Below, one piece after another: positions 1 through 64,000 of a DNA stretch of 64,000 bases. Position 1 is the stretch's first letter, and each line of letters opens with the position of its first letter. The translations under genes and the position numbers were made by a program. The notes beneath the pieces were generated by a model, which saw nothing but the letters and a program-made list of their open reading frames with translations, was not told where the DNA came from and made no database searches. The stretch is from an uncultured bacterium. GTDB taxonomy: Bacteria > Omnitrophota > Omnitrophia > Omnitrophales > Aquincolibacteriaceae. Where the stretch lies: positions 87,945 to 151,944 of the forward strand of contig CAYZYT010000007.1 in assembly GCA_964482725.1 (NCBI GenBank). The letters run 5' to 3'.

Positions 1-8
1 TGGGCGTC

Positions 9-1019
9 ATGAAACTTGTTCGAACGATTATTTTTATTCTTCTCTTCGCCGTTGTCGTGGCGATATATCTTTTTCAAGTACGCCTCGCCAAACAAACTCT
101 TTTGATCATTCCCGATGAAGTGAACCGAACGGTTTCGATCTCCAAAAACGATCTGATCGATCGAGTGGAATTGAGCGATCATGTCCAAAAGACAAAGATC
201 GTGCTTCGGAAAAAGAATGGGGTTTGGGAGCTCGAGCGTCCGGTCCGCTATCCGGCGGAGAGCCCGGTCGTGGAAGGCTTTGTGATCGCGGCAAGGATGG
301 CATCCAAACAGCCGCGGTTGCGGGCTGAGAAAGAATGGGGAGAATACGGGCTTGCGAAACCGGAGTTTGAGATCCTGTTCGGTCTTCCCGGGAAAAGGGT
401 TGTGACACTTCTCATCGGTGCTCAGGCCCCTGTCGGGAAGGCGGTGTTTGCCCGATGGGCGGAGGAGCGCGGATTTTTTCTTTTGCCCCCTGAGATGAAG
501 TCGATGTTCCGTCAAAGCGTCTATGGACTGCGTCAAAAGCGCCTGTTCCGTGCTCCGGTCGAAACGATCCGGAAAATCTATGTGGAGATGGGGGAGCACA
601 GCTACGAGTGGAAAAAAGAGGGTTCTCAGTGGTATTGGTTTGAGCCCGTGGCGAAATTTGGCCAGAAGGTTCCGGCCGGGCGTATCGACCTTGTGCTGGA
701 AGGTCTCCAGAATCTTCATGTGAGAGAATTTCAGGACAACAACAAAAAGTCTAAAGCGGAGCTTGGGTTCTTCATGATCCATGATTGTATTTGGGTCGAG
801 TTCGAAGATGGGAAACGAGAAACATTTTATTTTGGAAATGAAGCCCCTGAGAAGAATGCCTATTACGGATTTCGTGAAGGTGAGGATGTGGTCTTTTTTG
901 TAGATCGGGCGAACGTGGTAGAGTTTTTTGACTTCATGCGAAATATCCGGGTGGAGGATCCAAAACTTGAGACGAAGGATCTGAGGCCGCAGACAAAGGA
1001 CTTAACCCCCAAGCCATGA
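9..1019 (+). CDS. Hypothetical membrane-anchored protein. It has a single N-terminal TM helix and a ~300 aa extracytoplasmic domain.
   Basis: ORF of 336 aa. Hydrophobic N-terminus MKLVRTIIFILLFAVVVAIYLF. No recognisable catalytic motif. Its stop overlaps the yggS start (ATGA). Confidence 0.5.
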   Translation: MKLVRTIIFILLFAVVVAIYLFQVRLAKQTLLIIPDEVNRTVSISKNDLIDRVELSDHVQKTKIVLRKKNGVWELERPVRYPAESPVVEGFVIAARMASKQPRLRAEKEWGEYGLAKPEFEILFGLPGKRVVTLLIGAQAPVGKAVFARWAEERGFFLLPPEMKSMFRQSVYGLRQKRLFRAPVETIRKIYVEMGEHSYEWKKEGSQWYWFEPVAKFGQKVPAGRIDLVLEGLQNLHVREFQDNNKKSKAELGFFMIHDCIWVEFEDGKRETFYFGNEAPEKNAYYGFREGEDVVFFVDRANVVEFFDFMRNIRVEDPKLETKDLRPQTKDLTPKP

Positions 1020-1708
1020 ATATTCCCCAAGCTCTTCAAGAGCTTCAAGCTTCCATCGGCCAAACGGCTCTGCAATCGGGTCGTGCTCCTGGAGATGTTC
1101 AGCTTATCCTAGTGACAAAGACCGTCGAACCGCGGCTCGTCCTCGAGGCCTACCAGACGGGCCCAAGGGATTTCGGAGAGAACCGTGTCCAAGAGTGGCA
1201 GGAGAAAAAGGATGCGCTTCCTCGGGATATCCGTTGGCACTTGATCGGGCATCTTCAAACAAACAAAGTGAAGTCGGTGGTCGGCCAGATCGCGCTCATC
1301 CATTCGCTGGATCGACTTGAACTTGCGGATGCGATTGAGAAGCAGGCGAAGGTCAAAGGGATCGCGGAAGTTCCGTGCCTCCTGCAGGTCAACATGTCCG
1401 GAGAAGAAAGTAAGTTTGGGCTCGATCCGGCCGGCGCGGAAGATTTTTTAAAGCAAATGTCCCTGAGGCCGTCGGTCAAGATACGAGGGTTGATGAGCAT
1501 CGGACCGCTTACAGAAGATGAGGGGATGATCCGCGAGTGTTTTCGAAAGACTCGGGAGCTTCAGCAGGATTTAAAGAAGAAATTTCCCCACTTGAGCTTG
1601 GACATTCTTTCCATGGGGATGTCGGCCGATTACAGAATAGCTATTGAAGAAGGCGCAAATATGCTTAGAATTGGCTCTTTGGTCTTTCCGAGGGATGTTA
1701 ACAAATGA
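1016..1708 (+). CDS. yggS: YggS-family pyridoxal-phosphate homeostasis protein (alanine-racemase-N-like PLP-binding fold)
   Basis: 230 aa. Typical YggS N-terminal pattern (LILVTKT...FGENRVQE...HLIGHLQTNK). 4-nt overlap with the upstream and downstream genes. Confidence 0.8.
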   Translation: MNIPQALQELQASIGQTALQSGRAPGDVQLILVTKTVEPRLVLEAYQTGPRDFGENRVQEWQEKKDALPRDIRWHLIGHLQTNKVKSVVGQIALIHSLDRLELADAIEKQAKVKGIAEVPCLLQVNMSGEESKFGLDPAGAEDFLKQMSLRPSVKIRGLMSIGPLTEDEGMIRECFRKTRELQQDLKKKFPHLSLDILSMGMSADYRIAIEEGANMLRIGSLVFPRDVNK

Positions 1709-2520
1709 AGACACTAGGGAATAAGAAGATCGGTGTTGCCGGCGTGGGAAATATGGGCGCCTCGATTCTGGAAGGTGTGCTCAGTAGGCGTCTTACAACT
1801 CCTTCCTGCGTATGGGTTTATGATAAGGCTGCGGCTAAGGCCCGATCTTTTGCTCGCCGGTATCATGTGGGGCAAGCCTCTTCCGTCGCGGAACTGCTGA
1901 AAAAGACGGATGTGGTGTTGCTCGCCATGAAGCCCCAGGATTTTTCTTTATTTGCAACAGAGAACCGTTCTTTTTTTAAGTCGGGGCAGTGCGTGATATC
2001 GATCCTGGCAGGTCTGACGACAGCAAAGATCAAAAAGGCTCTTGGTAAAAAACTTACGATTGTTCGGGTCATGCCGAACCTAGGTGCAAAGGTGGGCCAC
2101 TCCATGACCGTGATCTGCGGGCAGAACAAAACGGGCCTTTCTTTGGCTGAAACACTTTTCTCCGGATGCGGGGAAGTGGTGACGCTTCGGGAAAAAATGC
2201 TGGATCTTGTGACCGCGGTGAGTGGGAGCGGACCGGCCTACTTTTTCCATCTCATGGAGCTTTTAGCGGATTTTGGTGTAAAGCAGGGTCTTCCTCCCCA
2301 GGTGGCCGGTGTTTTGGCCGTTCAAACGGGACTGGGATCCGCGCTTTTGGCGAAGAGCTCCAAGGAATCCTGTGCACAGCTGCGGGAACGGGTGACCTCG
2401 AAAAAGGGGACCACGGAGGCTGCTTTGAAAGCGCTCAAGCGTAAAAAATTCGGATCTATTTTTCAATCAGCTCTCAAAGCCGCCATGAACCGGAGCCGCG
2501 CATTGCGGCAAGGGAGCTAA
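1705..2520 (+). CDS. proC: Pyrroline-5-carboxylate reductase
   Basis: 271 aa. Rossmann GxGxxG motif (IGVAGVGNMGASI) and the conserved ProC C-terminal dimerisation region (VSGSGPAYFFHLMELLAD...TSKKGTTEAAL). Confidence 0.85.
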   Translation: MKTLGNKKIGVAGVGNMGASILEGVLSRRLTTPSCVWVYDKAAAKARSFARRYHVGQASSVAELLKKTDVVLLAMKPQDFSLFATENRSFFKSGQCVISILAGLTTAKIKKALGKKLTIVRVMPNLGAKVGHSMTVICGQNKTGLSLAETLFSGCGEVVTLREKMLDLVTAVSGSGPAYFFHLMELLADFGVKQGLPPQVAGVLAVQTGLGSALLAKSSKESCAQLRERVTSKKGTTEAALKALKRKKFGSIFQSALKAAMNRSRALRQGS

Positions 2521-2831
2521 TGTTTATTCTGGGGGAATTCTTTTACGCACTCGCGAACATCGTGAATTTTGTCGGGACAGCCATCTATTTTTTAATCATT
2601 GCCCGAGTGATCATCTCTTGGCTGTCGGCCGATCCTTATAATCCGATCGTTCAGTTTATCACCCAAATCACAGAGCCTGTTTTTTCGCTATGCCGCCGGT
2701 TGCCGCTCCGGATCGGAATGATGGATTTATCTCCGATCGTGGCTTTGGTCGCGGTCATTATGGTTCAAAGGATTCTGGTCGGGATATTGGTTTCCATGGC
2801 AAGTCGGTTCGGGTCTGCCCCCGGATTGTGA
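2520..2831 (+). CDS. yggT: YggT-family membrane protein
   Basis: 103 aa, two TM segments. Conserved yggS-proC-yggT neighbourhood. Confidence 0.7.
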   Translation: MFILGEFFYALANIVNFVGTAIYFLIIARVIISWLSADPYNPIVQFITQITEPVFSLCRRLPLRIGMMDLSPIVALVAVIMVQRILVGILVSMASRFGSAPGL

Positions 2832-2893
2832 AACTCCGGAAACTCGCGAGACCGATAGGGGTCTTTTAAAAATCAAAAGAAGGAGAGAAGCGA

Positions 2894-3742
2894 ATGCCGA
2901 TGAAATTTTTTTGTAAGAAGAAGACTTCCATGATGCAAAACATAGAAAAATGTTTGGCCTATATCCATCGAAGGACTTCTTTTCAGCCCGAGATCGCCTT
3001 GATCCTTGGAACCGGGCTTGGAGACCTCGCCAAGCGCATCAAAGCCGAAAAGGTCTTTCAATATGAGGAACTTCCTTTTTTCCCCAAGACCACGGTCCAG
3101 TCCCATAGCGGGAAACTTATTCTCGGTGAATTGGGTGGCAAGAAAGTTGCGGCCATGGAGGGCCGGTTCCATTTTTACGAAGGGTATTCTCTCGAGGAAG
3201 TGACGTTTCCGGTTCGGGTGCTCCGGCAATTAGGGGCGAAGATCCTGGTCGTTTCGAACGCTGCGGGGGGCTTGAACCTCAGCTACAAAAAAGGCGAGAT
3301 CGTCACCATTACGGACCAAATCAATTTTATGGGTGTGAATCCGCTGGTGGGACCGAATGAGGAGAAACTCGGCCCCCGGTTCCCGGACATGTATGAACCG
3401 TATTCGAAGCGGCTGGTGGAATTGACGGCGCTTGCAGCCCAAGAAGCCCGGGTCGCGATCAATCGGGGTGTTTATATCGGGGTGACGGGGCCTTGCCTTG
3501 AAACACGCGCGGAGTATCGCATGATGCGTCAATGGGGCGCGGATCTTGTCGGGATGTCCACGGTGCCGGAGGTGATCGTGGCCACGCATATGGGCATGGA
3601 AGTGTTGGGGGTCAGTGTGGTGACGGATGTTTGCGATCCGGATCATCTAGAACCCTGTGATATTAAGGAAATCATCAAGACCGCCAACGAGGCGGGACCG
3701 AAGCTGGATAAATTGATCACGGCAGCGATTTCCAAGTTCTAA
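2894..3742 (+). CDS. Purine nucleoside phosphorylase / MTA phosphorylase family (PNP-I, PunA-like)
   Basis: 282 aa. Motifs LILGTGLG, GRFHFYEGY, ITDQINFMGVNPL, GMSTVPEVIVA are typical of trimeric PNP/MTAP enzymes. Confidence 0.8.
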   Translation: MPMKFFCKKKTSMMQNIEKCLAYIHRRTSFQPEIALILGTGLGDLAKRIKAEKVFQYEELPFFPKTTVQSHSGKLILGELGGKKVAAMEGRFHFYEGYSLEEVTFPVRVLRQLGAKILVVSNAAGGLNLSYKKGEIVTITDQINFMGVNPLVGPNEEKLGPRFPDMYEPYSKRLVELTALAAQEARVAINRGVYIGVTGPCLETRAEYRMMRQWGADLVGMSTVPEVIVATHMGMEVLGVSVVTDVCDPDHLEPCDIKEIIKTANEAGPKLDKLITAAISKF

Positions 3743-3820
3743 GTACCAGGTACTATGTGCCAAGTACGGATGCATAACGAGTACTTAGCATATGGTACAT
3801 AGTACTTGGTGAAAGAAAAA
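3742..3820. promoter_or_regulatory. Cluster of GTAC-core palindromes and inverted repeats in the ileS 5' leader. Candidate operator or structured leader.
   Basis: Perfect 6-1-6 palindrome AGTACC-A-GGTACT at 3742-3754. AAGTAC(3762-3767)-N13-GTACTT(3781-3786). CCAAGTAC (3760-3767) pairs with GTACTTGG (3802-3809). GGTACATAGTAC at 3794-3805. Confidence 0.35.
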
Positions 3821-6649
3821 ATGAGCGAAGCGAAGAATTATAAAGACACACTTAATCTTCCGCAAACGCCTTTTCCCATGAAAGCGAATCTGGCTCAGCG
3901 CGAGCCGGAAATGCTTAAAAACTGGGAGGCCGAAGGTGTGTATGCTGCGATCCGCGCGAAGTCCGCGGGCAAGCCCAAGTATGTCCTTCATGATGGTCCT
4001 CCCTACGCGAATGGTCACATCCATATCGGGCACGCGCTCAATAAGGTTTTAAAAGACCTCATCGTGAAATACCAGACCATGCGCGGCCATGACGCGCTTT
4101 ATGTTCCGGGCTGGGACTGCCACGGGCTTCCGATCGAACATGCCTGCTTAAAAGAAATGGGCAAGCGCAAAGAGGAAGTGGACCGGGTTGAGTTTCGCCA
4201 GCAAGCACGAAAATATGCGGAAAGATTCGTGGAGATCCAGCGCGAAGGGTTCAAAAGGCTCGGGATCTTCGGGGAGTGGGACCAGCCCTACCTGACCATG
4301 AACTACGGGTATCAGACTTCGATCGCAGCATCTTTCCTTAAGCTTTATGAGGACGGTTTCATCGAACAACGCTTGAAACCCGTTCCTTGGTGCTATGACT
4401 GCGATACGGCGCTGGCGGAAGCCGAGCTTGAATACGAAGATAAGATCTCCAAATCGGTCTATGTGAAATTCCCCTTGGAAGATTCCAAGAACCTTCTTCA
4501 GCTTCCTTCCGGGACGACGGTCTCTTTGTTGGTATGGACCACTACGCCTTGGACTTTGCCGGCGAATGTCGGAGCGGCCGTGCATCCGGAGCTCGAATAC
4601 GGGATTTTTCAAAAAGGGAACGAGGCTTTTATCTTCGCCAGGGCCCTTGAGCAGAAACTAAAAGACAAGATCGACCTCAGTGGCTTCAAGGGCGTCAAGT
4701 CCGTGACCGGGCAGGAACTCAAGGGGCTGGAATATCAGCACCCTTTTTTGGGCCGAAAAGGAAAAGTGATTACGGCGGATTATGTGTCAAGTGAGGACGG
4801 CACGGGGATCGTCCATATCGCGCCGGGACACGGGGAAGACGACTATAAGCACGGACATCTGGAGCACGGCTTGCCGATCCTTTCCCCCGTGGATTCGAGG
4901 GGGAAGTTCACTGAAGAATTCTCTTTTTGCAAAGGCGAGCATGTCTTTAAAGCTAATCCCAAGATCACAGCTCTCTTAGCCGAGAAAGGGTTACTTCTGA
5001 AAGAGGAAGACTACCCGCACAGTTACCCGCATTGTTGGCGCTGCAAAAAGCCGATCCTTTTCCGTGCGACCACGCAATGGTTCATGAAGATCGACCATCA
5101 AGATCTACGCAAACGCATGCGCGGGGCTATCGAGAAAGACATCCAGTTCATTCCCGATTGGGGCAAGAACCGTATCGGGGCTATGGTGGAAACGCGCCCC
5201 GAATGGTGTCTCTCCCGTCAGCGGTATTGGGGCGTGCCGATCCCGGTGATCCGTTGCAAGCATTGCACGGGGGTGCACTTCGTCAAGGAATCCAAGGCGA
5301 AGATCCTGGAGCTGTTTGAAAAAGAGGGGGCGGACGCTTGGTTCGCGCATCCGGCGGAAGCCTTTCTTCCCCCAAACATCCAATGCCCGAAATGTCACAA
5401 AAGCGAATTTGAAAAAGAAACCGATATTATTGATGTCTGGTTCGATTCGGGAGTGAGCCATCAAGCCGTGCTCCACCGGCATCCGGGACTTCGGTATCCC
5501 GCCGACCTTTATCTCGAGGGTTCCGACCAGCACCGGGGGTGGTTCCAAAGCGCGCTCACCACTTCAATGGCGCTTGAGAACAAAAGTCCGTTCAAGAGCG
5601 TTCTGACCCATGGGTTCGTCATGGATGGCCAGGGGAAGAAGATGTCAAAATCCGCGGGCAATGTCGTGACCCCTCAGGATGTGATGAAAGAATTCGGGGC
5701 CGACGTGCTTCGTCTTTGGGTGACCTCCTGCGATTACCAGTTCGATGTCCGGCTTTCCAATGAGATCTTAAAACAGCTGGTGGATACCTACCGCAAGATC
5801 CGTAATACGTTCCGCTATTTTCTCTCGAATCTTTATGATTTTGAGCCCGCGAAACATGCCGTTTCTTATGAAAAGCTGCATTCCCTCGATCGATGGGCGA
5901 TGGCCAAGGCCGATCATTTGGTTGCGTCAGTGACGGATCTCTACGAACGCTTTGAATTCCATGAGATCTATCGCGAGGTCTACGATTTCTGCGTGGTGGA
6001 CTTGAGCGCTTATTACCTGGATGCTTTGAAGGATACTCTCTATACCGCGGCCCCGGATTCCTGGCTTCGCCGCTCCGCCCAGACGGCGTTCTTTTATATC
6101 CTGTCGCGCTTGGTGAAGATCGTGGCACCTATTTTGCCGTTCACTGCCGATGAGGTTTGGAAATCGTACAAGCTCGAAGAAGGTGTCACGACGGTTCATG
6201 CAAGCTCCTGGCCTGTTGCCTCGGGCGTTAAAACGGGGAATGATTTCCGCGATTGGGAACATCTCCGTGAGGTCCGTAATGCGATCACTCCTTTCCTTGA
6301 AAAAAAGCGCGAGGCCAAGGAGATCGGGGCGGGGCTTGAGGCGAAGGTGATCTTCACTGCAGAAGATCCGGAATCAGCCGAAATATTACACAAATATGAA
6401 AAAGAGCTTGCTCGTGTCTTTGTCGTGTCCCAGGTTGTTCTGGAAACAAAACCCGTAGAGGGGATGGAGGCGGCCGAAGGTCTTTCCTCGGCGCTCCAGA
6501 AGAAATTCGGGTTGCAGGTCCTTGTGACCAAAGCGGAAGGTTCAAAATGCGTTCGTTGCTGGAATTACTCGTCCTCCCTCGGTCAGGATCCTGAGCATGC
6601 TGCGCTCTGTCCTAAATGCGTTGAAGCGATCCGGGGAAGCCAATCGTGA
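3821..6649 (+). CDS. ileS: Isoleucyl-tRNA synthetase (type 1, with C-terminal Zn finger)
   Basis: HIGH motif ([15 protein letters not shown]) and KMSKS ([10 protein letters not shown]). C-terminal CxxC...CxxC. The track ORF starts at TTG 3806. I prefer ATG 3821 ([16 protein letters not shown]), which matches canonical IleS N-termini. Confidence 0.95.
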
Positions 6650-6694
6650 AACAAAGGGGATCCCCCCATTTTTAAAAAAGATGCTTCGTCCCAT

Positions 6695-8230
6695 GTGAGA
6701 ACTCCGAAGACGGTCCTGAAAAAGGTTCTGGTCGGTCTTGTGCTCTTCTTCTTGGGAGCTTTGGCCGCTTACCTGCTTCCTTTCCTGATCCCTGCCTCCG
6801 GCATTTCGAATCCCTGGGTGCACCATCCGCTGCTTCCGATCCTCGTGATGACCGTGATCTTTGTGACGGCCTATAAATCCACGGAACGGTTGGTTAAGAA
6901 ATTTCTCGAAAAGTATTTCTTCCATAAAAAAACATTTGCTCAGATGACCTTGATGGATCTGGCGGGCGATCTTGCCGTGAATTTAGACCTTCAGGAGATC
7001 TCGAACCTGGTGGTGAATACGTTCGGTGAGGTTTTGCAGCTGAAGACCGTGGCACTGCTCGTTTCGGATCCGCTCCAAAATAATTTTGAGGTCGCGTCAG
7101 CTTATGGATGGACGATCTCGGCTTCCAAAAAGATCCGTCTCGCGGCGGATACGCCGCTTTTAAGAGCGATCCATCAGACGGGACCCCATGTCCTGATGCG
7201 CGGTCCGATCCTTCAGAGCCTTTCCTGGCAGGAAGCGACTGCCCTGGCGCGTGATCTTGATTCTTTGCAAGCCGCCTGGGTCATTCCGCTGTTCGTGAAA
7301 GGGGAGCTCGTGGGGCTTCTCGCGTTCGGGGCGCTAGTGCCGGATACCGTGTTTGACCAGGGGGACTTCCATTTCTTCCGGGAATTTGCAGCCGCGATCG
7401 CTCCTTGTGTGCATAACGCCTTGGTGGTGAAACGGTTGAGGCAGCTTAATTTTGAGTTACAGGATTCTCAATCCCATTGGGTCCAGAAAACAAAATTGAA
7501 CGCGATCGAGAAGTTGGCCGCCGGGATTGCTCATGAGATCCATAATCCTTTAGCCATCATTTCCGGAAAGGCCCAGGTTCTGCTCATGCAAAAAGGGCCC
7601 AAGCAGCTTGAGACGAATGTTCAGGACGCGCTTAATACGATAGTGAAGCAAACGCGCCGGGCGGCCGATATAACAAGGAAGCTTTTGATGTATTCTCAGG
7701 GGTCTCGGGGGCCGCAAGAGGGGATCTTTCTGGAAAAAGTGCTGGATGAGACACTTTCGCTTTTGGCCTATCAGGCTTCGATCGATAAGATCGAGATCGT
7801 CAGGAATCTGGACCCGGAGCTGCCGGCGTTTTTTGGGAATATGCAGGAGATGCGGGAGATCTTCCTCAATCTGCTTCTGAATGCCGTGGAAGCGGTGGGG
7901 ACCGAGGGGAAGATCGTTGTGGAATTGAAGTATCGCCGGGATGAGGAGCTTATTGAAATCGTGTGTTCGGACACGGGGAAAGGGATCCCGGCCGAACATC
8001 TTGATAATGTTTTCAATCCGTTCTACACCACGCGCCACGAAGCGGTGGGACTCGGACTTTTCGTGACCAAACAGATCGTGCATCGCTGTGGCGGCTCGAT
8101 CCGCGTTGAAAGTCAGGTGGGGGTCGGCAGCATGTTCATCCTTCAATTGCCGTACGTGGCAGAAACGGCAAGGAATGCGGATGCGGAAAAGGCTGGCGGA
8201 TCGTTTTTGGGGGCCCGAAGAGAATTTTGA
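6695..8230 (+). CDS. Membrane-bound sensor histidine kinase (2 TM, GAF-like, HisKA and HATPase_c domains)
   Basis: H-box IAHEIHNPLAIISG. N/G1/G2 boxes LLLNAVEAV, DTGKGIP, GLGLFVTKQIV. Two N-terminal hydrophobic helices. Confidence 0.85.
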   Translation: MRTPKTVLKKVLVGLVLFFLGALAAYLLPFLIPASGISNPWVHHPLLPILVMTVIFVTAYKSTERLVKKFLEKYFFHKKTFAQMTLMDLAGDLAVNLDLQEISNLVVNTFGEVLQLKTVALLVSDPLQNNFEVASAYGWTISASKKIRLAADTPLLRAIHQTGPHVLMRGPILQSLSWQEATALARDLDSLQAAWVIPLFVKGELVGLLAFGALVPDTVFDQGDFHFFREFAAAIAPCVHNALVVKRLRQLNFELQDSQSHWVQKTKLNAIEKLAAGIAHEIHNPLAIISGKAQVLLMQKGPKQLETNVQDALNTIVKQTRRAADITRKLLMYSQGSRGPQEGIFLEKVLDETLSLLAYQASIDKIEIVRNLDPELPAFFGNMQEMREIFLNLLLNAVEAVGTEGKIVVELKYRRDEELIEIVCSDTGKGIPAEHLDNVFNPFYTTRHEAVGLGLFVTKQIVHRCGGSIRVESQVGVGSMFILQLPYVAETARNADAEKAGGSFLGARREF

Positions 8231-8291
8231 AGGTGAACCTGAAATGTTTTCAATCAATGTCAAACCACACTCACGCGGGAGGAATGCCAAG

Positions 8292-8666
8292 ATGAATAAA
8301 TTATTGATCGTGGATGACGAGATCGAGATCTGTGAATTCTTAAAATCTTTTTTTGAGGACCGCGATTTTAACGTTGCGGTGGCGCATGACGGGAACCAAG
8401 CCCTTGAACAGATGACTCTTTTTCATCCGGAGGTCGTGCTCCTGGATATTCAGATGCCGGGGCTGGACGGTCTTCAAACGTTGAAAAAGATCAAGGAATT
8501 GTATCCCAAGGCGAAGGTCATCATGGTGACTGCCGTGGAGACTCAGGAGAAGATCGAGGAAGCGATGAGGCTTGGAGCGGATAACTACATCACCAAGCCG
8601 TTGAGTCTTGAGTATCTTGAAAAAGATGTTCAGGACAAGATCGATATTCTTGCCAAGGGTTGCTAA
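8292..8666 (+). CDS. Single-domain response regulator (CheY-like receiver)
   Basis: MNKLLIVDDE...LLDIQMPGLDG...KVIMVTA. GGGAGG RBS at 8276-8281. The track ORF extends upstream to 8088 without support. Confidence 0.8.
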   Translation: MNKLLIVDDEIEICEFLKSFFEDRDFNVAVAHDGNQALEQMTLFHPEVVLLDIQMPGLDGLQTLKKIKELYPKAKVIMVTAVETQEKIEEAMRLGADNYITKPLSLEYLEKDVQDKIDILAKGC

Positions 8667-8845
8667 TCTTCCAGGGCCCTCGGGAGATGTCCCGGTCCGG
8701 TTTTCGTTGAATGGTGAGTAAAAGTAATACCTCTCTGTCGGAGTTTTTGCGTCCTGGATTTCTGTTGCTCAAAAAAATGGGAGTTCTTGCTTGTCTTTAG
8801 AGTGAGGCCCCAGGAAAAAATCCCGCATGACGGGAGAGATTTTTT

Positions 8846-10120
8846 ATGACGACAAAAGGGAATCCTTCGAACGCCTCCAAATTCAATTATCAGGAAGTCC
8901 TTCGGGATGTGGCTCGAAGCATGGTGCGTCTCAAACGGCCGGACCGTCTTCTCAAGCTCATCACACGCTTCATCGACCGGCAGTTTGGTCTCGCGCATGC
9001 CTCCCTCCTGATCTTCGATCCGAAGAAGGACCACTATGCCTTCGTCAATTCGAAAGGGACTAAACGTCTCCCGATGGGGCTTGTGAAATTTGATGCGAAA
9101 CATCCTCTTGTCCAGTGGTTCTCGGGATTTCAGAAGAAGCTTCCGGTCCAGAAAGATTTTCTTTTTCTTTCCGATGTGAATAAAATGCTTTCCCGCGCGG
9201 AATTCCGGATGGCCTCCAATTCTAAGGGAGATCAGCTCCTGGGAATCCAGAAGACGATGCAGGATCTGAAGGTGGATTTGCTAGTGCCCGGTTATTTTAA
9301 GGATACGCTCGTGGGGTTGTTGATGCTGGGGCGGCGCGTGAACGGCCGTTGTTTCACCACGCAAGAAGTCACGTTCTTCCAGACGCTTGCGCATGATTGC
9401 TCCATGGCGGTTAAGACTGCGGAATATAACCAAAATCTTGTCGAGCAGAATCAAGAGCTTGCGAGGCGTCTTGAAGAGATCGAGAGAATGCGCAATAAGG
9501 AACAACGGACCTATTATGAGATCATGCGCTCGCTCGCCGAAGAGGTTCACGCCAAGGAGCCTTATATTTTTGGCCATGTCTCGGAAGTGGAACGCCTTGG
9601 TATGATGACGGCGCGCGAAATGGGGATGGACCTTTCCGGGGCGAAAAAGGACCTGCTTTCCGCGGCGCTCATCTTGCATGATGTCGGAAAGATTGGGATC
9701 CCGGATAATATCCTCTGTAAGCCGGGGCAGTTGACCCAGGAGGAGTGGCGGGTCATGAAGACCCATGTGGAAAAAGGGGCCAGGATCCTTGAACCGCTGA
9801 CGGATTTCAAAAAGGTCCGCGAGATCATTATGGCGCATCACGAGCGTTTTGACGGGAGCGGGTATCCTCGAGGGCTCAAGGGGGATGAGATCTCGATCGA
9901 AGCGCGCATCATCTGCGTGGTGGATAGTTTTCACGCCATCGTTTCGTCCCGGTGCTACCGGGAAGGACGGTCGATTGATTTTGCCATCCATGAGGTCCAG
10001 AATTGCGCGGGCGCCCAGTTCGATCCGGTCGTCGTCGATGCCTTTTTGAGGGCCTTGAAGAAGGAACTTCAGAAAAAAGGCGAGATCCCAAGTGCTTTGG
10101 CCGAATACGCCGCTGATTAA
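8846..10120 (+). CDS. GAF-domain HD-GYP phosphohydrolase (putative c-di-GMP phosphodiesterase)
   Basis: HD motif (LILHDVGKIGIPD) and the HHERFDGSGYP signature of HD-GYP domains. N-terminal GAF-like region. Confidence 0.8.
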   Translation: MTTKGNPSNASKFNYQEVLRDVARSMVRLKRPDRLLKLITRFIDRQFGLAHASLLIFDPKKDHYAFVNSKGTKRLPMGLVKFDAKHPLVQWFSGFQKKLPVQKDFLFLSDVNKMLSRAEFRMASNSKGDQLLGIQKTMQDLKVDLLVPGYFKDTLVGLLMLGRRVNGRCFTTQEVTFFQTLAHDCSMAVKTAEYNQNLVEQNQELARRLEEIERMRNKEQRTYYEIMRSLAEEVHAKEPYIFGHVSEVERLGMMTAREMGMDLSGAKKDLLSAALILHDVGKIGIPDNILCKPGQLTQEEWRVMKTHVEKGARILEPLTDFKKVREIIMAHHERFDGSGYPRGLKGDEISIEARIICVVDSFHAIVSSRCYREGRSIDFAIHEVQNCAGAQFDPVVVDAFLRALKKELQKKGEIPSALAEYAAD

Positions 10121-10248
10121 TCGCCTTATTTTTGTGGACTTATCGCTTGCGTCTCCCATAGGGCATCAGTATAATGCCGCCTCAATTGTATAAGGGCGAA
10201 GGCGAACCGCGTGACGTTTCAATTTCAAGGAAAGTGAGTTAAACCTTT

Positions 10249-10785
10249 ATGTCAAAAACCAAGAGAACTTCTAAAAAATCTGCTAAGAAATCCGTGAAAA
10301 AGTCTTCTAAGAAATCCGTGAAAAAGGCTATCAAGAAATCCGTGAAAAAGTCTTCCAAGAAATCCGTGAAAAAAGCTGTTAAGAAACCGGCTAAAACTCT
10401 GAAAATAAAACGCCTTTCAAAGAGGGAGCTGGATATTTATAAAAAGATGCTTTTTCAGCTGCGCGGGAAGATCGCCGGAGATCTTCAGCAGATCGAAGGA
10501 GATACACTGAGCGGGAATCAGCCCAGTAACGCCGGGGAACTCTCAGATGTGGCGGACATGGCGACTGACAATTATGACCGGGAGCTTAACATCGGTTTAG
10601 CGACCAACGAGCAGCAGCTCTTGAACGATATTGATGTGGCCCTCAAAAGGATTGAGGAGGGCACCTACGGTATCTGCGAGATTTACGGAACTGCGATCCC
10701 CAAGAAACGTCTTTTGGCCATGCCCTACACTCGTCTTTCGATGAAGGCCCAGGAAGAAGAGGAGAAGAACCAACGTCGTCCGTGA
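10249..10785 (+). CDS. DksA/TraR-family protein with a histone-H1-like lysine-rich tandem-repeat N-terminal tail
   Basis: N-terminus is (KKSxKKSV)n. C-terminal region (DNYDRELNIGLATNEQQLL...ALKRIEEGTYGICEIYG) resembles the DksA coiled-coil plus C-terminal region. It has only one Cys where the canonical C4 Zn finger would sit. Confidence 0.55.
   Translation: MSKTKRTSKKSAKKSVKKSSKKSVKKAIKKSVKKSSKKSVKKAVKKPAKTLKIKRLSKRELDIYKKMLFQLRGKIAGDLQQIEGDTLSGNQPSNAGELSDVADMATDNYDRELNIGLATNEQQLLNDIDVALKRIEEGTYGICEIYGTAIPKKRLLAMPYTRLSMKAQEEEEKNQRRP
10282..10383 (+). repeat. 24-nt tandem repeat x4 (aagaaatccgtgaaaaag + 6 nt), encoding the KKSVKK repeats
   Basis: Direct reading of the sequence: units start at ~10285, 10309, 10333 and 10357. 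Confidence 0.8.
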
Positions 10786-11240
10786 TCTTCTTCTACGGCC
10801 TCGTGGGGTCCGTAGTTCTCATTGACCAGTTTTCAAAATTTCTCGCCCTTCTGTACCTCTCTCCCCAAACATCGATTCCGCTTATCCCGCAGGTGCTGGA
10901 TCTGACGCTGATCCGGAACCCCGGCGTCGCGTTCGGCCTTTTTAGCGGTTATGCTCCGGTGCTTTTTACGGTGATCACGATCAGTCTCGTTTTTTTGTTT
11001 TTGATCGCTAACCGCTCCCATGGCACGGCGGCTCACGGGACCTCGACAGCGGACCGTTGGGCGCTTAGCTTGATCTTAGGCGGAGCGATCGGGAACTGGA
11101 TCGATCGCTTGCGCTTCGCGGCGGTGATCGATTTTATCGACTTCCGGATCTGGCCGGTCTTCAACCTTGCGGATACCGCGATCACGATCGGCGTTTGCCT
11201 GTATTTTATTCGCGTCCTTCTGTCCAAAGAAAAAACATGA
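10782..11240 (+). CDS. lspA: Lipoprotein signal peptidase II
   Basis: 152 aa, 4 TM. Conserved NPGVAFG and FNLADTAI motifs. ATGA overlaps with both neighbours. Confidence 0.9.
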   Translation: MIFFYGLVGSVVLIDQFSKFLALLYLSPQTSIPLIPQVLDLTLIRNPGVAFGLFSGYAPVLFTVITISLVFLFLIANRSHGTAAHGTSTADRWALSLILGGAIGNWIDRLRFAAVIDFIDFRIWPVFNLADTAITIGVCLYFIRVLLSKEKT

Positions 11241-11974
11241 AGCCGATCCTTTTTTCTTTCGGAACGATCCACCTCTACTCGTATGGCCTTAGCATTGCCC
11301 TCGGCGTCATGCTCTCGGTCTTTTTGATGAAACGTCGTGCGCTAAAGGAAGGTTTTCCTAAACCTGACGAAGTGTTCGATATGGCTTTTATGGTTTTAGT
11401 GTGGGGATTTCTCGGAGCTCGGCTTTTTTATGTGATCCAGAACTTCTCCTATTACGTCGCCGAGCCGCTTAAGATCTTTGCCGTTTGGGAAGGCGGACTG
11501 ATCTTTTATGGCGGTGCGATTTCGGTATTTCTCGGGCTTGGGTGGACCGCCTGGAAGAAACAATGGCCTTTCTGGAAAACTTTGGATTTTCTCGTGCCCT
11601 ATGGGGCCTTGACCCATGCCTTTGGCCGGATCGGATGTTTTCTGAATGGATGCTGTTTTGGAAAATCCTGCGAATTGCCCTGGGCGGTCCGGTTTCCTGA
11701 GCTTTTGTATGCTGTGCATCCGACCCAGCTCTATGAGGCGCTCTATGACCTCGTGCTTTTCACGTTTCTCATCCAACGAGGGAAGCGGGTCCGGTTCGAA
11801 GGCGAGATCAGTCTTCTTTATCTCCTTTTGTACGGAATGGGGCGTTATACGATCGAGTTCCTGCGAGAGCCGAGTTGGACATGGCAGGGACTTACTTCGA
11901 ACCAGTGGTTGAGCGTGGCGATCATCGTTGCGGCTTTCCTCGTTTTTCAATCCCGCCGGCGCAAGAGCTCATAG
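11237..11974 (+). CDS. lgt: Prolipoprotein diacylglyceryl transferase
   Basis: Lgt signature (GRIGCFLNGCCFGK). FAVWEGGLIFYGG. Start taken at ATG 11237 (MKPILFS), a 4-nt overlap with lspA. Confidence 0.9.
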   Translation: MKPILFSFGTIHLYSYGLSIALGVMLSVFLMKRRALKEGFPKPDEVFDMAFMVLVWGFLGARLFYVIQNFSYYVAEPLKIFAVWEGGLIFYGGAISVFLGLGWTAWKKQWPFWKTLDFLVPYGALTHAFGRIGCFLNGCCFGKSCELPWAVRFPELLYAVHPTQLYEALYDLVLFTFLIQRGKRVRFEGEISLLYLLLYGMGRYTIEFLREPSWTWQGLTSNQWLSVAIIVAAFLVFQSRRRKSS

Positions 11975-11976
11975 CC

Positions 11977-12906
11977 ATGCCTAAAAACCGTTTTACGGAG
12001 TTTGTGGTGGAGGCGATGGAGGCGGAGCAGCGTCTCGATGTGTTCCTTGCCGAAAAAATGTCCCATCAGCACTCGCGGTCGCATCTCCAGAAGATGATCA
12101 AGAATGGTGCTGTGCTTGTGGATGGAAAAGATGTGACACCCCATTATCCGGTGAAATCGGGTGAGCATATCCGAGTCGAAAAGCTCGATATGCCGGAGGA
12201 GGATCTTCCCGCCGAGGCGATCCCGCTCGATATTGTCTATGAAGATGAGGATTGCCTGGTTGTGAACAAGAAGGCAGGCATGGTCGTTCACCCTGCGCAT
12301 GGAAATCCCAATCACACGCTTGTGAACGCGCTGCTCTTCCATGTCCAAAGCCTTGGAAATTCAGGGGATAATAATAAGGTCAGGCCCGGAATCGTGCACC
12401 GGCTCGACAAAGATACTTCAGGCCTTTTGGTGGTTGCCAAGAACGACTACGCGCATGCCAAGCTCGCGCTCCAGTTCAAGGAGCATACGATCGATCGTGT
12501 TTACAACGCCATCGTTCGCGGCGTGGTGCAGCATGACGAAGGGGTCTGTGAAGAGCCGGTGGGGCGTGCCTTTCTTAACCGTAAAAAAGTGATCGTTTGT
12601 CCCTCCGGGGGTAAGGATGCGACCACTTTTTTTCGTGTGTTGAAACGGTTCCCGAACGCGACTTTTGTAGAGATCCGCCCGAAGACCGGCCGTACCCATC
12701 AGATCCGCGTGCATTTCGCGTATATGGGACATCCCGTCCTGGGGGACGCCCTTTATGGGGTACAATTCCCGCCCATCAAACGACAAGCGCTTCACGCCTT
12801 GTCTCTCGGATTTGAGCAACCCCGTACGAAGAAGTGGATCCATCTTACCAGCGAGCTCCCTGAGGATATGCAGGGCCTTCTGCGCTTTCTTGAATCGCAC
12901 TCCTAA
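11977..12906 (+). CDS. rluD: 23S rRNA pseudouridine synthase, RluA family (RluD-like, with N-terminal S4 domain)
   Basis: Catalytic motif HRLDKDTSGLLVVAKN. S4-like N-terminus. Start at ATG 11977, immediately after the lgt stop. Confidence 0.85.
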   Translation: MPKNRFTEFVVEAMEAEQRLDVFLAEKMSHQHSRSHLQKMIKNGAVLVDGKDVTPHYPVKSGEHIRVEKLDMPEEDLPAEAIPLDIVYEDEDCLVVNKKAGMVVHPAHGNPNHTLVNALLFHVQSLGNSGDNNKVRPGIVHRLDKDTSGLLVVAKNDYAHAKLALQFKEHTIDRVYNAIVRGVVQHDEGVCEEPVGRAFLNRKKVIVCPSGGKDATTFFRVLKRFPNATFVEIRPKTGRTHQIRVHFAYMGHPVLGDALYGVQFPPIKRQALHALSLGFEQPRTKKWIHLTSELPEDMQGLLRFLESHS

Positions 12907-12926
12907 TTGCCTTATAATCAAAAGCC

Positions 12927-13604
12927 GTGAATTCTGTCCATTGGTTTTTCTTCATCGGGACGGTCGTCGTCTCTCTGGGTTTTGCGCTCCATGGTCAATG
13001 GGTGCTCTGGAAATACAAGGCGCCCTCCTATAGGACTGCCGTGACCGGCTGCGAGATCGCACGTTTCGTGCTGGATAAAGCAGGCCTCGTCCAGGTTCCG
13101 GTGACTCCGATGGAACCTTCCGAGGAATACCCTTCAACGGAAGCTCTTTTTCTGGAGCCCATGATCTATGAAGGCCGCGATTTTCTTGCTATCCTCCAGG
13201 CGGCACGCCAGGCCTACCTTAAATGTCAGCTTTCCAACATGACTTTTTGGGTGCGTCTCAAAAAACGCATGGCTTTTGTGATCCGCGTTACAGTCCTGGC
13301 TGGGTGGATCCTCTTGGCTCTGGGCATCTTTTTCCCAACATTTCGTGCTCTCGTCAATCTTGCGCTCGGGTGTTTCACCGTGGTCCTGGCTCTTGTAATC
13401 TTTGATCTTCCTTTTGAGTTGGAGGTCGAGGAAAAAACGTCCAAGCTTCTTAAGGATTCCGGGCACTTTCAACCGAATGAAATGGTCCATCTGAAAAAAT
13501 TGAGTCAGGTCATGGCTCTTTGGGGCCTTGCCGCCGTCGTTCGCGCACCGTTCAACAAGTGTCTTTCTCTTATAGGGAAAAAGGGGAGGGTCTATGGGCT
13601 TTAA
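12927..13604 (+). CDS. YugP-like (COG2738) putative membrane Zn-metallopeptidase family protein. The HExxH motif appears to be lost.
   Basis: The N-terminal pattern (TM helix, ...RTAVTGCEIARFVLDKAGL.VQVPVTP....EYPSTEALFLEPMIYEGRDFLAILQAARQ) parallels YugP-family proteins. Where HEVGH is expected the sequence reads RQAYL. Confidence 0.45.
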   Translation: MNSVHWFFFIGTVVVSLGFALHGQWVLWKYKAPSYRTAVTGCEIARFVLDKAGLVQVPVTPMEPSEEYPSTEALFLEPMIYEGRDFLAILQAARQAYLKCQLSNMTFWVRLKKRMAFVIRVTVLAGWILLALGIFFPTFRALVNLALGCFTVVLALVIFDLPFELEVEEKTSKLLKDSGHFQPNEMVHLKKLSQVMALWGLAAVVRAPFNKCLSLIGKKGRVYGL

Positions 13605-15147
13605 GAATCTCGGGGAATTTCTGAAAGCTCTTCGCGCCGAGGGCGAGCTTGTTGAGGTGAAGGCCTCCGTCGATCCGGTGCTGGAGGTGACGGAGATCTA
13701 TGACCGGGTGGTGAAAAAGGAAGGGCCGGCGCTTCTTTTTACGAATGTCCGCGGTTCCTCCATGCCGTTGGTGATCAATCTTTTTGGTTCTGCGAAACGT
13801 ATGAGCATGGCGCTCGGAGTGAAGACCCTTTCCGAGATCGCGGAGCGCATCCGTTCTTTTTTGGATCTGAAGCCGCCCCGGGGCCTTTTTGAAAAACTCG
13901 CGATGATCCCCAAGCTTTCGGAGCTCAATGCCGTGCTCCCCAAATTCGTCAAGGACGCGCCTTGCCAGGAGAAGGTTATTCTTGTGGGCGAGGGTAAGCC
14001 CAATTCTCCATCAGAAAATGCAAAGGTTAATGGGGCTAGTCCTGGCAACCTTCTATCAGAAGAAAATAGATGCCAGGGCAAGATGTTGGACCAACTCCCC
14101 CTGATCCAGTGTTGGCCGAAAGATGGCGGAAAATTCATCACGTTTCCGCTTGTGATCACCAAGGATCCGGAGACGAACCAGCGCAATTGCGGGCTTTACC
14201 GCATGCATGTCTATAACGATCAAACGACGGGTATGCACTGGCAGATCCATAAGGACGGTGCCGAACACTTCCGGAAGCTCAAACCCGGAAGTAAAGGGCG
14301 TTTGCCCGTCGCTTGCGTGATTGGCGCAGATCCGGCGACCATGTTCGCTGCCGCGTGTCCGCTACCTGGCGGGATGGATGAGATGATGCTTGCAGGATTT
14401 CTTCGAAAAAAGTCTGTGGAGCTCGTGAAATGCAAGACGATCGATCTGGAGGTTCCGGCGGAGGCTGAGATTGTATTGGAAGGCTATGTGGAAGAAGGGG
14501 AGATGCGCCTCGAAGGGCCGTTCGGGGATCACACGGGTTTTTACTCTCGCGCAAAAGATTTTCCCGTATTCCACGTCACCTGCATGACGCATCGAAAAAA
14601 CCCCGTCTATGTGACGACCGTCGTTGGCCGTGCACCGATGGAAGATTGCTACATGGGGAAGGCTATCGAGCGGATCTTTCTGCCGATGATCCAGAAACAA
14701 TTTCCCGAGATCACGGATATTTGCCTGCCGTGGGAGGGCGCGTTCCACAATTGCCTGATCGTCTCTATCAAGAAGAGTTATCCTGAACAGGGAAAAAAAA
14801 TCATCCATGCGATCTGGGGCCTCGGACAGATGATGTTCTCCAAAATGGTCATCGTGCTCGATCATGATACGAACATTCAGAATCTTAAAGAAGTTTCGTG
14901 GCGCGTTCTCAACAACATGGATCCCAAGCGTGATATGGTGTTCGGCGAAGGGCCGCTCGATGAGCTTGACCACGCTGCCGCCAAGGATTTTGGGGGCTCC
15001 AAAATAGGGATCGACGCCACGCGTAAAGGCGACGTCGAGGGGATGCAGCGTCCCTGGCCCGAAGACATTATCATGGCGGATGAAATTAAGCGCCGCGTGG
15101 AGGCTCGTTGGTGCGAGTATGGGTTGGATGAAAAATACCTTCGCTAA
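13594..15147 (+). CDS. UbiD-family prFMN-dependent decarboxylase (futalosine-pathway MqnL-like)
   Basis: 517 aa with UbiD family conservation throughout. Roughly 30 aa of lower-GC inserted sequence lies near residues 130-165. Confidence 0.85.
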   Translation: MGFKNLGEFLKALRAEGELVEVKASVDPVLEVTEIYDRVVKKEGPALLFTNVRGSSMPLVINLFGSAKRMSMALGVKTLSEIAERIRSFLDLKPPRGLFEKLAMIPKLSELNAVLPKFVKDAPCQEKVILVGEGKPNSPSENAKVNGASPGNLLSEENRCQGKMLDQLPLIQCWPKDGGKFITFPLVITKDPETNQRNCGLYRMHVYNDQTTGMHWQIHKDGAEHFRKLKPGSKGRLPVACVIGADPATMFAAACPLPGGMDEMMLAGFLRKKSVELVKCKTIDLEVPAEAEIVLEGYVEEGEMRLEGPFGDHTGFYSRAKDFPVFHVTCMTHRKNPVYVTTVVGRAPMEDCYMGKAIERIFLPMIQKQFPEITDICLPWEGAFHNCLIVSIKKSYPEQGKKIIHAIWGLGQMMFSKMVIVLDHDTNIQNLKEVSWRVLNNMDPKRDMVFGEGPLDELDHAAAKDFGGSKIGIDATRKGDVEGMQRPWPEDIIMADEIKRRVEARWCEYGLDEKYLR

Positions 15148-15988
15148 GTTCGGGTTGTTCCTTGAGATGATCAAGTTTGAGCATTCGATCTTTGCTCTTC
15201 CGTTCGCGTATCTAGGCCTTTTTTTTGCGGAAAAAAAAGTCCCGAGCTTTTTTCTTTTTTTCTGGATCACGGTCGCGATGGTGAGTTTCCGTACTATGGC
15301 GATGGCTTTGAACCGGCTGCTCGATCGGGCGATCGACGCGGAGAACTCGAGGACTCGCGGAAGAGCGTTACCTCAAAAAAAAATACCAACAGGTTTTGTT
15401 TGGCTGGCGGTGCTAGCTTCGTTCCTTGTTTTTGAAGGGAGTGCTTTTACCCTGGGACCGTTGTGTTTTTGGCTTTCCCCGTTTCCCGTGCTGCTGGCGT
15501 GGGGCTATCCTTTGACCAAGCGTTTTACGTGGTTCTCGCATTTTGTGTTGGGCTTGGTGCTTGGCATCGCACCGTATGGTGCCTGGATCGCGAGCCGCGG
15601 ATCGTGGGGGTGGACTCCGGCGTTCCTGACGGCGGGTGTGATGATGTGGGTCGCGGGTTTTGATATGATCTACGCGCTTCAGGATATTGATTTTGACCGA
15701 CAACGAGGGCTTTATTCCGTGCCCGCCAAGTTCGGAGAAGCCAGGACGCTTCAGATCACCCAAGGCCTTCATGGGCTGGCGGTTCTTTGCTGGGGTGTGG
15801 CAGGATTTTTGAACGGGGCGGGGTGGGTCTACGGGCTGGGCTTGGTGCTCGTGGCCTATTTTCTTGTTCGTGAGCATCAGTTGATCCGTTCTTTTGGTGT
15901 CGCCAAAATGAACGAAGCTTTTTTCCTCATGAATGCCGTCGTCAGCCTTACGCTGCTCGTGGCGGTTATTCTTGACACAATGTTATAG
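15128..15988 (+). CDS. UbiA-family aromatic prenyltransferase (futalosine-pathway MqnP-like)
   Basis: Asp-rich motif NRLLDRAIDAENSRTRGRALP. About 8 TM helices. The internal ATG at 15128 overlaps the ubiD-like stop. Confidence 0.85.
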   Translation: MKNTFAKFGLFLEMIKFEHSIFALPFAYLGLFFAEKKVPSFFLFFWITVAMVSFRTMAMALNRLLDRAIDAENSRTRGRALPQKKIPTGFVWLAVLASFLVFEGSAFTLGPLCFWLSPFPVLLAWGYPLTKRFTWFSHFVLGLVLGIAPYGAWIASRGSWGWTPAFLTAGVMMWVAGFDMIYALQDIDFDRQRGLYSVPAKFGEARTLQITQGLHGLAVLCWGVAGFLNGAGWVYGLGLVLVAYFLVREHQLIRSFGVAKMNEAFFLMNAVVSLTLLVAVILDTML

Positions 15989-15999
15989 GAGGTCTTGAA

Positions 16000-16503
16000 A
16001 TGAGAAAAGTTTTTTTCGTGATGCTTTTTGTCCTAACATTCCTTTCGCTTGCCTATGCCGCGCAAAAAAACAGGATTGAATTAATAGACGGCGGCATTTT
16101 TGAAGGGGAGGTCATTTCACTTCGCGAAGGAGAATATACGATCAAAAGTACAAGCATCGGAACCTTCAAGGTCGAAGCCTCTCGAGTCCGTAAGATAAGT
16201 CCGGTAGGTCCCACCGAAGGATTTTCCGGAAAACCAGCGCTACCTGCCGACACTGCGGCTGGTGGTGCCAGCGAGGTTCAAAAGGTCCAGTCCATGATCG
16301 CCGCGGATCCGGACATGATGAAAGCCCTCCCCGGGCTGACCGGAAATGCTGATTTTCAGGCCCTTTTAAAAGACCCCGAGATCATGAAGGCGGCAAAATC
16401 GATGGATCTCAAGACTCTTATGACGAATGAGAAAGTCGTTAATGCTGCCAATAATCCGGCGATCCAAGAGATTAGCCGAAAGATTAAAAAGAAGAATGGT
16501 TAA
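16000..16503 (+). CDS. Secreted hypothetical protein with a C-terminal STI1/DP-like repeat region
   Basis: Signal peptide MRKVFFVMLFVLTFLSLAYA. Repeats DPDMMKALPGL and KDPEIMKAAKSMD resemble STI1 DP motifs. AGGAGG RBS at 15987-15992. Confidence 0.5.
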   Translation: MRKVFFVMLFVLTFLSLAYAAQKNRIELIDGGIFEGEVISLREGEYTIKSTSIGTFKVEASRVRKISPVGPTEGFSGKPALPADTAAGGASEVQKVQSMIAADPDMMKALPGLTGNADFQALLKDPEIMKAAKSMDLKTLMTNEKVVNAANNPAIQEISRKIKKKNG

Positions 16504-16504
16504 T

Positions 16505-17101
16505 ATGAAACCCTACATTGTTGCGATAACGGGGGCAAGCGGGGCGGTGTATGGAGTGCGGTTGCTCGAGGTGTTAGCGGAACAGAAGGTGCCTGTGGAG
16601 CTCGTGATCTCGGATACGGCGAAGTTCGTGATGAAAGAAGAAGGACAAGTTCTCGCATCAGGGACAGGTCCCGGAAGCGAAAGCGGACCTGTCCCTTTTG
16701 TTACTATTCACGATTTCCGCGATTTCACCGCGCCGATCGCGAGCGGTTCGTACCCGACGGAAGGGATGGTGATCGTTCCGTGCAGCATGGGAACGCTGGG
16801 GGCGATCGCGTCAGGTCTTAGCCAGAATCTCATTCACCGGGCCGCCGATTGCACGATCAAGGAAGGGCGGAAACTCATTCTGGTTCCTCGCGAAACGCCG
16901 CTTTCGGCCATTCATCTTGAAAATATGCTCAAGCTCGCGCGCCTTGGCGTGAAGATCGTTCCGCCGATGCCGGCATTTTACACTAACCAGAAGAGCATCC
17001 AGGACCTTGTGGATTTTGTGGTCGGAAAGATCCTGGATCAAATGGGCGTTCCACACATGCTTTATCCTCGGTGGGTGGGGAAAATGGACCACAGACCATA
17101 G
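16505..17101 (+). CDS. ubiX: UbiX-family flavin prenyltransferase (MqnM-like)
   Basis: MKPYIVAITGASGAVYG...PCSMGTLGAIASG. Start at ATG 16505, just after the upstream stop. Confidence 0.85.
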   Translation: MKPYIVAITGASGAVYGVRLLEVLAEQKVPVELVISDTAKFVMKEEGQVLASGTGPGSESGPVPFVTIHDFRDFTAPIASGSYPTEGMVIVPCSMGTLGAIASGLSQNLIHRAADCTIKEGRKLILVPRETPLSAIHLENMLKLARLGVKIVPPMPAFYTNQKSIQDLVDFVVGKILDQMGVPHMLYPRWVGKMDHRP

Positions 17102-17131
17102 CTAGGGGCTATACACTTTTCGGAAAATTTG

Positions 17132-17980
17132 ATGAATACTCCAGCCAAGCTTCGGATCGGAAAAATAAAGTATCTCAATTGCCTGCCCTTTTACTTTGGC
17201 CTTGCGGAAAGGCTTCGCGCAAAGGGGCTGGAGCCGGAGGCTTGTTTTTTCGAGTCGTATCCGGCTGAGATCAACCAAGCGATGGAAAAAGGGGAGATCG
17301 ATGCAGCCCCGGTGTCCTCCTTGGAATATCTCCAGCATCAAGCCGATTATCTTCTCCTGCCGGACCTCGCGATCGGAACGCGGCTTTTCGCGCGGAGCGT
17401 GCTTCTTCTTTCCAAAAAAAAGATCGAGAGCCTCGACCACGCCGTGATCGCGCTGTCCCGCGAAAGTCTCAGCTCCGCCGCTCTTGTGCGTATTCTCCTG
17501 TCGAAAAAATATAACCATCGCAACACCTTCGAACTGACCGATCAGGACCCCGAGGCCATGCTTCAAAAATATCCGGCCGCGCTTGTGATCGGGGACCAGG
17601 CGCTTTTCTGCCAGCCCAAAGAATTGATCTATAAGTATGATCTCGGGGAGCTGTGGCAGTCCTGGACCGGAAAGCCGTTCGTCTTTGCCTTATGGGCCGT
17701 GCGGAGGGATTTTGCCGCCCGGTATCCGGAGCCGCTTGGGGCTTTTCTCGGGAGTTTGAAAGAAAATCTTCGGAAGAATTTGGAGGACCCGGAGGTTCTT
17801 CTGAAAAAAGCGCTCGGGGTCGCACCCTCGGACAAAAGATTCTGTCAATTGCTTGGCTATCTGGTCAATCTTCAATACGCGCTTGATGTGGATATGAAGG
17901 AGGGCGTGCTGCGGTTCTTTGAACTGGCTCATGAAGAGGGCCTCGCCCCGGCGCCCCAACCTCTGCAATTCTTTGAATAA
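17132..17980 (+). CDS. mqnA: Chorismate dehydratase MqnA (MqnA/MqnD family, periplasmic-binding-protein-like fold)
   Basis: N-terminal RIGKIKYLNCLPF matches the MqnA YLN motif. The SPxPND motif typical of MqnD is absent. The track ORF starts at TTG 17129; ATG is at 17132. Confidence 0.65.
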   Translation: MNTPAKLRIGKIKYLNCLPFYFGLAERLRAKGLEPEACFFESYPAEINQAMEKGEIDAAPVSSLEYLQHQADYLLLPDLAIGTRLFARSVLLLSKKKIESLDHAVIALSRESLSSAALVRILLSKKYNHRNTFELTDQDPEAMLQKYPAALVIGDQALFCQPKELIYKYDLGELWQSWTGKPFVFALWAVRRDFAARYPEPLGAFLGSLKENLRKNLEDPEVLLKKALGVAPSDKRFCQLLGYLVNLQYALDVDMKEGVLRFFELAHEEGLAPAPQPLQFFE

Positions 17981-17981
17981 T

Positions 17982-19094
17982 ATGAATGACGCCTGGCCCC
18001 TTCTCGAAAAACGGCTGAGTGGCGGACGTTTAACGCTCGAAGACGGCGTGCGGCTCTACGAGTGTGATCTCATGAGTCTGGGGCAGGCGGCGCAAAAGCT
18101 GACGTCGCGGATTTTGCCGGACGTTGTCACGTTCGTGGTCGACCGCAATATCAGCTACACGAATGTCTGCACGATCGGCTGTGACTTCTGTGCGTTCCAT
18201 TGCGCCCCCGGAGCTTCGAACGCGTTTGTGCTTTCCCAAGAGGAGATCTTGGTAAAGGTCCGGGAGCTTGTTGATCTCGGGGGAACTCAAGTTCTCATCC
18301 AGGGAGGCATTCATCCGGACCTGAAGCTCGATTATTATCTGGAGATGGTCCGCGCCATTCGTCAAAAATTCCCCCAGGTTTTGATCCACTCTTTTTCCGC
18401 GATCGAGATGGATGTTCTATCGCAAAAGTCCGGGATCCTTTTGCCTGAACTATTCAGGAAGTTCAAGGAAGCGGGTCTCAATTCATTGCCGGGGGGCGGG
18501 GCGGAGATCCTTGTGGAGCGTGTACGCAAGCGGATCAGCCCGAAGAAGATCTCATCCGACCGGTGGCTCGAAGTGATGCGGACGGCGCACGAGGCCGGCC
18601 TTAAGACTACGGCCACGATGGTGTTCGGTCATGTCGAGACAAAGGAAGAGAGGATCATGCATTTGATCCGTCTTAGAGAGTTGCAGGACCAGACGCAGGG
18701 TTTCCGTTCATTCATCCCCTGGAGTTTTGTGCCCTTCGCAAAGAAGGGGACAGTCCCTTTAAATGCGTTAGAGGGGCTGTCCCCTTCAGGCGGGGACGAT
18801 TATCTCAAGACGGTGGCGATCTCAAGGCTCATGCTCGACAATATCGAACATATTCAAAGCGGCTGGCTGACCGAAGGACTGAAACTCGGGCAGATCGCAC
18901 TTGCCTTTGGTTGTGACGACATGGGCGGTACTTTGATCGAGGACAAGGTCCTGGAGCCTACGGGGATCAAGGTCCATACACGTCGCGACGATCTCATAGG
19001 CCTCATTCAAGATGCCGGTTTTATTCCTGTTCAGCGTGACACGAATTATCAAGTGCTCAAAGTTTTTGAGGCGGTGCGCCATGCCCACGCCTGA
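17982..19094 (+). CDS. Radical-SAM menaquinone biosynthesis enzyme, MqnC/MqnE family
   Basis: CTIGCDFCAF (Cx3Cx2C). 370 aa. Start at ATG 17982, two nt after the mqnA stop. Confidence 0.75.
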   Translation: MNDAWPLLEKRLSGGRLTLEDGVRLYECDLMSLGQAAQKLTSRILPDVVTFVVDRNISYTNVCTIGCDFCAFHCAPGASNAFVLSQEEILVKVRELVDLGGTQVLIQGGIHPDLKLDYYLEMVRAIRQKFPQVLIHSFSAIEMDVLSQKSGILLPELFRKFKEAGLNSLPGGGAEILVERVRKRISPKKISSDRWLEVMRTAHEAGLKTTATMVFGHVETKEERIMHLIRLRELQDQTQGFRSFIPWSFVPFAKKGTVPLNALEGLSPSGGDDYLKTVAISRLMLDNIEHIQSGWLTEGLKLGQIALAFGCDDMGGTLIEDKVLEPTGIKVHTRRDDLIGLIQDAGFIPVQRDTNYQVLKVFEAVRHAHA

Positions 19095-19812
19095 TAAGGA
19101 ATTTATCCGAGGGGCCTTTGATTCGATCACGCCGCGCTACGATCTGTTGAATCAGATCCTGAGCTTCGGGCAGGCCGATCGATGGAGAAAAAAAGCATGC
19201 GAGATCGTCTTGAGAGATTTAGTGACTGTCACCCAAGGTGACAGTCACCCAAGTTCAAGACCCCGTACGATCCTGGACCTCGGCTGCGGGACGGGAAAGT
19301 TCCTGGAGTGCTTCCTGAGAAAAAAATCCTGGGAAAGTGCGACAGGAGTGGATTTTTCGGTCGCGATGCTCAAAAGAGCGCGTGAGACGATCCCAGGAAA
19401 TGTGATGTGGCTGCAAGAGGATTTCGAATCCTTGCCTTTTCTCGAGTCGAGTTTTGATCTTGTGATCTCTGGATTTACGCTCAGGAGCGTTCAAAAACTC
19501 CCGGAATTTTTTAGCCAAGTTCACCGGATCCTGACCCCGGGCGGAAAGGCTGCTTTCCTGGATCTGACAAGACCTCGGAATTTCTGGGCCCGGCTCTTTT
19601 TTTATCCCTATCTGAAATTCGCGTTGCCCTTTCTGGGATGGCTTATTTCGGGCAACCGGAAGGCCTATGATTTCTTGTCCGGTTCAATCCGGGATTTCCA
19701 GTCTCCGGAGAAGACGATCCATTGGATGGAGGCTCTGGGATACCGCGACTGCACGAGTAAAAGCTTTGCTTTTGGCGCCGCGACGCTTATTATGGGACGA
19801 AAATCGGCCTAG
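19081..19812 (+). CDS. menG: Demethylmenaquinone / ubiquinone C-methyltransferase (UbiE/MenG family)
   Basis: SAM motif ILDLGCGTGKF. N-terminal RYDLLNQILSFGQADRWRK matches UbiE/MenG. The ORF contains a 16-nt tandem duplication. Confidence 0.8.
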   Translation: MPTPDKEFIRGAFDSITPRYDLLNQILSFGQADRWRKKACEIVLRDLVTVTQGDSHPSSRPRTILDLGCGTGKFLECFLRKKSWESATGVDFSVAMLKRARETIPGNVMWLQEDFESLPFLESSFDLVISGFTLRSVQKLPEFFSQVHRILTPGGKAAFLDLTRPRNFWARLFFYPYLKFALPFLGWLISGNRKAYDFLSGSIRDFQSPEKTIHWMEALGYRDCTSKSFAFGAATLIMGRKSA

Positions 19813-19969
19813 AGTTAAAGCCTCTTTCTTAGGGCTCCTGCCTGAATTTATGGAATCAATAACGGTTACGGCTACGAAACTTGTATCGGTAAAGGCATCG
19901 TTGCCATAGACGAATAGCGTTACTGAAAAGTAACGGCCATTTTTCAAAAGATCACTGTTAAGGTGCCTC

Positions 19970-20425
19970 ATGGACATAGTGAAAAGAATTATTGAATTAG
20001 GGCTTGTGCTGCCGCCCGCGCCTAAGCCGGTGGGGCTTTATCAGCCGTTCGTGGTGGCTGGGAAGCTGGCTTTTTTGAGCGGCCTGGTTTCCAAAGATGC
20101 GGAAGGCAAGATCCTGACCGGGAAGGTCGGTAAAGACCTTTCCCTGGCGGAGGGAAGGGCGGCCGCGCGGCTTGCGGCGTTGAATGCCCTGAGTATCATG
20201 AAGCACCTGATCGGTTTTGAGCGGATCCGCCGTGTGGTGAAGATGACGGGTTTCGTTCAAACGGCGTCCGATTTTTACGAGATCCCCGGGGTGGTGAACG
20301 GCGCTTCGGAGCTTCTCGCGGACGTGATGGGCGAATCTGGCGCTCATGCCCGTTCTGCCGTTGGCGTGGCGAGTCTTCCCATGAATGCTGCCGTCGAGAT
20401 TGAAATTATCCTTGAATTGATATAA
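19970..20425 (+). CDS. RidA/YjgF-family (Rid) protein
   Basis: 151 aa. Conserved C-terminal AR..VGVA.LP...VEIE pattern of the YjgF/chorismate-mutase-like fold. Confidence 0.7.
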   Translation: MDIVKRIIELGLVLPPAPKPVGLYQPFVVAGKLAFLSGLVSKDAEGKILTGKVGKDLSLAEGRAAARLAALNALSIMKHLIGFERIRRVVKMTGFVQTASDFYEIPGVVNGASELLADVMGESGAHARSAVGVASLPMNAAVEIEIILELI

Positions 20426-20514
20426 CGAAGGGGAGCGTCTCCTTCATATTACGGAAAGGAAATCATGAACCCCGTTAGAGATAGGAAGCGCTTTGAAAGC
20501 GCTTCCGTGAACGG

Positions 20515-21465
20515 GTGATAAAACTTATGAATATTCCAACAGCGAATCGGTCGAAAAAGGGCCAGCTCAAGAATCCCGGGATCTCTAACGGGGTGAAAGG
20601 TTTTTTAAAATTCGTCGCTGTATTTTCGGGTATTTTGATCCTGAGCGCGATTCTTGCGCCTCTGCTTCACGACTTTCTCCCTTACAGTTTCCCGCGTATC
20701 TTCAACCGGATCGTTATGGTGAGTGCGCTTCTCGCCGTTGTGATCTTTGTAAGATTCCGCAAGGAAATGTTCGTACGATTCGGGATGGATTGGAGGAAGG
20801 ACAGCCGGCAACTTTTTTGGACCGGATTTTTGACCGTGTCGGTCGTGCTGGTGCTCTTTACGGTCATCCAGCTTCTGATAGGCAATGCCCATGTCGCGCT
20901 TCGGGACTATGCAGGCCCCAAGTGGGTGTCCAAGATCGTCGGCTGCATCAGTGGGGCTTTCCTGATCGGGATCATGGAGGAGTTCTTCTTCCGGGGATTC
21001 ATTTTTACCTCGCTGCGCGACAAGGCGTTCCGGGGGAGCATCCCTCTGGCGATGATCGTGACAAGCCTTTTTTATTCCGCACTTCATTTTGTCAGTATTC
21101 GCAAACCCGTGATCAGCCAGGATCCGGGGTTCCTGGACAGCCTGAAGATGATCGCGGCGCCGATCCAGTCTTTTGCGGATTGGCAGGCCGTGTGGCCTGC
21201 GGCGATCGGGCTCTTCCTCTTCGGGATGGTCCTGAACTATTGTGCCGTACGAACACGATCGCTTTATGCTTCCATCGGGTTGCATGCAGGAGCTGTTTTT
21301 TTTGTAAGAACGGTCGGGCTTTTCATAGCGTTTTCCGAAACGAACATTCTTCTTTGGAGTACGAAAAAAGTCTATGACGGCGCGCTGGGCTGGCTCTGCT
21401 TGCTTCTGACAGGGTGGATCTTGAGCCGGCTTTTCAAAAAATCGGATGCGCCTCAAGCCTCCTAA
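20515..21465 (+). CDS. CPBP-family (CAAX) intramembrane metalloprotease
   Basis: Motifs EEFFFRGF (EExxxR), FYSALHF (FxxxH) and GLHAGAVFF. Multiple TM helices. Uses a GTG start at 20515 (alternative ATG at 20527). Confidence 0.8.
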   Translation: MIKLMNIPTANRSKKGQLKNPGISNGVKGFLKFVAVFSGILILSAILAPLLHDFLPYSFPRIFNRIVMVSALLAVVIFVRFRKEMFVRFGMDWRKDSRQLFWTGFLTVSVVLVLFTVIQLLIGNAHVALRDYAGPKWVSKIVGCISGAFLIGIMEEFFFRGFIFTSLRDKAFRGSIPLAMIVTSLFYSALHFVSIRKPVISQDPGFLDSLKMIAAPIQSFADWQAVWPAAIGLFLFGMVLNYCAVRTRSLYASIGLHAGAVFFVRTVGLFIAFSETNILLWSTKKVYDGALGWLCLLLTGWILSRLFKKSDAPQAS

Positions 21466-21486
21466 TCTTTTGGAAAAATTCTCACC

Positions 21487-22551
21487 ATGACCACATTCAA
21501 TAAGATCACCCGAGAGAAAGTCCTCGAATGCCTTAAGCAGGTCCAGGAACCCGTTTTGAACGAGGACATTATTTCGCTCGGGCTAGTGCGGGAGATCGAG
21601 ATCGATAAGAATCATGCCTTTCTTCATCTGGAATCTTCGGTGGAAGATCCGTGTCTTCAAGAAAAATTACGTGGGGCGATCGTTCAGGCCGTGTGCGCAG
21701 CGGGTGCGAGCGGATGCGAGGTTCATTTTTCCGGTTCGCCTAAAAAACCGGGCGAGGCTTGCCCGTCTTCGCAGGGTGGCAAACCGAAATGCGGGGTGAA
21801 CGCCTCAACGGTTCAGCCGATTTCCGGGGTGAAACATGTGATCGCGGTTGCGAGCGGTAAAGGCGGCGTCGGGAAATCGACCGTGGCCGTGAACCTGGCG
21901 TTGGCCTTAAAACAGCTGGGTGCTAAAGTGGGATTGATGGATGCCGACATTTACGGTCCGAACATTCCCATGATGCTCGGTATCTCACCGGACAAACGTC
22001 CGGAGGGAAACGCCCAAGAAAAAATTCTTCCGGTTGAAGCGCATGGCGTGAAGGCGATCTCGATCGGATTCTTTGCGAATCCGGAGCAACCGGTGATCTG
22101 GCGAGGACCGCTTCTTCATAAGACCGTGGAGCAATTTCTGCACCGGGTGGATTGGGGGGAACTGGATTGTCTCGTGGTGGACTTGCCGCCGGGAACGGGG
22201 GATGTGCAGCTCTCTTTGTCACAATGGGTGCGTGTGTCGGGAGCGGTCGTGGTGACCACTCCGCAAGAAGTGGCTTTGAGCGATGTCCGGAAAGCCGTGA
22301 ATATGTTCCGTCAACTCGAGATCCCGATCTTGGGGGTGATTGAGAATATGACCGGGGCGATTTTTGGGCGTGGCGGGGGCGAAAAAATGGCGGAGGTTTT
22401 TCAAATCCCTTTTCTTGGGGATATTCCGCTTGAAGCTCAGGTGCGGGAGTGCGGGGATTCCGGGCTCCCGGTGGTGATCGGGCATCCCAAGAGCCCTATC
22501 AGTGAACGGTTTATGAAGATCGCGGAAGCGGTCCGTAAAACTTTGAAATAA
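21487..22551 (+). CDS. apbC: Fe-S cluster carrier ATPase Mrp/ApbC with N-terminal MIP18/DUF59 domain
   Basis: Walker A IAVASGKGGVGKST. CxxC region. DUF59-like N-terminus. Confidence 0.9.
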   Translation: MTTFNKITREKVLECLKQVQEPVLNEDIISLGLVREIEIDKNHAFLHLESSVEDPCLQEKLRGAIVQAVCAAGASGCEVHFSGSPKKPGEACPSSQGGKPKCGVNASTVQPISGVKHVIAVASGKGGVGKSTVAVNLALALKQLGAKVGLMDADIYGPNIPMMLGISPDKRPEGNAQEKILPVEAHGVKAISIGFFANPEQPVIWRGPLLHKTVEQFLHRVDWGELDCLVVDLPPGTGDVQLSLSQWVRVSGAVVVTTPQEVALSDVRKAVNMFRQLEIPILGVIENMTGAIFGRGGGEKMAEVFQIPFLGDIPLEAQVRECGDSGLPVVIGHPKSPISERFMKIAEAVRKTLK

Positions 22552-22613
22552 TACACTCCCTTTGAAACCGGGAGCAAGACCGGGTGTCAAAGGGGCTCAT
22601 AAGGAGTCAGACC

Positions 22614-23204
22614 ATGGCGAAAAAGAAAGCAGTTCAGGGAGAAGGAAGATTCGAATCTCTTGTCAAGGAGATGCTCACGCTTTTGGGCGAGGATCCCCGG
22701 CGTGAAGGTCTCGTAAGGACGCCCGTCCGCGTGGCGAAATCTCTCCGGTACCTGACGCAAGGGTATCAAATGGATCCCAAAGAGATCCTTGCGCATGCGG
22801 TATTCAAAGAGCCGTATGACGAGATGGTCATCGTCAAGGATATCGAGATCTTTTCACTTTGCGAGCATCACATGTTGCCTTTTTACGGCAAGGCTCATAT
22901 TGCTTACATTCCGAACGGAAAGATCATCGGCCTTTCCAAGATCCCGCGTCTCGTGGAGGTATTCTCCAAGCGGCTTCAGGTCCAGGAGCGCCTTACGACC
23001 CAAATCGCGGAATGCCTGATGGAGGCCTTAAAGCCCAAGGGCGTCGCGGTGGTGATCGAGGCCCTGCATCTCTGTATGTCCATGCGCGGCGTCAAAAAAG
23101 CCGATGCCTACACGATCACCAGCGCCATGCTTGGCGCCTTCCGCAAAGACGCACGCTCTCGCAGCGAATTCCTGAGTTTGATACGGCTGAAAAGGGAAGA
23201 ATAA
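22614..23204 (+). CDS. folE: GTP cyclohydrolase I
   Basis: [18 protein letters not shown]...[17 protein letters not shown] at 22601-22606. Start at ATG 22614. Confidence 0.9.
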
Positions 23205-23282
23205 AGAGCGGACAACGGTCAACGCGCAACGAAATAGCGCCTGCGTTGTCCGTGAATCGTTGTCCGTTGACCTGGCGGGGAA
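23205..23282. terminator. Long imperfect hairpin between convergent folE and lpxD: (CAACG)x3 array facing (CGTTG)x3-4 array
   Basis: gaCAACGgtCAACGcgCAACG lies at 23209-23230. It is complementary to CGTTGtcCGTGaatCGTTGtcCGTTGacc at 23244-23273. Confidence 0.35.
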
Positions 23283-24332
23283 TTACTTCTCGGAAGGGAT
23301 GCCGAGTTTTGCTTCGAGTGCCGCGACTTTCTTTCTGAGCGCGCGGACATCGTCTAAGGTTTCCGCGGCGCGGAGCTGAGCGCCGAACTGCTTTCTCATT
23401 TCCGCGTAAGGCCTGGCGGGTTGCCCAAAATAGATCTGTTTCCCAGGGACTTTCTTGTTCGAAGGGAATCCCGCGCCGGCGCCGATCATCGCCCAGTCGC
23501 CGATCTCTACGTGATCTCCCAAGCCGACCGAACCGCCCATCGTTACATGCGAACCGACCTTGCAGCTTCCGGAGATCCCGGTTTGCGCGGAAATGACCGT
23601 ATGCTCGCCAAGCACGACATTGTGGGCGATCTGAACGAGGTTGTCGATCTTGCAGCCTTTGCCAATGCGGGTGGATCCGATGGCGGCGCGGTCGATCGTG
23701 GAGCATGCGCCGATCTCCACGTCATCTTCGATCACGACATTCCCGATCTGGGGGAGTTTTTCATGGGCGCCTGGGGTCGCGACATAGCCGAAGCCGTCCG
23801 CGCCGATCACGGTGCCGGCATGGATCACGACGTTCATCCCTAATTCGCAATTTTCATAAAGCGTGACGTTCGGGTGAATAACGCAATTTGCGCCGAGCTG
23901 GACGTTCTCACCGACAAACGCGTGAGAGCAAAGAACCGTATGGTCACCGATGGTGGCGTTCTCGCCGATCGTTACGAAAGATTCGATCGTCACGTTCGTG
24001 CCGAGCTTTGCCGTTTTAGCGATCGAGGCGTGAGGCGAGACCGTCCCCGGGTATTTCCTGGCAGGGAAGAGCTCGCGGAGGATCTTGGCCCATGCCCGCT
24101 TGGGATATTCGACCTGGATCAGGACCTTGGAGGACAAGCTGATTTGTTTCGGCACGATCATGCAGGCAATTTCAGAAGCTTCGAGTGTCTTGAACCCTTT
24201 TTCATCCTGCACGAATGAGATATGCCCTTTAAGCGGGTTTTCAAAATTCGTGATCCCTTCGATCCGCGTGGTGCTGTCACCAATCACGATGCCCCCGACG
24301 AGTTTTGCGAATTCCTCAACGGTTTTGTTCAT
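23283..24332 (-). CDS. lpxD: UDP-3-O-(3-hydroxyacyl)glucosamine N-acyltransferase
   Basis: 349 aa. LpxD N-terminal domain followed by a left-handed beta-helix of hexapeptide repeats. Confidence 0.9.
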
Positions 24333-24339
24333 AAGAGGG

Positions 24340-25047
24340 CTACTTTTTTGCCGAGGGGGTTTTAGGCCCGGAAACAGGAATCGGGGCGGAGGTGGATGAC
24401 GGTTCTTCGACGGTTTCAGACGGCTCCTCCATGGAGGATTTTGGAAGAGCGAGATAGTCCTTCAAGTCAGCGCGTTTATTGACATCGTTCGTCCATGTCA
24501 TGAAAGCCATTTTTTGTTTTTCTGCGGCTTCTTCTTGGGCCTTCGGGTCTGTCAGCTTGTCGGCCCCGGCCGGCACAAAACTCGCGATCTGCAAGCGCAA
24601 GAGTTTTTGAATGCGTATGAACTCTCGTAGGCCTTCCTCAAATTCCCTTGGTGAGAGATGAAGGGTGCGGGTGAGCCAGATCTTGTATTGCTCCGACGTC
24701 GGGCTGACCAGGCCTTGCTGAGAGAGGATCTTGGCGATCTCTCCACGGACCTCTTCATCCGTGATCTTAACCCCCTTGCGTTTAGCCTCCCGGGAATAAA
24801 TAATATTTTGCCAGGTGTAATCGCGTAGGAGCTCCGGGTCTTCGACCGGTTTCTCGGACGGCATGAAAAGCTGCGTGGCGCGGTAGAACTGATTGTATTC
24901 CTGGAAGGTCACGGATTTTCCGAAGGCTTCGCCCGCGAATCGTCCTTCCTTTTTCATCCCGCTTAAGGAAACGCCGCTTCCGATCAGGAAAGCCGCCACC
25001 AGAAACCAGATGCTGTATTTGATGTTCTTCCGAATAAATTTCATCAT
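24340..25047 (-). CDS. Periplasmic chaperone-like protein with SurA N-terminal domain (no PPIase domain). Signal-anchored.
   Basis: N-terminal TM/signal. The SurA_N-like segment ([15 protein letters not shown]...[31 protein letters not shown]) is immediately upstream of lpxD, the usual position of skp/surA-like chaperones. Confidence 0.55.
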
Positions 25048-25249
25048 AATGGCGCATAATGTAACACAAGCTGAAAAATAGGGGAAGGAGAAAAGCCGCT
25101 AAAAACAGTGTTGGGCACATCGTACATAGCACCTAGCGAATCCTCGGCATAAACTCCGATTTTTCCAAGGACCAAGGACTATCAAGTATGTACCGTTTTT
25201 TATGAATAAAATTGTTGAAAGGACTGTTGTTAAGCGATATCATTACCCC

Positions 25250-25612
25250 ATGAAAAATAAAGGCGTCGCGTTAGTCGAGATCGTGGTGAGTATGATCGTC
25301 CTGGCGGTGGCCGCTTTAGCGGTGACTTCGACGGTTTCCATGGTGAATAGCAAGCAGCTGAGAAGCGCCGGCGGCAGCAGTCTCGATGTTCAAGCTTTGA
25401 GCTATGCGAGAGAAACCCTTGAGTCTCTAAAGAACTCTGTGAGCACGAACGATACCAACGGAAGTATGGGCGAGAAGCTCAAGGTTAGTGGCACAGCCTA
25501 CAATGTAACGAGCGGACTTCCTGCGGGATTTTCGCGGACCTATACGGTTTCGGACGTGGGGGGTGGCACCGGTCTTAAGAAAGTAAAAGTGACCGTCCAA
25601 TGGAACGATTAG
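25250..25612 (+). CDS. Prepilin-type N-terminal cleavage/methylation domain protein (minor pilin/pseudopilin-like)
   Basis: MKNKG|VALVEIVVSMIVLAV: class III signal peptide with G-1 and E+5. Confidence 0.7.
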   Translation: MKNKGVALVEIVVSMIVLAVAALAVTSTVSMVNSKQLRSAGGSSLDVQALSYARETLESLKNSVSTNDTNGSMGEKLKVSGTAYNVTSGLPAGFSRTYTVSDVGGGTGLKKVKVTVQWND

Positions 25613-26163
25613 AAAGAGCGGTCGACGGTTTTACCCTCTTCGAGCTTGTGATCGCCATAGCCCTTTCTGCAGTTGTTTTGCTTTCCGCGGGTAATCTCCT
25701 TATCAATTTTGGGAAATTTTCTTCGAATGTCGTCAAATCCGAGGCGTCGCTCATGGGGACTGCTCTCGGCACTTTCGAGGAGATCGTCGGAAAGATCACC
25801 ATCGCCGACAAGGTGACCATCCCCGCGACGACCATTACGCCTGTCCCTGCTTCTTCGACAGATAACTCCATTGAAATACGAGTCCATCCGGCAAGCGCGT
25901 CCTATGATCCCTCTCACACCGGTGACACAATTTATACTTATTGGAGAGATGGTGCTAATTTGAAAAGTAAATCCAAGGTTGGGACGGCCGCGGAGAGTGC
26001 GGTACGTGTTGTGTCGGCGGATATTACTTTGGCAACATTTCAAAAGGATAGCACTTTAACGAACCACATTATCGTGACCCTGGATGCCCAGACGAGCAGC
26101 CAGACTAAGGAACAGTTGAAGACAACAGCCATCATGCGGTCAAGGAGCGCAAATTTGATATGA
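25600..26163 (+). CDS. Prepilin-type N-terminal cleavage/methylation domain protein (minor pilin/pseudopilin-like)
   Basis: MERLERAVDG|FTLFELVIAIALSAVVLL: canonical GFTLxE motif. Confidence 0.75.
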   Translation: MERLERAVDGFTLFELVIAIALSAVVLLSAGNLLINFGKFSSNVVKSEASLMGTALGTFEEIVGKITIADKVTIPATTITPVPASSTDNSIEIRVHPASASYDPSHTGDTIYTYWRDGANLKSKSKVGTAAESAVRVVSADITLATFQKDSTLTNHIIVTLDAQTSSQTKEQLKTTAIMRSRSANLI

Positions 26164-26495
26164 AAAAAGGATTCGCATTGATCACCGTTTTGGCGGTCTT
26201 GATCATGATCGCGCTGGGCACAGCGGCCGTGCTGCAATCGGTGGGCAGCCAAACTAATCTGAAGTCCATCAATGTTCAGGAGGTCAAGGAGCAATTTCTT
26301 TCCGAAGCGGGCATGCAGTATGCCTTATGGCGTTCTAGAAATGGGGCGAATCCTGCCAGTGAAAACTATACGGTCATGGATATAGACGGGACAACGCCTC
26401 TCGGCGATGTCGTTATCATCAAGGCAGAGACTGCTTCCGGGTCCGGAATATACAAGATCAAAGTGTGTGTTGGCAGTGGTGCCTGTACTTTTTAA
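26160..26495 (+). CDS. Pseudopilin-like protein (prepilin-type leader without E+5, GspK/PilX-like)
   Basis: MKKG|FALITVLAVLIMIALG. ATGA overlap with the upstream gene. Confidence 0.6.
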   Translation: MKKGFALITVLAVLIMIALGTAAVLQSVGSQTNLKSINVQEVKEQFLSEAGMQYALWRSRNGANPASENYTVMDIDGTTPLGDVVIIKAETASGSGIYKIKVCVGSGACTF

Positions 26496-26537
26496 AAATG
26501 GGAAATCCCCGCAAGGGACGATCCTAGGGAGAAAAAA

Positions 26538-26954
26538 ATGAATAGCCGGAAAGGGTTTTCTCTAACTGAGATTTTGACAACGGTCGTGATCTTGGCCGTT
26601 CTAGCGGGGATCGCGATCCCCGGTTTTTCTAAAGCAAAGGACAAAGCCGCGGCCGCTCAGGCAGTCGCTTATCTGCGGAGCATCCGGCTCGGTGAGAAGA
26701 TGTATTTTGCGAAGAACGCGACCTACGTAGATTGCTCGACCAAGGCGCTTCTTAGTTCCACGCTTGGGGTCGATGTCACAGAGGAGAATTATCATTTTGA
26801 TGTGACAGGCGCGAGCAGTTCAACCTTTACCGCCAGATCACGCAAAGGTGTGGATCCTACGGATTGCAGTTCTACCAACACGATCTGCCTCCAGGCGGAC
26901 GGTACCTGGTCCGGGAACTCCACGTATGTGTCCTTCGCTACACTTAATAGCTAA
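26538..26954 (+). CDS. Type IVa pilin-like protein (PilA-like major pilin candidate)
   Basis: MNSRKG|FSLTEILTTVVILAVLAGIAIP. C-terminal Cys pair (DCSSTNTIC) forms a D-region-like loop. AGGGAG RBS. Confidence 0.8.
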   Translation: MNSRKGFSLTEILTTVVILAVLAGIAIPGFSKAKDKAAAAQAVAYLRSIRLGEKMYFAKNATYVDCSTKALLSSTLGVDVTEENYHFDVTGASSSTFTARSRKGVDPTDCSSTNTICLQADGTWSGNSTYVSFATLNS

Positions 26955-27136
26955 CGTTTTTAAAAGACGATTTTTTGCAAGCTGTCGGGTGGATGCGTCG
27001 AGATGTAGCGGTTATGTTTCAACTAGGAACGCGATTCGTCTCTCCCGTTTTATCTCCCGGCTTTACCGGTAAGCATTCGCGGGAAAATTTCTTGAGCAGC
27101 TTTTAAACCTAATCACAATTTGACCTGAGGTGAAAA

Positions 27137-27556
27137 ATGATCCCCAAAAGCATTTTAGGCGTTATGTTTTTTTCAGTAGTCGTGTTCGTATCCAGTGCGT
27201 ATGCCGGCAAAGTTGAGCTGACCACTTATTACCCGGCGCCGAACGGCGAGTACAGCCGGCTTCAGGCCAGCGGGTCGTGCGTGGGGTCGACTTGTGGCAC
27301 GGCAGCGGATGATGTGACCAACGACAATCTAAAGGTCAAGGGAACGACGACCACCACGAATGCGACGATCACAGGAACGACGACCACCACCAATGCGACC
27401 ATCACCACGGCCACCATCCAAGATGCGACGATCACAGGAACGACCACGACCGGCAATGCAAATGTCACCGGTACGACTCAGACGGGCAGGATCCGGCTCA
27501 CAGCGACGGGGACACCGAGCGGCACTATTCCGGACGGAACCATGTGGATCCAGTAA
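27137..27556 (+). CDS. Secreted Thr-rich tandem-repeat protein (hypothetical)
   Basis: Signal peptide MIPKSILGVMFFSVVVFVSSAYA. Repeats GTTTTTNATITG x3-4, encoded by ~33-nt DNA tandem repeats at 27340-27470. Confidence 0.6.
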   Translation: MIPKSILGVMFFSVVVFVSSAYAGKVELTTYYPAPNGEYSRLQASGSCVGSTCGTAADDVTNDNLKVKGTTTTTNATITGTTTTTNATITTATIQDATITGTTTTGNANVTGTTQTGRIRLTATGTPSGTIPDGTMWIQ

Positions 27557-27606
27557 CTTTGAAAACGGTGGGAATGAACGATTGTTTTCTGTGAGGAGTA
27601 CCTTTT

Positions 27607-28494
27607 ATGCAGCGGCATAGTTATAGGGCCCAGATCCGCGTGACGGTTGCCCCCTTTTTGTTAGCCATGTTTTTCATTTCCATTCTTTTTTTCTCTAAAA
27701 ACCTTTGGGCTGTCGAGATCTCCGATACCGAACTTTCATGGGTTTCATCGATGCATTATTCCGGATGTACAGGCCAGGATTGGAATGCGATCAAGAATGG
27801 AGGAGTATGCAAGGAAAGTAACGGAGAGCTTTGCGGCAACCATGATACAGGCCGTTGTCGGCAGTCCTGCTGCGCTCTGAACCGTCCGGGGATGGGGCAC
27901 GGGACTTGGGAGTATGAAGCTGATGACGGATGGATCTTGTTTAGTTTTACAAGCGTAAGAAGGATCACTTCGGTTTCACTTAGCAGCTACAATTCTGCGG
28001 GCCAGACAGTTTATTTTGGGAACGGGAGCGGGGTTTCGGTCGGCAATCAAGGAGGCACTGCGACGAACCCAGCGCCGAATACAAATGTCAGCACCATCAA
28101 GGTTACCAAGTGGAATTCCAATAACTATTGGAATATCAACAATGTCCGTTTTTTTTGTGCACCTAAAACGTGCGCAGATTATCCCGGGGACTACGGGACG
28201 AGTTTGGCCGATGGCTGCGGTAGCACCATCGATTGCTCAGCGGCCATGCCACTCACCGAAGTTATGAAAGTCCAATGTCCGGGGGTGACTACGCCTGTTC
28301 GAATTGCCGGCAAAGCGACATCCCTATCCTCCCTGAAGATCCAGAAGGGCGGTACAACCTATAGTCTTGCGCTGGTTGATCCGGCGACGGCTCCTGCTGC
28401 CCAAGTCTCATGTCTTCGGGTCAAAATGCCCGGCGTTGCGGCCCCACAAGCATTGCGGAAGTGTGACCCCGCCGTGACTGCTACTTGCAACTAG
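27607..28494 (+). CDS. Secreted Cys-rich hypothetical protein with conserved C-terminal CPGVT...C-x-PAVTATC module (paralog A)
   Basis: Hydrophobic N-terminus, many Cys. C-terminal ~85 aa homologous to the C-terminus of the 28575..29381 protein. GAGGAG RBS. Confidence 0.6.
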   Translation: MQRHSYRAQIRVTVAPFLLAMFFISILFFSKNLWAVEISDTELSWVSSMHYSGCTGQDWNAIKNGGVCKESNGELCGNHDTGRCRQSCCALNRPGMGHGTWEYEADDGWILFSFTSVRRITSVSLSSYNSAGQTVYFGNGSGVSVGNQGGTATNPAPNTNVSTIKVTKWNSNNYWNINNVRFFCAPKTCADYPGDYGTSLADGCGSTIDCSAAMPLTEVMKVQCPGVTTPVRIAGKATSLSSLKIQKGGTTYSLALVDPATAPAAQVSCLRVKMPGVAAPQALRKCDPAVTATCN

Positions 28495-28574
28495 CACCCC
28501 AATGATCCTGACGGAGTTGCTTCTCAAGGCAGAAAAGGGGTTTCTTTAAGACAATTTATCTTGAGATCAATAAT

Positions 28575-29381
28575 ATGACGAGAATTCTTGAGAAAATCAG
28601 AAAGCTTTGCTTCTTCGGAGGCCTCTTTTTTTTATCCTGTCAATGTTTTCCCGACACTGTTTTTGCGGATTCTTGTGCTACGGCGGAGTGGAGCAGTGGC
28701 GGTTACTCTTACTGGAGGCAGACCAACACGTGCAAGTCTTGGACGGATGGAAATGAATGCAACGGAACATCAACGCCAGCAGGGTATTCATGTGAAACGA
28801 GAGTGCTTGGCGATAATAATACATGGTGCAATTTTACTTGTGGTGCGTGGGCGTTCAATTGCTGCGTGAGATGCTGCAAGAAATGTACTAAAAGTTGCAA
28901 ATCCCAAACGGGGACGGCCTGTGGAGTGAGCAGGGACGATGGGTGTAAAACCGGTTGTGGAACCGGCACTTACTGTGCTACGAGCGGTTATGTTTGTACG
29001 AGCGGAAAATGTGTTTGCAACGATCAATGTAAATCTGCGGCGACGACGGCTTGCGGTGCGAGCCTCAACAATGGATGCAAAACCGATTGTGGAGCTGGAA
29101 CTTACTGCGCTAACGGCGCCGTTTGTACAGGTGGGGCATGTTCTTCCGGTTATACCGAAGTGATGAAGGTTCAATGTCCGGGGGTGACGATACCGGTGAG
29201 GATTGCCGGGAGCAAGACTTCCACATCCCCGCTGAAGATACAGAAGAGTGATGGCGTCTATGGCGTGGAATATGTTCCTGTGGGAGACGCTAACGGCTCA
29301 TGTGTCCATATCAAACTACCGACTCTTGGAGAAAAGGTTTTGCGGAAATGTAACCCGGCGGTGACGGCTACCTGCGCCTGA
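28575..29381 (+). CDS. Secreted Cys-rich hypothetical protein with internal ACG.S..GCKT.CG.GTYCA repeats and a C-terminal CPGVT...C-x-PAVTATC module (paralog B)
   Basis: Signal peptide. About 30 Cys. Two internal ~35 aa Cys repeats. C-terminus EVMKVQCPGVTIPVRIAG...LRKCNPAVTATCA. Confidence 0.6.
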   Translation: MTRILEKIRKLCFFGGLFFLSCQCFPDTVFADSCATAEWSSGGYSYWRQTNTCKSWTDGNECNGTSTPAGYSCETRVLGDNNTWCNFTCGAWAFNCCVRCCKKCTKSCKSQTGTACGVSRDDGCKTGCGTGTYCATSGYVCTSGKCVCNDQCKSAATTACGASLNNGCKTDCGAGTYCANGAVCTGGACSSGYTEVMKVQCPGVTIPVRIAGSKTSTSPLKIQKSDGVYGVEYVPVGDANGSCVHIKLPTLGEKVLRKCNPAVTATCA

Positions 29382-29431
29382 CAAAAGGTGCCCCCGGGTT
29401 GCAAAAGATAACTTTTACCTGAATTTTAAAT

Positions 29432-29476
29432 AAAAAAAAGGACAGGCCCCCTTTAGGCGCTTGTCCTTTTTTATTA
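29432..29476. terminator. Bidirectional Rho-independent terminator between convergent genes
   Basis: A8-AGGACAGGccccctttaggcGCTTGTCCT-T6: stem-loop flanked by an A-tract and a T-tract. Confidence 0.7.
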
Positions 29477-30289
29477 TTTCTTTAGAACAGCTTCGATCTC
29501 AGCTTTCCAGGCGTCTGCCGTTCGAGAAGCGCTTTTTTTACCATTCAGGAAAAATGTCGGCGTTCCCATCACATCCACCTTGCTGCCTAACTCCAGATCA
29601 GATTCGATGATCTTTTCATAGGTGGCGTCTTTGTCTTTTAGATCTTTCTGGAATCGAGCTACATTGAGCCCTGCTTTTTGAGCTAATTCCGTGAACTTGT
29701 CGTTGTTGAGCATTTCCGCGTTCGCAAGAATCAGGTCAGACATTTCGTAGAACTTGCCCTGCTCGCCCGCGGCCATTGCCGCCTTCGCTGCCTGGCGCGC
29801 CTTATCGTGGAATGGCAGGGGATAGTGTTTGACGAGGATGCGGACCTGATCCGGGAAGGCTTTCTGGCTTGCGATTGCTTGTGGATAAAATTTCGCGCTG
29901 AAAGGACACTGATAATCCTGGAAAACAGTGATCGTTAGCGGAGCGTCTTGGGGGCCCAGTAAATACGAATTTGCGACCGGGAGGTCATAGACTTTATTCA
30001 TATCTTCCGGCGGCGGCCCGGACATCGCAGCGAGCTGGGTTTTGATCGCTTTGACTTCGGATTCCAGGGCGGTGAGCCTTGCTTCCCAAGCGCTTGAAGC
30101 GGCCTTGCCGGCCGTGAGCAGTGTTGCCTCCATCTTCTTCTGGCTGCCGGCAATCTCCTGAAGGTGTCCGGAGATCGTTAGGGTTGCAGAGCGCACGGTT
30201 CTTTCGATGAAATAGGTGAGGCCCGATCCTCCGGCGACGAGAGTCAGAGCGATCAGTGTAAAGGTAAAAAGTCTATTTTTGTGACCCAT
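29474..30289 (-). CDS. DsbA-like thioredoxin-fold protein, membrane-anchored with a coiled-coil linker. The active site is CPFS (CxxS) rather than CxxC.
   Basis: VFQDYQCPFSAKFYP, read from the - strand (TGT CCT TTC AGC). DsbA-family C-terminal fold (GTPTFFLNGK). N-terminal TM helix. Confidence 0.7.
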   Translation of the reverse strand: MGHKNRLFTFTLIALTLVAGGSGLTYFIERTVRSATLTISGHLQEIAGSQKKMEATLLTAGKAASSAWEARLTALESEVKAIKTQLAAMSGPPPEDMNKVYDLPVANSYLLGPQDAPLTITVFQDYQCPFSAKFYPQAIASQKAFPDQVRILVKHYPLPFHDKARQAAKAAMAAGEQGKFYEMSDLILANAEMLNNDKFTELAQKAGLNVARFQKDLKDKDATYEKIIESDLELGSKVDVMGTPTFFLNGKKSASRTADAWKAEIEAVLKK

Positions 30290-30512
30290 GGGATTTCTCC
30301 TGATTTTTGAAACGTATGGTACCTCAAGCGTGTTTGGAAATCCATGGTTTCGAACGGAAGCCTCGAGAAAAGATTCTTTTGTCTCGCGGGCTTATTTCGC
30401 GTATTAAAATTAAAGAAGCCCATTTATTTTTCGAGTTTATTGACAAGCCCCGCATGGGTTTAGTATGATACCGCAAATGGGACAGGCAACAGCATCTATC
30501 CAGCATATTTAC

Positions 30513-30566
30513 AGGCACAAAGCAGCGCGGAACGCGTTCGTCTTTGTGCCTTTTTTGTTTTTAGCG
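30513..30566 (+). terminator. Intrinsic terminator-like hairpin inside the 5' leader of the guaB-like gene (candidate attenuator or riboswitch expression platform)
   Basis: AGGCACAAAG-(19 nt loop)-CTTTGTGCCT followed by TTTTTTGTTTTT on the + strand. 10-bp perfect stem. Confidence 0.5.
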
Positions 30567-30602
30567 GCCACTGATTCTAAAGATTAAACAGGGGGAACTC
30601 TT

Positions 30603-31763
30603 ATGTCCGTTTTTATCGGAAAAGATCGCAAAGCACGCCGGGCCTATGGTTTCGATGAGATCGCTTTAGTGCCCGGTGACAAAACCATCAATCCGGATGA
30701 AGTCGATATCAAGATGCCCTTGGGAGACATGACGCTCGATATTCCGTTCTTGGCTTCCGCCATGGACGGTGTTGTGGACCCGAAGTTCGCCATCGCCATG
30801 GGAAAACTCGGGGGGCTTGCCGTGTTGAACCTCGAAGGGATCTATACCCGCTACGACGATTACGAATCGATCCTTGAGGAGATCTCCAAATCAACGCCGG
30901 AAAAGGCGACGCAGCTCGTTCAAAAACTGTATGTCAAACCCATCAACGAAAAGCTGATCGCTAAACGTATCAAAGAGATCAAAAAGGCGAAGGTCCTTTG
31001 CGCCGTGAGTGCGATCCCTCAGCGTGCCGAACGGTTCGGGAAGATCGCCGAAGAAGCGGGCGCGGACATTTTTGTGGTTCAATCGACGGTCACTTCGGTG
31101 AAGCACATATCGAAAGCTTATCAGGTGGTTAATTTTTCAAAGTTTTGTAAAAAAATGAAGATTCCGGTTATCTTGGGGAACTGTGTGACTTACAAAGTCG
31201 CTTTGGAACTCGCGGAAACCGGTTGCGCAGGACTTCTTATCGGCATCGGCCCGGGTTCGGCCTGCACGAGTCGCGGTGTTTTGGGGATTGGAGTGCCTCA
31301 GGTGACTGCGATCGCCGATTGCGCAGCGGCGCGTGAGCACTATTACAAAAAAACTGGAAAATACGTTTCAATTATCGCGGATGGTGGCATGTCGACCGGC
31401 GGCGATATTTGCAAATCGATCGCCAGTGGTGCGGATGGTGTCATGGTGGGATCGGCTTTTGCCCGTGCGAAAGAAGCCCCCGGCCGAGGGTTCCATTGGG
31501 GCATGGCCACGCCTCACGCGAATCTTCCTCGTGGCACGAGAATTCATGTGGGGACGACTGGGACTCTGGAAGAGATCCTTCAGGGACCCGCGCATTTGGA
31601 TGACGGAACGCAGAACCTGGTGGGTGCTCTTCGCACTTCCATGGGGAATCTTGGCGCTTCCAATATCCGTGAGATGCAGATGACCGAAATCGTGATCGCG
31701 CCGGCCATCAAGACCGAAGGAAAACTATTTCAAACAGCCCAGAAGCTTGGGATGTGCAAATGA
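30603..31763 (+). CDS. IMP dehydrogenase-family protein lacking the CBS subdomain (GuaB-like, short form)
   Basis: 386 aa. IMPDH N-terminus (YGFDEIALVPG). Catalytic loop GIGPGSACTSRGVLGIGVPQVTAIAD with Cys retained. AGGGGGA RBS. Confidence 0.75.
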   Translation: MSVFIGKDRKARRAYGFDEIALVPGDKTINPDEVDIKMPLGDMTLDIPFLASAMDGVVDPKFAIAMGKLGGLAVLNLEGIYTRYDDYESILEEISKSTPEKATQLVQKLYVKPINEKLIAKRIKEIKKAKVLCAVSAIPQRAERFGKIAEEAGADIFVVQSTVTSVKHISKAYQVVNFSKFCKKMKIPVILGNCVTYKVALELAETGCAGLLIGIGPGSACTSRGVLGIGVPQVTAIADCAAAREHYYKKTGKYVSIIADGGMSTGGDICKSIASGADGVMVGSAFARAKEAPGRGFHWGMATPHANLPRGTRIHVGTTGTLEEILQGPAHLDDGTQNLVGALRTSMGNLGASNIREMQMTEIVIAPAIKTEGKLFQTAQKLGMCK

Positions 31764-31866
31764 AATGAGGCTATCCCTTAGCGAAGCTAAGTGATTCGGC
31801 CGAATTTCATCCCCGAATGTTTCTGTCGGGGATCTAGAGCTGGATTCCCGCTACAAGCATGCGGGA

Positions 31867-33459
31867 ATGACAGAGGTTTTTGCAGCCCCTGTGGGGCAAA
31901 AGGGAGATAGAATTCGAGTGGAAGAAAACATCGTTGTTCTGGATTTTGGATCGCAGTACACGCAGCTGATCGCCCGGCGCGTGCGTGAGAACAAGGTCTT
32001 CTCGAAGGTGCTACCCTTTAATGCGCCGCTTGAAAAGATCCTTGCCGAAAATCCCACGGGCATCATTCTTTCCGGCTCTCCCGCCAATGTTTACACCAAG
32101 GATTCGCCCATTCCGGACAAACGGCTTCTGCTTTGCGGGATTCCGATCCTCGGGATTTGCTATGGGATGCAAGTGACGGCGCATCTTTTTGGCGGACGCG
32201 TTCACAAATCCAATAAGCGTGAATATGGGTTCTCCGAACTTCATATCGATAAACCCCAAAGCCCACTTTTCAAGGGGCTTCCCAAGCATCTGACCTGCTG
32301 GATGAGCCATGGGGATAAGCTGGAACGTCTTCCCGGAGGATTTGAGCGTCTTGCACACACAGAGAACGCACCGTTTGCGGCTATGGGCGATGCCAAACGG
32401 AAGATTTATTGTATCCAGTTCCATGCCGAGGTTGCGCACACGCCGCTCGGTTCCAGGATCCTTAAAAATTTTCTTTCCCGTGTTTGCGGCTGTCGCATGA
32501 CCTGGACAGCGGAATCCTTTATTGCCGAAAGCATCCGGAAGATCCGCCAGCAGGTGGGGAAAGACCGCGTGGTGCTTGGGCTTTCCGGTGGCGTGGATTC
32601 TTCGGTGGCGGCGGTGCTCCTTCATAGGGCGATCGGTAAAAAACTCAATTGCATTTTTGTGGATAACGGGCTCCTCAGGCTCGGCGAAGCCGAGAAGGTC
32701 GAAAAGACTTTCCGCGGGCACTTCAGGATGAATCTTAAAGTCGTGGATTCCGAAAAGATCTTTCTGTCCCGGCTCAAGGGAGTGATCGATCCTGAGAAAA
32801 AGCGCAAGGTGATCGGGAAGGCTTTTATCGATGTGTTCGCGAGCGAGGCTAAAAAGCTCGGGAAGGTGCCGTTCCTCGCGCAAGGAACGCTTTATCCCGA
32901 CGTGATCGAATCCGTGTCTTATCACGGGGGCCCCACGAGCGTGATCAAGAGCCATCACAATGTTGGCGGGCTTCCGAAAGATATGAAATTCAAGCTAGTC
33001 GAGCCGCTCAAAGAACTTTTTAAGGATGAGGTCCGCGCGGTTGGGAAGGCTCTCGGGATCGATAAGGATATCGTCGGGCGTCAGCCTTTTCCGGGGCCGG
33101 GACTTGCGGTGCGTATTTTGGGCGAGGTCCGCAAGGACCGTTGCGAGCTTCTCCGCAAGGCGGACTGGATCGTGATCGATGAGATCAAAAAAGCTGGTTA
33201 TTATGACAAGGTCTGGCAGTCTTTTGCTGTGCTGCTTCCCATCCAGAGCGTCGGCGTGATGGGGGATGAACGCACGTATGAGAACGCCGTGGCGGTGCGT
33301 GCTGTGACTTCCCAGGATGGCATGACGGCGGATTGGGCGAAGCTCCCGCCGGAACTTTTGGGACGCATTTCTAACCGCATCATTAATGAAGTGCGCGGCA
33401 TCAACCGCGTCTGTTACGATATTTCCTCCAAGCCCCCGGCCACGATTGAGTGGGAATGA
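31867..33459 (+). CDS. guaA: GMP synthase (glutamine-hydrolysing)
   Basis: GATase ([23 protein letters not shown]). ATP-PPase P-loop [11 protein letters not shown]-terminal dimerisation domain. Confidence 0.95.
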
Positions 33460-33543
33460 CAATCGGAGGGCGGAGGGCGGAAGGCGGATGGCGTCAAACT
33501 GAAAACTCCATCCCCCCTCCTCCATCCGTTCAGCGAATTTAAA

Positions 33544-36500
33544 ATGAGCCACAGCGACTTCGTTCATCTCCACTGTCACACCGAGTACAGTCTTCTTGAC
33601 GCGACGTGCAAGATCGATGAGCTCATGACGCGCGCCAAGGAGCTCCGTTTTCCGGCACTCGCCATGACCGACAACGGAAATCTTTTCGGTGCTATCCAGT
33701 TCTATTCCAAGGCCATGAAAGAGGGGATCAAACCCATCGTCGGGATGAGCACGTACGTGGCGCCCGGATCCCGGCTCGAGAGACAGGCTCATGGCATCAA
33801 GGAAGCCTCCTTCCACCTCACGCTTTTGGCCACGAACGAGCAAGGTTATCGAAATCTTATGAAACTTGCGAGCATGGGATACACCGAAGGTTTCTATTAT
33901 CGGCCGCGGGTGGATAAAGAGATCCTTAAGGAATATGCGGAAGGTCTGATCGCGCTCTCCGGCGGGCTCAAAGGCGAGGTCCCGTATTATCTCTATCATG
34001 ATCAGATGCATGATGCGAGGAAGGTGTCGGCGGAATACGCAGAGATCTTTGGCAAAGACCGGTTCTTTCTCGAGATCATGGAACACGGGCTGGAGCCTCA
34101 GAAAAAAGTGATCCAAGGTTCCCAGCAGCTTGCCAAAGAGCTCAAGCTTGGCATCGTGGCCACCAATGACGTGCATTACATACATCAGAACCAGGCGATG
34201 GCGCATGATGCGCTGATCTGTATCGGGACCGGCGCGAAGCTCGATGAGCCGAATCGTATGCGCTACCAGGGCGACCAGTATTACCTCCGGTCCGCGGAGG
34301 AGATGAAAAGTCTTTTCAAGGATATCCCGCAAGCGATCCGGTCCACGATCGAGATCGCGGAGCGCTGCAATCTGGAGCTCGATTTTCACAAGATCTTCCT
34401 TCCGCAATTTGCGCCGCCCGACGGGAAGACGCAGATCCAGTATATGGAAGAGCTTTGCTTCCGGTTCCTGCGCGAGCGTTTTGCCGGAGAGATCCCTCCG
34501 GAATATGAAGCGCGTTTGCGTACCGAGATCACACTGATCAGCAAGATGGGCTATATCAGCTACTTCCTGATCGTTTGGGATTTTATCCGGTTCGCGCGGG
34601 AAAAGGGGATACCGGTGGGACCGGGTCGCGGTTCAGCGGCCGGAAGTTTGGTGGCTTACTCCCTTTATATTACCGATGTGGATCCTATCCGGTATCACCT
34701 CTATTTCGAGCGTTTTCTCAATCCCGAACGCGTGAGCATGCCGGATATTGATATCGATTTTTGCTACGAGCGTCGGGACGAGGTGATCGACTATGTGAAA
34801 CGCAAATACGGGACTGCGAATGTGGCCCAGATCATCACGTTCGGCACGATGGCTGCGAAAGCGGCTGTGCGTGACGTGGGACGGGTGATGGGGATCCCTT
34901 ACGGTGAGGTAGACCGGATCGCGAAGCTGATTCCTCTGGAGCTCAAGATCACGCTCAAGCAGGCCTTGGAGCGTGAACCTCAGCTAAAAGAAATGGTCGC
35001 GACGGATGTGCGGATGGCGCAACTGATCGAGACTTCCCAGGCCCTGGAGGGGCTTTCCCGTCACGCCTCGATCCATGCGGCCGGCGTTGTGATCTCGGAT
35101 GTGCCTCTGACGGAACATGTTCCTCTCTATAAGACGGAAGACCAGGTCTGCACGCAGTACACGATGAAGGACCTCGAAAAGATCGGTCTTCTGAAGATGG
35201 ACTTTCTGGGGTTGAAGACGCTCACCGTGATCAACGAAGCGGTCAAGATCGTCCAGAAGCAGCGCAATGTGAAGATCGATGTCTCGAAGCTCCCCGAGGA
35301 CGATCCGGAGACTTACGAGATGCTGGCGAAGGGCGATGCGCTCGGGGTATTTCAGCTTGAAAGCTCGGGCATGCGCGATCTTCTCAAAAAAATGAAGCCG
35401 AGCCACTTTGACCATCTTGTCGCATTGCTTGCTCTTTATCGTCCGGGACCTCTGGGCAGCGGTATGGTGGATGATTTCATCAAGCGCATGCGTGACCCAA
35501 AACTTATCAAGTACGATCATCCGGCTCTTGAGCCGAGTCTGAAGGAAACTTATGGTGTGATCCTTTATCAGGAACAGGTCATGCGTATCGTGAGCGACCT
35601 TGCCGGATTCACGCTTGCTCAGGCCGATTCGCTGCGCCGGGCCATCGGGAAAAAGATCCCAGAGGTCATGGCCAAGGAAAAGAAGGCTTTTATGGATGGC
35701 GCCATGAAACGCGGTGCCAAGGAAAAAGTCGCGGAGAAGATCTGGGAACTCATCGATTACTTTTCAGGCTACGGTTTCAATAAATCCCATTCCACAGCTT
35801 ACGCGGCGGTGTCTTATCAGACTGCCTATCTTAAGGCTCATTATCCCGTGGAGTTCATGACCGCGCTGCTGACCTCGGAAATGAACAATACCGATAAAGT
35901 GGTGCAATACATCGAAGCAGCCAAGAAAATGGGGATCGATGTCCTGCCGCCCGCGGCGAATGAAAGTTTTTCTGATTTTACCTGTGTGGGAAATCATATC
36001 CGGTTCGGGCTCGCGGCCATCAAGAACGTCGGTTCGACCGCCATTGAATCTATTATTGCAACGCGGCTGAAGGATGGACCGTTCCGTTCGCTTTTTGATT
36101 TTGTCCAGCGCGTGGAGCTCCGGACCTGTAACCACAAGGTCATGGAAAGTCTGATCAAATGTGGCGCTTTTGACGAGTGGAAGCTTCACCGTTCGCAGCT
36201 TATGGCGATGCTGGATGGCGTGTTGGATATGGGCGCGAATATTCAGAAGGATCGCAGCCGTGGGCAGCTTTCTTTTTTTGAAAATAGCGGAGGCGGGCAG
36301 GACGGGTTTCATGATCAACAGGCCGCGGTGCCGGATATCCCGGAGTGGCCGGAGAACCAAAAACTGGCGTATGAGCGCGAGCTGATCGGTTTTTATGTTT
36401 CCTCGCATCCTCTTTCCAAATATGCCAAGATCCTTAAAAGTTACGCGTCGGCAACCACCGCCAATCTTTCGGAATTCAATCACCAGGCTGAGGTGACGAT

Positions 36501-36987
36501 CGGTGGGATCATTGATACGATGAAAGAGATCCTAACGAAAAAAGGGGACAAGATGGCGTTCCTGAGCCTTCAGGATCTGAACGGTTCTTGCGAAACGGTT
36601 GTATTTCCGAGTGTTTTTAAGGCCGCTGGGACTTTGATCCAAAAGGATGCGTTGGTTTTCATTAAAGGCAAGGTTGACGCACGCGACGATGTGGCGAAGC
36701 TTCTGGCCGATGAGATCATTCCCTTGGAAGAAGTTCCTAAGCGGTATACGCGTATGATCGCCATCAACCTCAAGACCGCAGGGTTGGGAGCCGAAGTCCT
36801 GAAGGAGGTGCGCAGGATCCTTATGGCCCATAAGGGGAGCACCCCAGTTTATCTTACACTCCAGGACCCCAAGGGGCGAATGACGGTCCTGGATTCCGGG
36901 GATAGTCTCAAGGTTGAGACCTCCGATGTTCTCTTCGAGGAACTCGAGCGTCTTCTGGGAGAAAATTCCGTCAAAATACGGTCTTAG
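33544..36987 (+). CDS. dnaE: DNA polymerase III alpha subunit
   Basis: 1147 aa. PHP domain HLHCHTEYSLLDA. Polymerase core (FNKSHSTAYA). OB-fold C-terminus. Confidence 0.95.
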   Translation: MSHSDFVHLHCHTEYSLLDATCKIDELMTRAKELRFPALAMTDNGNLFGAIQFYSKAMKEGIKPIVGMSTYVAPGSRLERQAHGIKEASFHLTLLATNEQGYRNLMKLASMGYTEGFYYRPRVDKEILKEYAEGLIALSGGLKGEVPYYLYHDQMHDARKVSAEYAEIFGKDRFFLEIMEHGLEPQKKVIQGSQQLAKELKLGIVATNDVHYIHQNQAMAHDALICIGTGAKLDEPNRMRYQGDQYYLRSAEEMKSLFKDIPQAIRSTIEIAERCNLELDFHKIFLPQFAPPDGKTQIQYMEELCFRFLRERFAGEIPPEYEARLRTEITLISKMGYISYFLIVWDFIRFAREKGIPVGPGRGSAAGSLVAYSLYITDVDPIRYHLYFERFLNPERVSMPDIDIDFCYERRDEVIDYVKRKYGTANVAQIITFGTMAAKAAVRDVGRVMGIPYGEVDRIAKLIPLELKITLKQALEREPQLKEMVATDVRMAQLIETSQALEGLSRHASIHAAGVVISDVPLTEHVPLYKTEDQVCTQYTMKDLEKIGLLKMDFLGLKTLTVINEAVKIVQKQRNVKIDVSKLPEDDPETYEMLAKGDALGVFQLESSGMRDLLKKMKPSHFDHLVALLALYRPGPLGSGMVDDFIKRMRDPKLIKYDHPALEPSLKETYGVILYQEQVMRIVSDLAGFTLAQADSLRRAIGKKIPEVMAKEKKAFMDGAMKRGAKEKVAEKIWELIDYFSGYGFNKSHSTAYAAVSYQTAYLKAHYPVEFMTALLTSEMNNTDKVVQYIEAAKKMGIDVLPPAANESFSDFTCVGNHIRFGLAAIKNVGSTAIESIIATRLKDGPFRSLFDFVQRVELRTCNHKVMESLIKCGAFDEWKLHRSQLMAMLDGVLDMGANIQKDRSRGQLSFFENSGGGQDGFHDQQAAVPDIPEWPENQKLAYERELIGFYVSSHPLSKYAKILKSYASATTANLSEFNHQAEVTIGGIIDTMKEILTKKGDKMAFLSLQDLNGSCETVVFPSVFKAAGTLIQKDALVFIKGKVDARDDVAKLLADEIIPLEEVPKRYTRMIAINLKTAGLGAEVLKEVRRILMAHKGSTPVYLTLQDPKGRMTVLDSGDSLKVETSDVLFEELERLLGENSVKIRS

Positions 36988-37375
36988 GAGCTGCTTTTTC
37001 TTTATCCGGCCTCTTTTAAGAAATAAACAGTAATCAGTCCCAATATCTTTCTATTGATATTTTCTTAGAAATTTTGGGCATTGAACTGCCCCGAGAATAA
37101 AAATAAAATAAAGACTTGGGCAGGATTATTCCGCATTTTCAATAAAAGAGCGATGGAAAGCAGGGTTAACCCCAAGCATTGCTTGAGGTTACAACTTAAA
37201 TCGCTTGACAAGGCTCTCGAGATTTGCTATTTTTTTGCATCTTCAGACAGGATAAGCAGTTGGAGAGATTCAGCGGGAGCTTTGAATTTATTTTACGGAA
37301 GGATGCAGGGATTTGTGACCAACGAATACCCGTTTAGGATTTTTTGATTTCTAGCGGGGTAAAGGAGGTGGGACC

Positions 37376-37648
37376 TTGACTAAAAAAGATATTGTGATGA
37401 AAGTTTCGAATGAAACGAATCTCACCCAGATCGATGTCAAGAAGATCGTCCAGAAAACCCTTGATGTTATTTCCGACAGCCTCCAGCGCGGCGAGACCGT
37501 GGAGCTCAGGAATTTCGGTGTGTTCAAAATAAAAAACCGCCGCGGTCGCTTGGGACGTAATCCCCGGACCGGCGAAGAAGTGACGGTCCCCGAAAAAAAA
37601 GTCGTGGTGTTCAAACCCGGACTTATCTTAAAGATCAAGGTAAAGTAG
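37376..37648 (+). CDS. hup: HU/IHF-family DNA-binding protein
   Basis: 90 aa. Arm region GFGKFxxRxRxxRxGRNPxTGEEI pattern (RNFGVFKIKNRRGRLGRNPRTGEEV). TTG start with AAAGGAGG RBS. Confidence 0.85.
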   Translation: MTKKDIVMKVSNETNLTQIDVKKIVQKTLDVISDSLQRGETVELRNFGVFKIKNRRGRLGRNPRTGEEVTVPEKKVVVFKPGLILKIKVK

Positions 37649-37753
37649 GTAGGGAAGTGAGGTCCCCGACCCGATGGGTCGAAGGACCCGGAGGGACGCG
37701 CCCGGATATTCTGCGGCGCGAAAGTGATTTTCAAAGATTTTAAGGAGGCGGGT

Positions 37754-38026
37754 ATGGCAGAAAAAGGTAAGGTAAAATGGTTCTCCAACGTCAAGGGTTT
37801 CGGATTTCTTCGCAAGGATGGGGAAGAGAAGGATATTTTTGTCCATTATTCCGTGATCCAGGGGGACGGGTATAAGCGGCTCAATCCCGACGAAGAGGTC
37901 GAGTTTGACATTGCTCAAGGAGAAAAAGGACCGCTCGCCCAGAACGTGGTTCGCCATAAAAAGCCGAAAGAAGAAGGCGCTGCCGAGGCCGCTCCCGATG
38001 CCAAGAAGGAAAGCAAAAAGAAATAA
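37754..38026 (+). CDS. Cold-shock protein (CspA family) with a ~25 aa Lys/Ala/Glu-rich C-terminal tail
   Basis: KGKVKWFSNVKGFGFL...DIFVHYS (RNP1/RNP2 motifs). TAAGGAGG RBS. Tail KKPKEEGAAEAAPDAKKESKKK. Confidence 0.85.
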   Translation: MAEKGKVKWFSNVKGFGFLRKDGEEKDIFVHYSVIQGDGYKRLNPDEEVEFDIAQGEKGPLAQNVVRHKKPKEEGAAEAAPDAKKESKKK

Positions 38027-38080
38027 GTCTGCCCAAGGCTTTGAGGCTTTTAACTTTGGCGGCATCTTAAAATAGAAATC

Positions 38081-38113
38081 GACCCGCGGGATCTTTCCCG
38101 CGGGTCTTTTTTT
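38081..38113 (+). terminator. Rho-independent terminator
   Basis: GACCCGCGGGA-tcttt-CCCGCGGGTC followed by TTTTTTT. Confidence 0.8.
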
Positions 38114-38192
38114 CTCCTCGTCCGAGCCGGGATGAGGGCGAAGCTGCCGCGCTGTGCGGCGGGTCTGAATGGATTCATAAGGAAGCCCGATA

Positions 38193-38993
38193 TTGGAAAA
38201 TAAAAAAAACAGAAAACTGCGCAGGTTCTTTACTTCCAGGATCCTGCAAAAAACTTCTCATGACCTTTGGCTCGATCCGGCCGAGACCCACCATCTTCGG
38301 GACAGCATACGCCTCAAGTCGGGAGATGCTTGTCTTGTAACGGATGGTTGTGGTGGTGAAGCGGAGGCTGTGGTCGGCGAGTTTTCGCCGGACGGGCGTG
38401 CCCGTCTTCTGATCCAGAGAATTCTCGTGAAAGAGGGGACTTTGAATGAGGCTATCACTCTTCGGGTTTTTCCGGTAATGCTGCGCAAGGGGAAGACGGA
38501 TCTCCTCGTTGAAAAAGCCCAAGAGCTGGGGGTTCACGAGTTTCATCCGATCGGGTCAGAGCATTGCGAAGTTCAGATCGCCAAAGAAAAAGCTGGGAAG
38601 ATCCTCGATCGCTGGAACCGTATCGCACGCGAAGCCAGCAAACAGTCCGGAAGTCTGAAGCTCCTCAAGGTTGCAGCGCCTCAAAGCTTCAAGGAAGCCT
38701 TTGACAGTATTTCTCCTGAAGAGCCTGTCGCGATCTTTCATCCGGGGTCGGATTCCATCTTGTTCCCGAAATGGCTTGCGGAAATCCAGGGGCTTAACGG
38801 TACGATCAAAGCGCTCAATATTTTTATCGGGCCCGAGGGCGGCTTCTCTAAAGATGAGATCCTTTGGGCGAAAGGACGCCGCAAAGAAAAGAATCTTCAC
38901 CTTGTTGGGCTGGGAGAATCTCTTTTTAAGGCAGATACGGCCTTCATCGGGATCGTGGCTTCCATCAGATTTTCCGGCGTTCTTTCCGCGTGA
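38193..38993 (+). CDS. rsmE: 16S rRNA (uracil1498-N3)-methyltransferase, RsmE family
   Basis: 266 aa. C-terminal SPOUT motif IFIGPEGGFSKDEI. TTG start. Confidence 0.75.
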   Translation: MENKKNRKLRRFFTSRILQKTSHDLWLDPAETHHLRDSIRLKSGDACLVTDGCGGEAEAVVGEFSPDGRARLLIQRILVKEGTLNEAITLRVFPVMLRKGKTDLLVEKAQELGVHEFHPIGSEHCEVQIAKEKAGKILDRWNRIAREASKQSGSLKLLKVAAPQSFKEAFDSISPEEPVAIFHPGSDSILFPKWLAEIQGLNGTIKALNIFIGPEGGFSKDEILWAKGRRKEKNLHLVGLGESLFKADTAFIGIVASIRFSGVLSA

Positions 38994-40357
38994 GTATGTC
39001 CCCGCAGCCTTCTTCCAAGAAAAACGTCCGTTTCTACACGCTCGGCTGCAAGGTCAATCAGTACGAGACTCAAGCGATGCGCGAGGCTCTGGAGCGAAAA
39101 GATTACCGGGATATTGAAGGGCAAAAAGGCGTCCCGTGTGACCTTGTGGTCGTGAATACTTGCACGGTGACCCAGGACTCGGATCGGACCAATCGGTATT
39201 GGATAAGGCGTCTCCGGCGGGAACACCCCCAAGCGCGGCTTGCGGTGACCGGTTGTTATGCTGAAAAGAATCGAGCCGAACTCGAAGCCATGCCGGAAGT
39301 GGATCTTATTTTTTTGAACGAGGAAAAACCGTTCCTGGCAGAGAAACTTTTGGACCCGGCCCCTGTTTGTCAGTCGGCGCGTCCGGATAAGCCCATGACT
39401 TTCATGCCGCTTTCGATCTCACGATGCGAAGGAAGAACTCGTGCCTATGTGAAGGTCCAGGACGGATGCAATCATGCCTGTAGTTTCTGCAAAGTATCGA
39501 TCGTGCGAGGGGCTTCACGCAGCCGTGCGTTGTCCGAGATCCTGGACGAGGTGACACGACTCCGGGATGGGGGGTACCGGGAGATCATCCTGACCGGCAT
39601 TCAACTGGGGGCTTACGGCCTTGATCTTTTACCTCGATCAGGCTCCGGAGATCGGCATTATCTTTTGCGGGATGTCATCGAGGCCAGTGCCCGGGTCGAA
39701 GGGATTGAACGCATTCGTTTGAGTTCGATTGAGCTGACAGATCTTGGAAAACCCCTTCGCGAAGCTTTCCGGAGCGTCCCCAAGCTTTGTCCTCACATAC
39801 ATCTACCGCTTCAAAGCGGGGATAACGAAGTGCTATCGAGAATGAACCGGCGTTACACGCAGGAGGCCTACCGGGAAGTGGTGTTGGAATTGAAGGAACG
39901 GATCCCGGATTTTGAATTGAGCCTGGATGTGATGGCCGGATTTCCGGGAGAGACCGAGGCCCAGTTTGAGAACACCCTGGGATTCCTGGAGATCCTTCAG
40001 CCGCTTAAGACCCATGTGTTTCCCTACAGCCGGCGAGAGGGGACGCGAGCCTCGGGTTGGGGGACACTTCCCGCACAAACCGTTCGAGATCGGGCCCGTC
40101 GTTTGATGGCATTGGCCGCATGTATTTCTGAAAAGGTCCGGAGTCGATATCTGGGACGTACGTTTGATATTCTGGCGGAACATAAGCATGAGATCACCGG
40201 AACGTCCGAAGGGTTCACGGCGAATTATCTCAAGATCTTTTTTGAGTACCCACAGAACGTGCAAGGGTGTATCATACCGTTCAAATTGACGGAATTTTTT
40301 CAGGATGGCTTTCGGGGAATCCCGGGCGAACCTAAGCAGACACGCAAGAGGACATGA
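38990..40357 (+). CDS. mtaB: MiaB-like tRNA methylthiotransferase (MtaB-type: UPF0004 N-domain, radical SAM, TRAM)
   Basis: FYTLGCKVNQYETQAM...VVNTCTVT. Radical SAM CNHACSFC. 455 aa. Confidence 0.75.
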   Translation: MSMSPQPSSKKNVRFYTLGCKVNQYETQAMREALERKDYRDIEGQKGVPCDLVVVNTCTVTQDSDRTNRYWIRRLRREHPQARLAVTGCYAEKNRAELEAMPEVDLIFLNEEKPFLAEKLLDPAPVCQSARPDKPMTFMPLSISRCEGRTRAYVKVQDGCNHACSFCKVSIVRGASRSRALSEILDEVTRLRDGGYREIILTGIQLGAYGLDLLPRSGSGDRHYLLRDVIEASARVEGIERIRLSSIELTDLGKPLREAFRSVPKLCPHIHLPLQSGDNEVLSRMNRRYTQEAYREVVLELKERIPDFELSLDVMAGFPGETEAQFENTLGFLEILQPLKTHVFPYSRREGTRASGWGTLPAQTVRDRARRLMALAACISEKVRSRYLGRTFDILAEHKHEITGTSEGFTANYLKIFFEYPQNVQGCIIPFKLTEFFQDGFRGIPGEPKQTRKRT

Positions 40358-40360
40358 TCC

Positions 40361-40960
40361 ATGGAATGGTTCTGGAAGATAGTCGATCATTTTCAAAAAA
40401 GCGTTGCAGGATCGGCGCTCCAAAGTTTTTCGCCGATCGACTGGATCGTGTTGCTGGCGATCTTTTGGGGCCTGGTCCAAGGAAGCCGCAAAGGTTTCAG
40501 CGACATGTTCGGGAAGTTGTTGGGGATATTCCTTGTGAGCATGCTGACGCTGAGCTTTTACCCAAGCGGAGCCGTTCTCCTGAATTCGAATCTTCCCGTT
40601 CTTTCCACAAAAGCCGCCGAACCGCTGTCTTTTTTCCTATGGGCTCTTTTTCTTTGGCTCTCCGTGTCGTGGTGCGTCAATATATTCGGGAGGTTCCTAA
40701 AGATCGAAGCTCAGGGACTTTTAAAGACCCTGGGAGGAATGGCCTTTGGGGTTTTGCGCATGATCCTTTTACTTAGTTTTCTCGCGCAATTTCTTCTCTT
40801 CTTTCCGAGTGAGTCTTTGCAAGAGATCTTCAGGCCAGGGCGCACCTACACGGGGTATACGATCTCGCGATGCGTGCCCGATCTCCACAAGCTTGTTGTG
40901 AGCCCTCTCCGCAAGCCGACCTTTAAAAAATCCGTGGAATCCTACAAGGTCGGCGGGTAG
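40361..40960 (+). CDS. cvpA: CvpA-family membrane protein (colicin V production protein homolog)
   Basis: IDWIVLLAIFWGLVQGSRKGFSDMFGKLLGIFL matches the CvpA N-terminal pattern. 4 TM. Confidence 0.7.
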   Translation: MEWFWKIVDHFQKSVAGSALQSFSPIDWIVLLAIFWGLVQGSRKGFSDMFGKLLGIFLVSMLTLSFYPSGAVLLNSNLPVLSTKAAEPLSFFLWALFLWLSVSWCVNIFGRFLKIEAQGLLKTLGGMAFGVLRMILLLSFLAQFLLFFPSESLQEIFRPGRTYTGYTISRCVPDLHKLVVSPLRKPTFKKSVESYKVGG

Positions 40961-40974
40961 AAAAAAGACGCGTT

Positions 40975-42777
40975 ATGGAACAGAATAACTCCGGGACGCG
41001 TTACGAAGATCATGTGGTTGAGCAGGTTAGTGCGGCCAATGATATTGTCGAGATCATCTCTCAATACGTTCCCCTCAAACGCGCGGGCAGACATCTCAAA
41101 GCCTGTTGTCCTTTTCATCAGGAAAAATCCCCTTCGTTCATGGTCCAGCCCGAAAAACAGATGTTCCATTGTTTCGGGTGCGGGGCCGGTGGGGATGTGT
41201 ACAGTTTTCTCATGAGGCATGAGAATATGACATTCCCCGAGGCCTTGAAGTCCCTCGCGGAACGCGCACATATCACGCTCCCGGAGCGACGGTCTCATCA
41301 GGACGATGGCGGGCAGAAGGAAAAACTCTACGAGGCTTGCCAGACCGCTGCCGACATTTATCATGAACTTCTTTTTAAGGAAGCTGGGGCTGCAGCGCGT
41401 GCGTATCTGGCGAAGCGACAGATCACCGCTGAGATCATCCGGGAATTCAAACTCGGGTGGGCGCCGATGGAATGGCGCACCCTTTTTGATCGTATGGTCT
41501 TAAAAAAATATCCGGAAGCCCTCCTCAAGCAAGCCGCTCTGATCCAGCAATCGCCGAAAGGGAATTATTACGATACGTTTCGCGGACGGCTCCTGTTCCC
41601 GATCCTGAATCTCCAGAATAAGGTGGTTGCGTTCGGCGGGCGGTTGATCGCCGACCAAGAGGGCCCGAAATATCTCAATTCACCTGAAACGCCGATTTTT
41701 TCGAAACGCCGCGAACTCTTCGGCCTGAATCTTGCCAAAAAGCACATTGATCGCGAATGGCCGAATTTGATCCTGGTGGAAGGTTATATGGATTTTCTCG
41801 CTCTTTATCAGCATGGCTTCAAAAATGCCGTGGCAACGCTTGGGACCGCGCTGGGTGAGGATCACGTGCGCCTGATGCGGCGTTTTGTGGAGGAAGTGAT
41901 CGTCGTTTATGACGGTGATAAAGCGGGGGAAGCCGCGGCTCTGCGGGGACTTGAGATCCTTCTGGAGGGGGGGATGCAGGTGAAACTTGTGAGTCTGCCC
42001 AAAGGCGAGGACCCGGATGATTTTCTCAACAAGCGCGGGAACGATGCCTTTGCGACGCTTTTGAAGAACGCCAAGGATTTTTTTGATTATAAATTACAGG
42101 CACTTCTTGCGCGCTATCCCCGCCAGGATGCGCTGGGTCTTTCTAAGATCAGCCGGGAGATGTTCGAGACTTTTCTCAAAGTCAAGAATACGGTCATGCT
42201 TTCGGAATATTTCAAGCGGCTTGCCCGCGCGTTGCAGGTAGATGAGAATTCTCTTCGCACTGAGTTCTCTCGTCTGGATAAACGGAGCAGTGTTCCCAGA
42301 GAGCGCTCTCAAGAGGCTGTCGCCACGCCCGAAGCCATCAAGCCCGCGCCCGAAGAGTTGCTGCTTTTGGTGCTCATGGCGGAGGTTCCGCCTTTTTGTG
42401 ACAAAGCCTGCGAAGAGCTCAAGGATGTTGACCTTAAAACGCCGGCCTCACGCGAGCTTTTTGAATATCTCCGGCAGATGAACACTCTTGGGAAAAAATG
42501 CACTCTTTCGGGACTTTTGATTCGGATCCAGGATGCGCCATATCGTGAACAGCTTGTGGCGGTCATGGCTTCTCTCGATGAGACGGCTGATCGGGAACAG
42601 ATCCTTGGAGATTGTATCGGAAAGATCAAACAAGGCCGTGCTACCGGGAGGCTCGAAGAGTTGCGACGTCTGATCCTCGCAGCGGAGACCGGGCGGGATG
42701 AGATCAAGGTTCGTGCTGCGACCCAGGAATACCAGGAGCTCTTGAAGCGGTCCCGGGAAGCTAAAAAGGGCGAATAA
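40975..42777 (+). CDS. dnaG: DNA primase
   Basis: Zn-ribbon [11 protein letters not shown]...[23 protein letters not shown]...YDGDKAG. Confidence 0.95.
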
Positions 42778-42821
42778 ATCGCTTGGTTTCAAGAGGCGAG
42801 ATAACTATAATACGCAATTCT

Positions 42822-44519
42822 ATGAAAAAGGTATCCAAAAAACCTACCCACGCAGTATCTAAAAAGGCATCTTCCGTCCAGGCCAAGGGGAAGGCTCCTT
42901 CTGTATCCTCTGTCCATGTGAAGCCTGTCAAAAAGGGCGCCGTCTCCGCGAAGCTCCAAGGGGAGATGGTTCAAAAGCTTGTGGCTCTCGGGAAAAAACA
43001 GGGTTTTGTCACGATCGAGCAGATGAAGAAACAGCTGCCTCCGGACATGAACAATCCTGAAAAAGTCGAAGAAATTATTGTAACCTTGAATGAAAAAGGG
43101 ATTGAAGTCACAAGCGGTTCGACAGGCGATCCGTCCAAGTCCGGTTCTGAGGTGATCCAGGACGTCGAAGTTAAGAAGGGAAAAGACTCCGAGCTTGAGG
43201 AAGACGCAGCGGTTGAAGAATATGAACGGGGTCGCATTGATGATCCGGTCCGCACTTATCTTCGGCAGATGGGGCAGATTTCGCTTCTGACGCGAGAACA
43301 GGAAATTGAGATCTCCAAGAAGATCGAGGCCTGCGAGCATGAACTGAAGAAAGTTGTTTATCAGACCAAAGCTGCGCGGTTCGAAGTGTTGGAACTCGCC
43401 AAAAAGATCCTCGAGGGGCAGGTCCAGCTCGAGTCGATCATTGAAAGTGAAGAACAGGCCCAGATCCAGACCCTCAAGAAAAAGCTCAAACTGCTGATCC
43501 GAAAGTTTCGCGCCTCCCGGAAAAAATCGAATGTTGTTGAGCTTCTTTTACAGTTTAATCTAAGCGTCGCGATCGTTGAACAGATTGTTGCAAGCCTGCG
43601 GGCCAAACTCAAGGAATTGAAACGGAACCGCGATGACATCAAGAAGCTTCGGCGGGGTGGCGTGCGCGGTAAGATTGGCCAGATCGAGGAGCGCAATCGA
43701 CAGATCCTTCACGAACTTGGGGAGCCGGAAGAAAAACTTCATGAGCACTTCAAAGCCATCATTCGCAAGGAATGGGAACTTACTAAGGCGAAGAAGGCGT
43801 TGGTTGCCGCGAATCTCCGCTTGGTCGTCAGTATTGCCAAGAAGTACACGAACCGAGGGCTTTCCTTTTTGGACCTGATCCAGGAAGGGAACATCGGTTT
43901 GATGAAGGCCGTAGATAAATTCGAATACAAGCGCGGCTATAAATTCTCGACTTACGCAACTTGGTGGATCCGCCAAGCGATCACGCGTTCGATCGCAGAC
44001 CAGGCCCGTACGATCCGTATCCCGGTGCACATGATCGAGACCATCAATAAGTTTTTTCGCGCGTCGCGTCACTTGGTCCAGGAAACTGGGCGTGAGCCGA
44101 CTCCGGAAGAGGTCGCGCAAGTCATGAAGATGCCCGTCGAAAAGGTGAAGGGTATCTTGAAGATCGCACAGGAACCGATCAGTCTTCAGACACCGATCGG
44201 GGATGAGGGCGACACGAGTTTTGGGGATTTTATTGAAGATAAGTCTGCGGTGTCTCCGGCCAATGCTACAGCCTATAGCATGCTCAAGGAGCAAATGGAC
44301 GACGTCCTCTTGACGCTCACCGAGCGTGAGGAAAAGGTCCTGCGCTTACGATTCGGGATCGGGGACGGTTACCCGAGGACTTTGGAAGAGGTCGGCCATA
44401 TTTTTAATGTAACGCGCGAGCGAGTTCGTCAGATTGAGGCCAAGGCGCTTCGAAAGCTGCGTCATCCTACCCGGTCGCGAAAGCTCAAGAATTTTCTGGA
44501 TATTAAGCTGAGCGAGTAA
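42822..44519 (+). CDS. rpoD: RNA polymerase primary sigma factor sigma-70
   Basis: Region 2 ([34 protein letters not shown]). Region 4 ([30 protein letters not shown]). dnaG-rpoD synteny. Confidence 0.95.
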
Positions 44520-44603
44520 TAGAATCTCCTTGGCCGCCTGTTGTGCTCGAGGCTTTCTTGACGGCCGTTTGGATGCCTGAAACTTGTTGAGGTCTAAAAG
44601 CCA

Positions 44604-45002
44604 ATGAATAAAAAATGTATTCTTGTGATTGATGACGAGGATGATGTCTGTCAGATCATCAAAGAGAAGTTCGAAGTTCTTGGCTATAAAGTTCTGACCG
44701 CGCTCGATGGGGCGGAAGGCTTTCAGAAGACGGAAGAAGGCCGACCCGATTGCGTGCTTCTTGATATCCGAATTCCAAAAGGCGAAGATGGACTGACGTA
44801 TCTTCGCAAGCTTCGCTCCTATCGCCACGATGACCTTCAGGAACAGACGCGTACCCGGAAAACTCCCGTCATCATGCTGACCGGCGCGGGAGCGACGATG
44901 CAGCCGCTCTTTGAACTCGAAGGAATCAGTGGTTTCATTGAGAAACCTTTTGATCTTGCCAATCTCCAGGGCAAGGTCGAGCATGTCCTTCGAGTGCGTT
45001 AG
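44604..45002 (+). CDS. Orphan single-domain response regulator (receiver only)
   Basis: ILVIDDEDDV...DCVLLDIRIP...PVIMLTG. Confidence 0.75.
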   Translation: MNKKCILVIDDEDDVCQIIKEKFEVLGYKVLTALDGAEGFQKTEEGRPDCVLLDIRIPKGEDGLTYLRKLRSYRHDDLQEQTRTRKTPVIMLTGAGATMQPLFELEGISGFIEKPFDLANLQGKVEHVLRVR

Positions 45003-45160
45003 TTCAAATTTTCCGCCTTATTGTTGATTGCAATTCCTCTTTATCTTCGATAGTCTACGCTTACGTTCCGCTGAGTTCGGAGCCGTGAACTTAAAGTTTA
45101 GAGTCAAAACGGTTTTTTAAAAACTCCGAGCTCCCAGCCGAGCCATCCCGACTGATTTAC

Positions 45161-45234
45161 GGGCCTATAGCTCAATCGGTTAGAGCAGAGGACTCATAAT
45201 CCTTTGGTTCCTGGTTCGAGTCCAGGTGGGCCCA
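45161..45234 (+). tRNA. tRNA with CAU anticodon; sequence most resembles tRNA-Ile2 (lysidine) rather than elongator Met
   Basis: Cloverleaf GGGCCUA...UGGGCCC acceptor. Anticodon loop cuCAUaa. T-arm GGTTCGAGTCC. Close similarity to E. coli ileX. Confidence 0.8.
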
Positions 45235-45450
45235 CTGAATTCCAGTGATTCATTGCGTTCTTGTTCTTTCATTAATTTTGACGGATAACCAGGACATGGC
45301 TGATCCTCGTTGAATTTTTAATTGAGGCGCAGGCGGCGCCGTGGCGGCTTAGGGAATGCCGTAACAACCGAATTCTTTCTTGACACTTCTCCTAAGGGAA
45401 AAGTACACTTGAAGACATTGTTGGAGGAATTCAATCATGAAGGGGTTTTT

Positions 45451-45804
45451 ATGAAAAAGATGAGATTCTTTGCGGTCTGGGCACTTTTAGCGGTGATGCT
45501 AGCTTCTTGCGCATCGCGTCCCTTGAGACATTCCTTCGGTCCTTATTCTGAGGCCGAAACTTTTTATAAGAAGGGGAATTATCCCAAGGCGATCGAAAAG
45601 TATCAGGAATACCTGGCCGGAAATCCTCGAGGAAACCTGGCCGCGATTGCGGAGTATTATATCGCGAAGAGCTATGGGGCTTCAGGGGACACGGCCAAGG
45701 CGTGCGAGGGTTTTGAACGTGTCGTAAAACAATTTCCTGGGACGAGTTGGGCGGCGTTTGCGAAGGAACAGCTGGAAAGGCTGCAAGGTGCCGCGAAGCC
45801 TTGA
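45451..45804 (+). CDS. TPR-like lipoprotein (YbgF/BamD-like fold)
   Basis: Lipobox LASC. TPR-like helices (YKKGNYPKAIEKYQEYL...AIAEYYIAKSY). Internal start at 45451 used; the upstream Arg-rich extension is rejected. Confidence 0.6.
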   Translation: MKKMRFFAVWALLAVMLASCASRPLRHSFGPYSEAETFYKKGNYPKAIEKYQEYLAGNPRGNLAAIAEYYIAKSYGASGDTAKACEGFERVVKQFPGTSWAAFAKEQLERLQGAAKP

Positions 45805-45882
45805 GACGTGTTATGGTTAGGGGAAGGTCTTAAAAAAGAAGCAAAGCAGCCCCTGAAAATCTTTTTTGTTCTTTGATTTTTG

Positions 45883-46289
45883 AGAAGGTCTTCTCGGATG
45901 ATCGCGCACAGATGACGAGAGACGGGAAACGTCCTGTCCAACCGCTGTGGGAGGAAAGTCCGAGCTTCATAGGGCATCGTAGTGGGTAACACCCACCCAC
46001 TGTGTTCGATTATTTTAAAAGAATATTGAGCATAGTGCGGATAAGAGCCACAGAGACGAGTCCCTGTCACGCAAGTGCCAGGGGGTGAAACGCGGCAATC
46101 TCTACGTGAAGAAAGGCTAAACAGGGTGAGGAGCGCAAGCGGGAACGGCCCGTTCCTAGAACGCCGCAAGGCGGGAACCTTACCGGGTCAGCCGACCGAG
46201 GCCGTCAGCAATGACGGCCCTAGATAGATGGTCATCTCTCGCCGGTAAGACGGCGGGAACAGAACTCGGCTTATAGAGAAGGCCTTCTC
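45883..46289 (+). ncRNA. rnpB: RNase P RNA (bacterial, type A-like)
   Basis: Universally conserved GGGAGGAAAGTCCGAGC...CATAGGGCA and ACAGAACTCGGCTTATAG. P1 forms between GAGAAGGTCTTCTC (5') and GAGAAGGCCTTCTC (3'). T8 tract follows. Confidence 0.85.
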
Positions 46290-46305
46290 ATTTTTTTTGT
46301 GAAGC

Positions 46306-46334
46306 TTGACAAAAAGTGTAGAAACGGGTAAGTT
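46306..46334 (+). promoter_or_regulatory. Candidate sigma-70-type promoter of the pyr operon (TTGACA-N17-TAAGTT)
   Basis: Hexamers read directly from the sequence. Located just downstream of the rnpB terminator. Confidence 0.4.
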
Positions 46335-46359
46335 TCCTTCAGACGGATTCGGTTTAACT

Positions 46360-47975
<1,616 letters not shown>

Positions 47976-47986
<11 letters not shown>

Positions 47987-49277
47987 ACTGAACGGACAAT
48001 CCGTCAAGAACCTGATCATCCGGAATGCTCACATGATTGACCCTGCCAATAAGATCGACGAGGTGATGGACCTTCACGTCAAAAGTCACAGGATCGTGAA
48101 ATGGGGCAAGAATCTCGAGGCCGAAGATGCGGAGATCCTGGATGCCAAGAAGCTCCATCTCTTGCCGGGGCTGGTGGATCTCCACGTTCACTTTCGCGAG
48201 CCGGGGTACGAGCATAAAGAAACGATCGAAACCGGGGCCCAGGCTGCGATCGCGGGCGGTTTTGTGGCCTGCGTCACCATGCCGAATACGAAACCTGCCT
48301 GTGACAATGCGCAGGTCGTGAAGTATCAAATGGAACGCGCGAACGTTCTCAATTTTAATATTTTCCCTTCGGGGACGCTGACGCAAGGACGTGAAGGAAA
48401 GAAGATTTCAGAAATGGCCGAGATGAAGGCTGCGGGAGCGGTCGCGGTGACCGATGACGGAGGATGGGTCGTGGACTCCGGGGTGGCGCGTCGGGCTTAT
48501 GAGTATGCCGCAACCTACGGATTGCCGATCCTGTCGCATGCCGAAGACCATTCGATCAGTGTTAATGGTGTGATGAATGAAGGAGTGGTTTCCTCGCAAC
48601 TGGGGCTTCGGGGCGCTCCGAACGCCGCGGAAGATATCGCGACGGCAAGAGATATTGAATTGGTCCGGCTCATCAAGTGTCAGCTCCATTTCCAGCATGT
48701 GTCAACCCGTGGAGCGGTCGACATGATCCGGCGCGCGAAAGCGGAAGGGTTGCCGATTACCGCTGAAGCAACACCGCATCACATCGCCCTGACGGACGAA
48801 GAATTCGTGAAGTACGATACTTTTTATAAAATGAATCCGCCCCTGCGTACCGAGAAGGACCGGGAGGCGATCCTCCGAGGTCTGGAGGACGGTACGATCG
48901 ATGCGATCGCGACGGATCACGCGCCGCATGCTCTTGAAGAAAAAGACCGGGATATTGAAGTGGCCCCGTTCGGTGCGATCGGTTTGGAATCGGCCTTTGG
49001 GGTTATCATGACCGAACTTTTTCACGGACGGAAATGGAAGCTGGACGAGATAGTCAAGAAGATGAGTTTGACGCCCGCGGAGATCCTTAAGAAATCTAAT
49101 TTCGGGCGGCTTAAGACCGGTGAGCAGGCCAATTTTATCTTGGTGGATGTGGAGAAGGACTGGGTTTTTGCGGAAGAGAACGTTCATTCGAAATCCCTGA
49201 ATTCCTGCTTCTACGGCAAGAAGCTCAAAGGCAAGGTTCTGCATACCTTCGTGAAGGGTTATCAGTACGCTCTCTAG
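47976..49277 (+). CDS. pyrC: Dihydroorotase (type I, multifunctional-complex type)
   Basis: Metal ligands DLHVHFREPG and DHAPH. Confidence 0.9.
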
Positions 49278-49433
49278 CGCTGCGTTCATAGGGATCGGAC
49301 GGATGTTCGCCGAGAGAGCTGTCCTGTTACCCGAAACAATATATGGAAAACGGTGCTAACGAGTGAAGATTGTGACTTTTTCGTGTTAAAGCTGAAGAAG
49401 GAAGCCCCTCTAAAAACGGAAAGGATTTGAATC

Positions 49434-52400
49434 ATGCCCCGACGAAGCGATATTAAAAAAGTTCTGATCATAGGATCCGGGCCGATCATTATCGGCCAAG
49501 CCTGCGAATTCGATTATTCCGGTACCCAGGCCTGTAAAGCGCTGAAAGAGGAGGGCTACGAGGTGGTCCTGGTGAATTCCAATCCTGCCACGATCATGAC
49601 GGATCCGGGGATGGCCCATAAAACTTATATTGAGCCGCTTACGGTCGAAAGTATTGAGAAGATCATTGAGATCGAGAGACCGGATGCTCTTCTGCCAAAT
49701 CTCGGCGGACAGACGGGTCTTAATCTTTCTTCGGCGCTCCACAAAGCGGGGGTGCTTAAAAAGTATAACGTAGAAGTGATCGGTGTGAAGGTGGACGCGA
49801 TCGAGCGAGGGGAAGACCGGATCATCTTTAAAGAAACGATGCAGAAGTTGGATATCCCGGTGCCTGTTTCGGAGCCGTGCTATTCCGTGGAGGAAGCCGA
49901 AAAGATCGCCGAGCGCCTGAAATATCCTGTGGTGCTGAGACCTGCGTACACGATGGGCGGGACCGGCGGCGGGATCGTTTATAACGTGGAGGAATTGCGC
50001 GAAATTACCGCTCGGGGCCTCTTGGCCAGTCTTATTCATCAGGTGTTGGTGGAAGAATCGGTCTTGGGATGGGAAGAGCTTGAACTCGAAGTTGTTCGGG
50101 ATGAAAAAGGGAAAAAGATCACCGTTTGTTTTATCGAGAATATCGATCCCATGGGCGTTCACACGGGGGACAGCTTTTGCGCGGCGCCGATGTTGACCGT
50201 GAAGCCCGAGCTCCAGAAGAAACTGCAGGATTATTCGTATAAGATCGTCGAGGCGATCGGTGTTATCGGCGGCACGAATGTCCAATTTGCGCATAACCCC
50301 AAAGATGGAAGAATTGTGGTGATCGAGATCAACCCCCGGACCTCCCGTTCTTCCGCGCTGGCCTCCAAAGCAACTGGTTTTCCGATCGCGTGGGTTTCCA
50401 CGAAGCTCGCCAGCGGGATTGACCTCAGCGAATTGCCGTACTGGAGAAAAGGGACGCTCGATCAATACGAACCGTGGGGCGATTATGTCGTGATCAAATT
50501 TGCTCGCTGGGCTTTTGAGAAATTCTCGCAAGCCAAGGATGTCTTGGGCACTCAGATGAAGGCGGTCGGCGAGGTCATGTCGATCGGGAAAACATTTAAG
50601 GAGTCTTTCCATAAAGCGATCCGGTCTCTGGAGATCAGCCGTTATGGGCTGGGCGGGGCCAAGGATTTCAAGAGTTTCTCATTGGAGCAGCTCAAGGCGC
50701 GTCTTGCCATGCCTTCCAGCGAAAGAGTCTTTTTGATGTATGAAGCGTTCAGGAAAGGCATGAGCATTGACGAATTGCATGAAATGACCATGATCGGGAA
50801 ATGGTTCCTTAAGGAAATAAAGGAATTGTGTGACTTTGAAGAAGAGATCTCGAAACTGAGTTTCGCGAAGCTTCCCCCGGATCAGCTGGTCCAGGCGAAA
50901 GAGTGGGGCTTCTCCGATAAATATCTCGCCAAGCTTTTTAGTGTTAAGGAAGAGACGGTAAGGAGAAAGCGCCTGGAACTTGGGAAGGTCGCTCGCTTTG
51001 AAGCCGTGCCCGTGAGTGGCGTTCAAAATGCGGCCTACTATTATTCCACCTACAGTTCCAAGGGGAAAGACGAATCTAAAGTTTCTTCCAAGAAAAAGAT
51101 CATGATCCTGGGGGGCGGACCCAATCGCATCGGGCAGGGGATCGAGTTCGATTATACCTGCGTGCACGCGGCCTTCGCGATCCGCGACGCGGGCTATGAA
51201 TCGATCATGATCAACTGTAACCCTGAAACTGTTTCTACGGATTACGATACCTCGAATAAACTCTATTTTGAACCGCTGACCGTGGAAGATGTCCTGGCGA
51301 TCTATGAGAAAGAAAAACCTGATGGCGTTATTGTCCAGTTCGGGGGGCAGACGCCGCTGAATATCGCGCAGGAATTGAAGGACCAGGGTGTCAAAATATT
51401 GGGGACGACCCCCGAGAGCATCCGGCTGGCCGAGGACCGGGAATGTTTCAGCGAGAAGATCAAAAAGCTGAATATCCCCCAACCGGAAAGCGGCATCGCG
51501 CGTTCTCTGGAGGAGGCGGTGAGTATTGCGAAAAGGATCGGTTACCCGCTGATGGTCCGGCCTTCTTTCGTGCTCGGTGGCCGGGGCATGGAGATCATCT
51601 ACGAAGAAGAGCGCCTGATAAAATATGCGGTCGAGGCGATCAATGTCAGTCCGGAATATCCTATGTTGATCGACAGATTTCTGGACCAGGCGCTTGAGGT
51701 GGAGGTCGATGCCCTCTGCGATGGCGAGGCAACCTTCGTGACCTCGATCATGGAACATATCGAATATGCGGGCGTTCACTCCGGAGATTCCGCCTGCGTG
51801 ATCCCGTCCCGGACCATTAGTGACAAGCATTTGAAGACGATCGAAAAATATACGGATCAGATCGCCCGGGAGCTTCAGGTGGTAGGCCTGATCAATATCC
51901 AGTACGCCATTTTTAAAGACAAGGTGTATATCCTGGAGGCCAATCCGCGCGCGTCCCGGACCGTGCCCCTTGTTGCGAAAGTGACCGGCATGCCCATCGC
52001 CCGTATCGCGACCCAGGTGATCCTCGGGAGGAAGATTAAGGATTTCCCCGAGCTCCGGCACAGGAAACTTCCGTATGTGGGCGTTAAAGAAGCCGTATTT
52101 CCGTTCAATATGTTTCCGGAAGTGGACCCGCTTCTGGGCCCGGAGATGAGGTCGACTGGGGAGGTGATGGGGATCGCCGGTTCTTTCGGCCTGGCATTTT
52201 ATAAAGCACAAGCCGCCACGGGCACAAAACTTCCTTTGGAGGGGAATGTCCTCTTGACGGTGGCCGACAAGGACAAGTCTGCGCTGGTGCCGATCGCCAA
52301 AAGGATCAAGGACCTTGGGTTTACGATCTACGCGACGGAAGGTACGAGCCGGCATCTCAAGGCTCAGGGCATTGAAACTGTTGAGATCAATAAGATCCCG

Positions 52401-52652
52401 GAAGGCCGGCCCAATATCGCCGACGCCATCAAAAATAAGGATCTACAGCTCATCATCAATACCCCGGTGGGAAAGAGTAGCAAATATGATGACAGTTTTA
52501 TCCGGAAGATGGCGATCCAGCACAAGATCCCTTATGTGACATCGATGATGGCGGCTGAGGCCAGTGTCGAAGGGATCGACGCGGCACAAAAAGGCAATAT
52601 TGCGCCGAGATCGCTCCAGGACTATTATCAGGAGCTGGATAAGGTCCACTAA
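49434..52652 (+). CDS. carB: Carbamoyl-phosphate synthase large subunit
   Basis: 1072 aa. Duplicated ATP-grasp halves and an MGS-like C-terminal domain. Confidence 0.95.
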   Translation: MPRRSDIKKVLIIGSGPIIIGQACEFDYSGTQACKALKEEGYEVVLVNSNPATIMTDPGMAHKTYIEPLTVESIEKIIEIERPDALLPNLGGQTGLNLSSALHKAGVLKKYNVEVIGVKVDAIERGEDRIIFKETMQKLDIPVPVSEPCYSVEEAEKIAERLKYPVVLRPAYTMGGTGGGIVYNVEELREITARGLLASLIHQVLVEESVLGWEELELEVVRDEKGKKITVCFIENIDPMGVHTGDSFCAAPMLTVKPELQKKLQDYSYKIVEAIGVIGGTNVQFAHNPKDGRIVVIEINPRTSRSSALASKATGFPIAWVSTKLASGIDLSELPYWRKGTLDQYEPWGDYVVIKFARWAFEKFSQAKDVLGTQMKAVGEVMSIGKTFKESFHKAIRSLEISRYGLGGAKDFKSFSLEQLKARLAMPSSERVFLMYEAFRKGMSIDELHEMTMIGKWFLKEIKELCDFEEEISKLSFAKLPPDQLVQAKEWGFSDKYLAKLFSVKEETVRRKRLELGKVARFEAVPVSGVQNAAYYYSTYSSKGKDESKVSSKKKIMILGGGPNRIGQGIEFDYTCVHAAFAIRDAGYESIMINCNPETVSTDYDTSNKLYFEPLTVEDVLAIYEKEKPDGVIVQFGGQTPLNIAQELKDQGVKILGTTPESIRLAEDRECFSEKIKKLNIPQPESGIARSLEEAVSIAKRIGYPLMVRPSFVLGGRGMEIIYEEERLIKYAVEAINVSPEYPMLIDRFLDQALEVEVDALCDGEATFVTSIMEHIEYAGVHSGDSACVIPSRTISDKHLKTIEKYTDQIARELQVVGLINIQYAIFKDKVYILEANPRASRTVPLVAKVTGMPIARIATQVILGRKIKDFPELRHRKLPYVGVKEAVFPFNMFPEVDPLLGPEMRSTGEVMGIAGSFGLAFYKAQAATGTKLPLEGNVLLTVADKDKSALVPIAKRIKDLGFTIYATEGTSRHLKAQGIETVEINKIPEGRPNIADAIKNKDLQLIINTPVGKSSKYDDSFIRKMAIQHKIPYVTSMMAAEASVEGIDAAQKGNIAPRSLQDYYQELDKVH

Positions 52653-52654
52653 AA

Positions 52655-53455
52655 ATGACGCGAGCCAAAATCCCGAGAGAAAAAATGACTCCAAGAAAGT
52701 GCGATGAGGATGTTCCTATCTTTGAGAATAAAAAGGTCAACGGTAAATATTTCAAGCTGACCTTTTGTTCGAAAAAACTGTCCAAGAATATCAAGCCCGG
52801 ACAGTTCCTTCACGTTCGCGTCAATCAAGGACAGGACCCTTATCTGAGACGCCCTTTCAGCTACTTTCGGATTTTACCCGGCAAAGTGGAGATCCTCTAT
52901 GAGGTTCTGGGTCGTGGCACTTGCATTCTTTCAGGAAAGAAAAAAGGAGATGTTCTCAGAGTGATGGGGCCGCTCGGAAATGTCTTCACGGAAAAACTCG
53001 GGAAAAAGAAGCGGATCCTGGTAGCGGGCGGGGTGGGTGTCCCGCCCCTCGTGTTCCTTGCCGAACAATATCCTACGGACTATCTTTTGATCGGGACCAA
53101 GTCCAAGGCTGAGCTCCTGCCGAAGGCAGAACTCAAAAAAGTGAAGGCTAAAGTCCTTTGCACCACGGAAGATGGTTCGTACGGGACGAAGGGACGCGTG
53201 ACCTTGTTGCTTGAAGAGATCCTGAAAGATCGTCACCCAGGGGAATTTTTCATCCAGACTTGCGGGCCCAAACCCATGATGAAGGCCGTGATCGCCCTTG
53301 CGGAGAAGTACGGCGTTGAAGGCGAGGCCTCATGGGATGAGAGTATGGCTTGTGGTGTCGGGGCCTGCCTGGGTTGCATGGTTAAGACCAAGGACGGATT
53401 GAAACGTGCTTGCGCGGACGGGCCGGTATTTAATTTTGAGGATCTAGAGCTGTGA
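52655..53455 (+). CDS. pyrK: Dihydroorotate dehydrogenase electron-transfer subunit (FAD/2Fe-2S)
   Basis: FNR-like fold. C-terminal CGVGACLGC cluster. Confidence 0.85.
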   Translation: MTRAKIPREKMTPRKCDEDVPIFENKKVNGKYFKLTFCSKKLSKNIKPGQFLHVRVNQGQDPYLRRPFSYFRILPGKVEILYEVLGRGTCILSGKKKGDVLRVMGPLGNVFTEKLGKKKRILVAGGVGVPPLVFLAEQYPTDYLLIGTKSKAELLPKAELKKVKAKVLCTTEDGSYGTKGRVTLLLEEILKDRHPGEFFIQTCGPKPMMKAVIALAEKYGVEGEASWDESMACGVGACLGCMVKTKDGLKRACADGPVFNFEDLEL

Positions 53456-54399
53456 AAGTCGATTTAACGACCAAGATCAAAAACCTGACCCTCAAGAATC
53501 CTATGACCGTAGCTTCCGGGACTTTCGGGACGACGGATGAGTATGCCGCCTATGTGGATCCCAAAAAACTTGGGGCGATTATCACCAAAACCATTACCGT
53601 GAAAGCCCGGGCCGGAAATCCGATGCCGCGGATCTGCGAGACCTCGTCCGGAATGCTGAATGCCATCGGGCTCCAGAATAAAGGCCTTGAGGATTTTATC
53701 GAACACAAGATCCCTTATTTTAAAAAGCTCGGCGTGCCGCTCATCGTGAGTATTGCCGGAGAATCCGTAGAGGAATTCGGAAGGCTTGCTAGAACTTTTG
53801 ACGGGATGAAAGATGTTGTGAAAGCGATTGAGGTGAATCTATCCTGCCCGAATGTCGAAGCCGCCGGCGTCGGAGGCATGAAAAAACAGGAACGCATTAC
53901 GGATGCGATCAAAGCGGTTCGTGGCGAGACGGATCTTCTCGCGTTCGCAAAGATCTCACCTGAACTCGGGGACGTTCTTGAGATCGCCGGGAAAGTCCTG
54001 GCGCAGGGGATGGACGGGATCAGCCTGATCAATACGCTTCGGGGGATGGCGGTCGATCTTCGGACGCGGAGTTCCAGGATCGCGAAGGATTTCGGGGGGC
54101 TGAGCGGTCCGGCGATCAAGCCGGTCGCGCTCCGCTATGTCTATCAGGTTAAAAAAGAATTCCAAGTGCCGGTCATTGCCTCCGGCGGTATCTCAAACGC
54201 CCAGGATGCCCTGGAATTTCTGATCGTGGGGGCGGATTTGCTCGCTATTGGGACGGCGAATTTCGTGGAGCCGCAAGCGACGCTTCAAATTCTGAAAGGG
54301 ATCGAAGATTTCTGCAAGAAAGAAAAGATCCATACTCTTGACGGGTTACGGGGGAGTTACATCCCTGCCGCAGAAAAAGGAGAAGGGTGCAACCGATGA
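53452..54399 (+). CDS. pyrD: Dihydroorotate dehydrogenase catalytic subunit (class 1B)
   Basis: NPMTVASGTFG. FMN-binding GGISNAQDALEFLIVGA. GTG start overlapping the pyrK stop. Confidence 0.9.
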   Translation: MKVDLTTKIKNLTLKNPMTVASGTFGTTDEYAAYVDPKKLGAIITKTITVKARAGNPMPRICETSSGMLNAIGLQNKGLEDFIEHKIPYFKKLGVPLIVSIAGESVEEFGRLARTFDGMKDVVKAIEVNLSCPNVEAAGVGGMKKQERITDAIKAVRGETDLLAFAKISPELGDVLEIAGKVLAQGMDGISLINTLRGMAVDLRTRSSRIAKDFGGLSGPAIKPVALRYVYQVKKEFQVPVIASGGISNAQDALEFLIVGADLLAIGTANFVEPQATLQILKGIEDFCKKEKIHTLDGLRGSYIPAAEKGEGCNR

Positions 54400-55136
54400 G
54401 CGAAATTTCCGTGCAGGATCGTTTGATCGTGGCGCTGGATGCCCCGACCCTTGAGATCGCCGAGCAGTGGCTCATTGAACTTAAGGGCGTGGTCCGTTAT
54501 TACAAGGTCGGGCTCGAACTCTTTGCAGCTCATGGCTGGAAGGCCGTGAACCTGGTGAAAAATTACGGAGGGCGTGTTTTTCTGGACCTCAAGCTTCATG
54601 ATATTCCGAACACCGTGAGTCGGACACTGGCGGCGGTGTGTGAACACGAAGTGGACATTGTAAATGTTCATGCCTTGGGAGGATTTGAAATGATGAAGGC
54701 GGCCCGCGAAGCCGTGGAGAAATATTCGTCTGGGCGAGTGATAAGGCCCAAGCTAATCGCTGTGACGATCCTCACGAGCCACAGCCAGGAGACATTGTCT
54801 AAGGACCTTTGCATTAAGCGTAAGATGAAAGACGAAGTGATCCATCTGGCAAGTCTTGCCCAAAAAGCCGGGCTTGACGGCGTGGTCTGTTCCCCCCTGG
54901 AAACCGGCTGGGTCCGGAAGAAGTGCGGCAAGGATTTTGTGATCGTGACCCCGGGTGTCCGTCCTGAAGGCGCGGCCGTGGGCGATCAGAAAAGAATCGA
55001 GACCCCCGAGAAGGCCGTAAAGAGCGGCGCCACTCACATCGTTGTCGGCCGCCCCATCACCCAGGCCGTTCATCCCAAAGAAGTCGCGCTCCAGATTTTG
55101 AGTTCGATGGCTTTCTCCTCGCCTTATAAGATCTAA
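54396..55136 (+). CDS. pyrF: Orotidine-5'-phosphate decarboxylase
   Basis: LIVALD, KVGLELF, DLKLHDIPNTV. ATG 54396 overlaps the pyrD stop (ATGA). The track ORF starts at GTG 54387. Confidence 0.9.
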   Translation: MSEISVQDRLIVALDAPTLEIAEQWLIELKGVVRYYKVGLELFAAHGWKAVNLVKNYGGRVFLDLKLHDIPNTVSRTLAAVCEHEVDIVNVHALGGFEMMKAAREAVEKYSSGRVIRPKLIAVTILTSHSQETLSKDLCIKRKMKDEVIHLASLAQKAGLDGVVCSPLETGWVRKKCGKDFVIVTPGVRPEGAAVGDQKRIETPEKAVKSGATHIVVGRPITQAVHPKEVALQILSSMAFSSPYKI

Positions 55137-55182
55137 CTTGTTGAAAATAAATAACTTACAAAAACGCACTCTGTGCTTTTCC

Positions 55183-55210
55183 TTGACAGCAGCACGGAAA
55201 CTTTTATAAT
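55183..55210 (+). promoter_or_regulatory. Near-consensus sigma-70 promoter (TTGACA-N16-TATAAT) upstream of yicC
   Basis: TTGACA at 55183-55188. TATAAT at 55205-55210. Confidence 0.55.
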
Positions 55211-55253
55211 ACGCCCTCCACATGGCCTATGATTTTCCTGAGACTCCATAAAT

Positions 55254-56132
55254 ATGATAAGAAGCATGACCGCTTTTGCCCGCGTGTCGGTTACGGCGGG
55301 CGGCAAACACTGGGTCGTCGAGATTAAGTCGCTGAACCAGCGGTATTTTGAACTTTCCTTGAGACTTCCGCCCGCGATGTACGCCTTCGAGGCGCAGGTG
55401 CGGCCTCTCGTCCAGTCGGTGATGCGCCGGGGAAAGATCACGCTCGGTATCGCGGAAGAGGGGCGAAACGGCGAGGCGCTTGTCTATGAGCTGGATCAGG
55501 ACCAGGTGAAGGCCTATCTCGCGTCTGCCAAGAAGATCAAAGCGAAGTTCAAGCTGGATGGCAAGCTGACCGTGGAAGAGATCATGCGGCTTCCCGGAGT
55601 GGTCAAGGAGAAACCTTCCCAGGATGCCGGGGATTGGAATTGGGTGAAACTTAGCGGACTTTTAAAGAAGGCCCTGGAGAAGGCGATCGGTCACAAGGAA
55701 GAAGAGGGCGAAAAGCTCGATAAGGATTTCCGGCAGCGACTGGATCACATCGCCAAGACGACGCACAAGATCGAGACCCTTGTGAAGGGTAATCAGAAGA
55801 TCTATTTTGAGAAACTCAAGGGTCGTCTCAAGGATCTTCTTGGGGATGAAAAACTTGATGAAGAGCGGCTTTACAGAGAAGTGGCGCTTCTGACTGAGCG
55901 TTCGGATATCACCGAAGAAACGGTCCGGATGAAAAGCCACCTGGAGCTTTTCGAAAAATGGCTCGGGCGGCAAGGCGAGATCGGACGCGAGCTTGATTTT
56001 CTTTGCCAGGAAATGAACCGGGAAGCGAATACGATGGCATCCAAGGCCCAACTTTTCGAGGTTTCTCAAGAAGCGATTGCGATCAAAAGCGAGATCGAAA
56101 AGATCCGCGAACAGGTCCAAAATGTCGAATAA
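55254..56132 (+). CDS. yicC: YicC-family stress-induced endoribonuclease-like protein
   Basis: MIRSMTAFA...SLNQRYFE...EMNREANTMASKAQ is collinear with E. coli YicC. Confidence 0.9.
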   Translation: MIRSMTAFARVSVTAGGKHWVVEIKSLNQRYFELSLRLPPAMYAFEAQVRPLVQSVMRRGKITLGIAEEGRNGEALVYELDQDQVKAYLASAKKIKAKFKLDGKLTVEEIMRLPGVVKEKPSQDAGDWNWVKLSGLLKKALEKAIGHKEEEGEKLDKDFRQRLDHIAKTTHKIETLVKGNQKIYFEKLKGRLKDLLGDEKLDEERLYREVALLTERSDITEETVRMKSHLELFEKWLGRQGEIGRELDFLCQEMNREANTMASKAQLFEVSQEAIAIKSEIEKIREQVQNVE

Positions 56133-56727
56133 GAAAATAGCGGCAGGGCAGGGGATTCTGGTGGTCCTGTCCGCGCCGTCCGGGTGCGGGAAAACAAGTA
56201 TTGTTGAGCGGCTTCTCAAACGCCACCAGGACTGGGTGCGTTCGATCTCGGCGACGACGCGCAAAGCCCGGGTGGATGAAAAAGACGCGCAGGATTATTT
56301 TTTTTATTCCAGGCCGGATTTTGAAAAAAAAGTTTCTGAAGGGAAGATGTTGGAACATGCCGAGATTTACGGTAATCTCTACGGCACCCCGAGGGAATTT
56401 GTGGAGGAACAAGTCGTAAGGGGCAAGACCGTGATCATGACGATTGATGTTCAGGGGACGAAACAGATCATGGATTCCTGGGGGAGGGAACGGTCGCTGC
56501 TCAGCATTTTTATCCTTCCTCCTTCGGTGAAGGTGTTGCGTGAGCGCCTCACGGGACGGAACACGGAAAGTCCTGAGGAGATCGAAAAACGGATCGAGAT
56601 CGCGCAGGATGAGATTAAGGCCGCGAAGATCTATAACCACACGGTGATCAACCAGAACCTGGATCAGGCGGTTCTCGAGGTCGAAGAAATTATTTTGAAT
56701 GTTTCAAAACAAAGGAGAAAAAAATAG
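56122..56727 (+). CDS. gmk: Guanylate kinase
   Basis: P-loop LSAPSGCGKTS. The yicC-gmk-rpoZ order is conserved. Confidence 0.9.
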   Translation: MSNKKIAAGQGILVVLSAPSGCGKTSIVERLLKRHQDWVRSISATTRKARVDEKDAQDYFFYSRPDFEKKVSEGKMLEHAEIYGNLYGTPREFVEEQVVRGKTVIMTIDVQGTKQIMDSWGRERSLLSIFILPPSVKVLRERLTGRNTESPEEIEKRIEIAQDEIKAAKIYNHTVINQNLDQAVLEVEEIILNVSKQRRKK

Positions 56728-56729
56728 CC

Positions 56730-56948
56730 ATGGCGTATATCGCATTAGAAAAGATCTTGTCGGAAAAAAACAAAAGCCTCTACAAAAGCGTTTTGACGGC
56801 TGCGGCTCGGGCGAATGAACTGGCTCAAGGTGCTCAGCCTCTCATCAAAACAGATTCCAAAAAGGTTGCGACCATCGCTCTTAACGAAATGGCTGCCAAG
56901 AAGGTCAGTTATGTTGAGATCAAAAAAAGCAAAAAGACTCTCGGGTAA
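56730..56948 (+). CDS. rpoZ: RNA polymerase omega subunit
   Basis: 72 aa. Motif LYKSVLTAAARANEL. Confidence 0.8.
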   Translation: MAYIALEKILSEKNKSLYKSVLTAAARANELAQGAQPLIKTDSKKVATIALNEMAAKKVSYVEIKKSKKTLG

Positions 56949-57495
56949 GACGGTTCTTCATATCCTGACGGGCAGTATCGCCGCCTATCGGGCCCCGGAA
57001 CTTATCAAAAAGATGAAGGACGATGGCGCGAGGGTGGTGTGTGTCATGACGGGCTGCGCCAAAGAGTTTGTGACGCCGACGGTGCTCCGCACCGTGACCG
57101 GCGAGCGCGTCTATTCCGAGATGTTCCCGCAGGATGCTCCCTTCGGCGTGCTTCACACGTCCCTTGCGGATCTTGCGGACCTTGTGCTTGTTTCTCCCGC
57201 GACGGCCAATTTTATCGCGAAAATGGCGACCGGTATTTCGGATGATCTCGCCAGTTGTCTCGTGCTTGCGACACCCAAACCCATCCTGGTCGCCCCGGCC
57301 ATGAACGACCATATGTACCTGCATCCGGTGACCCAGAAAAATATCGCCCAGCTCAAGGCTCTTGGGTATCATTTTGTGGATCCTATCGAAGGGGACCTGG
57401 CTTGCGGGCGCGTGGGGGTCGGCCATATCGCACCTGACGACGCCATCCTCGATTCGGTGAAGAGTATTCTTTCCCCAGAAGCTAGCCGCAGGTAA
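56911..57495 (+). CDS. coaC: Phosphopantothenoylcysteine decarboxylase (CoaC flavoprotein domain) as a separate ORF
   Basis: KTVLHILTGSIAAYRAPELI...PAMNDHMYLHPVTQKNI. Ends with TAA at 57493-57495. Confidence 0.75.
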   Translation: MLRSKKAKRLSGKTVLHILTGSIAAYRAPELIKKMKDDGARVVCVMTGCAKEFVTPTVLRTVTGERVYSEMFPQDAPFGVLHTSLADLADLVLVSPATANFIAKMATGISDDLASCLVLATPKPILVAPAMNDHMYLHPVTQKNIAQLKALGYHFVDPIEGDLACGRVGVGHIAPDDAILDSVKSILSPEASRR

Positions 57496-57500
57496 CTTCC

Positions 57501-58175
57501 GTGGCGCCTCGCCTCAAAAAGATCCTTATTACCGCCGGGCCGACGCGTGAGATGCTCGATCCCGTGAGATTTCTTTCCAACCTTTCGACCGGGGAAATGG
57601 GCTATGCGCTCGCAAAAGTCGCCGTCTCCGAAGGTTATCAGGTAAGCCTTGTCAGCGGTCCGACGGGTCTCAAGTCTCCCCCAGGTGCGAAATTCTATGC
57701 CGTGACTTCGGCCCTTCAAATGAAGAAGGTTTGCGCGGAACTTTTTCCGAGGCACGACGCTCTAATCATGACAGCGGCGGTTTGCGATTTCATGCCCGCT
57801 GGGGTGGGTCGGCACAAGATCCCGAGCGCAGAGGGGATGACGCTAAAACTCAAACGGACGCCGGATATCCTGGCGTCGCTCGCAAAACGAAAAGGCCGCA
57901 GGGTGGTGATCGGGTTTTGCCTTGAGACCCGTGACCTGATACGGCGTGCCACAGAGAAGCTTATAAGGAAGAGACTCGATGGTATCGTCGCAAATTTTTT
58001 TGGCGCCGGACATATCCCGTTCGGGAAGCGGCGCGTGGAGGTCCATTTGGTCGATGAGGACGGCAAGGTTCGGAGAATCGCGAATCGGTCCAAAGGGCAG
58101 GTTGCAAAGGCTCTTTTGCATTGGATGGAGAGTTTGGCTCAACATTCACTCAAGGCGCCTAAAAATCTATTTTGA
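57501..58175 (+). CDS. coaB: Phosphopantothenate-cysteine ligase (CoaB domain) as a separate ORF
   Basis: ILITAGPTREMLDPVRFLSNLSTGEMG. GTG start 6 nt after the coaC stop. Confidence 0.75.
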   Translation: MAPRLKKILITAGPTREMLDPVRFLSNLSTGEMGYALAKVAVSEGYQVSLVSGPTGLKSPPGAKFYAVTSALQMKKVCAELFPRHDALIMTAAVCDFMPAGVGRHKIPSAEGMTLKLKRTPDILASLAKRKGRRVVIGFCLETRDLIRRATEKLIRKRLDGIVANFFGAGHIPFGKRRVEVHLVDEDGKVRRIANRSKGQVAKALLHWMESLAQHSLKAPKNLF

Positions 58176-58356
58176 AAATCCGAAAAGTGATTATAATGAG
58201 CAAAATTTCAGGGTTGAATTTTTAGGGCCTTTTTGAGCTGAATAAAAGGTTTGCCCCGCCAGAGTCTTAGTCGGCTTCGGACGGGAACGCGAGAGAAAAA
58301 TAAGCGGAAACAATTTTGTATTGTTAAACGGAATAAGACTCGAACGGAGGGACATC

Positions 58357-58836
58357 GTGAAATTCTTCACAAAAAAATTCGCAGCTATTTTGATCCTGCC
58401 ACTTATGCTGAGTGGGTGTGCGACCGAGAGCGGCCTGAGTGAGCGTGAAACGGGTGGCTTGGCGGGTGCGGCGCTTGGAGCGGGGATCGGAGCTCTTGCC
58501 GGAAGCGCGACGGGGCACGCAGGGGTCGGTACGGCCATCGGAGCGGGCGCCGGTCTTTTAACGGGGGTGGTGGCGGGTGAGATGGCGCGTCGCCAGAAGG
58601 AACAAACCAAAAAGGAACTGCGGCAGGAGATGATGCAACAACAGTATCAGCCGCAGTATTCGCCTCAGCCGGTTACGACCCAAGGGACGACACCGGTTCA
58701 GCAGCAACCCGTCTACACGCCGCCCGCGGTGAAGCAGGAGCTGAACACAAAATATAATCCAAGGACGGGCCAGACATTTCCTTCGAATTACACTTTTGAC
58801 CCCAATACCGGCGAAGAGCTGAAGTTGCTCCAATAA
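58357..58836 (+). CDS. Lipoprotein with glycine-zipper domain and Gln/Pro-rich C-terminus
   Basis: Lipobox LSGC. GxxxG run GGLAGAALGAGIGALAGSATGHAGVGTAIGAGAG. GTG start with GGAGGG RBS. Confidence 0.6.
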   Translation: MKFFTKKFAAILILPLMLSGCATESGLSERETGGLAGAALGAGIGALAGSATGHAGVGTAIGAGAGLLTGVVAGEMARRQKEQTKKELRQEMMQQQYQPQYSPQPVTTQGTTPVQQQPVYTPPAVKQELNTKYNPRTGQTFPSNYTFDPNTGEELKLLQ

Positions 58837-58840
58837 ACCC

Positions 58841-59950
58841 ATGAAAAATCCCATAAAGTCTAAAAAGATTATGAGAATCGGAATACTGACTGGCGGGGGT
58901 GATTGCCCGGGGTTGAACGCGGTTATCCGCGCTGTCACCAAGTCGGCTATTGCGAACTACGGGTGGGAGGTTTTTGGGATCGAGGATGGTTATGCGGGGT
59001 TGATCGAAAAACGTGGTCATGCGTTGACCCAGGCCCAAGTGTCGGGAATCCTCACCCTGGGGGGGACCATCCTCGGGACGTCGAACCGTGCGGATCCGTT
59101 CAGGGTCCCTGTGGTCAAGGGGAAGAAAATCGTTTTTGAGGATCACTCCGACCAGTCGATCGAAAATTTTAGGCAGTGGGGCTTGGATGTTCTGGTGGCT
59201 GTCGGAGGCGACGGGACGCTTTCCATCGCCAATCATCTTTGTCGCAAGGGGATCCCGGTCGTTGGAATTCCAAAGACCATTGATAACGATTTGAGCGGTA
59301 CGGACTATACGTTCGGTTTTCAAACGGCGGTGAGTATCTGTACTGAAGCGATCGATCGGCTTCATACGACCGCTGCCGCGCATCATCGGGTGATGATCCT
59401 CGAGGTCATGGGGAGGAATGCCGGTTGGATCGCGTTGCATTCCGGTTCTGCGGGGGGCGCGGATATCATCTTGATCCCGGAAGTTTCGTACTCGATGGAC
59501 GCCATCTGCAAAGCTGTCAAAAAACGGGCGCTGCATGGAAAAAAATTCAGCCTGATCGTCGCGGCCGAAGGGGCGAAAGAAAAAGGCGGGAAGGTTATTG
59601 AGAAAAAGAGTGATCCTAAGAATCCCTATCCGATCAAACTCGGAGGCGTCGGAAAATACCTTGAGGAATGTCTCGAGAAATCCACGGGGCTCGAAACTCG
59701 TTCGGCGAGTCTGGGGCACATTCAACGGGGAGGTTCTCCTGTGCCCGCGGACCGAAATTTGGGGACGCTTTTCGGAACGCATGCCGTGGAGTTGATACGT
59801 CAACAGAAGTGGGGGCAGATGGTTTGCTTGCAGGGGAGCGTGGTCAAGTCCATCCCGATCGAGGAAGCCGTCGACAAATTGAAAGTTGTGATGCCGGACA
59901 ATCCTCTTGTCTTAGCCAGCGAAGCCGTTGGAATTTGCTTTGGGCGATAA
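58841..59950 (+). CDS. pfkA: 6-phosphofructokinase
   Basis: GGDCPGLNAVIRAV, GGDGT, MGR motifs. Confidence 0.9.
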   Translation: MKNPIKSKKIMRIGILTGGGDCPGLNAVIRAVTKSAIANYGWEVFGIEDGYAGLIEKRGHALTQAQVSGILTLGGTILGTSNRADPFRVPVVKGKKIVFEDHSDQSIENFRQWGLDVLVAVGGDGTLSIANHLCRKGIPVVGIPKTIDNDLSGTDYTFGFQTAVSICTEAIDRLHTTAAAHHRVMILEVMGRNAGWIALHSGSAGGADIILIPEVSYSMDAICKAVKKRALHGKKFSLIVAAEGAKEKGGKVIEKKSDPKNPYPIKLGGVGKYLEECLEKSTGLETRSASLGHIQRGGSPVPADRNLGTLFGTHAVELIRQQKWGQMVCLQGSVVKSIPIEEAVDKLKVVMPDNPLVLASEAVGICFGR

Positions 59951-60045
59951 TATCTCTTGCGCGCTTCAAGGCGCTCCGATTTTTATTTTAGATCGCGGCA
60001 AAATCGAAACAACGCCGATTCCCAATTAGGAAAAAATCATTACTA

Positions 60046-60116
60046 GGCGCGGTAGCAAAGTGGTAATGCATCGGTCTGCAAAACCGATATCGGCGGTTCA
60101 ATTCCGCCCCGCGCCT
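60046..60116 (+). tRNA. tRNA-Cys (GCA)
   Basis: GGCGCGG/CCGCGCC acceptor. Anticodon loop cuGCAaa. T-loop GGTTCAATTCC. Confidence 0.9.
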
Positions 60117-60148
60117 CCAGTCTTCTCTTATCTGCCGTCAATTAAAGT

Positions 60149-60236
60149 GCCCGAGTGGCGGAATCGGCAGACGCACCGGACTTAAAATCCGTTGGGGAGT
60201 TAAATCCCTGTGCCAGTTCAAGTCTGGCCTCGGGCA
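60149..60236 (+). tRNA. tRNA-Leu (UAA), long variable arm
   Basis: GCCCGAG/CTCGGGC acceptor. Anticodon loop cuUAAaa. 88 nt with extended variable arm. Confidence 0.85.
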
Positions 60237-60698
60237 TTTTTTTAGGTCCTGCCACGATCTCCCATGTTTTTTCAGTCTCCCGCGGGGTTGTCCCTCGTCG
60301 AATGGAGCAGGGTGTGTTTTCCTCTGACTTGATCTCAACATTAATTCAATCTTTGAAAATTTTGAAGGTCCCGCCAACCTTAATTTTTTTTCATAAAAAT
60401 TGCATTGTTTCGATTTTTCTTCTACGGTTTTTCTTTGGGGTGGTGTCCTGGGGTGGTGTTTTTATGAATTTTTTTTAACATTCTTGAATGGAATATTGTC
60501 TTACCTACCTTTAAAAGCACTTTAGCAATATGTGAAAATAATCGTAAGTTGTTTGCCAGCAACATGTTACGAGTGTTGACAAGGCGCAAAAGGCATGTTA
60601 GTCTTTAGCCAGGTAATGGAATTGATAAATGCTTAGGCGCTTCTCTCTACGGTATCAGGACAGGGCCGATAAAAATCCGGTTGCGAAAGGGCGAGAAA

Positions 60699-63600
60699 AT
60701 GAATACAAGAAATAGTCATTTTTTTCAGCGTCGGCATTCCATTCCCAAAAAGGTCTTAGCTGCTTTTGTAATCCTCTCATTTTTCTTTTCCCAAGCGATC
60801 CCTGCCGGTTTTGCGGACATCACGCTTCGCTCTGAAGCCCGCGTGACGCCCTATCAGCCAGAGACCGATGCGACCGGAGATACGTCCAATTCTCCGCAGT
60901 CCAACGCGACGCCGACCCCGGTTGATCCAACAGCGACTTTTTTGCAGAACCAGCTTCACTTGGTCCCATCGGTTTCGCCCCAGACCGATCAACAAATCTC
61001 TGCTCAGAATGTCCGGGAGGCTTCGGAGTATTCCTTTGACCAGGCGGCTGATTATTTGACGCCCGATTATGCCGCTGCGGTGATCGTGAAAGATGTTACG
61101 GCCGAAGATCTTCGCAGTTTGGTTCGCAGTGCTGTGGAGGTAGGGATCGCGGTCATTCGCGGGAAGATCGTGATGTTCACGACCGGCAGTCAAAGTGAAT
61201 TGCGTGCGAATCCTGTCGCGCAGTCTCTGTTGAATGAATCTCCCCTTATTATTCATACCCACCCTGTGGGAACTCGGGCCGAGCCCAGTCCTCTGGATTT
61301 CGAACAAGCTGGAAGCCGTACCGAGTATGTGATCACTGAAGAGGGTGTGTATGCCTATAACCATGAGGGTCTGGTCAGTCCCGTCCCCATGAGCGAGGAA
61401 GACCTTGCGGGGTTGGTGGAAACGGCTCACACGCCGGAAGCCTCGACTGTCGAAGCTCGCACGATCCTGAACAAATTTATTGCGGAGATCGATCACTACA
61501 ACTCCGATCCGACCCCGTACGCGGTTTATCGTTCTGCTCAGCCGATCTCGATCCTCCCGGGACGACCGGCGCTTGGCGCATGGAGCAGCCTCACGGCGCC
61601 TGATCCGATTGTGACCCAGCTTTCTACCGGTGAGTTTGCAGCCGCTTATGACGTTTCCGCCGCCGGAAGTTATGCCGGGGTCACCGTTAATTTTGCGGTG
61701 AACGGCCAGGCATCCCAGGATCTTAGCGGGCTTGGATCTTTCAGCTTTGATGCCAGGAGCACGGTTCCTTGTTTAACGAGCAGTCCGAATCGGTGCATGA
61801 AACTGGAATTCAAAGATGTGAATAATACGAAGGGTGCTTTTGCTATTAATAGTTTCGGAACTACGGATGGGCACATTGAGATCAGTATCAGCACGATCCA
61901 CAGCAAATTTCCCGCCTTGGATCTTACCCGCATTCAAGAGATCAATTTTATTTTTGAGAATGCGCAGAGTCCTGTCAAAGTAGCAACGGTCACTATCAAA
62001 CTGAACGGGCTTTATTTTGAGCCTCCGGTAAATACCCCGAGCACGAACGCGCTAACGGATTTTTCAAATCTTCAGCCTCTCGCCTCTGAAATGGAGCCGT
62101 GCACGGTGAGCGGGGAGAATCCCTGTGCTGCGAGCCATGTTGTGAACACGGTCAACGGATTCACCCAGAGCGGAGCGGGCAGCTATTCTTACAATTACAC
62201 CTTAGAGAACGGGACCGGGAACAATCGGTGGGCGGGTAGTTCGATCACTTTCACGCCGCCGGACGCAGGGAATCCGCTCAGCGGATATTTTAATGCGGCC
62301 TTAAACAATATCGTGCTGGATGTCAGGGTCACAGGCGCGACCTATTACAAAGTGGATGTGGTGGATGCGAACGAAAAGAAAGTGACCGTTCGGGCAAATT
62401 TTGTAAGCGGAAGGCTTGAGATCACGAATGATATTCTGCAATTGGCCGGGGTGAGCGGGTTTGACGCTACTCGGATCGCGAGCCTCGTGATCGTGGTGGA
62501 TGATAAGGCCGCGGGTAGCGGAACGCTCACACTCACGACATCGGGATTGAATTATATCCCCGTGGCGCAAGTAACGACGGCTGCCGTGACGGTGCTTCCG
62601 GGCACCCCCGTCGCCGGTGCGAATTTAGGGACGACTTTTAGCGGTCAGGTTCCGAGCGGGACGAATGTCTTGACGCAGGTTGATGCGGATCATTTTTCGT
62701 TCACTTATGCGCTGCCTGTAGAACCTGAGACGGTGCTTGATGCGGATTCTATTAACGATGATTTTGCGATCGGTCAGATCTCTTGGGGCTATTTTAATGC
62801 CGCGACACCTCCTGTATTTCAGGGAACTCCCGGCAACGTGGGGAGTCCTTTGGTGCTGGCTTTAAAAGCGGACCACGCGATGCGTGTGAAGGTGGAGGTT
62901 TTGGACAATACGGGGGCGAAGGTTCTTTTTTGGGCGGATCTTACCACGAGTTATCAAAATTTCATTTTTGACATCAGCGCGCTGGATGAGACGAAGATCG
63001 CGATGGTGAATTTGGTGGCTGATGTCGCCAAGGGCGGGTCTGCGGGGACGGTTTTTGTTCAGACAAAGAATCTGGAATATATCCCCGTGGTGAAAGGGGA
63101 GACGTATGCCTCCGGATCGTTGACGACGCTTACTTCGGCGCCTGTCGCCGTCGCGAATGTAGGGACGACTTTTAATGGTCAGGTTTCGAACGGGACGAAT
63201 AACTTGACGCAGCCTGACGTCAATAATTTTTCGTTCACGTACAGCCTGCCCACGGAGCCTGAGACCGTGTTGGACGCGGACAGTGAGAACGATGATTTTG
63301 CATACAGCCAGATCTCGTGGGGGTATTTTCTGCCTCCGGGAATGCCGCGTATCAGCGGGATGAATCGCATCCCTAATGTCGGAGTTAGACTGACGATCAC
63401 GGATCCCATTGGCGTGGATTCTTACAATCTTCAATATACTGATGATGCGGGGAAGACGTGGAAGACGGCGCAAAGCAATCTTCCTGTCAGTGGGTCGGGG
63501 ACAACGACTTGGCTTGATGACGGAAGTCTGACGAGCCCGAATCCGTTGGCAGTGAGTGGCCGTTGGTATCGCGCTGTGGTGGATCGATCGCATCAAACTT

Positions 63601-64000
63601 TTATGGGGTTGACTCCTGGGAACGTGGGGAGTCCGTTGGTGCTGGCTTTAAAAGCTGATCATTCGATGCGCGTGAAAGTGGAGGTTGTGGATACGACCGG
63701 GGCCATCGTCAAGTACTGGGTGGATCTTACGACCGTTTCCCAGAACTTCCGTTTTGATATCAGCGCCTTGGATGAGACGAAAATCGCAGCGGTGAATTTT
63801 GTGGTCGATGTTGCCAAGGGAGGGAACGCGGGCACGGTGTCTGTTGAGACAAAAAGCCTTGCGTATGTTCCTTCGGTGAACGGCGTTCCTGCTGTGACTC
63901 CTTCGGATCTTGGCGGCACGATGCCCGGTACCTTAAAAACGGGCACTGATTCTCTTTTCACGTTGGGCCGGGTGTCTGGTTTTGAGACAAGTAAATTTAC
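60699..64000 (+). CDS. Very large secreted repeat protein, 5' part only (at least 1100 codons; ORF runs off the window end). N-terminal domain has a JAMM/MPN-like HxH...SxxD motif. Candidate surface or adhesin-like protein.
   Basis: Hand translation from ATG 60699 gives an uninterrupted frame to 64000. Sec signal peptide MNTRNSHFFQRRHSIPKKVLAAFVILSFFFSQAIPAGFA. Long-range repeats at DNA and protein level. The ORF is absent from the supplied track because no in-window stop exists. Confidence 0.7.
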   Translation, partial: MNTRNSHFFQRRHSIPKKVLAAFVILSFFFSQAIPAGFADITLRSEARVTPYQPETDATGDTSNSPQSNATPTPVDPTATFLQNQLHLVPSVSPQTDQQISAQNVREASEYSFDQAADYLTPDYAAAVIVKDVTAEDLRSLVRSAVEVGIAVIRGKIVMFTTGSQSELRANPVAQSLLNESPLIIHTHPVGTRAEPSPLDFEQAGSRTEYVITEEGVYAYNHEGLVSPVPMSEEDLAGLVETAHTPEASTVEARTILNKFIAEIDHYNSDPTPYAVYRSAQPISILPGRPALGAWSSLTAPDPIVTQLSTGEFAAAYDVSAAGSYAGVTVNFAVNGQASQDLSGLGSFSFDARSTVPCLTSSPNRCMKLEFKDVNNTKGAFAINSFGTTDGHIEISISTIHSKFPALDLTRIQEINFIFENAQSPVKVATVTIKLNGLYFEPPVNTPSTNALTDFSNLQPLASEMEPCTVSGENPCAASHVVNTVNGFTQSGAGSYSYNYTLENGTGNNRWAGSSITFTPPDAGNPLSGYFNAALNNIVLDVRVTGATYYKVDVVDANEKKVTVRANFVSGRLEITNDILQLAGVSGFDATRIASLVIVVDDKAAGSGTLTLTTSGLNYIPVAQVTTAAVTVLPGTPVAGANLGTTFSGQVPSGTNVLTQVDADHFSFTYALPVEPETVLDADSINDDFAIGQISWGYFNAATPPVFQGTPGNVGSPLVLALKADHAMRVKVEVLDNTGAKVLFWADLTTSYQNFIFDISALDETKIAMVNLVADVAKGGSAGTVFVQTKNLEYIPVVKGETYASGSLTTLTSAPVAVANVGTTFNGQVSNGTNNLTQPDVNNFSFTYSLPTEPETVLDADSENDDFAYSQISWGYFLPPGMPRISGMNRIPNVGVRLTITDPIGVDSYNLQYTDDAGKTWKTAQSNLPVSGSGTTTWLDDGSLTSPNPLAVSGRWYRAVVDRSHQTFMGLTPGNVGSPLVLALKADHSMRVKVEVVDTTGAIVKYWVDLTTVSQNFRFDISALDETKIAAVNFVVDVAKGGNAGTVSVETKSLAYVPSVNGVPAVTPSDLGGTMPGTLKTGTDSLFTLGRVSGFETSKF
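62611..63878 (+). repeat. Interspersed long direct repeats inside the large gene: A (~185 nt) at 62611-62795 and 63145-63329; B (~265 nt) at 62826-63090 and 63611-63878
   Basis: Read directly. A encodes VA.AN.GTTF.GQV..GTN.LTQ.D...FSFTY.LP.EPETVLDADS.NDDFA..QISWGYF. B encodes TPGNVGSPLVLALKADH.MRVKVEV.D.TGA.V..W.DLTT..QNF.FDISALDETKIA.VN.V.DVAKGG.AGTV.V.TK.L.Y.P. Confidence 0.8.

Follow-up and report, generated by a model that had tools for sequence, protein, structure and literature searches.

The closest described counterparts of the locus analysed here are the minor-pilin operons of type IVa pili, among them fimU-pilVWXY1Y2E of P. aeruginosa, pilHIJK with PilC of Neisseria and mshDOPQ of V. 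cholerae, in which coupled genes of the I, J and K types are found away from the assembly genes. Such operons usually lie apart from pilB, pilC, pilD and pilM-Q, and pilins of the GspK/PilX type typically lack the glutamate at mature position 5 (Glu5). A related arrangement is known from Thermus thermophilus, whose pilA1-pilA2-pilA3-comZ-pilA4 locus places the major-pilin gene after those of three minor pilins and also encodes a non-pilin tip protein. The I-J-K gene order is almost always syntenic (PMC13533445) and is shared by the GspH-I-J-K pseudopilins of type II secretion systems (T2SS), such as XcpU-V-W-X and EpsH-I-J-K. Two ways in which type IV filaments bind non-pilin proteins have been described: the C-terminal strand of PilY1 completes PilK, and the N-terminus of TcpF or CofJ hooks onto a tip minor pilin.

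Our locus comes from an uncultured Omnitrophota bacterium and lies within a 64-kb stretch of DNA, the whole of which is termed the window. As the original prediction had held, positions 25250-26954 carry four prepilin-type ORFs, all on the + strand, co-directional and partly overlapping. Gene A (25250..25612) encodes a 120 aa prepilin (MKNKG|VALVE) of the PilV/GspI minor-pilin class (the 'PilI' position). It is followed by B (25600..26163), a 187 aa prepilin (...VDG|FTLFE) of the PilW/GspJ class; by C (26160..26495), a 111 aa pilin-like protein (MKKG|FALIT) in the PilX/GspK-class position; and by D (26538..26954), a 138 aa prepilin (MNSRKG|FSLTE) resembling type IVa major pilins. Neighbouring reading frames overlap by 13 nt at the A-B junction and by 4 nt (ATGA) at the B-C junction. 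On direct reading, all four proteins have the class III signature, in which a short basic leader with a terminal Gly precedes a hydrophobic helix of ~20 residues. The stricter pattern G|F/V-x-L-x-E, which had been ascribed to all four, is present in A, B and D but not in C, where Thr replaces Glu5, a departure that had been missed. When the whole window was searched in six frames with a regular expression for prepilin N-termini, A, B and D were the sole matches, C falling outside the expression because it lacks Glu5. A promoter-like site, TTGAAA-17-TATCAT (25215..25243, + strand; 10/12 matches in a consensus scan), stops 6 nt short of the start codon of A, and the DNA immediately 5′ of this codon is conserved in two other versions of the locus (L005 and L094; L numbers designate loci used for comparison). 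The site is a consensus match only, a putative promoter from which the mRNA of A may be leaderless.

Profile searches with the four proteins gave a mixed result. With Pfam N_methyl (PF07963; cutoff 21.2 bits), B and D score above the threshold (23.6 and 26.8 bits), whereas A falls just below it (20.1 bits, and 15.5 against a cutoff of 16.3 for TIGR02532) and C gives no match. A scores 29.3 bits with the PilV model TIGR02523 (cutoff 52.2) and B 12.4 bits with the GspJ model TIGR01711 (cutoff 64.85). Among NCBIfam models, C has weak matches, confined to its N-terminal region, to GspK (18.2 bits; cutoff 130) and GspH (21.3 bits), and in Pfam it matches nothing, neither T2SSK nor PilX_N. Thus A, B and C are all under the PilV/GspI/GspJ/GspK family cutoffs, and no curated minor-pilin HMM reaches threshold with A or C, a difference from the type IVa minor-pilin operons. 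Profiles built from the A, B and C families and compared with PDB sequences found nothing past the N-terminal helix. The C family has seven invariant columns (N38, Q40, E41, L47, E49, A50 and G51), BLASTP places B in the company of 38 further clusters at 42-61% identity, several of them named as Omnitrophota prepilins, and the comparative synteny that had been proposed as a check revealed the A-B-C order and gene sizes retained in nine other loci.

The AlphaFold2 model of B (pLDDT 87.3) has as its top Foldseek matches in the PDB XcpW (3nje), EpsJ (2ret/3cfi) and the XcpVWX complex (6utu), with probabilities of 0.97-1.0 and TM scores of up to 0.58; the Thermus protein TTHA1219 follows. By this predicted model, B has the two-sheet fold of J-type pilins and belongs to the GspJ class. 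The gene order, the weak HMM matches and the confident B model together lead us to read A-B-C as a PilV/W/X (GspI/J/K) tip-initiation set. Resemblances to the type IVa minor-pilin operons include the K-type protein without Glu5, the predicted J-type fold of B, the non-pilin secreted genes downstream and the presence in the operon of a pilin that is PilE-like or like a major pilin. Unlike those operons, this locus has no gene of the GspH/FimU type and no β-propeller protein of the PilY1/PilC type, and its K-type gene is separated from the secreted genes by a pilin gene.

That pilin, D, is assigned by its sequence profile to the type IVa major-pilin class. The D-family profile matches Geobacter PilA-N (2.9e-14) and M. 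xanthus PilA, and aligns nearly full length with PilA4 of T. thermophilus (6xxd; query 5-123 on chain 1-115, E 6.4e-13) and with 8tum, listed as 'Type IV major pilin protein PilA' (query 5-126, E 1.7e-11). Relatives carry one to three tandem, divergent copies of D. The cysteine-paired D-region attributed to D might correspond to C110-C117, one of three cysteines (66, 110 and 117) being left over, but it would not be canonical: the pair encloses only six residues, and although it is kept in L094, L122 and L092 it is missing from D in L005 and L090.

These pilins might instead be the pseudopilins of a T2SS, with D as a GspG-like protein, A, B and C as GspI, GspJ and GspK, the gsp machinery encoded elsewhere and the secreted proteins as substrates. 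The I-J-K order, the K-type protein without Glu5, the superposition of the B model on XcpW and EpsJ, the weak matches of C and A to GspK, GspH and GspI, the weak N-terminal match of D to GspG and the secreted-protein genes directly downstream all accord with this explanation. The D-family profile, in contrast to its nearly full-length alignment on type IVa major pilins, matches GspG over the N-terminal helix only, and D itself scores 27.8 bits with the GspG model TIGR01710, far under the cutoff of 88.85; one to three tandem copies would also be unusual for GspG. At 111 aa, C is a third of the size of GspK and lacks its large insertion. No GspH gene is present, the GspH model being unpassed, and the genes lie outside any gsp operon, none being found in the 64 kb. 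As few PilW structures have been solved, GspJ proteins would be expected among the top matches of B under either reading, and so the best structural matches, although they are T2SS proteins, fit both equally well. We consider a T2SS identity unlikely, and with it the ordinary gspG-K set that had been named as a refuting outcome. The four pilin genes themselves are an ordinary pilus-starter set plus a pilin, and the uncharacterized type IV filament-related system that had also been suggested is not needed to account for them.

No pilus or T2SS assembly genes were detected in the window: Pfam scans of ~50 of its ORFs yielded housekeeping families only, and neither GspC/D/E/F/L/M nor PilD occurs within the 64 kb. 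The original prediction was right on this point, but not in treating it as an unusual trait. A window free of machinery is not anomalous, because minor-pilin operons normally stand apart and type IVa pilus machinery is widespread in Omnitrophota. It has been reported in most genomes of every class of the phylum (PMC10066038). T2SS/T4P components have been annotated in Omnitrophota in a 2026 preprint, which a T2SS reading can also claim, and the one machinery cluster linked to a relevant gene (L125, described below), with its secretin and its GspE-like, GspF-like and T2SSM_b-like genes, is ambiguous between a T2SS and a type IV pilus.

Comparison with related genomes revealed that the four pilin genes belong to a replaceable, hypervariable and fast-changing island (25069..30458; no strand) between conserved housekeeping genes, which the original prediction had not recognized. 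The island contains A to D, three secreted-protein genes (E, F and G) and a gene for a DsbA-like protein. It is flanked by a SurA_N-like gene (24340-25047, - strand) on one side and by a conserved IMPDH-like promoter/leader on the other; the adjoining flank genes, which are conserved and of housekeeping type, were named through annotated orthologous loci. In a blastn comparison with L004, homology ends at window position 25068 and restarts at 30459, and L004 has 114 bp instead. The island is missing from this relative and from L007, and the same site is filled by differing versions in others (L005, L090/L091, L094, L098/L100, L142, L143 and L144), with zero to three cargo genes per version across eight other versions of the site. 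In L094 the flanking genes are 80-97% identical to those of the window, whereas A to D are only 46-64% identical. An origin from a phage or mobile element was considered and rejected, as the borders carry neither an integrase nor a tRNA and the GC content of the island is 0.503, against 0.525-0.533 in its flanks; the finding of no relatives of the E-family N-terminal profile (see below) in IMG/VR likewise counts against a phage origin. The idea that a riboswitch precedes the IMPDH-like gene was also rejected, there being no match to an Rfam family anywhere near the island.

Directly downstream of D, as predicted, lie genes for three secreted proteins, all with Sec-type signal peptides and none with a Pfam or NCBIfam match above curated cutoffs; no match of the PilY1/PilC type, including the β-propeller, was found in any of them. 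E (27137..27556, + strand) encodes 139 aa with a Thr-rich linker and the C-terminal end ...PDGTMWIQ; it has no NCBIfam match and two weak, sub-threshold matches in Pfam. F (27607..28494, + strand) encodes 295 aa with 14 Cys, and G (28575..29381, + strand) 268 aa with 33 Cys. The two share a 75-aa C-terminal domain, with 56% identity across the last 78 aa. In a set of 5.8 billion proteins, the homologues of F make up no more than five further clusters. Its AlphaFold2 model is poor (pLDDT 55), and from the weak Foldseek matches of that model to CBM86, CBM32 and F5-8C it is possible that F contains a CBM/discoidin-like β-sandwich. The C-terminal domain of F and G may be homologous to the N-terminal domain of large proteins encoded after short E genes in L098, L102, L104 and L122 (hhalign probability 26%, E 7e-4). 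The DsbA-like thioredoxin-fold protein (29474..30289, - strand; Thioredoxin_4 9e-22, DSBA 1.5e-13) has one Cys only (CPFS), and no homologue of it was present at this site in any other island version examined.

E is a short member of a large family that is without annotation. This family takes in 1363 clusters at E<=0.001, 168 of them at E<=1e-10, and the match is always at the N-terminus. Across 139 representatives the sequence AYA|GKVELTTYYPAPxGEY is nearly invariant, and this 16-residue N-terminal tag, another feature absent from the original prediction, is undescribed. Conservation ends ~20 residues past the cleavage site; beyond it, members of 56-518 aa have unrelated C-termini that are often phage-tail-fibre-like. 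The C-terminal domains that could be identified are mostly of phage-fibre types, with Peptidase_S74 in 22/123 representatives and Collar, Gp34 and Gp53-like domains in others. According to Pfam, an S74 domain is absent from the E protein of the window. By eye, S74 was seen in the E-type gene of the L094 version of the island (SDSRFK) and in the E-type gene of L125, and three E-type proteins of L005 also look S74-like, without a Pfam S74 match. Short forms tend to share a different end, G-x-[IM]-W-[IVL], which occurs in 22/33 of them and in 0/106 long forms.

The architecture, though no sequence similarity, recalls CofJ of ETEC and TcpF of V. cholerae, which are likewise exported by Sec and encoded in a pilin operon. 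In their 'T4bP secretion signal', a conserved N-terminal segment exposed after cleavage serves as the recognition element for a tip minor pilin, as the E tag would do, whereas in type IVa operons the conserved element is the C-terminal ~10 residues of PilY1-type proteins. The partner of CofJ and TcpF is the homotrimeric large minor pilin CofB/TcpB, a type IVb protein of which no counterpart is encoded in the locus; here, in a type IVa-like system, E would instead meet an I-J-K tip that is heterotrimeric. TcpF is a homotrimer, and S74 fibres are expected to be homotrimeric too. A second parallel is provided by the mosaic adhesive trimer (MAT) proteins of Bdellovibrio bacteriovorus, which are also multigene, signal-peptide-bearing and phage-tail-fibre-like, combine a conserved N-terminus with swapped C-terminal tips in S74 and non-S74 subtypes, and come, like the E family, from an organism or phylum with a predatory or parasitic way of life, which in Omnitrophota is suspected. 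The conserved N-terminus of MAT proteins is a β-rich domain of ~130 aa (PMC10769870), whereas that of the E family is a motif of ~16-20 residues, and MAT proteins, at ~600-1100 aa, are the larger. The E family is linked to pilin clusters; for MAT, possible interplay with type IV pili is only suggested (PMC10769870).

The linkage between pilins and E recurs in no fewer than three genomic settings, namely the SurA_N|IMPDH site, a PurN-enolase site (L122) and L125, where an E-type S74 fibre gene is the last of a cluster that also encodes a PilO-like protein, a secretin, PilB/GspE, PilC/GspF and three pilins. A scan of ~330 kb of sequence surrounding 50 metagenomic E genes found plausible prepilin ORFs only directly upstream of E and on the same strand, two further regular-expression matches having been judged false positives. 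E follows the A-D cluster in 7/8 versions with downstream sequence; the exception is L142, and L144 stops too early to be judged. The link of A-D with E is frequent but not obligatory, since L142 has A-D without E, and among the E-family genes whose upstream sequence is long enough, ~60% have no pilin gene nearby.

Such data could also arise if the pilin genes and E, F and G were neighbours merely through recombination at a hotspot for surface-protein genes. The N-terminal tag would then fix the E fibres to the outer membrane or some other structure without the help of a pilus, as has been proposed for the MAT fibres of Bdellovibrio. The many solitary or tandem E genes without pilins (L083, L086, L088 and L118, the last with four copies) and the L142 arrangement would be natural under this explanation, and MAT fibres offer a precedent in having a conserved N-terminal domain and an unknown anchor (PMC10769870). 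We judge it improbable nonetheless, for it does not readily account for prepilin genes confined to the position and strand directly upstream of E, for linkage at three unrelated sites, one of them the end of a full machinery cluster, or for the regularity with which E follows A-D.

Two of the solitary E genes lie close to ComEC-like or ComEA-like genes. A DNA-uptake pseudopilus, with a pilin set like pilA1-A3/comZ/pilA4 of Thermus or like ComG, could draw on this proximity, on the ComP_DUS matches at or near threshold of D (26.4 bits; cutoff 27.3) and its paralogues, on the order of three minor pilins and then a major pilin, and on the alignment of the D profile with PilA4, to which the TTHA1219 match of B may be added as a likeness. 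The ComP_DUS match, however, covers the generic pilin fold region only. The locus encodes neither a ComZ homologue nor a DNA-binding protein; its cargo genes come after the major pilin, not before it as in Thermus, and their products are tail-fibre-like, lectin-like or Cys-rich. Hypervariability among close relatives, moreover, points to surface recognition rather than to DNA uptake, and we regard a competence function as very improbable.

We lean slightly towards the view that the locus serves a type IVa-like pilus, whose machinery is encoded elsewhere, as an accessory cassette that can be exchanged, with E docked at the tip. The minor-pilin/adhesin priming module originally suggested agrees with the I-J-K order followed by a pilin and secreted genes, with the GspJ-type fold predicted for B, with the missing Glu5 of C and with the D profile; the position of D between C and E, unlike pilX-pilY1, speaks against the cassette, as do the equal fit of the B matches to a T2SS, the lack of assembly and prepilin peptidase genes in the window, the sub-threshold scores of A and C, and the E-family genes without pilins. 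In this model, the motor, platform, secretin and prepilin peptidase would be supplied from other parts of the genome. The translationally coupled A, B and C would form a PilV/PilW/PilX (GspI/J/K) tip-initiation complex, and D would be polymerized below it. E, F and G, as presumed tip or cargo proteins, would be exported through Sec and then displayed or released by the same pilus, the tag GKVELTTYYPAPxGEY, exposed once the signal peptide has been cleaved, docking on the minor-pilin tip by β-strand addition or by a 'hook' as in TcpF/CofJ. Long family members would bring their own phage-tail-fibre-like receptor-binding ends, and short ones such as E may be adaptors to which Cys-rich proteins like F and G attach. 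The island probably sets surface or host specificity, given that it is replaced wholesale between close relatives.

A broader and distinctly more tentative proposal is that AYA|GKVELTTYYPAPxGEY is a new docking or secretion signal for the type IV filament tip, by which interchangeable fibres are loaded, directly or through short adaptors, onto a retractile pilus in ultra-small, probably host-dependent Omnitrophota, the SurA_N|IMPDH island being a swappable host-specificity cassette. If this is true, it would be a third mode of attachment for non-pilin proteins on such filaments, after the C-terminal strand of PilY1 and the N-terminal hook of TcpF/CofJ, and a parallel to the MAT fibres of Bdellovibrio, whose anchor is still unidentified. 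The short and nearly invariant motif makes the idea testable with peptides (GKVELTTYYPAPNGEY), and for the same reason the motif could be used as an annotation model for >1000 'hypothetical' protein clusters. Should the docking idea be wrong, the locus would still offer an uncultured phylum's clear case of a pilin island that is hypervariable. Omnitrophota, nanobacteria that are abundant but uncultured, are suspected predators or parasites; should the tagged fibres indeed ride on a pilus tip, the molecules by which these cells recognize their partners would have been named, along with the place where they are mounted.

Four consecutive plus-strand genes, A (25250-25612), B (25600-26163), C (26160-26495) and D (26538-26954), encode proteins with prepilin-type N-termini (MKNKG|VALVE, ...AVDG|FTLFE, MKKG|FALIT and MNSRKG|FSLTE respectively). 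A and B overlap by 13 nt and B and C by 4 nt (ATGA), while 42 nt separate C from D. The original prediction that all four carry the signature G|F/V-x-L-x-E holds except for C, where residue +5 is Thr rather than Glu. A six-frame search of the whole 64 kb with a regular expression for prepilin N-termini matched A, B and D only, and therefore their clustering is not due to chance. Pfam N_methyl was matched above the cutoff by B (23.6 bits) and D (26.8 bits) and narrowly missed by A (20.1 versus 21.2 bits), and the Pfam scan gave no N_methyl match for C. The sub-threshold NCBIfam matches point in the expected direction: A is best matched by PilV (TIGR02523, 29.3 bits), C by the N-termini of GspK and GspH, and D by those of PilA, GspG and PpdD. 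All scores of A and C against the curated families fall below cutoff. The description of D as having a Cys-Cys D-region likewise needs amending: its 'D-region' is a six-residue loop between C110 and C117 that is kept in some orthologues only, and a third Cys lies at position 66.

A -10-like box, TATCAT, ends 6 nt upstream of the A start codon (window 25202-25250), and the DNA immediately 5′ of this ATG is conserved in the related loci L005 and L094. On these grounds the A mRNA may be leaderless, and a longer open reading frame beginning at 25202 is probably not used. In the A-type minor pilins of two relatives (L098:4987-5418 and L142:9555-10013), the residue before the cleavage site (-1) is Ala, not Gly (MNQKA|M[AS]LVE).

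Apart from its own cluster, B has homologues in 38 clusters, all of them full length and with BLASTP identities of 42-61%; those bearing NCBI names are Omnitrophota prepilins. An AF2 model built on the alignment of B homologues is confident (pLDDT 87.3, pTM 0.73), and its best PDB matches are all of the GspJ class (XcpW, EpsJ, and the XcpVWX and XcpGHIJK models), followed by Thermus TTHA1219. Profile searches of the PDB with the A, B and C families returned nothing past the N-terminal helix. Among solved type IVa major pilins, the profile of the D family finds Geobacter PilA-N, M. xanthus PilA and, over nearly the full length, T. thermophilus PilA4; its match to GspG is confined to the N-terminal helix. 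Members of the C family are short (98-117 aa) and share an invariant N-x-Q-E...L-x-E-A-G block, and C itself does not have Glu5. The best reading of A-B-C is that of a tip-initiation trio, PilV/W/X (GspI/J/K), which would prime the pilin D. The GspJ matches of B and the secreted proteins encoded downstream would also suit a set of T2SS pseudopilins. This explanation loses weight because D is of type IVa character and occurs in multiple copies, C is small and GspH is lacking. It is unlikely that the genes specify a competence pseudopilus. The four pilin genes are real and, taken alone, form an ordinary, if divergent, minor-pilin and pilin set.

Assembly machinery is indeed missing from the window: a Pfam scan of approximately 50 ORFs across the 64 kb identified housekeeping functions only (IleRS, LspA, UbiD/A/X, menaquinone genes, DnaG, RpoD, the pyr operon, CarB, Gmk, CoaBC and PFK), with no PilB/C/D/M-Q/T and no GspC-F/L/M/D. 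Genes pilB/C/D and pilM-Q are usually unlinked to minor-pilin operons. Moreover, Seymour et al. found most type IVa pilus components in a large majority of genomes from all Omnitrophota classes (PMC10066038). The isolation of A-D, originally considered noteworthy, is therefore expected rather than anomalous.

Other features of the window include RNase P RNA (class A; 45886-46289) and three tRNA genes (45161-45234, 60046-60116 and 60149-60236), all ordinary. In the stretch 30440-30600, behind a strong promoter-like site (TTGACA-18-TATGAT), lies a leader of ~130 nt that ends in a GC hairpin and T-run 5′ of the IMPDH-like and guaA genes. Parts of this region are conserved in L004, L005, L090 and L142, and the hairpin varies; the leader resembles an attenuator or riboswitch, and no Rfam family matches it. 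From ~60700 to 64000 on the plus strand, an ORF of >1100 aa (MNTRNSHFF...) with a signal or TM segment runs past the window end. Very long secreted proteins have been described for Omnitrophota, and the product of this ORF may be one of them; small minus-strand ORFs in this region look like antisense artefacts.

The block that carries the pilin genes (25069-30458) is a replaceable island between SurA_N-like and IMPDH-like genes, the latter encoding a protein 92% identical to those of several Candidatus Omnitrophota MAGs. As revealed by tblastn and blastn of the flanks, these two genes directly abut in L004 and L007; in L004, where IMPDH and LpxD are 92% and 82% identical to those of the window, only 114 bp correspond to the block. 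At this site other relatives have versions of their own. L094 carries A B C D and one 432-aa fibre; L005, A B C D D D and three fibres of 278-290 aa; L090/L091, A B C D D, a 201-aa Cys-rich protein and an HExxH protein; L098/L100, A B C D D D, two short E-type genes and a 901-aa protein; L143, A B C D D and a 185-aa fibre; L142, A B C D only; and L144, A B C D D up to the contig end. Flanking genes are highly similar between the window and L094 (Mrp 87%, FolE 92%, LpxD 91%, SurA_N 80%, IMPDH 97%, GuaA 95%, DnaE 95%), whereas pilin identity is far lower (A 46%, B 51%, C 54%, D 64%) and nucleotide similarity in the pilin region is left only in patches around the N-terminal helices. The locus is thus hypervariable and mosaic. 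The product of the last cargo gene of L090/L091 (L090:10610-11401, L091:6299-6853) is secreted and, by eye, carries an HELGH zincin motif; it may be a protease and not an adhesin.

Three genes for secreted proteins lie directly downstream of D on the same strand, as predicted: E (27137-27556), F (27607-28494; 14 Cys) and G (28575-29381; 33 Cys). All have Sec signals and none has a match above Pfam or NCBIfam thresholds, E giving two weak sub-threshold Pfam matches. The C-terminal 75 residues of F and G form a common domain, with 56% identity. F is nearly an orphan, with five other clusters, and a low-confidence model hints at a CBM/discoidin-like sandwich. P0036, a homologue of the shared C-terminal domain, has an N-terminal part that by eye resembles a thrombospondin type 1 repeat, CKWSSWGSCSKTCGGGTQTR. 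The minus-strand gene at 29474-30289 encodes a DsbA-like (DsbA/Thioredoxin_4) thioredoxin-fold protein with a single Cys (CPFS instead of CxxC) and, given its 14- and 33-Cys neighbours, it may be an isomerase-like or non-catalytic variant. This gene, F and G are found only in the window's version of the island.

In a set of 5.8 billion proteins, 32 clusters are homologous to E, one of them being its own, near-identical cluster; these are alike only at the N-terminus, where a signal peptide ending ...AYA precedes GKVELTTYYPAPxGEY. A search of 1.84 billion cluster representatives with a profile of 50 residues yielded 1363 matches at E<=0.001 (168 at E<=1e-10) in proteins of 56-518 aa, and nearly all of the 150 matches listed begin at the protein N-terminus. 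The motif A-[YF]-A-G-[KR]-[VM]-E-L-T-T-Y-Y-P-[AS]-P-x-G-E-Y-x-x-L is nearly invariant among 139 representatives. It is covered by no Pfam or NCBIfam model, is absent from IMG/VR, and has no published description in the literature searched. The C-termini are mutually unrelated, and their identified domains are mostly of phage-fibre types. Peptidase_S74 is present in 22 of 123 representatives, and others have Collar, Gp34_trimer, Gp53-like_C, Peptidase_G2 or H_lectin. One member is named 'tail fiber domain-containing protein' by NCBI. Two-thirds of the short forms (22 of 33; <=145 aa, a class to which E belongs) end in G-x-[IM]-W-[IVL], compared with 0 of 106 long forms, and larger Cys-rich secreted proteins repeatedly lie 3′ of short forms (F and G; 606-901-aa proteins in L098, L102, L104 and L122).

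Linkage was scanned in 50 metagenomic loci with the E motif (~330 kb total). Every plausible prepilin ORF lies directly upstream of an E gene on the same strand; two further regular-expression matches were judged false positives. The arrangement occurs at the SurA_N/IMPDH site, at a PurN-enolase site (L122) and in L125. In L125, a compact cluster (L125:1-12300) comprises genes for a PilO/T2SSM-like protein, a secretin, the ATPase PilB/GspE with an MshEN domain, the platform protein PilC/GspF and three pilins, followed by those for a response regulator, an S74 fibre of the E family and a NosD-like, Cys-rich beta-helix protein of 488 aa; I-J-K-type minor pilins were not recognised in it. No pilin gene neighbours approximately 60% of the E genes for which 3 kb or more of upstream sequence is available, and L142 has A-D without E, so that the two do not always go together. 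As for the cargo, the main alternative is that E fibres are anchored independently of the pilus. At L118:2850-5700, four tandem E-family genes differ in their C-termini, and no pilin gene lies within 2.8 kb upstream.

We infer that A, B and C would form the tip complex of a pilus that is type IVa-like and built from D, and that Sec-exported E-family proteins would attach to this tip by their invariant N-terminus, displaying receptor-binding ends that vary; short E proteins may provide a bridge to F- or G-type proteins. The attachment of non-pilin proteins to a tip has precedents. PilC/PilY1 completes the beta-sheet of PilK with its last ~10 residues (PMC13533445), and TcpF and CofJ use their flexible N-termini as hooks on TcpB and CofB, which are trimeric tip pilins (PMC9565799, PMC6048534). 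A functional parallel to the E family is provided by Bdellovibrio MAT fibres, in which the N-terminus is conserved, the tips are swapped, subtypes with and without S74 occur and the anchor has yet to be found (PMC10769870). The interest of the pilin set lies in its place in a swappable island and in its genetic coupling to secreted proteins that are tagged and tail-fibre-like and make up a large, undescribed family; the phylum in question, Omnitrophota, is suspected of a host-dependent life.

Follow-up and report, generated by a model that had tools for sequence, protein, structure and literature searches.

The two adjacent cysteine-rich proteins encoded at this Omnitrophota locus share a C-terminal module that represents an undescribed domain family without known homologues, and their genes lie directly downstream of a gene for a short fibre-like protein, a pairing that recurs in other bacteria and in uncultured phages. 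That the module is carried by different heads, yet consistently lies beside a fibre gene with a matching tail, suggests that surface adhesins are exchanged through a plug-in system. On balance, and with modest confidence, we read the locus as a two-part, phage-fibre-like surface adhesin, in which an upstream stalk would carry interchangeable heads docked via the C-terminal module. Throughout, the window refers to the whole 64,000-nucleotide stretch of DNA that was analysed.

Two cysteine-rich proteins and their C-terminal module

Module protein A (295 aa; 27607..28494) and module protein B (268 aa; 28575..29381) are both encoded on the + strand, where the preliminary description had placed them. 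Signal peptides, called by eye, span aa 1-35 of A and aa 1-31 of B, with predicted cleavage contexts (FFSKNLWA/VEIS and PDTVFA/DSCA, respectively) that are kept in orthologues. In A, the signal peptide is followed by a Cys-rich N-terminal stretch, a predicted jelly-roll head, a linker and the module, and in B by a Cys-rich head with two repeats of ~39 aa and then the module. All 14 cysteines of A lie within its mature part and 30 of the 33 in B within its mature 237 aa; as previously proposed, the proteins look secreted and disulfide-rich. Because orthologues of A and B exist in other metagenomes (74-78% identity), and orthologues at 74-86% identity preserve the reading frames, the possibility that these are spurious open reading frames was ruled out. 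The internal repeats reported in B were also confirmed: aa 108-146 and 152-189 (28896..29141, + strand) follow the pattern CK..TACG....GCKT.CG.GTYCA.G.VCT.G.C and align locally with a score of 140, against 44 +/- 7 for 1000 shuffles. Similar repeats occur in the relatives P0016 and P0002.

BLASTP comparison of A with B returned one significant segment (A217-294/B194-267; 44/78 identical, 56%; E=1e-21) and no alignment of their N-terminal parts. The homologous C-terminal module claimed for both proteins is real and occupies the last ~78 aa, but the two genes are better described as two cassettes of a shuffling array than as a simple pair of paralogues. The supposed common ending, CxPAVTATC, applies to two module variants only; across the family, just two tail cysteines are kept, spaced 4-9 residues apart (CGASDCS, CGGTAPNCT, CNTTDTICS), and more distant members end at LRK[YLMQ] with the tail absent.

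The modules of A (aa 217-295; 28255..28494, + strand; profile match over positions 1-75) and B (aa 194-268; 29154..29381, + strand) had been said to resemble no characterized family. In agreement, no curated family or solved structure matched: Pfam, NCBIfam, PHROGs and PDB sequences gave no match, with chance-level matches only (E>=0.84) in the profile search against PDB sequences, and there was no PDB fold match. The module is not confined to this locus but defines a family: when 1.84 billion representatives were searched with a profile built on 7 modules, 84 proteins were recovered at E<=1e-3, of which ~76 are real members. Some of these are phage virion proteins that lack a signal peptide. 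In all family members aligned, the module stops 0-9 residues short of the C-terminus, with N-terminal modules as exceptions in P0088 and in a 920-aa protein of locus L034, and module-only proteins of 70-115 aa also occur (e.g., P0043, 111 aa).

The close family is rare. A word-indexed search of 5.8 billion proteins produced 5-6 matches and a scan of metagenome contigs 2 loci only, with zero relatives detected in the contigs of GTDB representative genomes. The module was not found among 50,697 deposited phage genomes, nor its signal-peptide subfamily (DIGLRV..ALRKY) in IMG/VR. In an AF2 model of the B module, based on a 55-sequence alignment, seven beta strands were predicted within about 65 aa at a pLDDT of 90.6, with tail residues 66-75 at ~60, and the A module reached a pLDDT of ~90 within the model of A. 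Tail-less members lose C66 and C74 together and retain C8 and C50, implying C8-C50 and C66-C74 as the likely module disulfides.

Heads in front of the module are unrelated to one another, comprising beta-helix/NosD, DUF2341, Cys-rich and jelly-roll types, and some of the proteins are large, including a pectate-lyase-like beta helix of 743 aa and others of 585-957 aa. In the AF2 model of A, which is of moderate quality only (mean pLDDT 68), mature residues ~60-150 form a predicted beta sandwich (pLDDT 75-86) that resembles CBM32/discoidin-like jelly rolls. The Foldseek matches to PDB entries were weak (E=3e-3 to 3e-2) and fell on CBM32, discoidin, SUN and IFT25 galactose-binding-like domains, among them 4a42 (CBM32; E=5e-3, TMt 0.48), 4zxe (E=8e-3) and DDR1; Pfam F5_F8_type_C was not matched. 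In P0004 the motif WSSWGSCSKTCGGGTQTR is visible and TSP1-like by eye, and neither this protein nor P0026 had a Pfam TSP_1 match in its head at E<=1. Genomes carry 1 to 3 or more module genes, the number differing between close relatives. Recombination acts on heads and modules separately. B heads share 86% identity, against 53% for the modules of the same proteins; the window's B module matches that of P0003, whose head is unrelated, at 99% identity; and the A module shares 88% identity with the module of its orthologue P0006 and just 50% with that of its orthologue P0007. Of the functions put forward in the preliminary description, a role as adhesins or receptor-binding proteins fits best, given the jelly-roll-like head of A and relatives with beta-helix, DUF2341 and TSP1-like heads.

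A fibre-like gene paired with the module

Upstream of A lies a gene for a short fibre or stalk protein of 139 aa (27137..27556, + strand), here termed YYP and proposed as the partner of the module. The gene is preceded by a GAGGTG ribosome-binding site. Its product carries a signal peptide, and the mature protein has a conserved N-terminus (GKVELTTYYPAPNGEY), a Thr-rich shaft of TITGTTTT repeats and a C-terminal tail ending in TGTPSGTIPDGTMWIQ, with a weak PHROG tail-fibre match (E=1.9e-3). Tail-fibre-like features also occur in YYP proteins of sister genomes, which contain Peptidase_S74 chaperone domains (E=3e-15) and NVGIGT shaft motifs. Omnitrophota partners are alike in having a signal peptide, GKVELTTYYPAPxGEY at the N-terminus and GQIWIQ at the end, and phage-contig partners end in PxxGQIWLRTDL, as in DPGSPVNGQIWLRTDL. 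The two groups of tails align with one another (hhalign, P=1.2e-4 and 5.5e-4), with the window's own tail (DGTMWIQ) being the most divergent in the set.

Module genes sit <=2 genes downstream of a gene for a fibre-like protein. A protein ending in G[QT][IM]W.. is encoded directly upstream in the window and in L006, L012, L098 and L034 (Omnitrophota), the proteins at the last four loci being orthologues of the 139-aa protein. At L095 and L115 the partner is found one gene upstream, and in the phage L008 group, L092, L093 and L094 it is either the immediate upstream neighbour or one gene removed. At L120 the directly upstream gene encodes a YYP-family fibre, but its end lacks the GQIW motif, and at L116, where both flanks are visible, no partner was found nearby. 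Adjacency was observed in all eight cellular loci with a visible upstream side and a partner found, plus seven distinct phage loci, L116 being the one exception. The pairing also emerged from the reverse direction, as a search of viral contigs with the phage tail motif uncovered three new distinct loci (L101/102, L103/104 and L106) in which the partner ends in RTDL and a module reading frame is adjacent or 1-2 genes downstream (E=9e-7, 1.6e-8 and 5e-12, respectively). No module gene was present at loci where the tail motif is internal to a single-chain fibre. Overall, 20 of 15,584 open reading frames end in the tail motif, and 18 of these 20 lie just upstream of a module gene. Cellular versions of both the module protein and its partner carry signal peptides and phage versions have none; the phage module proteins are encoded among virion genes, beside Phage_Mu_F and in IMG/VR contigs.

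We also considered that the module might supply the absent second half of the canonical motif of single-chain fibres (GQIWxNTxxxxLKVRxNGxT), an idea that proved statistically unsupported. Hhalign chose the expected register but at P=0.028, and the hmmsearch scores of nine single-chain sequences did not exceed those of the top 1-3% of shuffles, in inconsistent registers.

The consistent companion of the module is the gene for the 139-aa protein, which the preliminary description omitted, rather than the pilin and DsbA-like genes between which it had placed the pair. Four prepilin-like genes precede the stalk gene on the + strand: a PilV-like minor pilin (25202..25612; KNKG/VALVE; Pfam N_methyl E=1.1e-4; NCBIfam type_IV_pilV at E=1.6e-6, under that family's cut-off), a PilW/GspJ-like minor pilin overlapping it by 13 nt (25600..26163; N_methyl E=3.6e-5; TIGR02532 E=4.5e-4), a PilX/GspK-like gene overlapping the second by 4 nt (26160..26495; weak NCBIfam matches to GspH, E=2e-4, and GspK, E=1.5e-3) and a major-pilin-like gene (26538..26954; N_methyl E=3.4e-6; ComP_DUS E=1.3e-5; N-terminal matches to NCBIfam PilA and GspG). 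N_methyl or TIGR02532 matches place the prepilin cleavage/methylation motif in genes 1, 2 and 4, and gene 3 begins with a hydrophobic N-terminus (MKKG/FALITVL) without Glu at +5. Downstream and convergent with B, a membrane-anchored, DsbA-like thioredoxin-fold protein is encoded on the - strand (29474..30289; Thioredoxin_4 E=8.9e-22; DSBA E=1.5e-13), with CxxS rather than CxxC in its motif (QDYQCPFSAKF), as in the L001 orthologue.

Neither neighbour is universal, and the co-occurrence that the preliminary description proposed to check is clade-specific. Pilin genes were not found at the module loci L115 (a complete Omnitrophota genome) and L120/121 or on any of the phage contigs, and L026 has the pilin set with both YYP and module genes absent. 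The DsbA-like gene also follows module genes in L001/L002 and on the P0016 contig and is present in 3/4 Cys-type loci with a visible downstream side; it was not found after P0008 in L007, or in any island without Cys-type module genes. Prepilin-like gene 1 opens an island that, in the window's clade, lies between surA-like and IMPDH-like genes. A prophage remnant was ruled out because all three proteins have signal peptides, the island holds no other phage genes and the surA-IMPDH site is stable.

Competing readings of the module

Several explanations other than the two-part adhesin were weighed. We think it unlikely that A and B are PilY1-like pilus-tip adhesins, with the module docking them, and perhaps the YYP protein, onto a minor-pilin tip complex so that a pilus or pseudopilus presents the heads. 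Minor-pilin genes and pilY1 form fimU-pilVWX-pilY1 operons, which the gene position here resembles: in the window's clade, a set of 4-7 prepilin genes invariably precedes the YYP and module genes, all in one orientation and frequently with very short gaps (the window, L012, L013, L014, L015, L030, L034 and L098, the last with a 2-nt gap). PilY1, too, varies in its N-terminal part and docks by a conserved C-terminal domain. Omnitrophota also commonly encode T4a pili, which are thought to mediate host attachment (PMC10066038). The pilin-free module and partner units, and the converse arrangement at L026, nevertheless count against a module built for pili, as does the search for a PilY1/Neisseria_PilC beta-propeller, which returned 0 Pfam families at E<=1 in A, B and five relatives. 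The pilus-tip reading is compatible with a two-part adhesin if the YYP N-terminus, and not the module, contacts the pilus. An improbable alternative makes the module a C-terminal secretion or sorting domain, analogous to the T9SS CTD or a T2SS recognition element, that sends diverse cargo to dedicated machinery for export or attachment, for which the neighbouring pseudopilus is a possible candidate. This reading would account for the pseudopilin-like genes upstream and for an all-beta domain of ~65-75 aa at the extreme C-terminus behind unrelated cargo with Sec signals, hallmarks of CTD-type domains, but an export signal would be senseless on phage virion proteins that have no signal peptide, module-only proteins such as P0043 exist, and the pairing with a GQIW-tailed fibre gene is left unexplained. 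An NCBIfam scan of A and B found 0 families of the T9SS CTD type (TIGR04183/TIGR04131) at E<=1.

Gene adjacency could also mean a chaperone relationship or co-secretion. Tfa and gp38-type chaperone genes typically adjoin fibre genes, as the small module genes do here, and some module proteins are very small; it is nonetheless very improbable that one of the two, module protein or short upstream protein, acts as an assembly chaperone for the other in the style of phage tail fibres, instead of both being stable adhesin partners. Many module proteins have large, functional-looking heads, such as the beta-helix, DUF2341 and jelly-roll types described above, exchangeable tips would better explain why a stalk has an array of 2-3 alternative heads and why heads and modules are shuffled, and chaperone families had no PHROG match. 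Lowest in our estimation, and barely credible, is the toxin role raised in the preliminary description, whereby A and B would be secreted Cys-rich toxins or bacteriocins and the module a receptor-binding or translocation domain. Small, secreted, disulfide-rich and hypervariable proteins within a variable island would suit such a role, but it went unsupported by Pfam, NCBIfam and PHROGs, in which no toxin domain was matched, and no immunity-like genes were found. Moreover, the heads look like binding modules, and polymorphic toxins vary in their C-terminal part, the opposite of the N-terminal variation here.

A candidate two-part adhesin and its closest analogues

Under the favoured two-part adhesin, the 139-aa stalk would be exported by Sec and form a short fibre, anchored at the cell surface by its N-terminus (GKVELTTYYPAPxGEY) and offering its tail (P..DGxxWIQ) as a docking site. 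A and B would then be alternative tips with variable, disulfide-stabilized binding heads, one a CBM32/discoidin-like jelly roll and the other made up of EGF-like or knottin-like Cys repeats, each presumably fixed non-covalently onto the stalk tail by the ~65-75-aa all-beta C-terminal module. The gene pairing of module and fibre is observed; physical docking of the module onto the tail is what we infer from it, and the oligomeric state, surface location, ligand and pilus link are likewise conjectural parts of the adhesin reading. Virions of uncultured phages would use the same joint between stalk tail and head module, without signal peptides and Cys pairs, which would make the cellular system a relative of a phage receptor-binding joint. 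Recombination could reshuffle heads and modules into strain-specific binding repertoires, with attachment to host or prey cells or glycans a plausible role for the heads, and the adjacent CxxS DsbA-like protein probably aids oxidative folding of the Cys-rich tips.

A broader version of this reading, which we offer only tentatively, is that of a portable "plug-and-socket" joint, present both in uncultured phage virions and in Sec-exported fibres of Omnitrophota and Planctomycetota-like bacteria. The socket may be the fibre ending in PxxGQIW(LRTDL) and the plug the C-terminal beta domain of ~65 aa, allowing one stalk to carry interchangeable receptor-binding heads; in this clade, the adjacent minor pilins may form a type IV pilus whose tip bears the stalk. 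If so, an ultra-small, putatively host-dependent bacterium would possess phage-like, rapidly reprogrammable host recognition.

The source organism is placed in the Omnitrophota by its DnaE, which is 95% identical to that of the MAG JBAYVF01. Omnitrophota are abundant, uncultured, ultra-small and suspected to be cell-attached. Members of the phylum have been proposed as host-attached nanobacteria (PMC10066038). For the means by which they recognize their partners, this locus provides a concrete candidate: a hypervariable array of putative adhesin heads that share a putative docking domain and are related to a phage joint. Confirmation of docking would establish a new domain family together with a new modular fibre design, combining C-terminal tip docking, separate head genes and independent recombination, and would tie the evolution of phage receptor-binding proteins to that of bacterial surface adhesins. 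The YYP N-terminus, GQIW tail and module would then also serve as markers for host-recognition loci in metagenomes, and the joint as a possible small engineerable connector for exchanging binding domains.

Comparable architectures are known from several systems. FimH-type chaperone-usher adhesins join a variable N-terminal lectin head to a fibre by strand complementation through a conserved C-terminal domain, a likeness that is architectural only, as the fold and secretion route are different and there are no chaperone or usher genes here. The T9SS CTD (Por_Secre_tail) is similarly small and rich in beta structure, and it closes the C-terminal end of many secreted but otherwise unrelated cargoes; unlike it, the module occurs on phage proteins without signal peptides and is paired with a specific fibre gene. 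PilY1/PilC adhesins are encoded after a minor-pilin set, as A and B are after the four same-strand prepilin-like genes (25202-26954), and combine a variable N-terminal adhesive part with a conserved C-terminal part that docks on the filament tip, but the module has no similarity to the PilY1 beta-propeller, is ten times smaller and has loci without pilins.

The closest analogues are the MAT (mosaic adhesive trimer) fibres of Bdellovibrio and gp37-gp38 of phages T2 and S16. MATs are phage-tail-fibre-like adhesins on the surface of Bdellovibrio bacteriovorus, which attaches to other cells. In them a signal peptide is followed by a conserved N-terminal domain, a shaft and a variable tip that may include or lack a Peptidase_S74 chaperone; tip swapping has been proposed for them, and a type IV pilus link raised as an open question (PMC10769870). 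The long YYP proteins of L012, L013 and L030 have a MAT-like architecture; the conserved YYP N-terminus is far shorter than the ~130-aa MAT domain. MATs are also single chains, whereas A and B contain neither fibre nor S74, the stalk (27137-27556) has no tip domain, and the tip in the window is a separate polypeptide that would be joined by an undescribed module. It is in phage T2 and Salmonella phage S16, as well as in the fibre and Tfa of Mu/P2, that a fibre bears at its distal end a separate protein from an adjacent gene, and this protein, gp38, holds the receptor-binding specificity and varies between relatives. For A, B and the phage module proteins, comparison with gp38 and Tfa gave at most unannotated PHROG families and no sequence or fold similarity, and gp38 attaches by its N-terminal domain, whereas the conserved piece here is C-terminal. 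Unlike gp37-gp38, the putative joint described in this study extends beyond phages to Sec-exported cellular proteins.

A C-terminal module shared by two cysteine-rich proteins

Two ORFs on the same strand of the window encode the candidate secreted proteins A (27607-28494, 295 aa) and B (28575-29381, 268 aa), whose description as a cysteine-rich pair with a common C-terminal module was borne out: the coordinates match, and BLASTP aligned A217-294 with B194-267 (56% identity, E=1e-21), the alignment being confined to the C-termini and the N-terminal parts being unrelated to each other. The mature proteins contain 14 (A) and 30 (B) cysteines, and the internal Cys repeats reported for B were recovered as two copies of ~39 aa (alignment score 140 vs 44 +/- 7 in shuffles). 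Both N-termini, assigned by eye, are typical Sec signal sequences, with a cleavage context (between ..LWA and VEIS) kept in orthologues. As orthologues of A and B occur in other metagenomes at 74-86% identity, we regard both as real genes.

The preliminary description had also recognised no characterised family in the module, and scans of A, B and their relatives against Pfam, NCBIfam and PHROGs gave no match. Only 5-6 relatives were returned by a word-indexed search of 5.8 billion proteins, and a profile of seven modules against 1.84 billion representatives returned 84 proteins at E<=1e-3, ~76 of them genuine. The module is an undescribed yet widespread domain, ending 0-9 residues from the C-terminus in all aligned members; two N-terminal exceptions in module position are P0088 and a 920-aa protein of locus L034. 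Its sequences sort into three subfamilies: (i) the window's Cys type (EVMKVQCP..VRIAG..LKIQK..Y..LV..SC..LRKC..C); (ii) 'DIGLRVYDG..IACEP.GTLTSPLRIRKG.TTYGIVLV..ALRKY', carried by proteins that have signal peptides, reach 957 aa and come with source names including Omnitrophota, Planctomycetes and Phycisphaerae; and (iii) 'YYHGLKVQGVGELALCDVG.HPLRIRKGGTTYGIELV..AIRKYT', whose carriers lack signal peptides and were found in phage contigs, adjoining Phage_Mu_F, and in IMG/VR contigs. Where the C-terminal tail is missing, so are both of its cysteines, but the first two are kept, a joint loss from which two module disulfides, C8-C50 and C66-C74, are predicted.

A variable genomic island

The window's DnaE shares 95% identity with that of Candidatus Omnitrophota MAGs, and the remaining window genes are housekeeping (IleRS, DnaG, RpoD, CarB, PFK, RNase P and tRNAs). 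A and B lie in an island bounded by a surA-like gene (-) and an IMPDH-like gene (+), the content of which varies between relatives and the site of which is empty in six (L017, L020, L024, L032, L033 and L038). Occupied islands of relatives carry 4-7 prepilin genes each, followed by 1-3 secreted YYP proteins in all except L026, which has prepilin genes only. The YYP proteins have the N-terminus 'signal peptide + (A)GKVELTTYYPAPxGEY' in common, and their C-terminal parts vary, often including a Peptidase_S74 chaperone domain (E=3e-15) as well as NVGIGT motifs of the tail-fibre kind. In the window's island, four prepilin-like genes (25202-26954) are followed by a short YYP protein of 139 aa (27137-27556), by A and B, and by a DsbA-like gene (29474-30289) that is convergent with B and encodes a CPFS motif; a DsbA-like neighbour is present in three of four Cys-type module loci. 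The L015 island has a 430-aa AAA-ATPase-like gene (5474-6766; ..LLLGARQTGKTTL..) between the YYP and IMPDH-like genes.

The stretch separating B from the convergent DsbA-like gene (29432-29473) has a GC-rich hairpin (GGACAGGC..GCTTGTCC) flanked by an A-run and a T-run and looks like a bidirectional intrinsic terminator, one not called by a consensus terminator scan. The leader of the IMPDH-like gene (30440-30603) contains a near-consensus promoter-like site (TTGACA-18-TATGAT, 11/12 matches) and, ~55 nt downstream, a terminator-like hairpin with a T-run (30524-30538). Its stretch from ..ATGATACCGCAAATGGGACAGG is conserved in related genomes, appearing there as a spurious 'CMIPQMGQ' ORF, and the same leader also precedes the IMPDH-like gene in loci L013-L030. 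Nothing in Rfam matched this leader at gathering score; an attenuator is one possibility, an unrecognised riboswitch another.

Module genes, fibre-like partners and exchangeable heads

In all phage loci a protein ending ..SLVIENRTSDPGSPVNGQIWLRTDL is encoded upstream of the module gene, either immediately or separated from it by a single gene. The short YYP proteins 5' of Omnitrophota module genes have matching tails, in the window (..TGTPSGTIPDGTMWIQ) and in L006 (..RTSAPTAPAEGQIWIQ), L012 (..QGTPTNREDGQMWIP), L098 (..QGTPANIQDGQIWIE) and L034 (..KEGEIWVQP), and Omnitrophota and phage tails are alignable (hhalign P=1.2e-4). Subfamily (ii) is consistent with this pairing. Module protein P0068 of L095 has, one gene upstream, an ORF whose product ends ..SDPSSPVTGQIWLRTDL; the module-only protein P0043, encoded in the complete Omnitrophota genome CP070837 (L115), has a short YYP protein with the ending ..DGLIWLRTDVGP in the equivalent position, with no pilins near these genes; and in L120 a 581-aa YYP fibre directly precedes the module ORF. 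A reciprocal search of viral contigs with the tail motif yielded three new distinct loci with a partner ending ..RTDL, each with a module ORF adjoining or 1-2 genes downstream (3/3; E=9e-7 to 5e-12), whilst viral-contig loci with the motif internal to a single-chain fibre had no module ORF. Across all fetched DNA, 20 of 15,584 ORFs end in the motif, 18 of them just upstream of a module gene; at the L116 module locus a partner was not seen.

Several of these loci have further features. The intervening L115 gene (6388-7974) encodes a 528-aa secreted FGE-sulfatase-domain protein, perhaps a head detached from its module or perhaps a third component. The L034 protein (2197-4959), secreted and directly behind a 75-aa short YYP protein, combines an N-terminal module-like stretch (hmmsearch E=5e-6), GLUG repeats (Pfam E=1.9e-17), Myxococcus-type Cys repeats and eight C-terminal 'GGDNTT' repeats, the sole case seen with the module ahead of its cargo. 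Loci L119 and L120 have module-only ORFs, common synteny with TP_methylase, GlmS and L27, and a DSBA-family gene a few genes away; the L120 unit is flanked by the toxin-antitoxin genes BrnT and HicA, and its module ORF may be in decay, since it has an insertion and lacks an ATG start. In the pectin-lyase-fold tailspike of the cultured Bacillus phage Stills (L118, record 25441-25557), the motif is internal (..GGLVLDKRTSDPADAVEGQVWYRTDSSKAPVRVMTSEG..), lying where the beta-helix body joins a C-terminal domain of ~140 aa, a position that suggests a connector marker in single-chain spikes. The idea that module and tail are a split canonical motif was unsupported.

The heads, N-terminal to the module, are mutually unrelated, including a pectate-lyase-like beta helix, DUF2341, Cys-rich and TSP1-like sequences. 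The TSP1-like motif, in P0004 (L006 393-1160; WSSWGSCSKTCGGGTQTRT) and P0026 (L098 1708-2859; WSDCTATCNGGTRTRT), received no score from Pfam TSP_1. Three module genes are present in locus L001, from a close relative, against two in the window. For B, heads are 86% identical yet modules just 53%, and P0003, whose head is unrelated, carries a module 99% identical to that of the window's B; A and P0007 have heads 79% and modules 50% identical, and between the modules of P0007 and the L001 B-orthologue identity is 82%. Judged by these identities, heads and modules differ in history, which amounts to cassette shuffling at the head-module junction. In an AF2 model of mature A (mean pLDDT 68), residues 60-150 form a beta sandwich (pLDDT 75-86) resembling galactose-binding-domain-like jelly rolls (CBM32 4a42, E=5e-3, TMt 0.48), with other matches to chitosan-binding CBM32, DDR1 discoidin, lectinolysin, SUN and IFT25. 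This is moderate evidence that the A head may bind glycans or surfaces.

A putative two-part fibre

Because a conserved C-terminal domain on variable heads adjoins a fibre gene with a conserved tail, we propose a two-part fibre in which the module would dock the head onto the end of the stalk, A and B being alternative tips for the 139-aa stalk. The gene pairing, module family and mosaicism were observed directly, and the fold class of the A head comes from its model; docking, oligomeric state, surface location and ligand of the fibre are putative. A fibre of this kind is the simplest account of module, variable heads and tailed fibre neighbour. It would cover virions and exported cellular proteins alike, the virion versions lacking signal peptides and the cellular versions having signal peptides and added disulfides.

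In the window's clade, PilY1-like docking of module proteins on the adjacent minor pilins is possible given pilin adjacency in at least eight loci, but it leaves the pilin-free and phage loci unexplained. The phage members likewise speak against the module being a CTD-type secretion signal, for which no T9SS profile matched, and a chaperone role is hard to square with arrays of alternative heads and with heads that are large and enzymatic or lectin-like. The earlier suggestion that A and B might be toxins found no support.

A two-part fibre would belong to a kind already known, phage-fibre-like adhesins with exchangeable tips; what is new is the domain family and the partner motif, both undescribed and neither found in the literature searched. 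An Omnitrophota survey covers T4a pili and giant adhesin ORFs (PMC10066038), and, searched for pilins, tail fibres, adhesins and cysteine, it yielded no A/B-type proteins. Functional analogues of the proposed fibre are gp37-gp38 of phage T2/S16 and the Bdellovibrio MAT fibres (PMC10769870). The module domain is unrelated to any curated one, and the tip here is a separate polypeptide that would be attached via its C-terminus.
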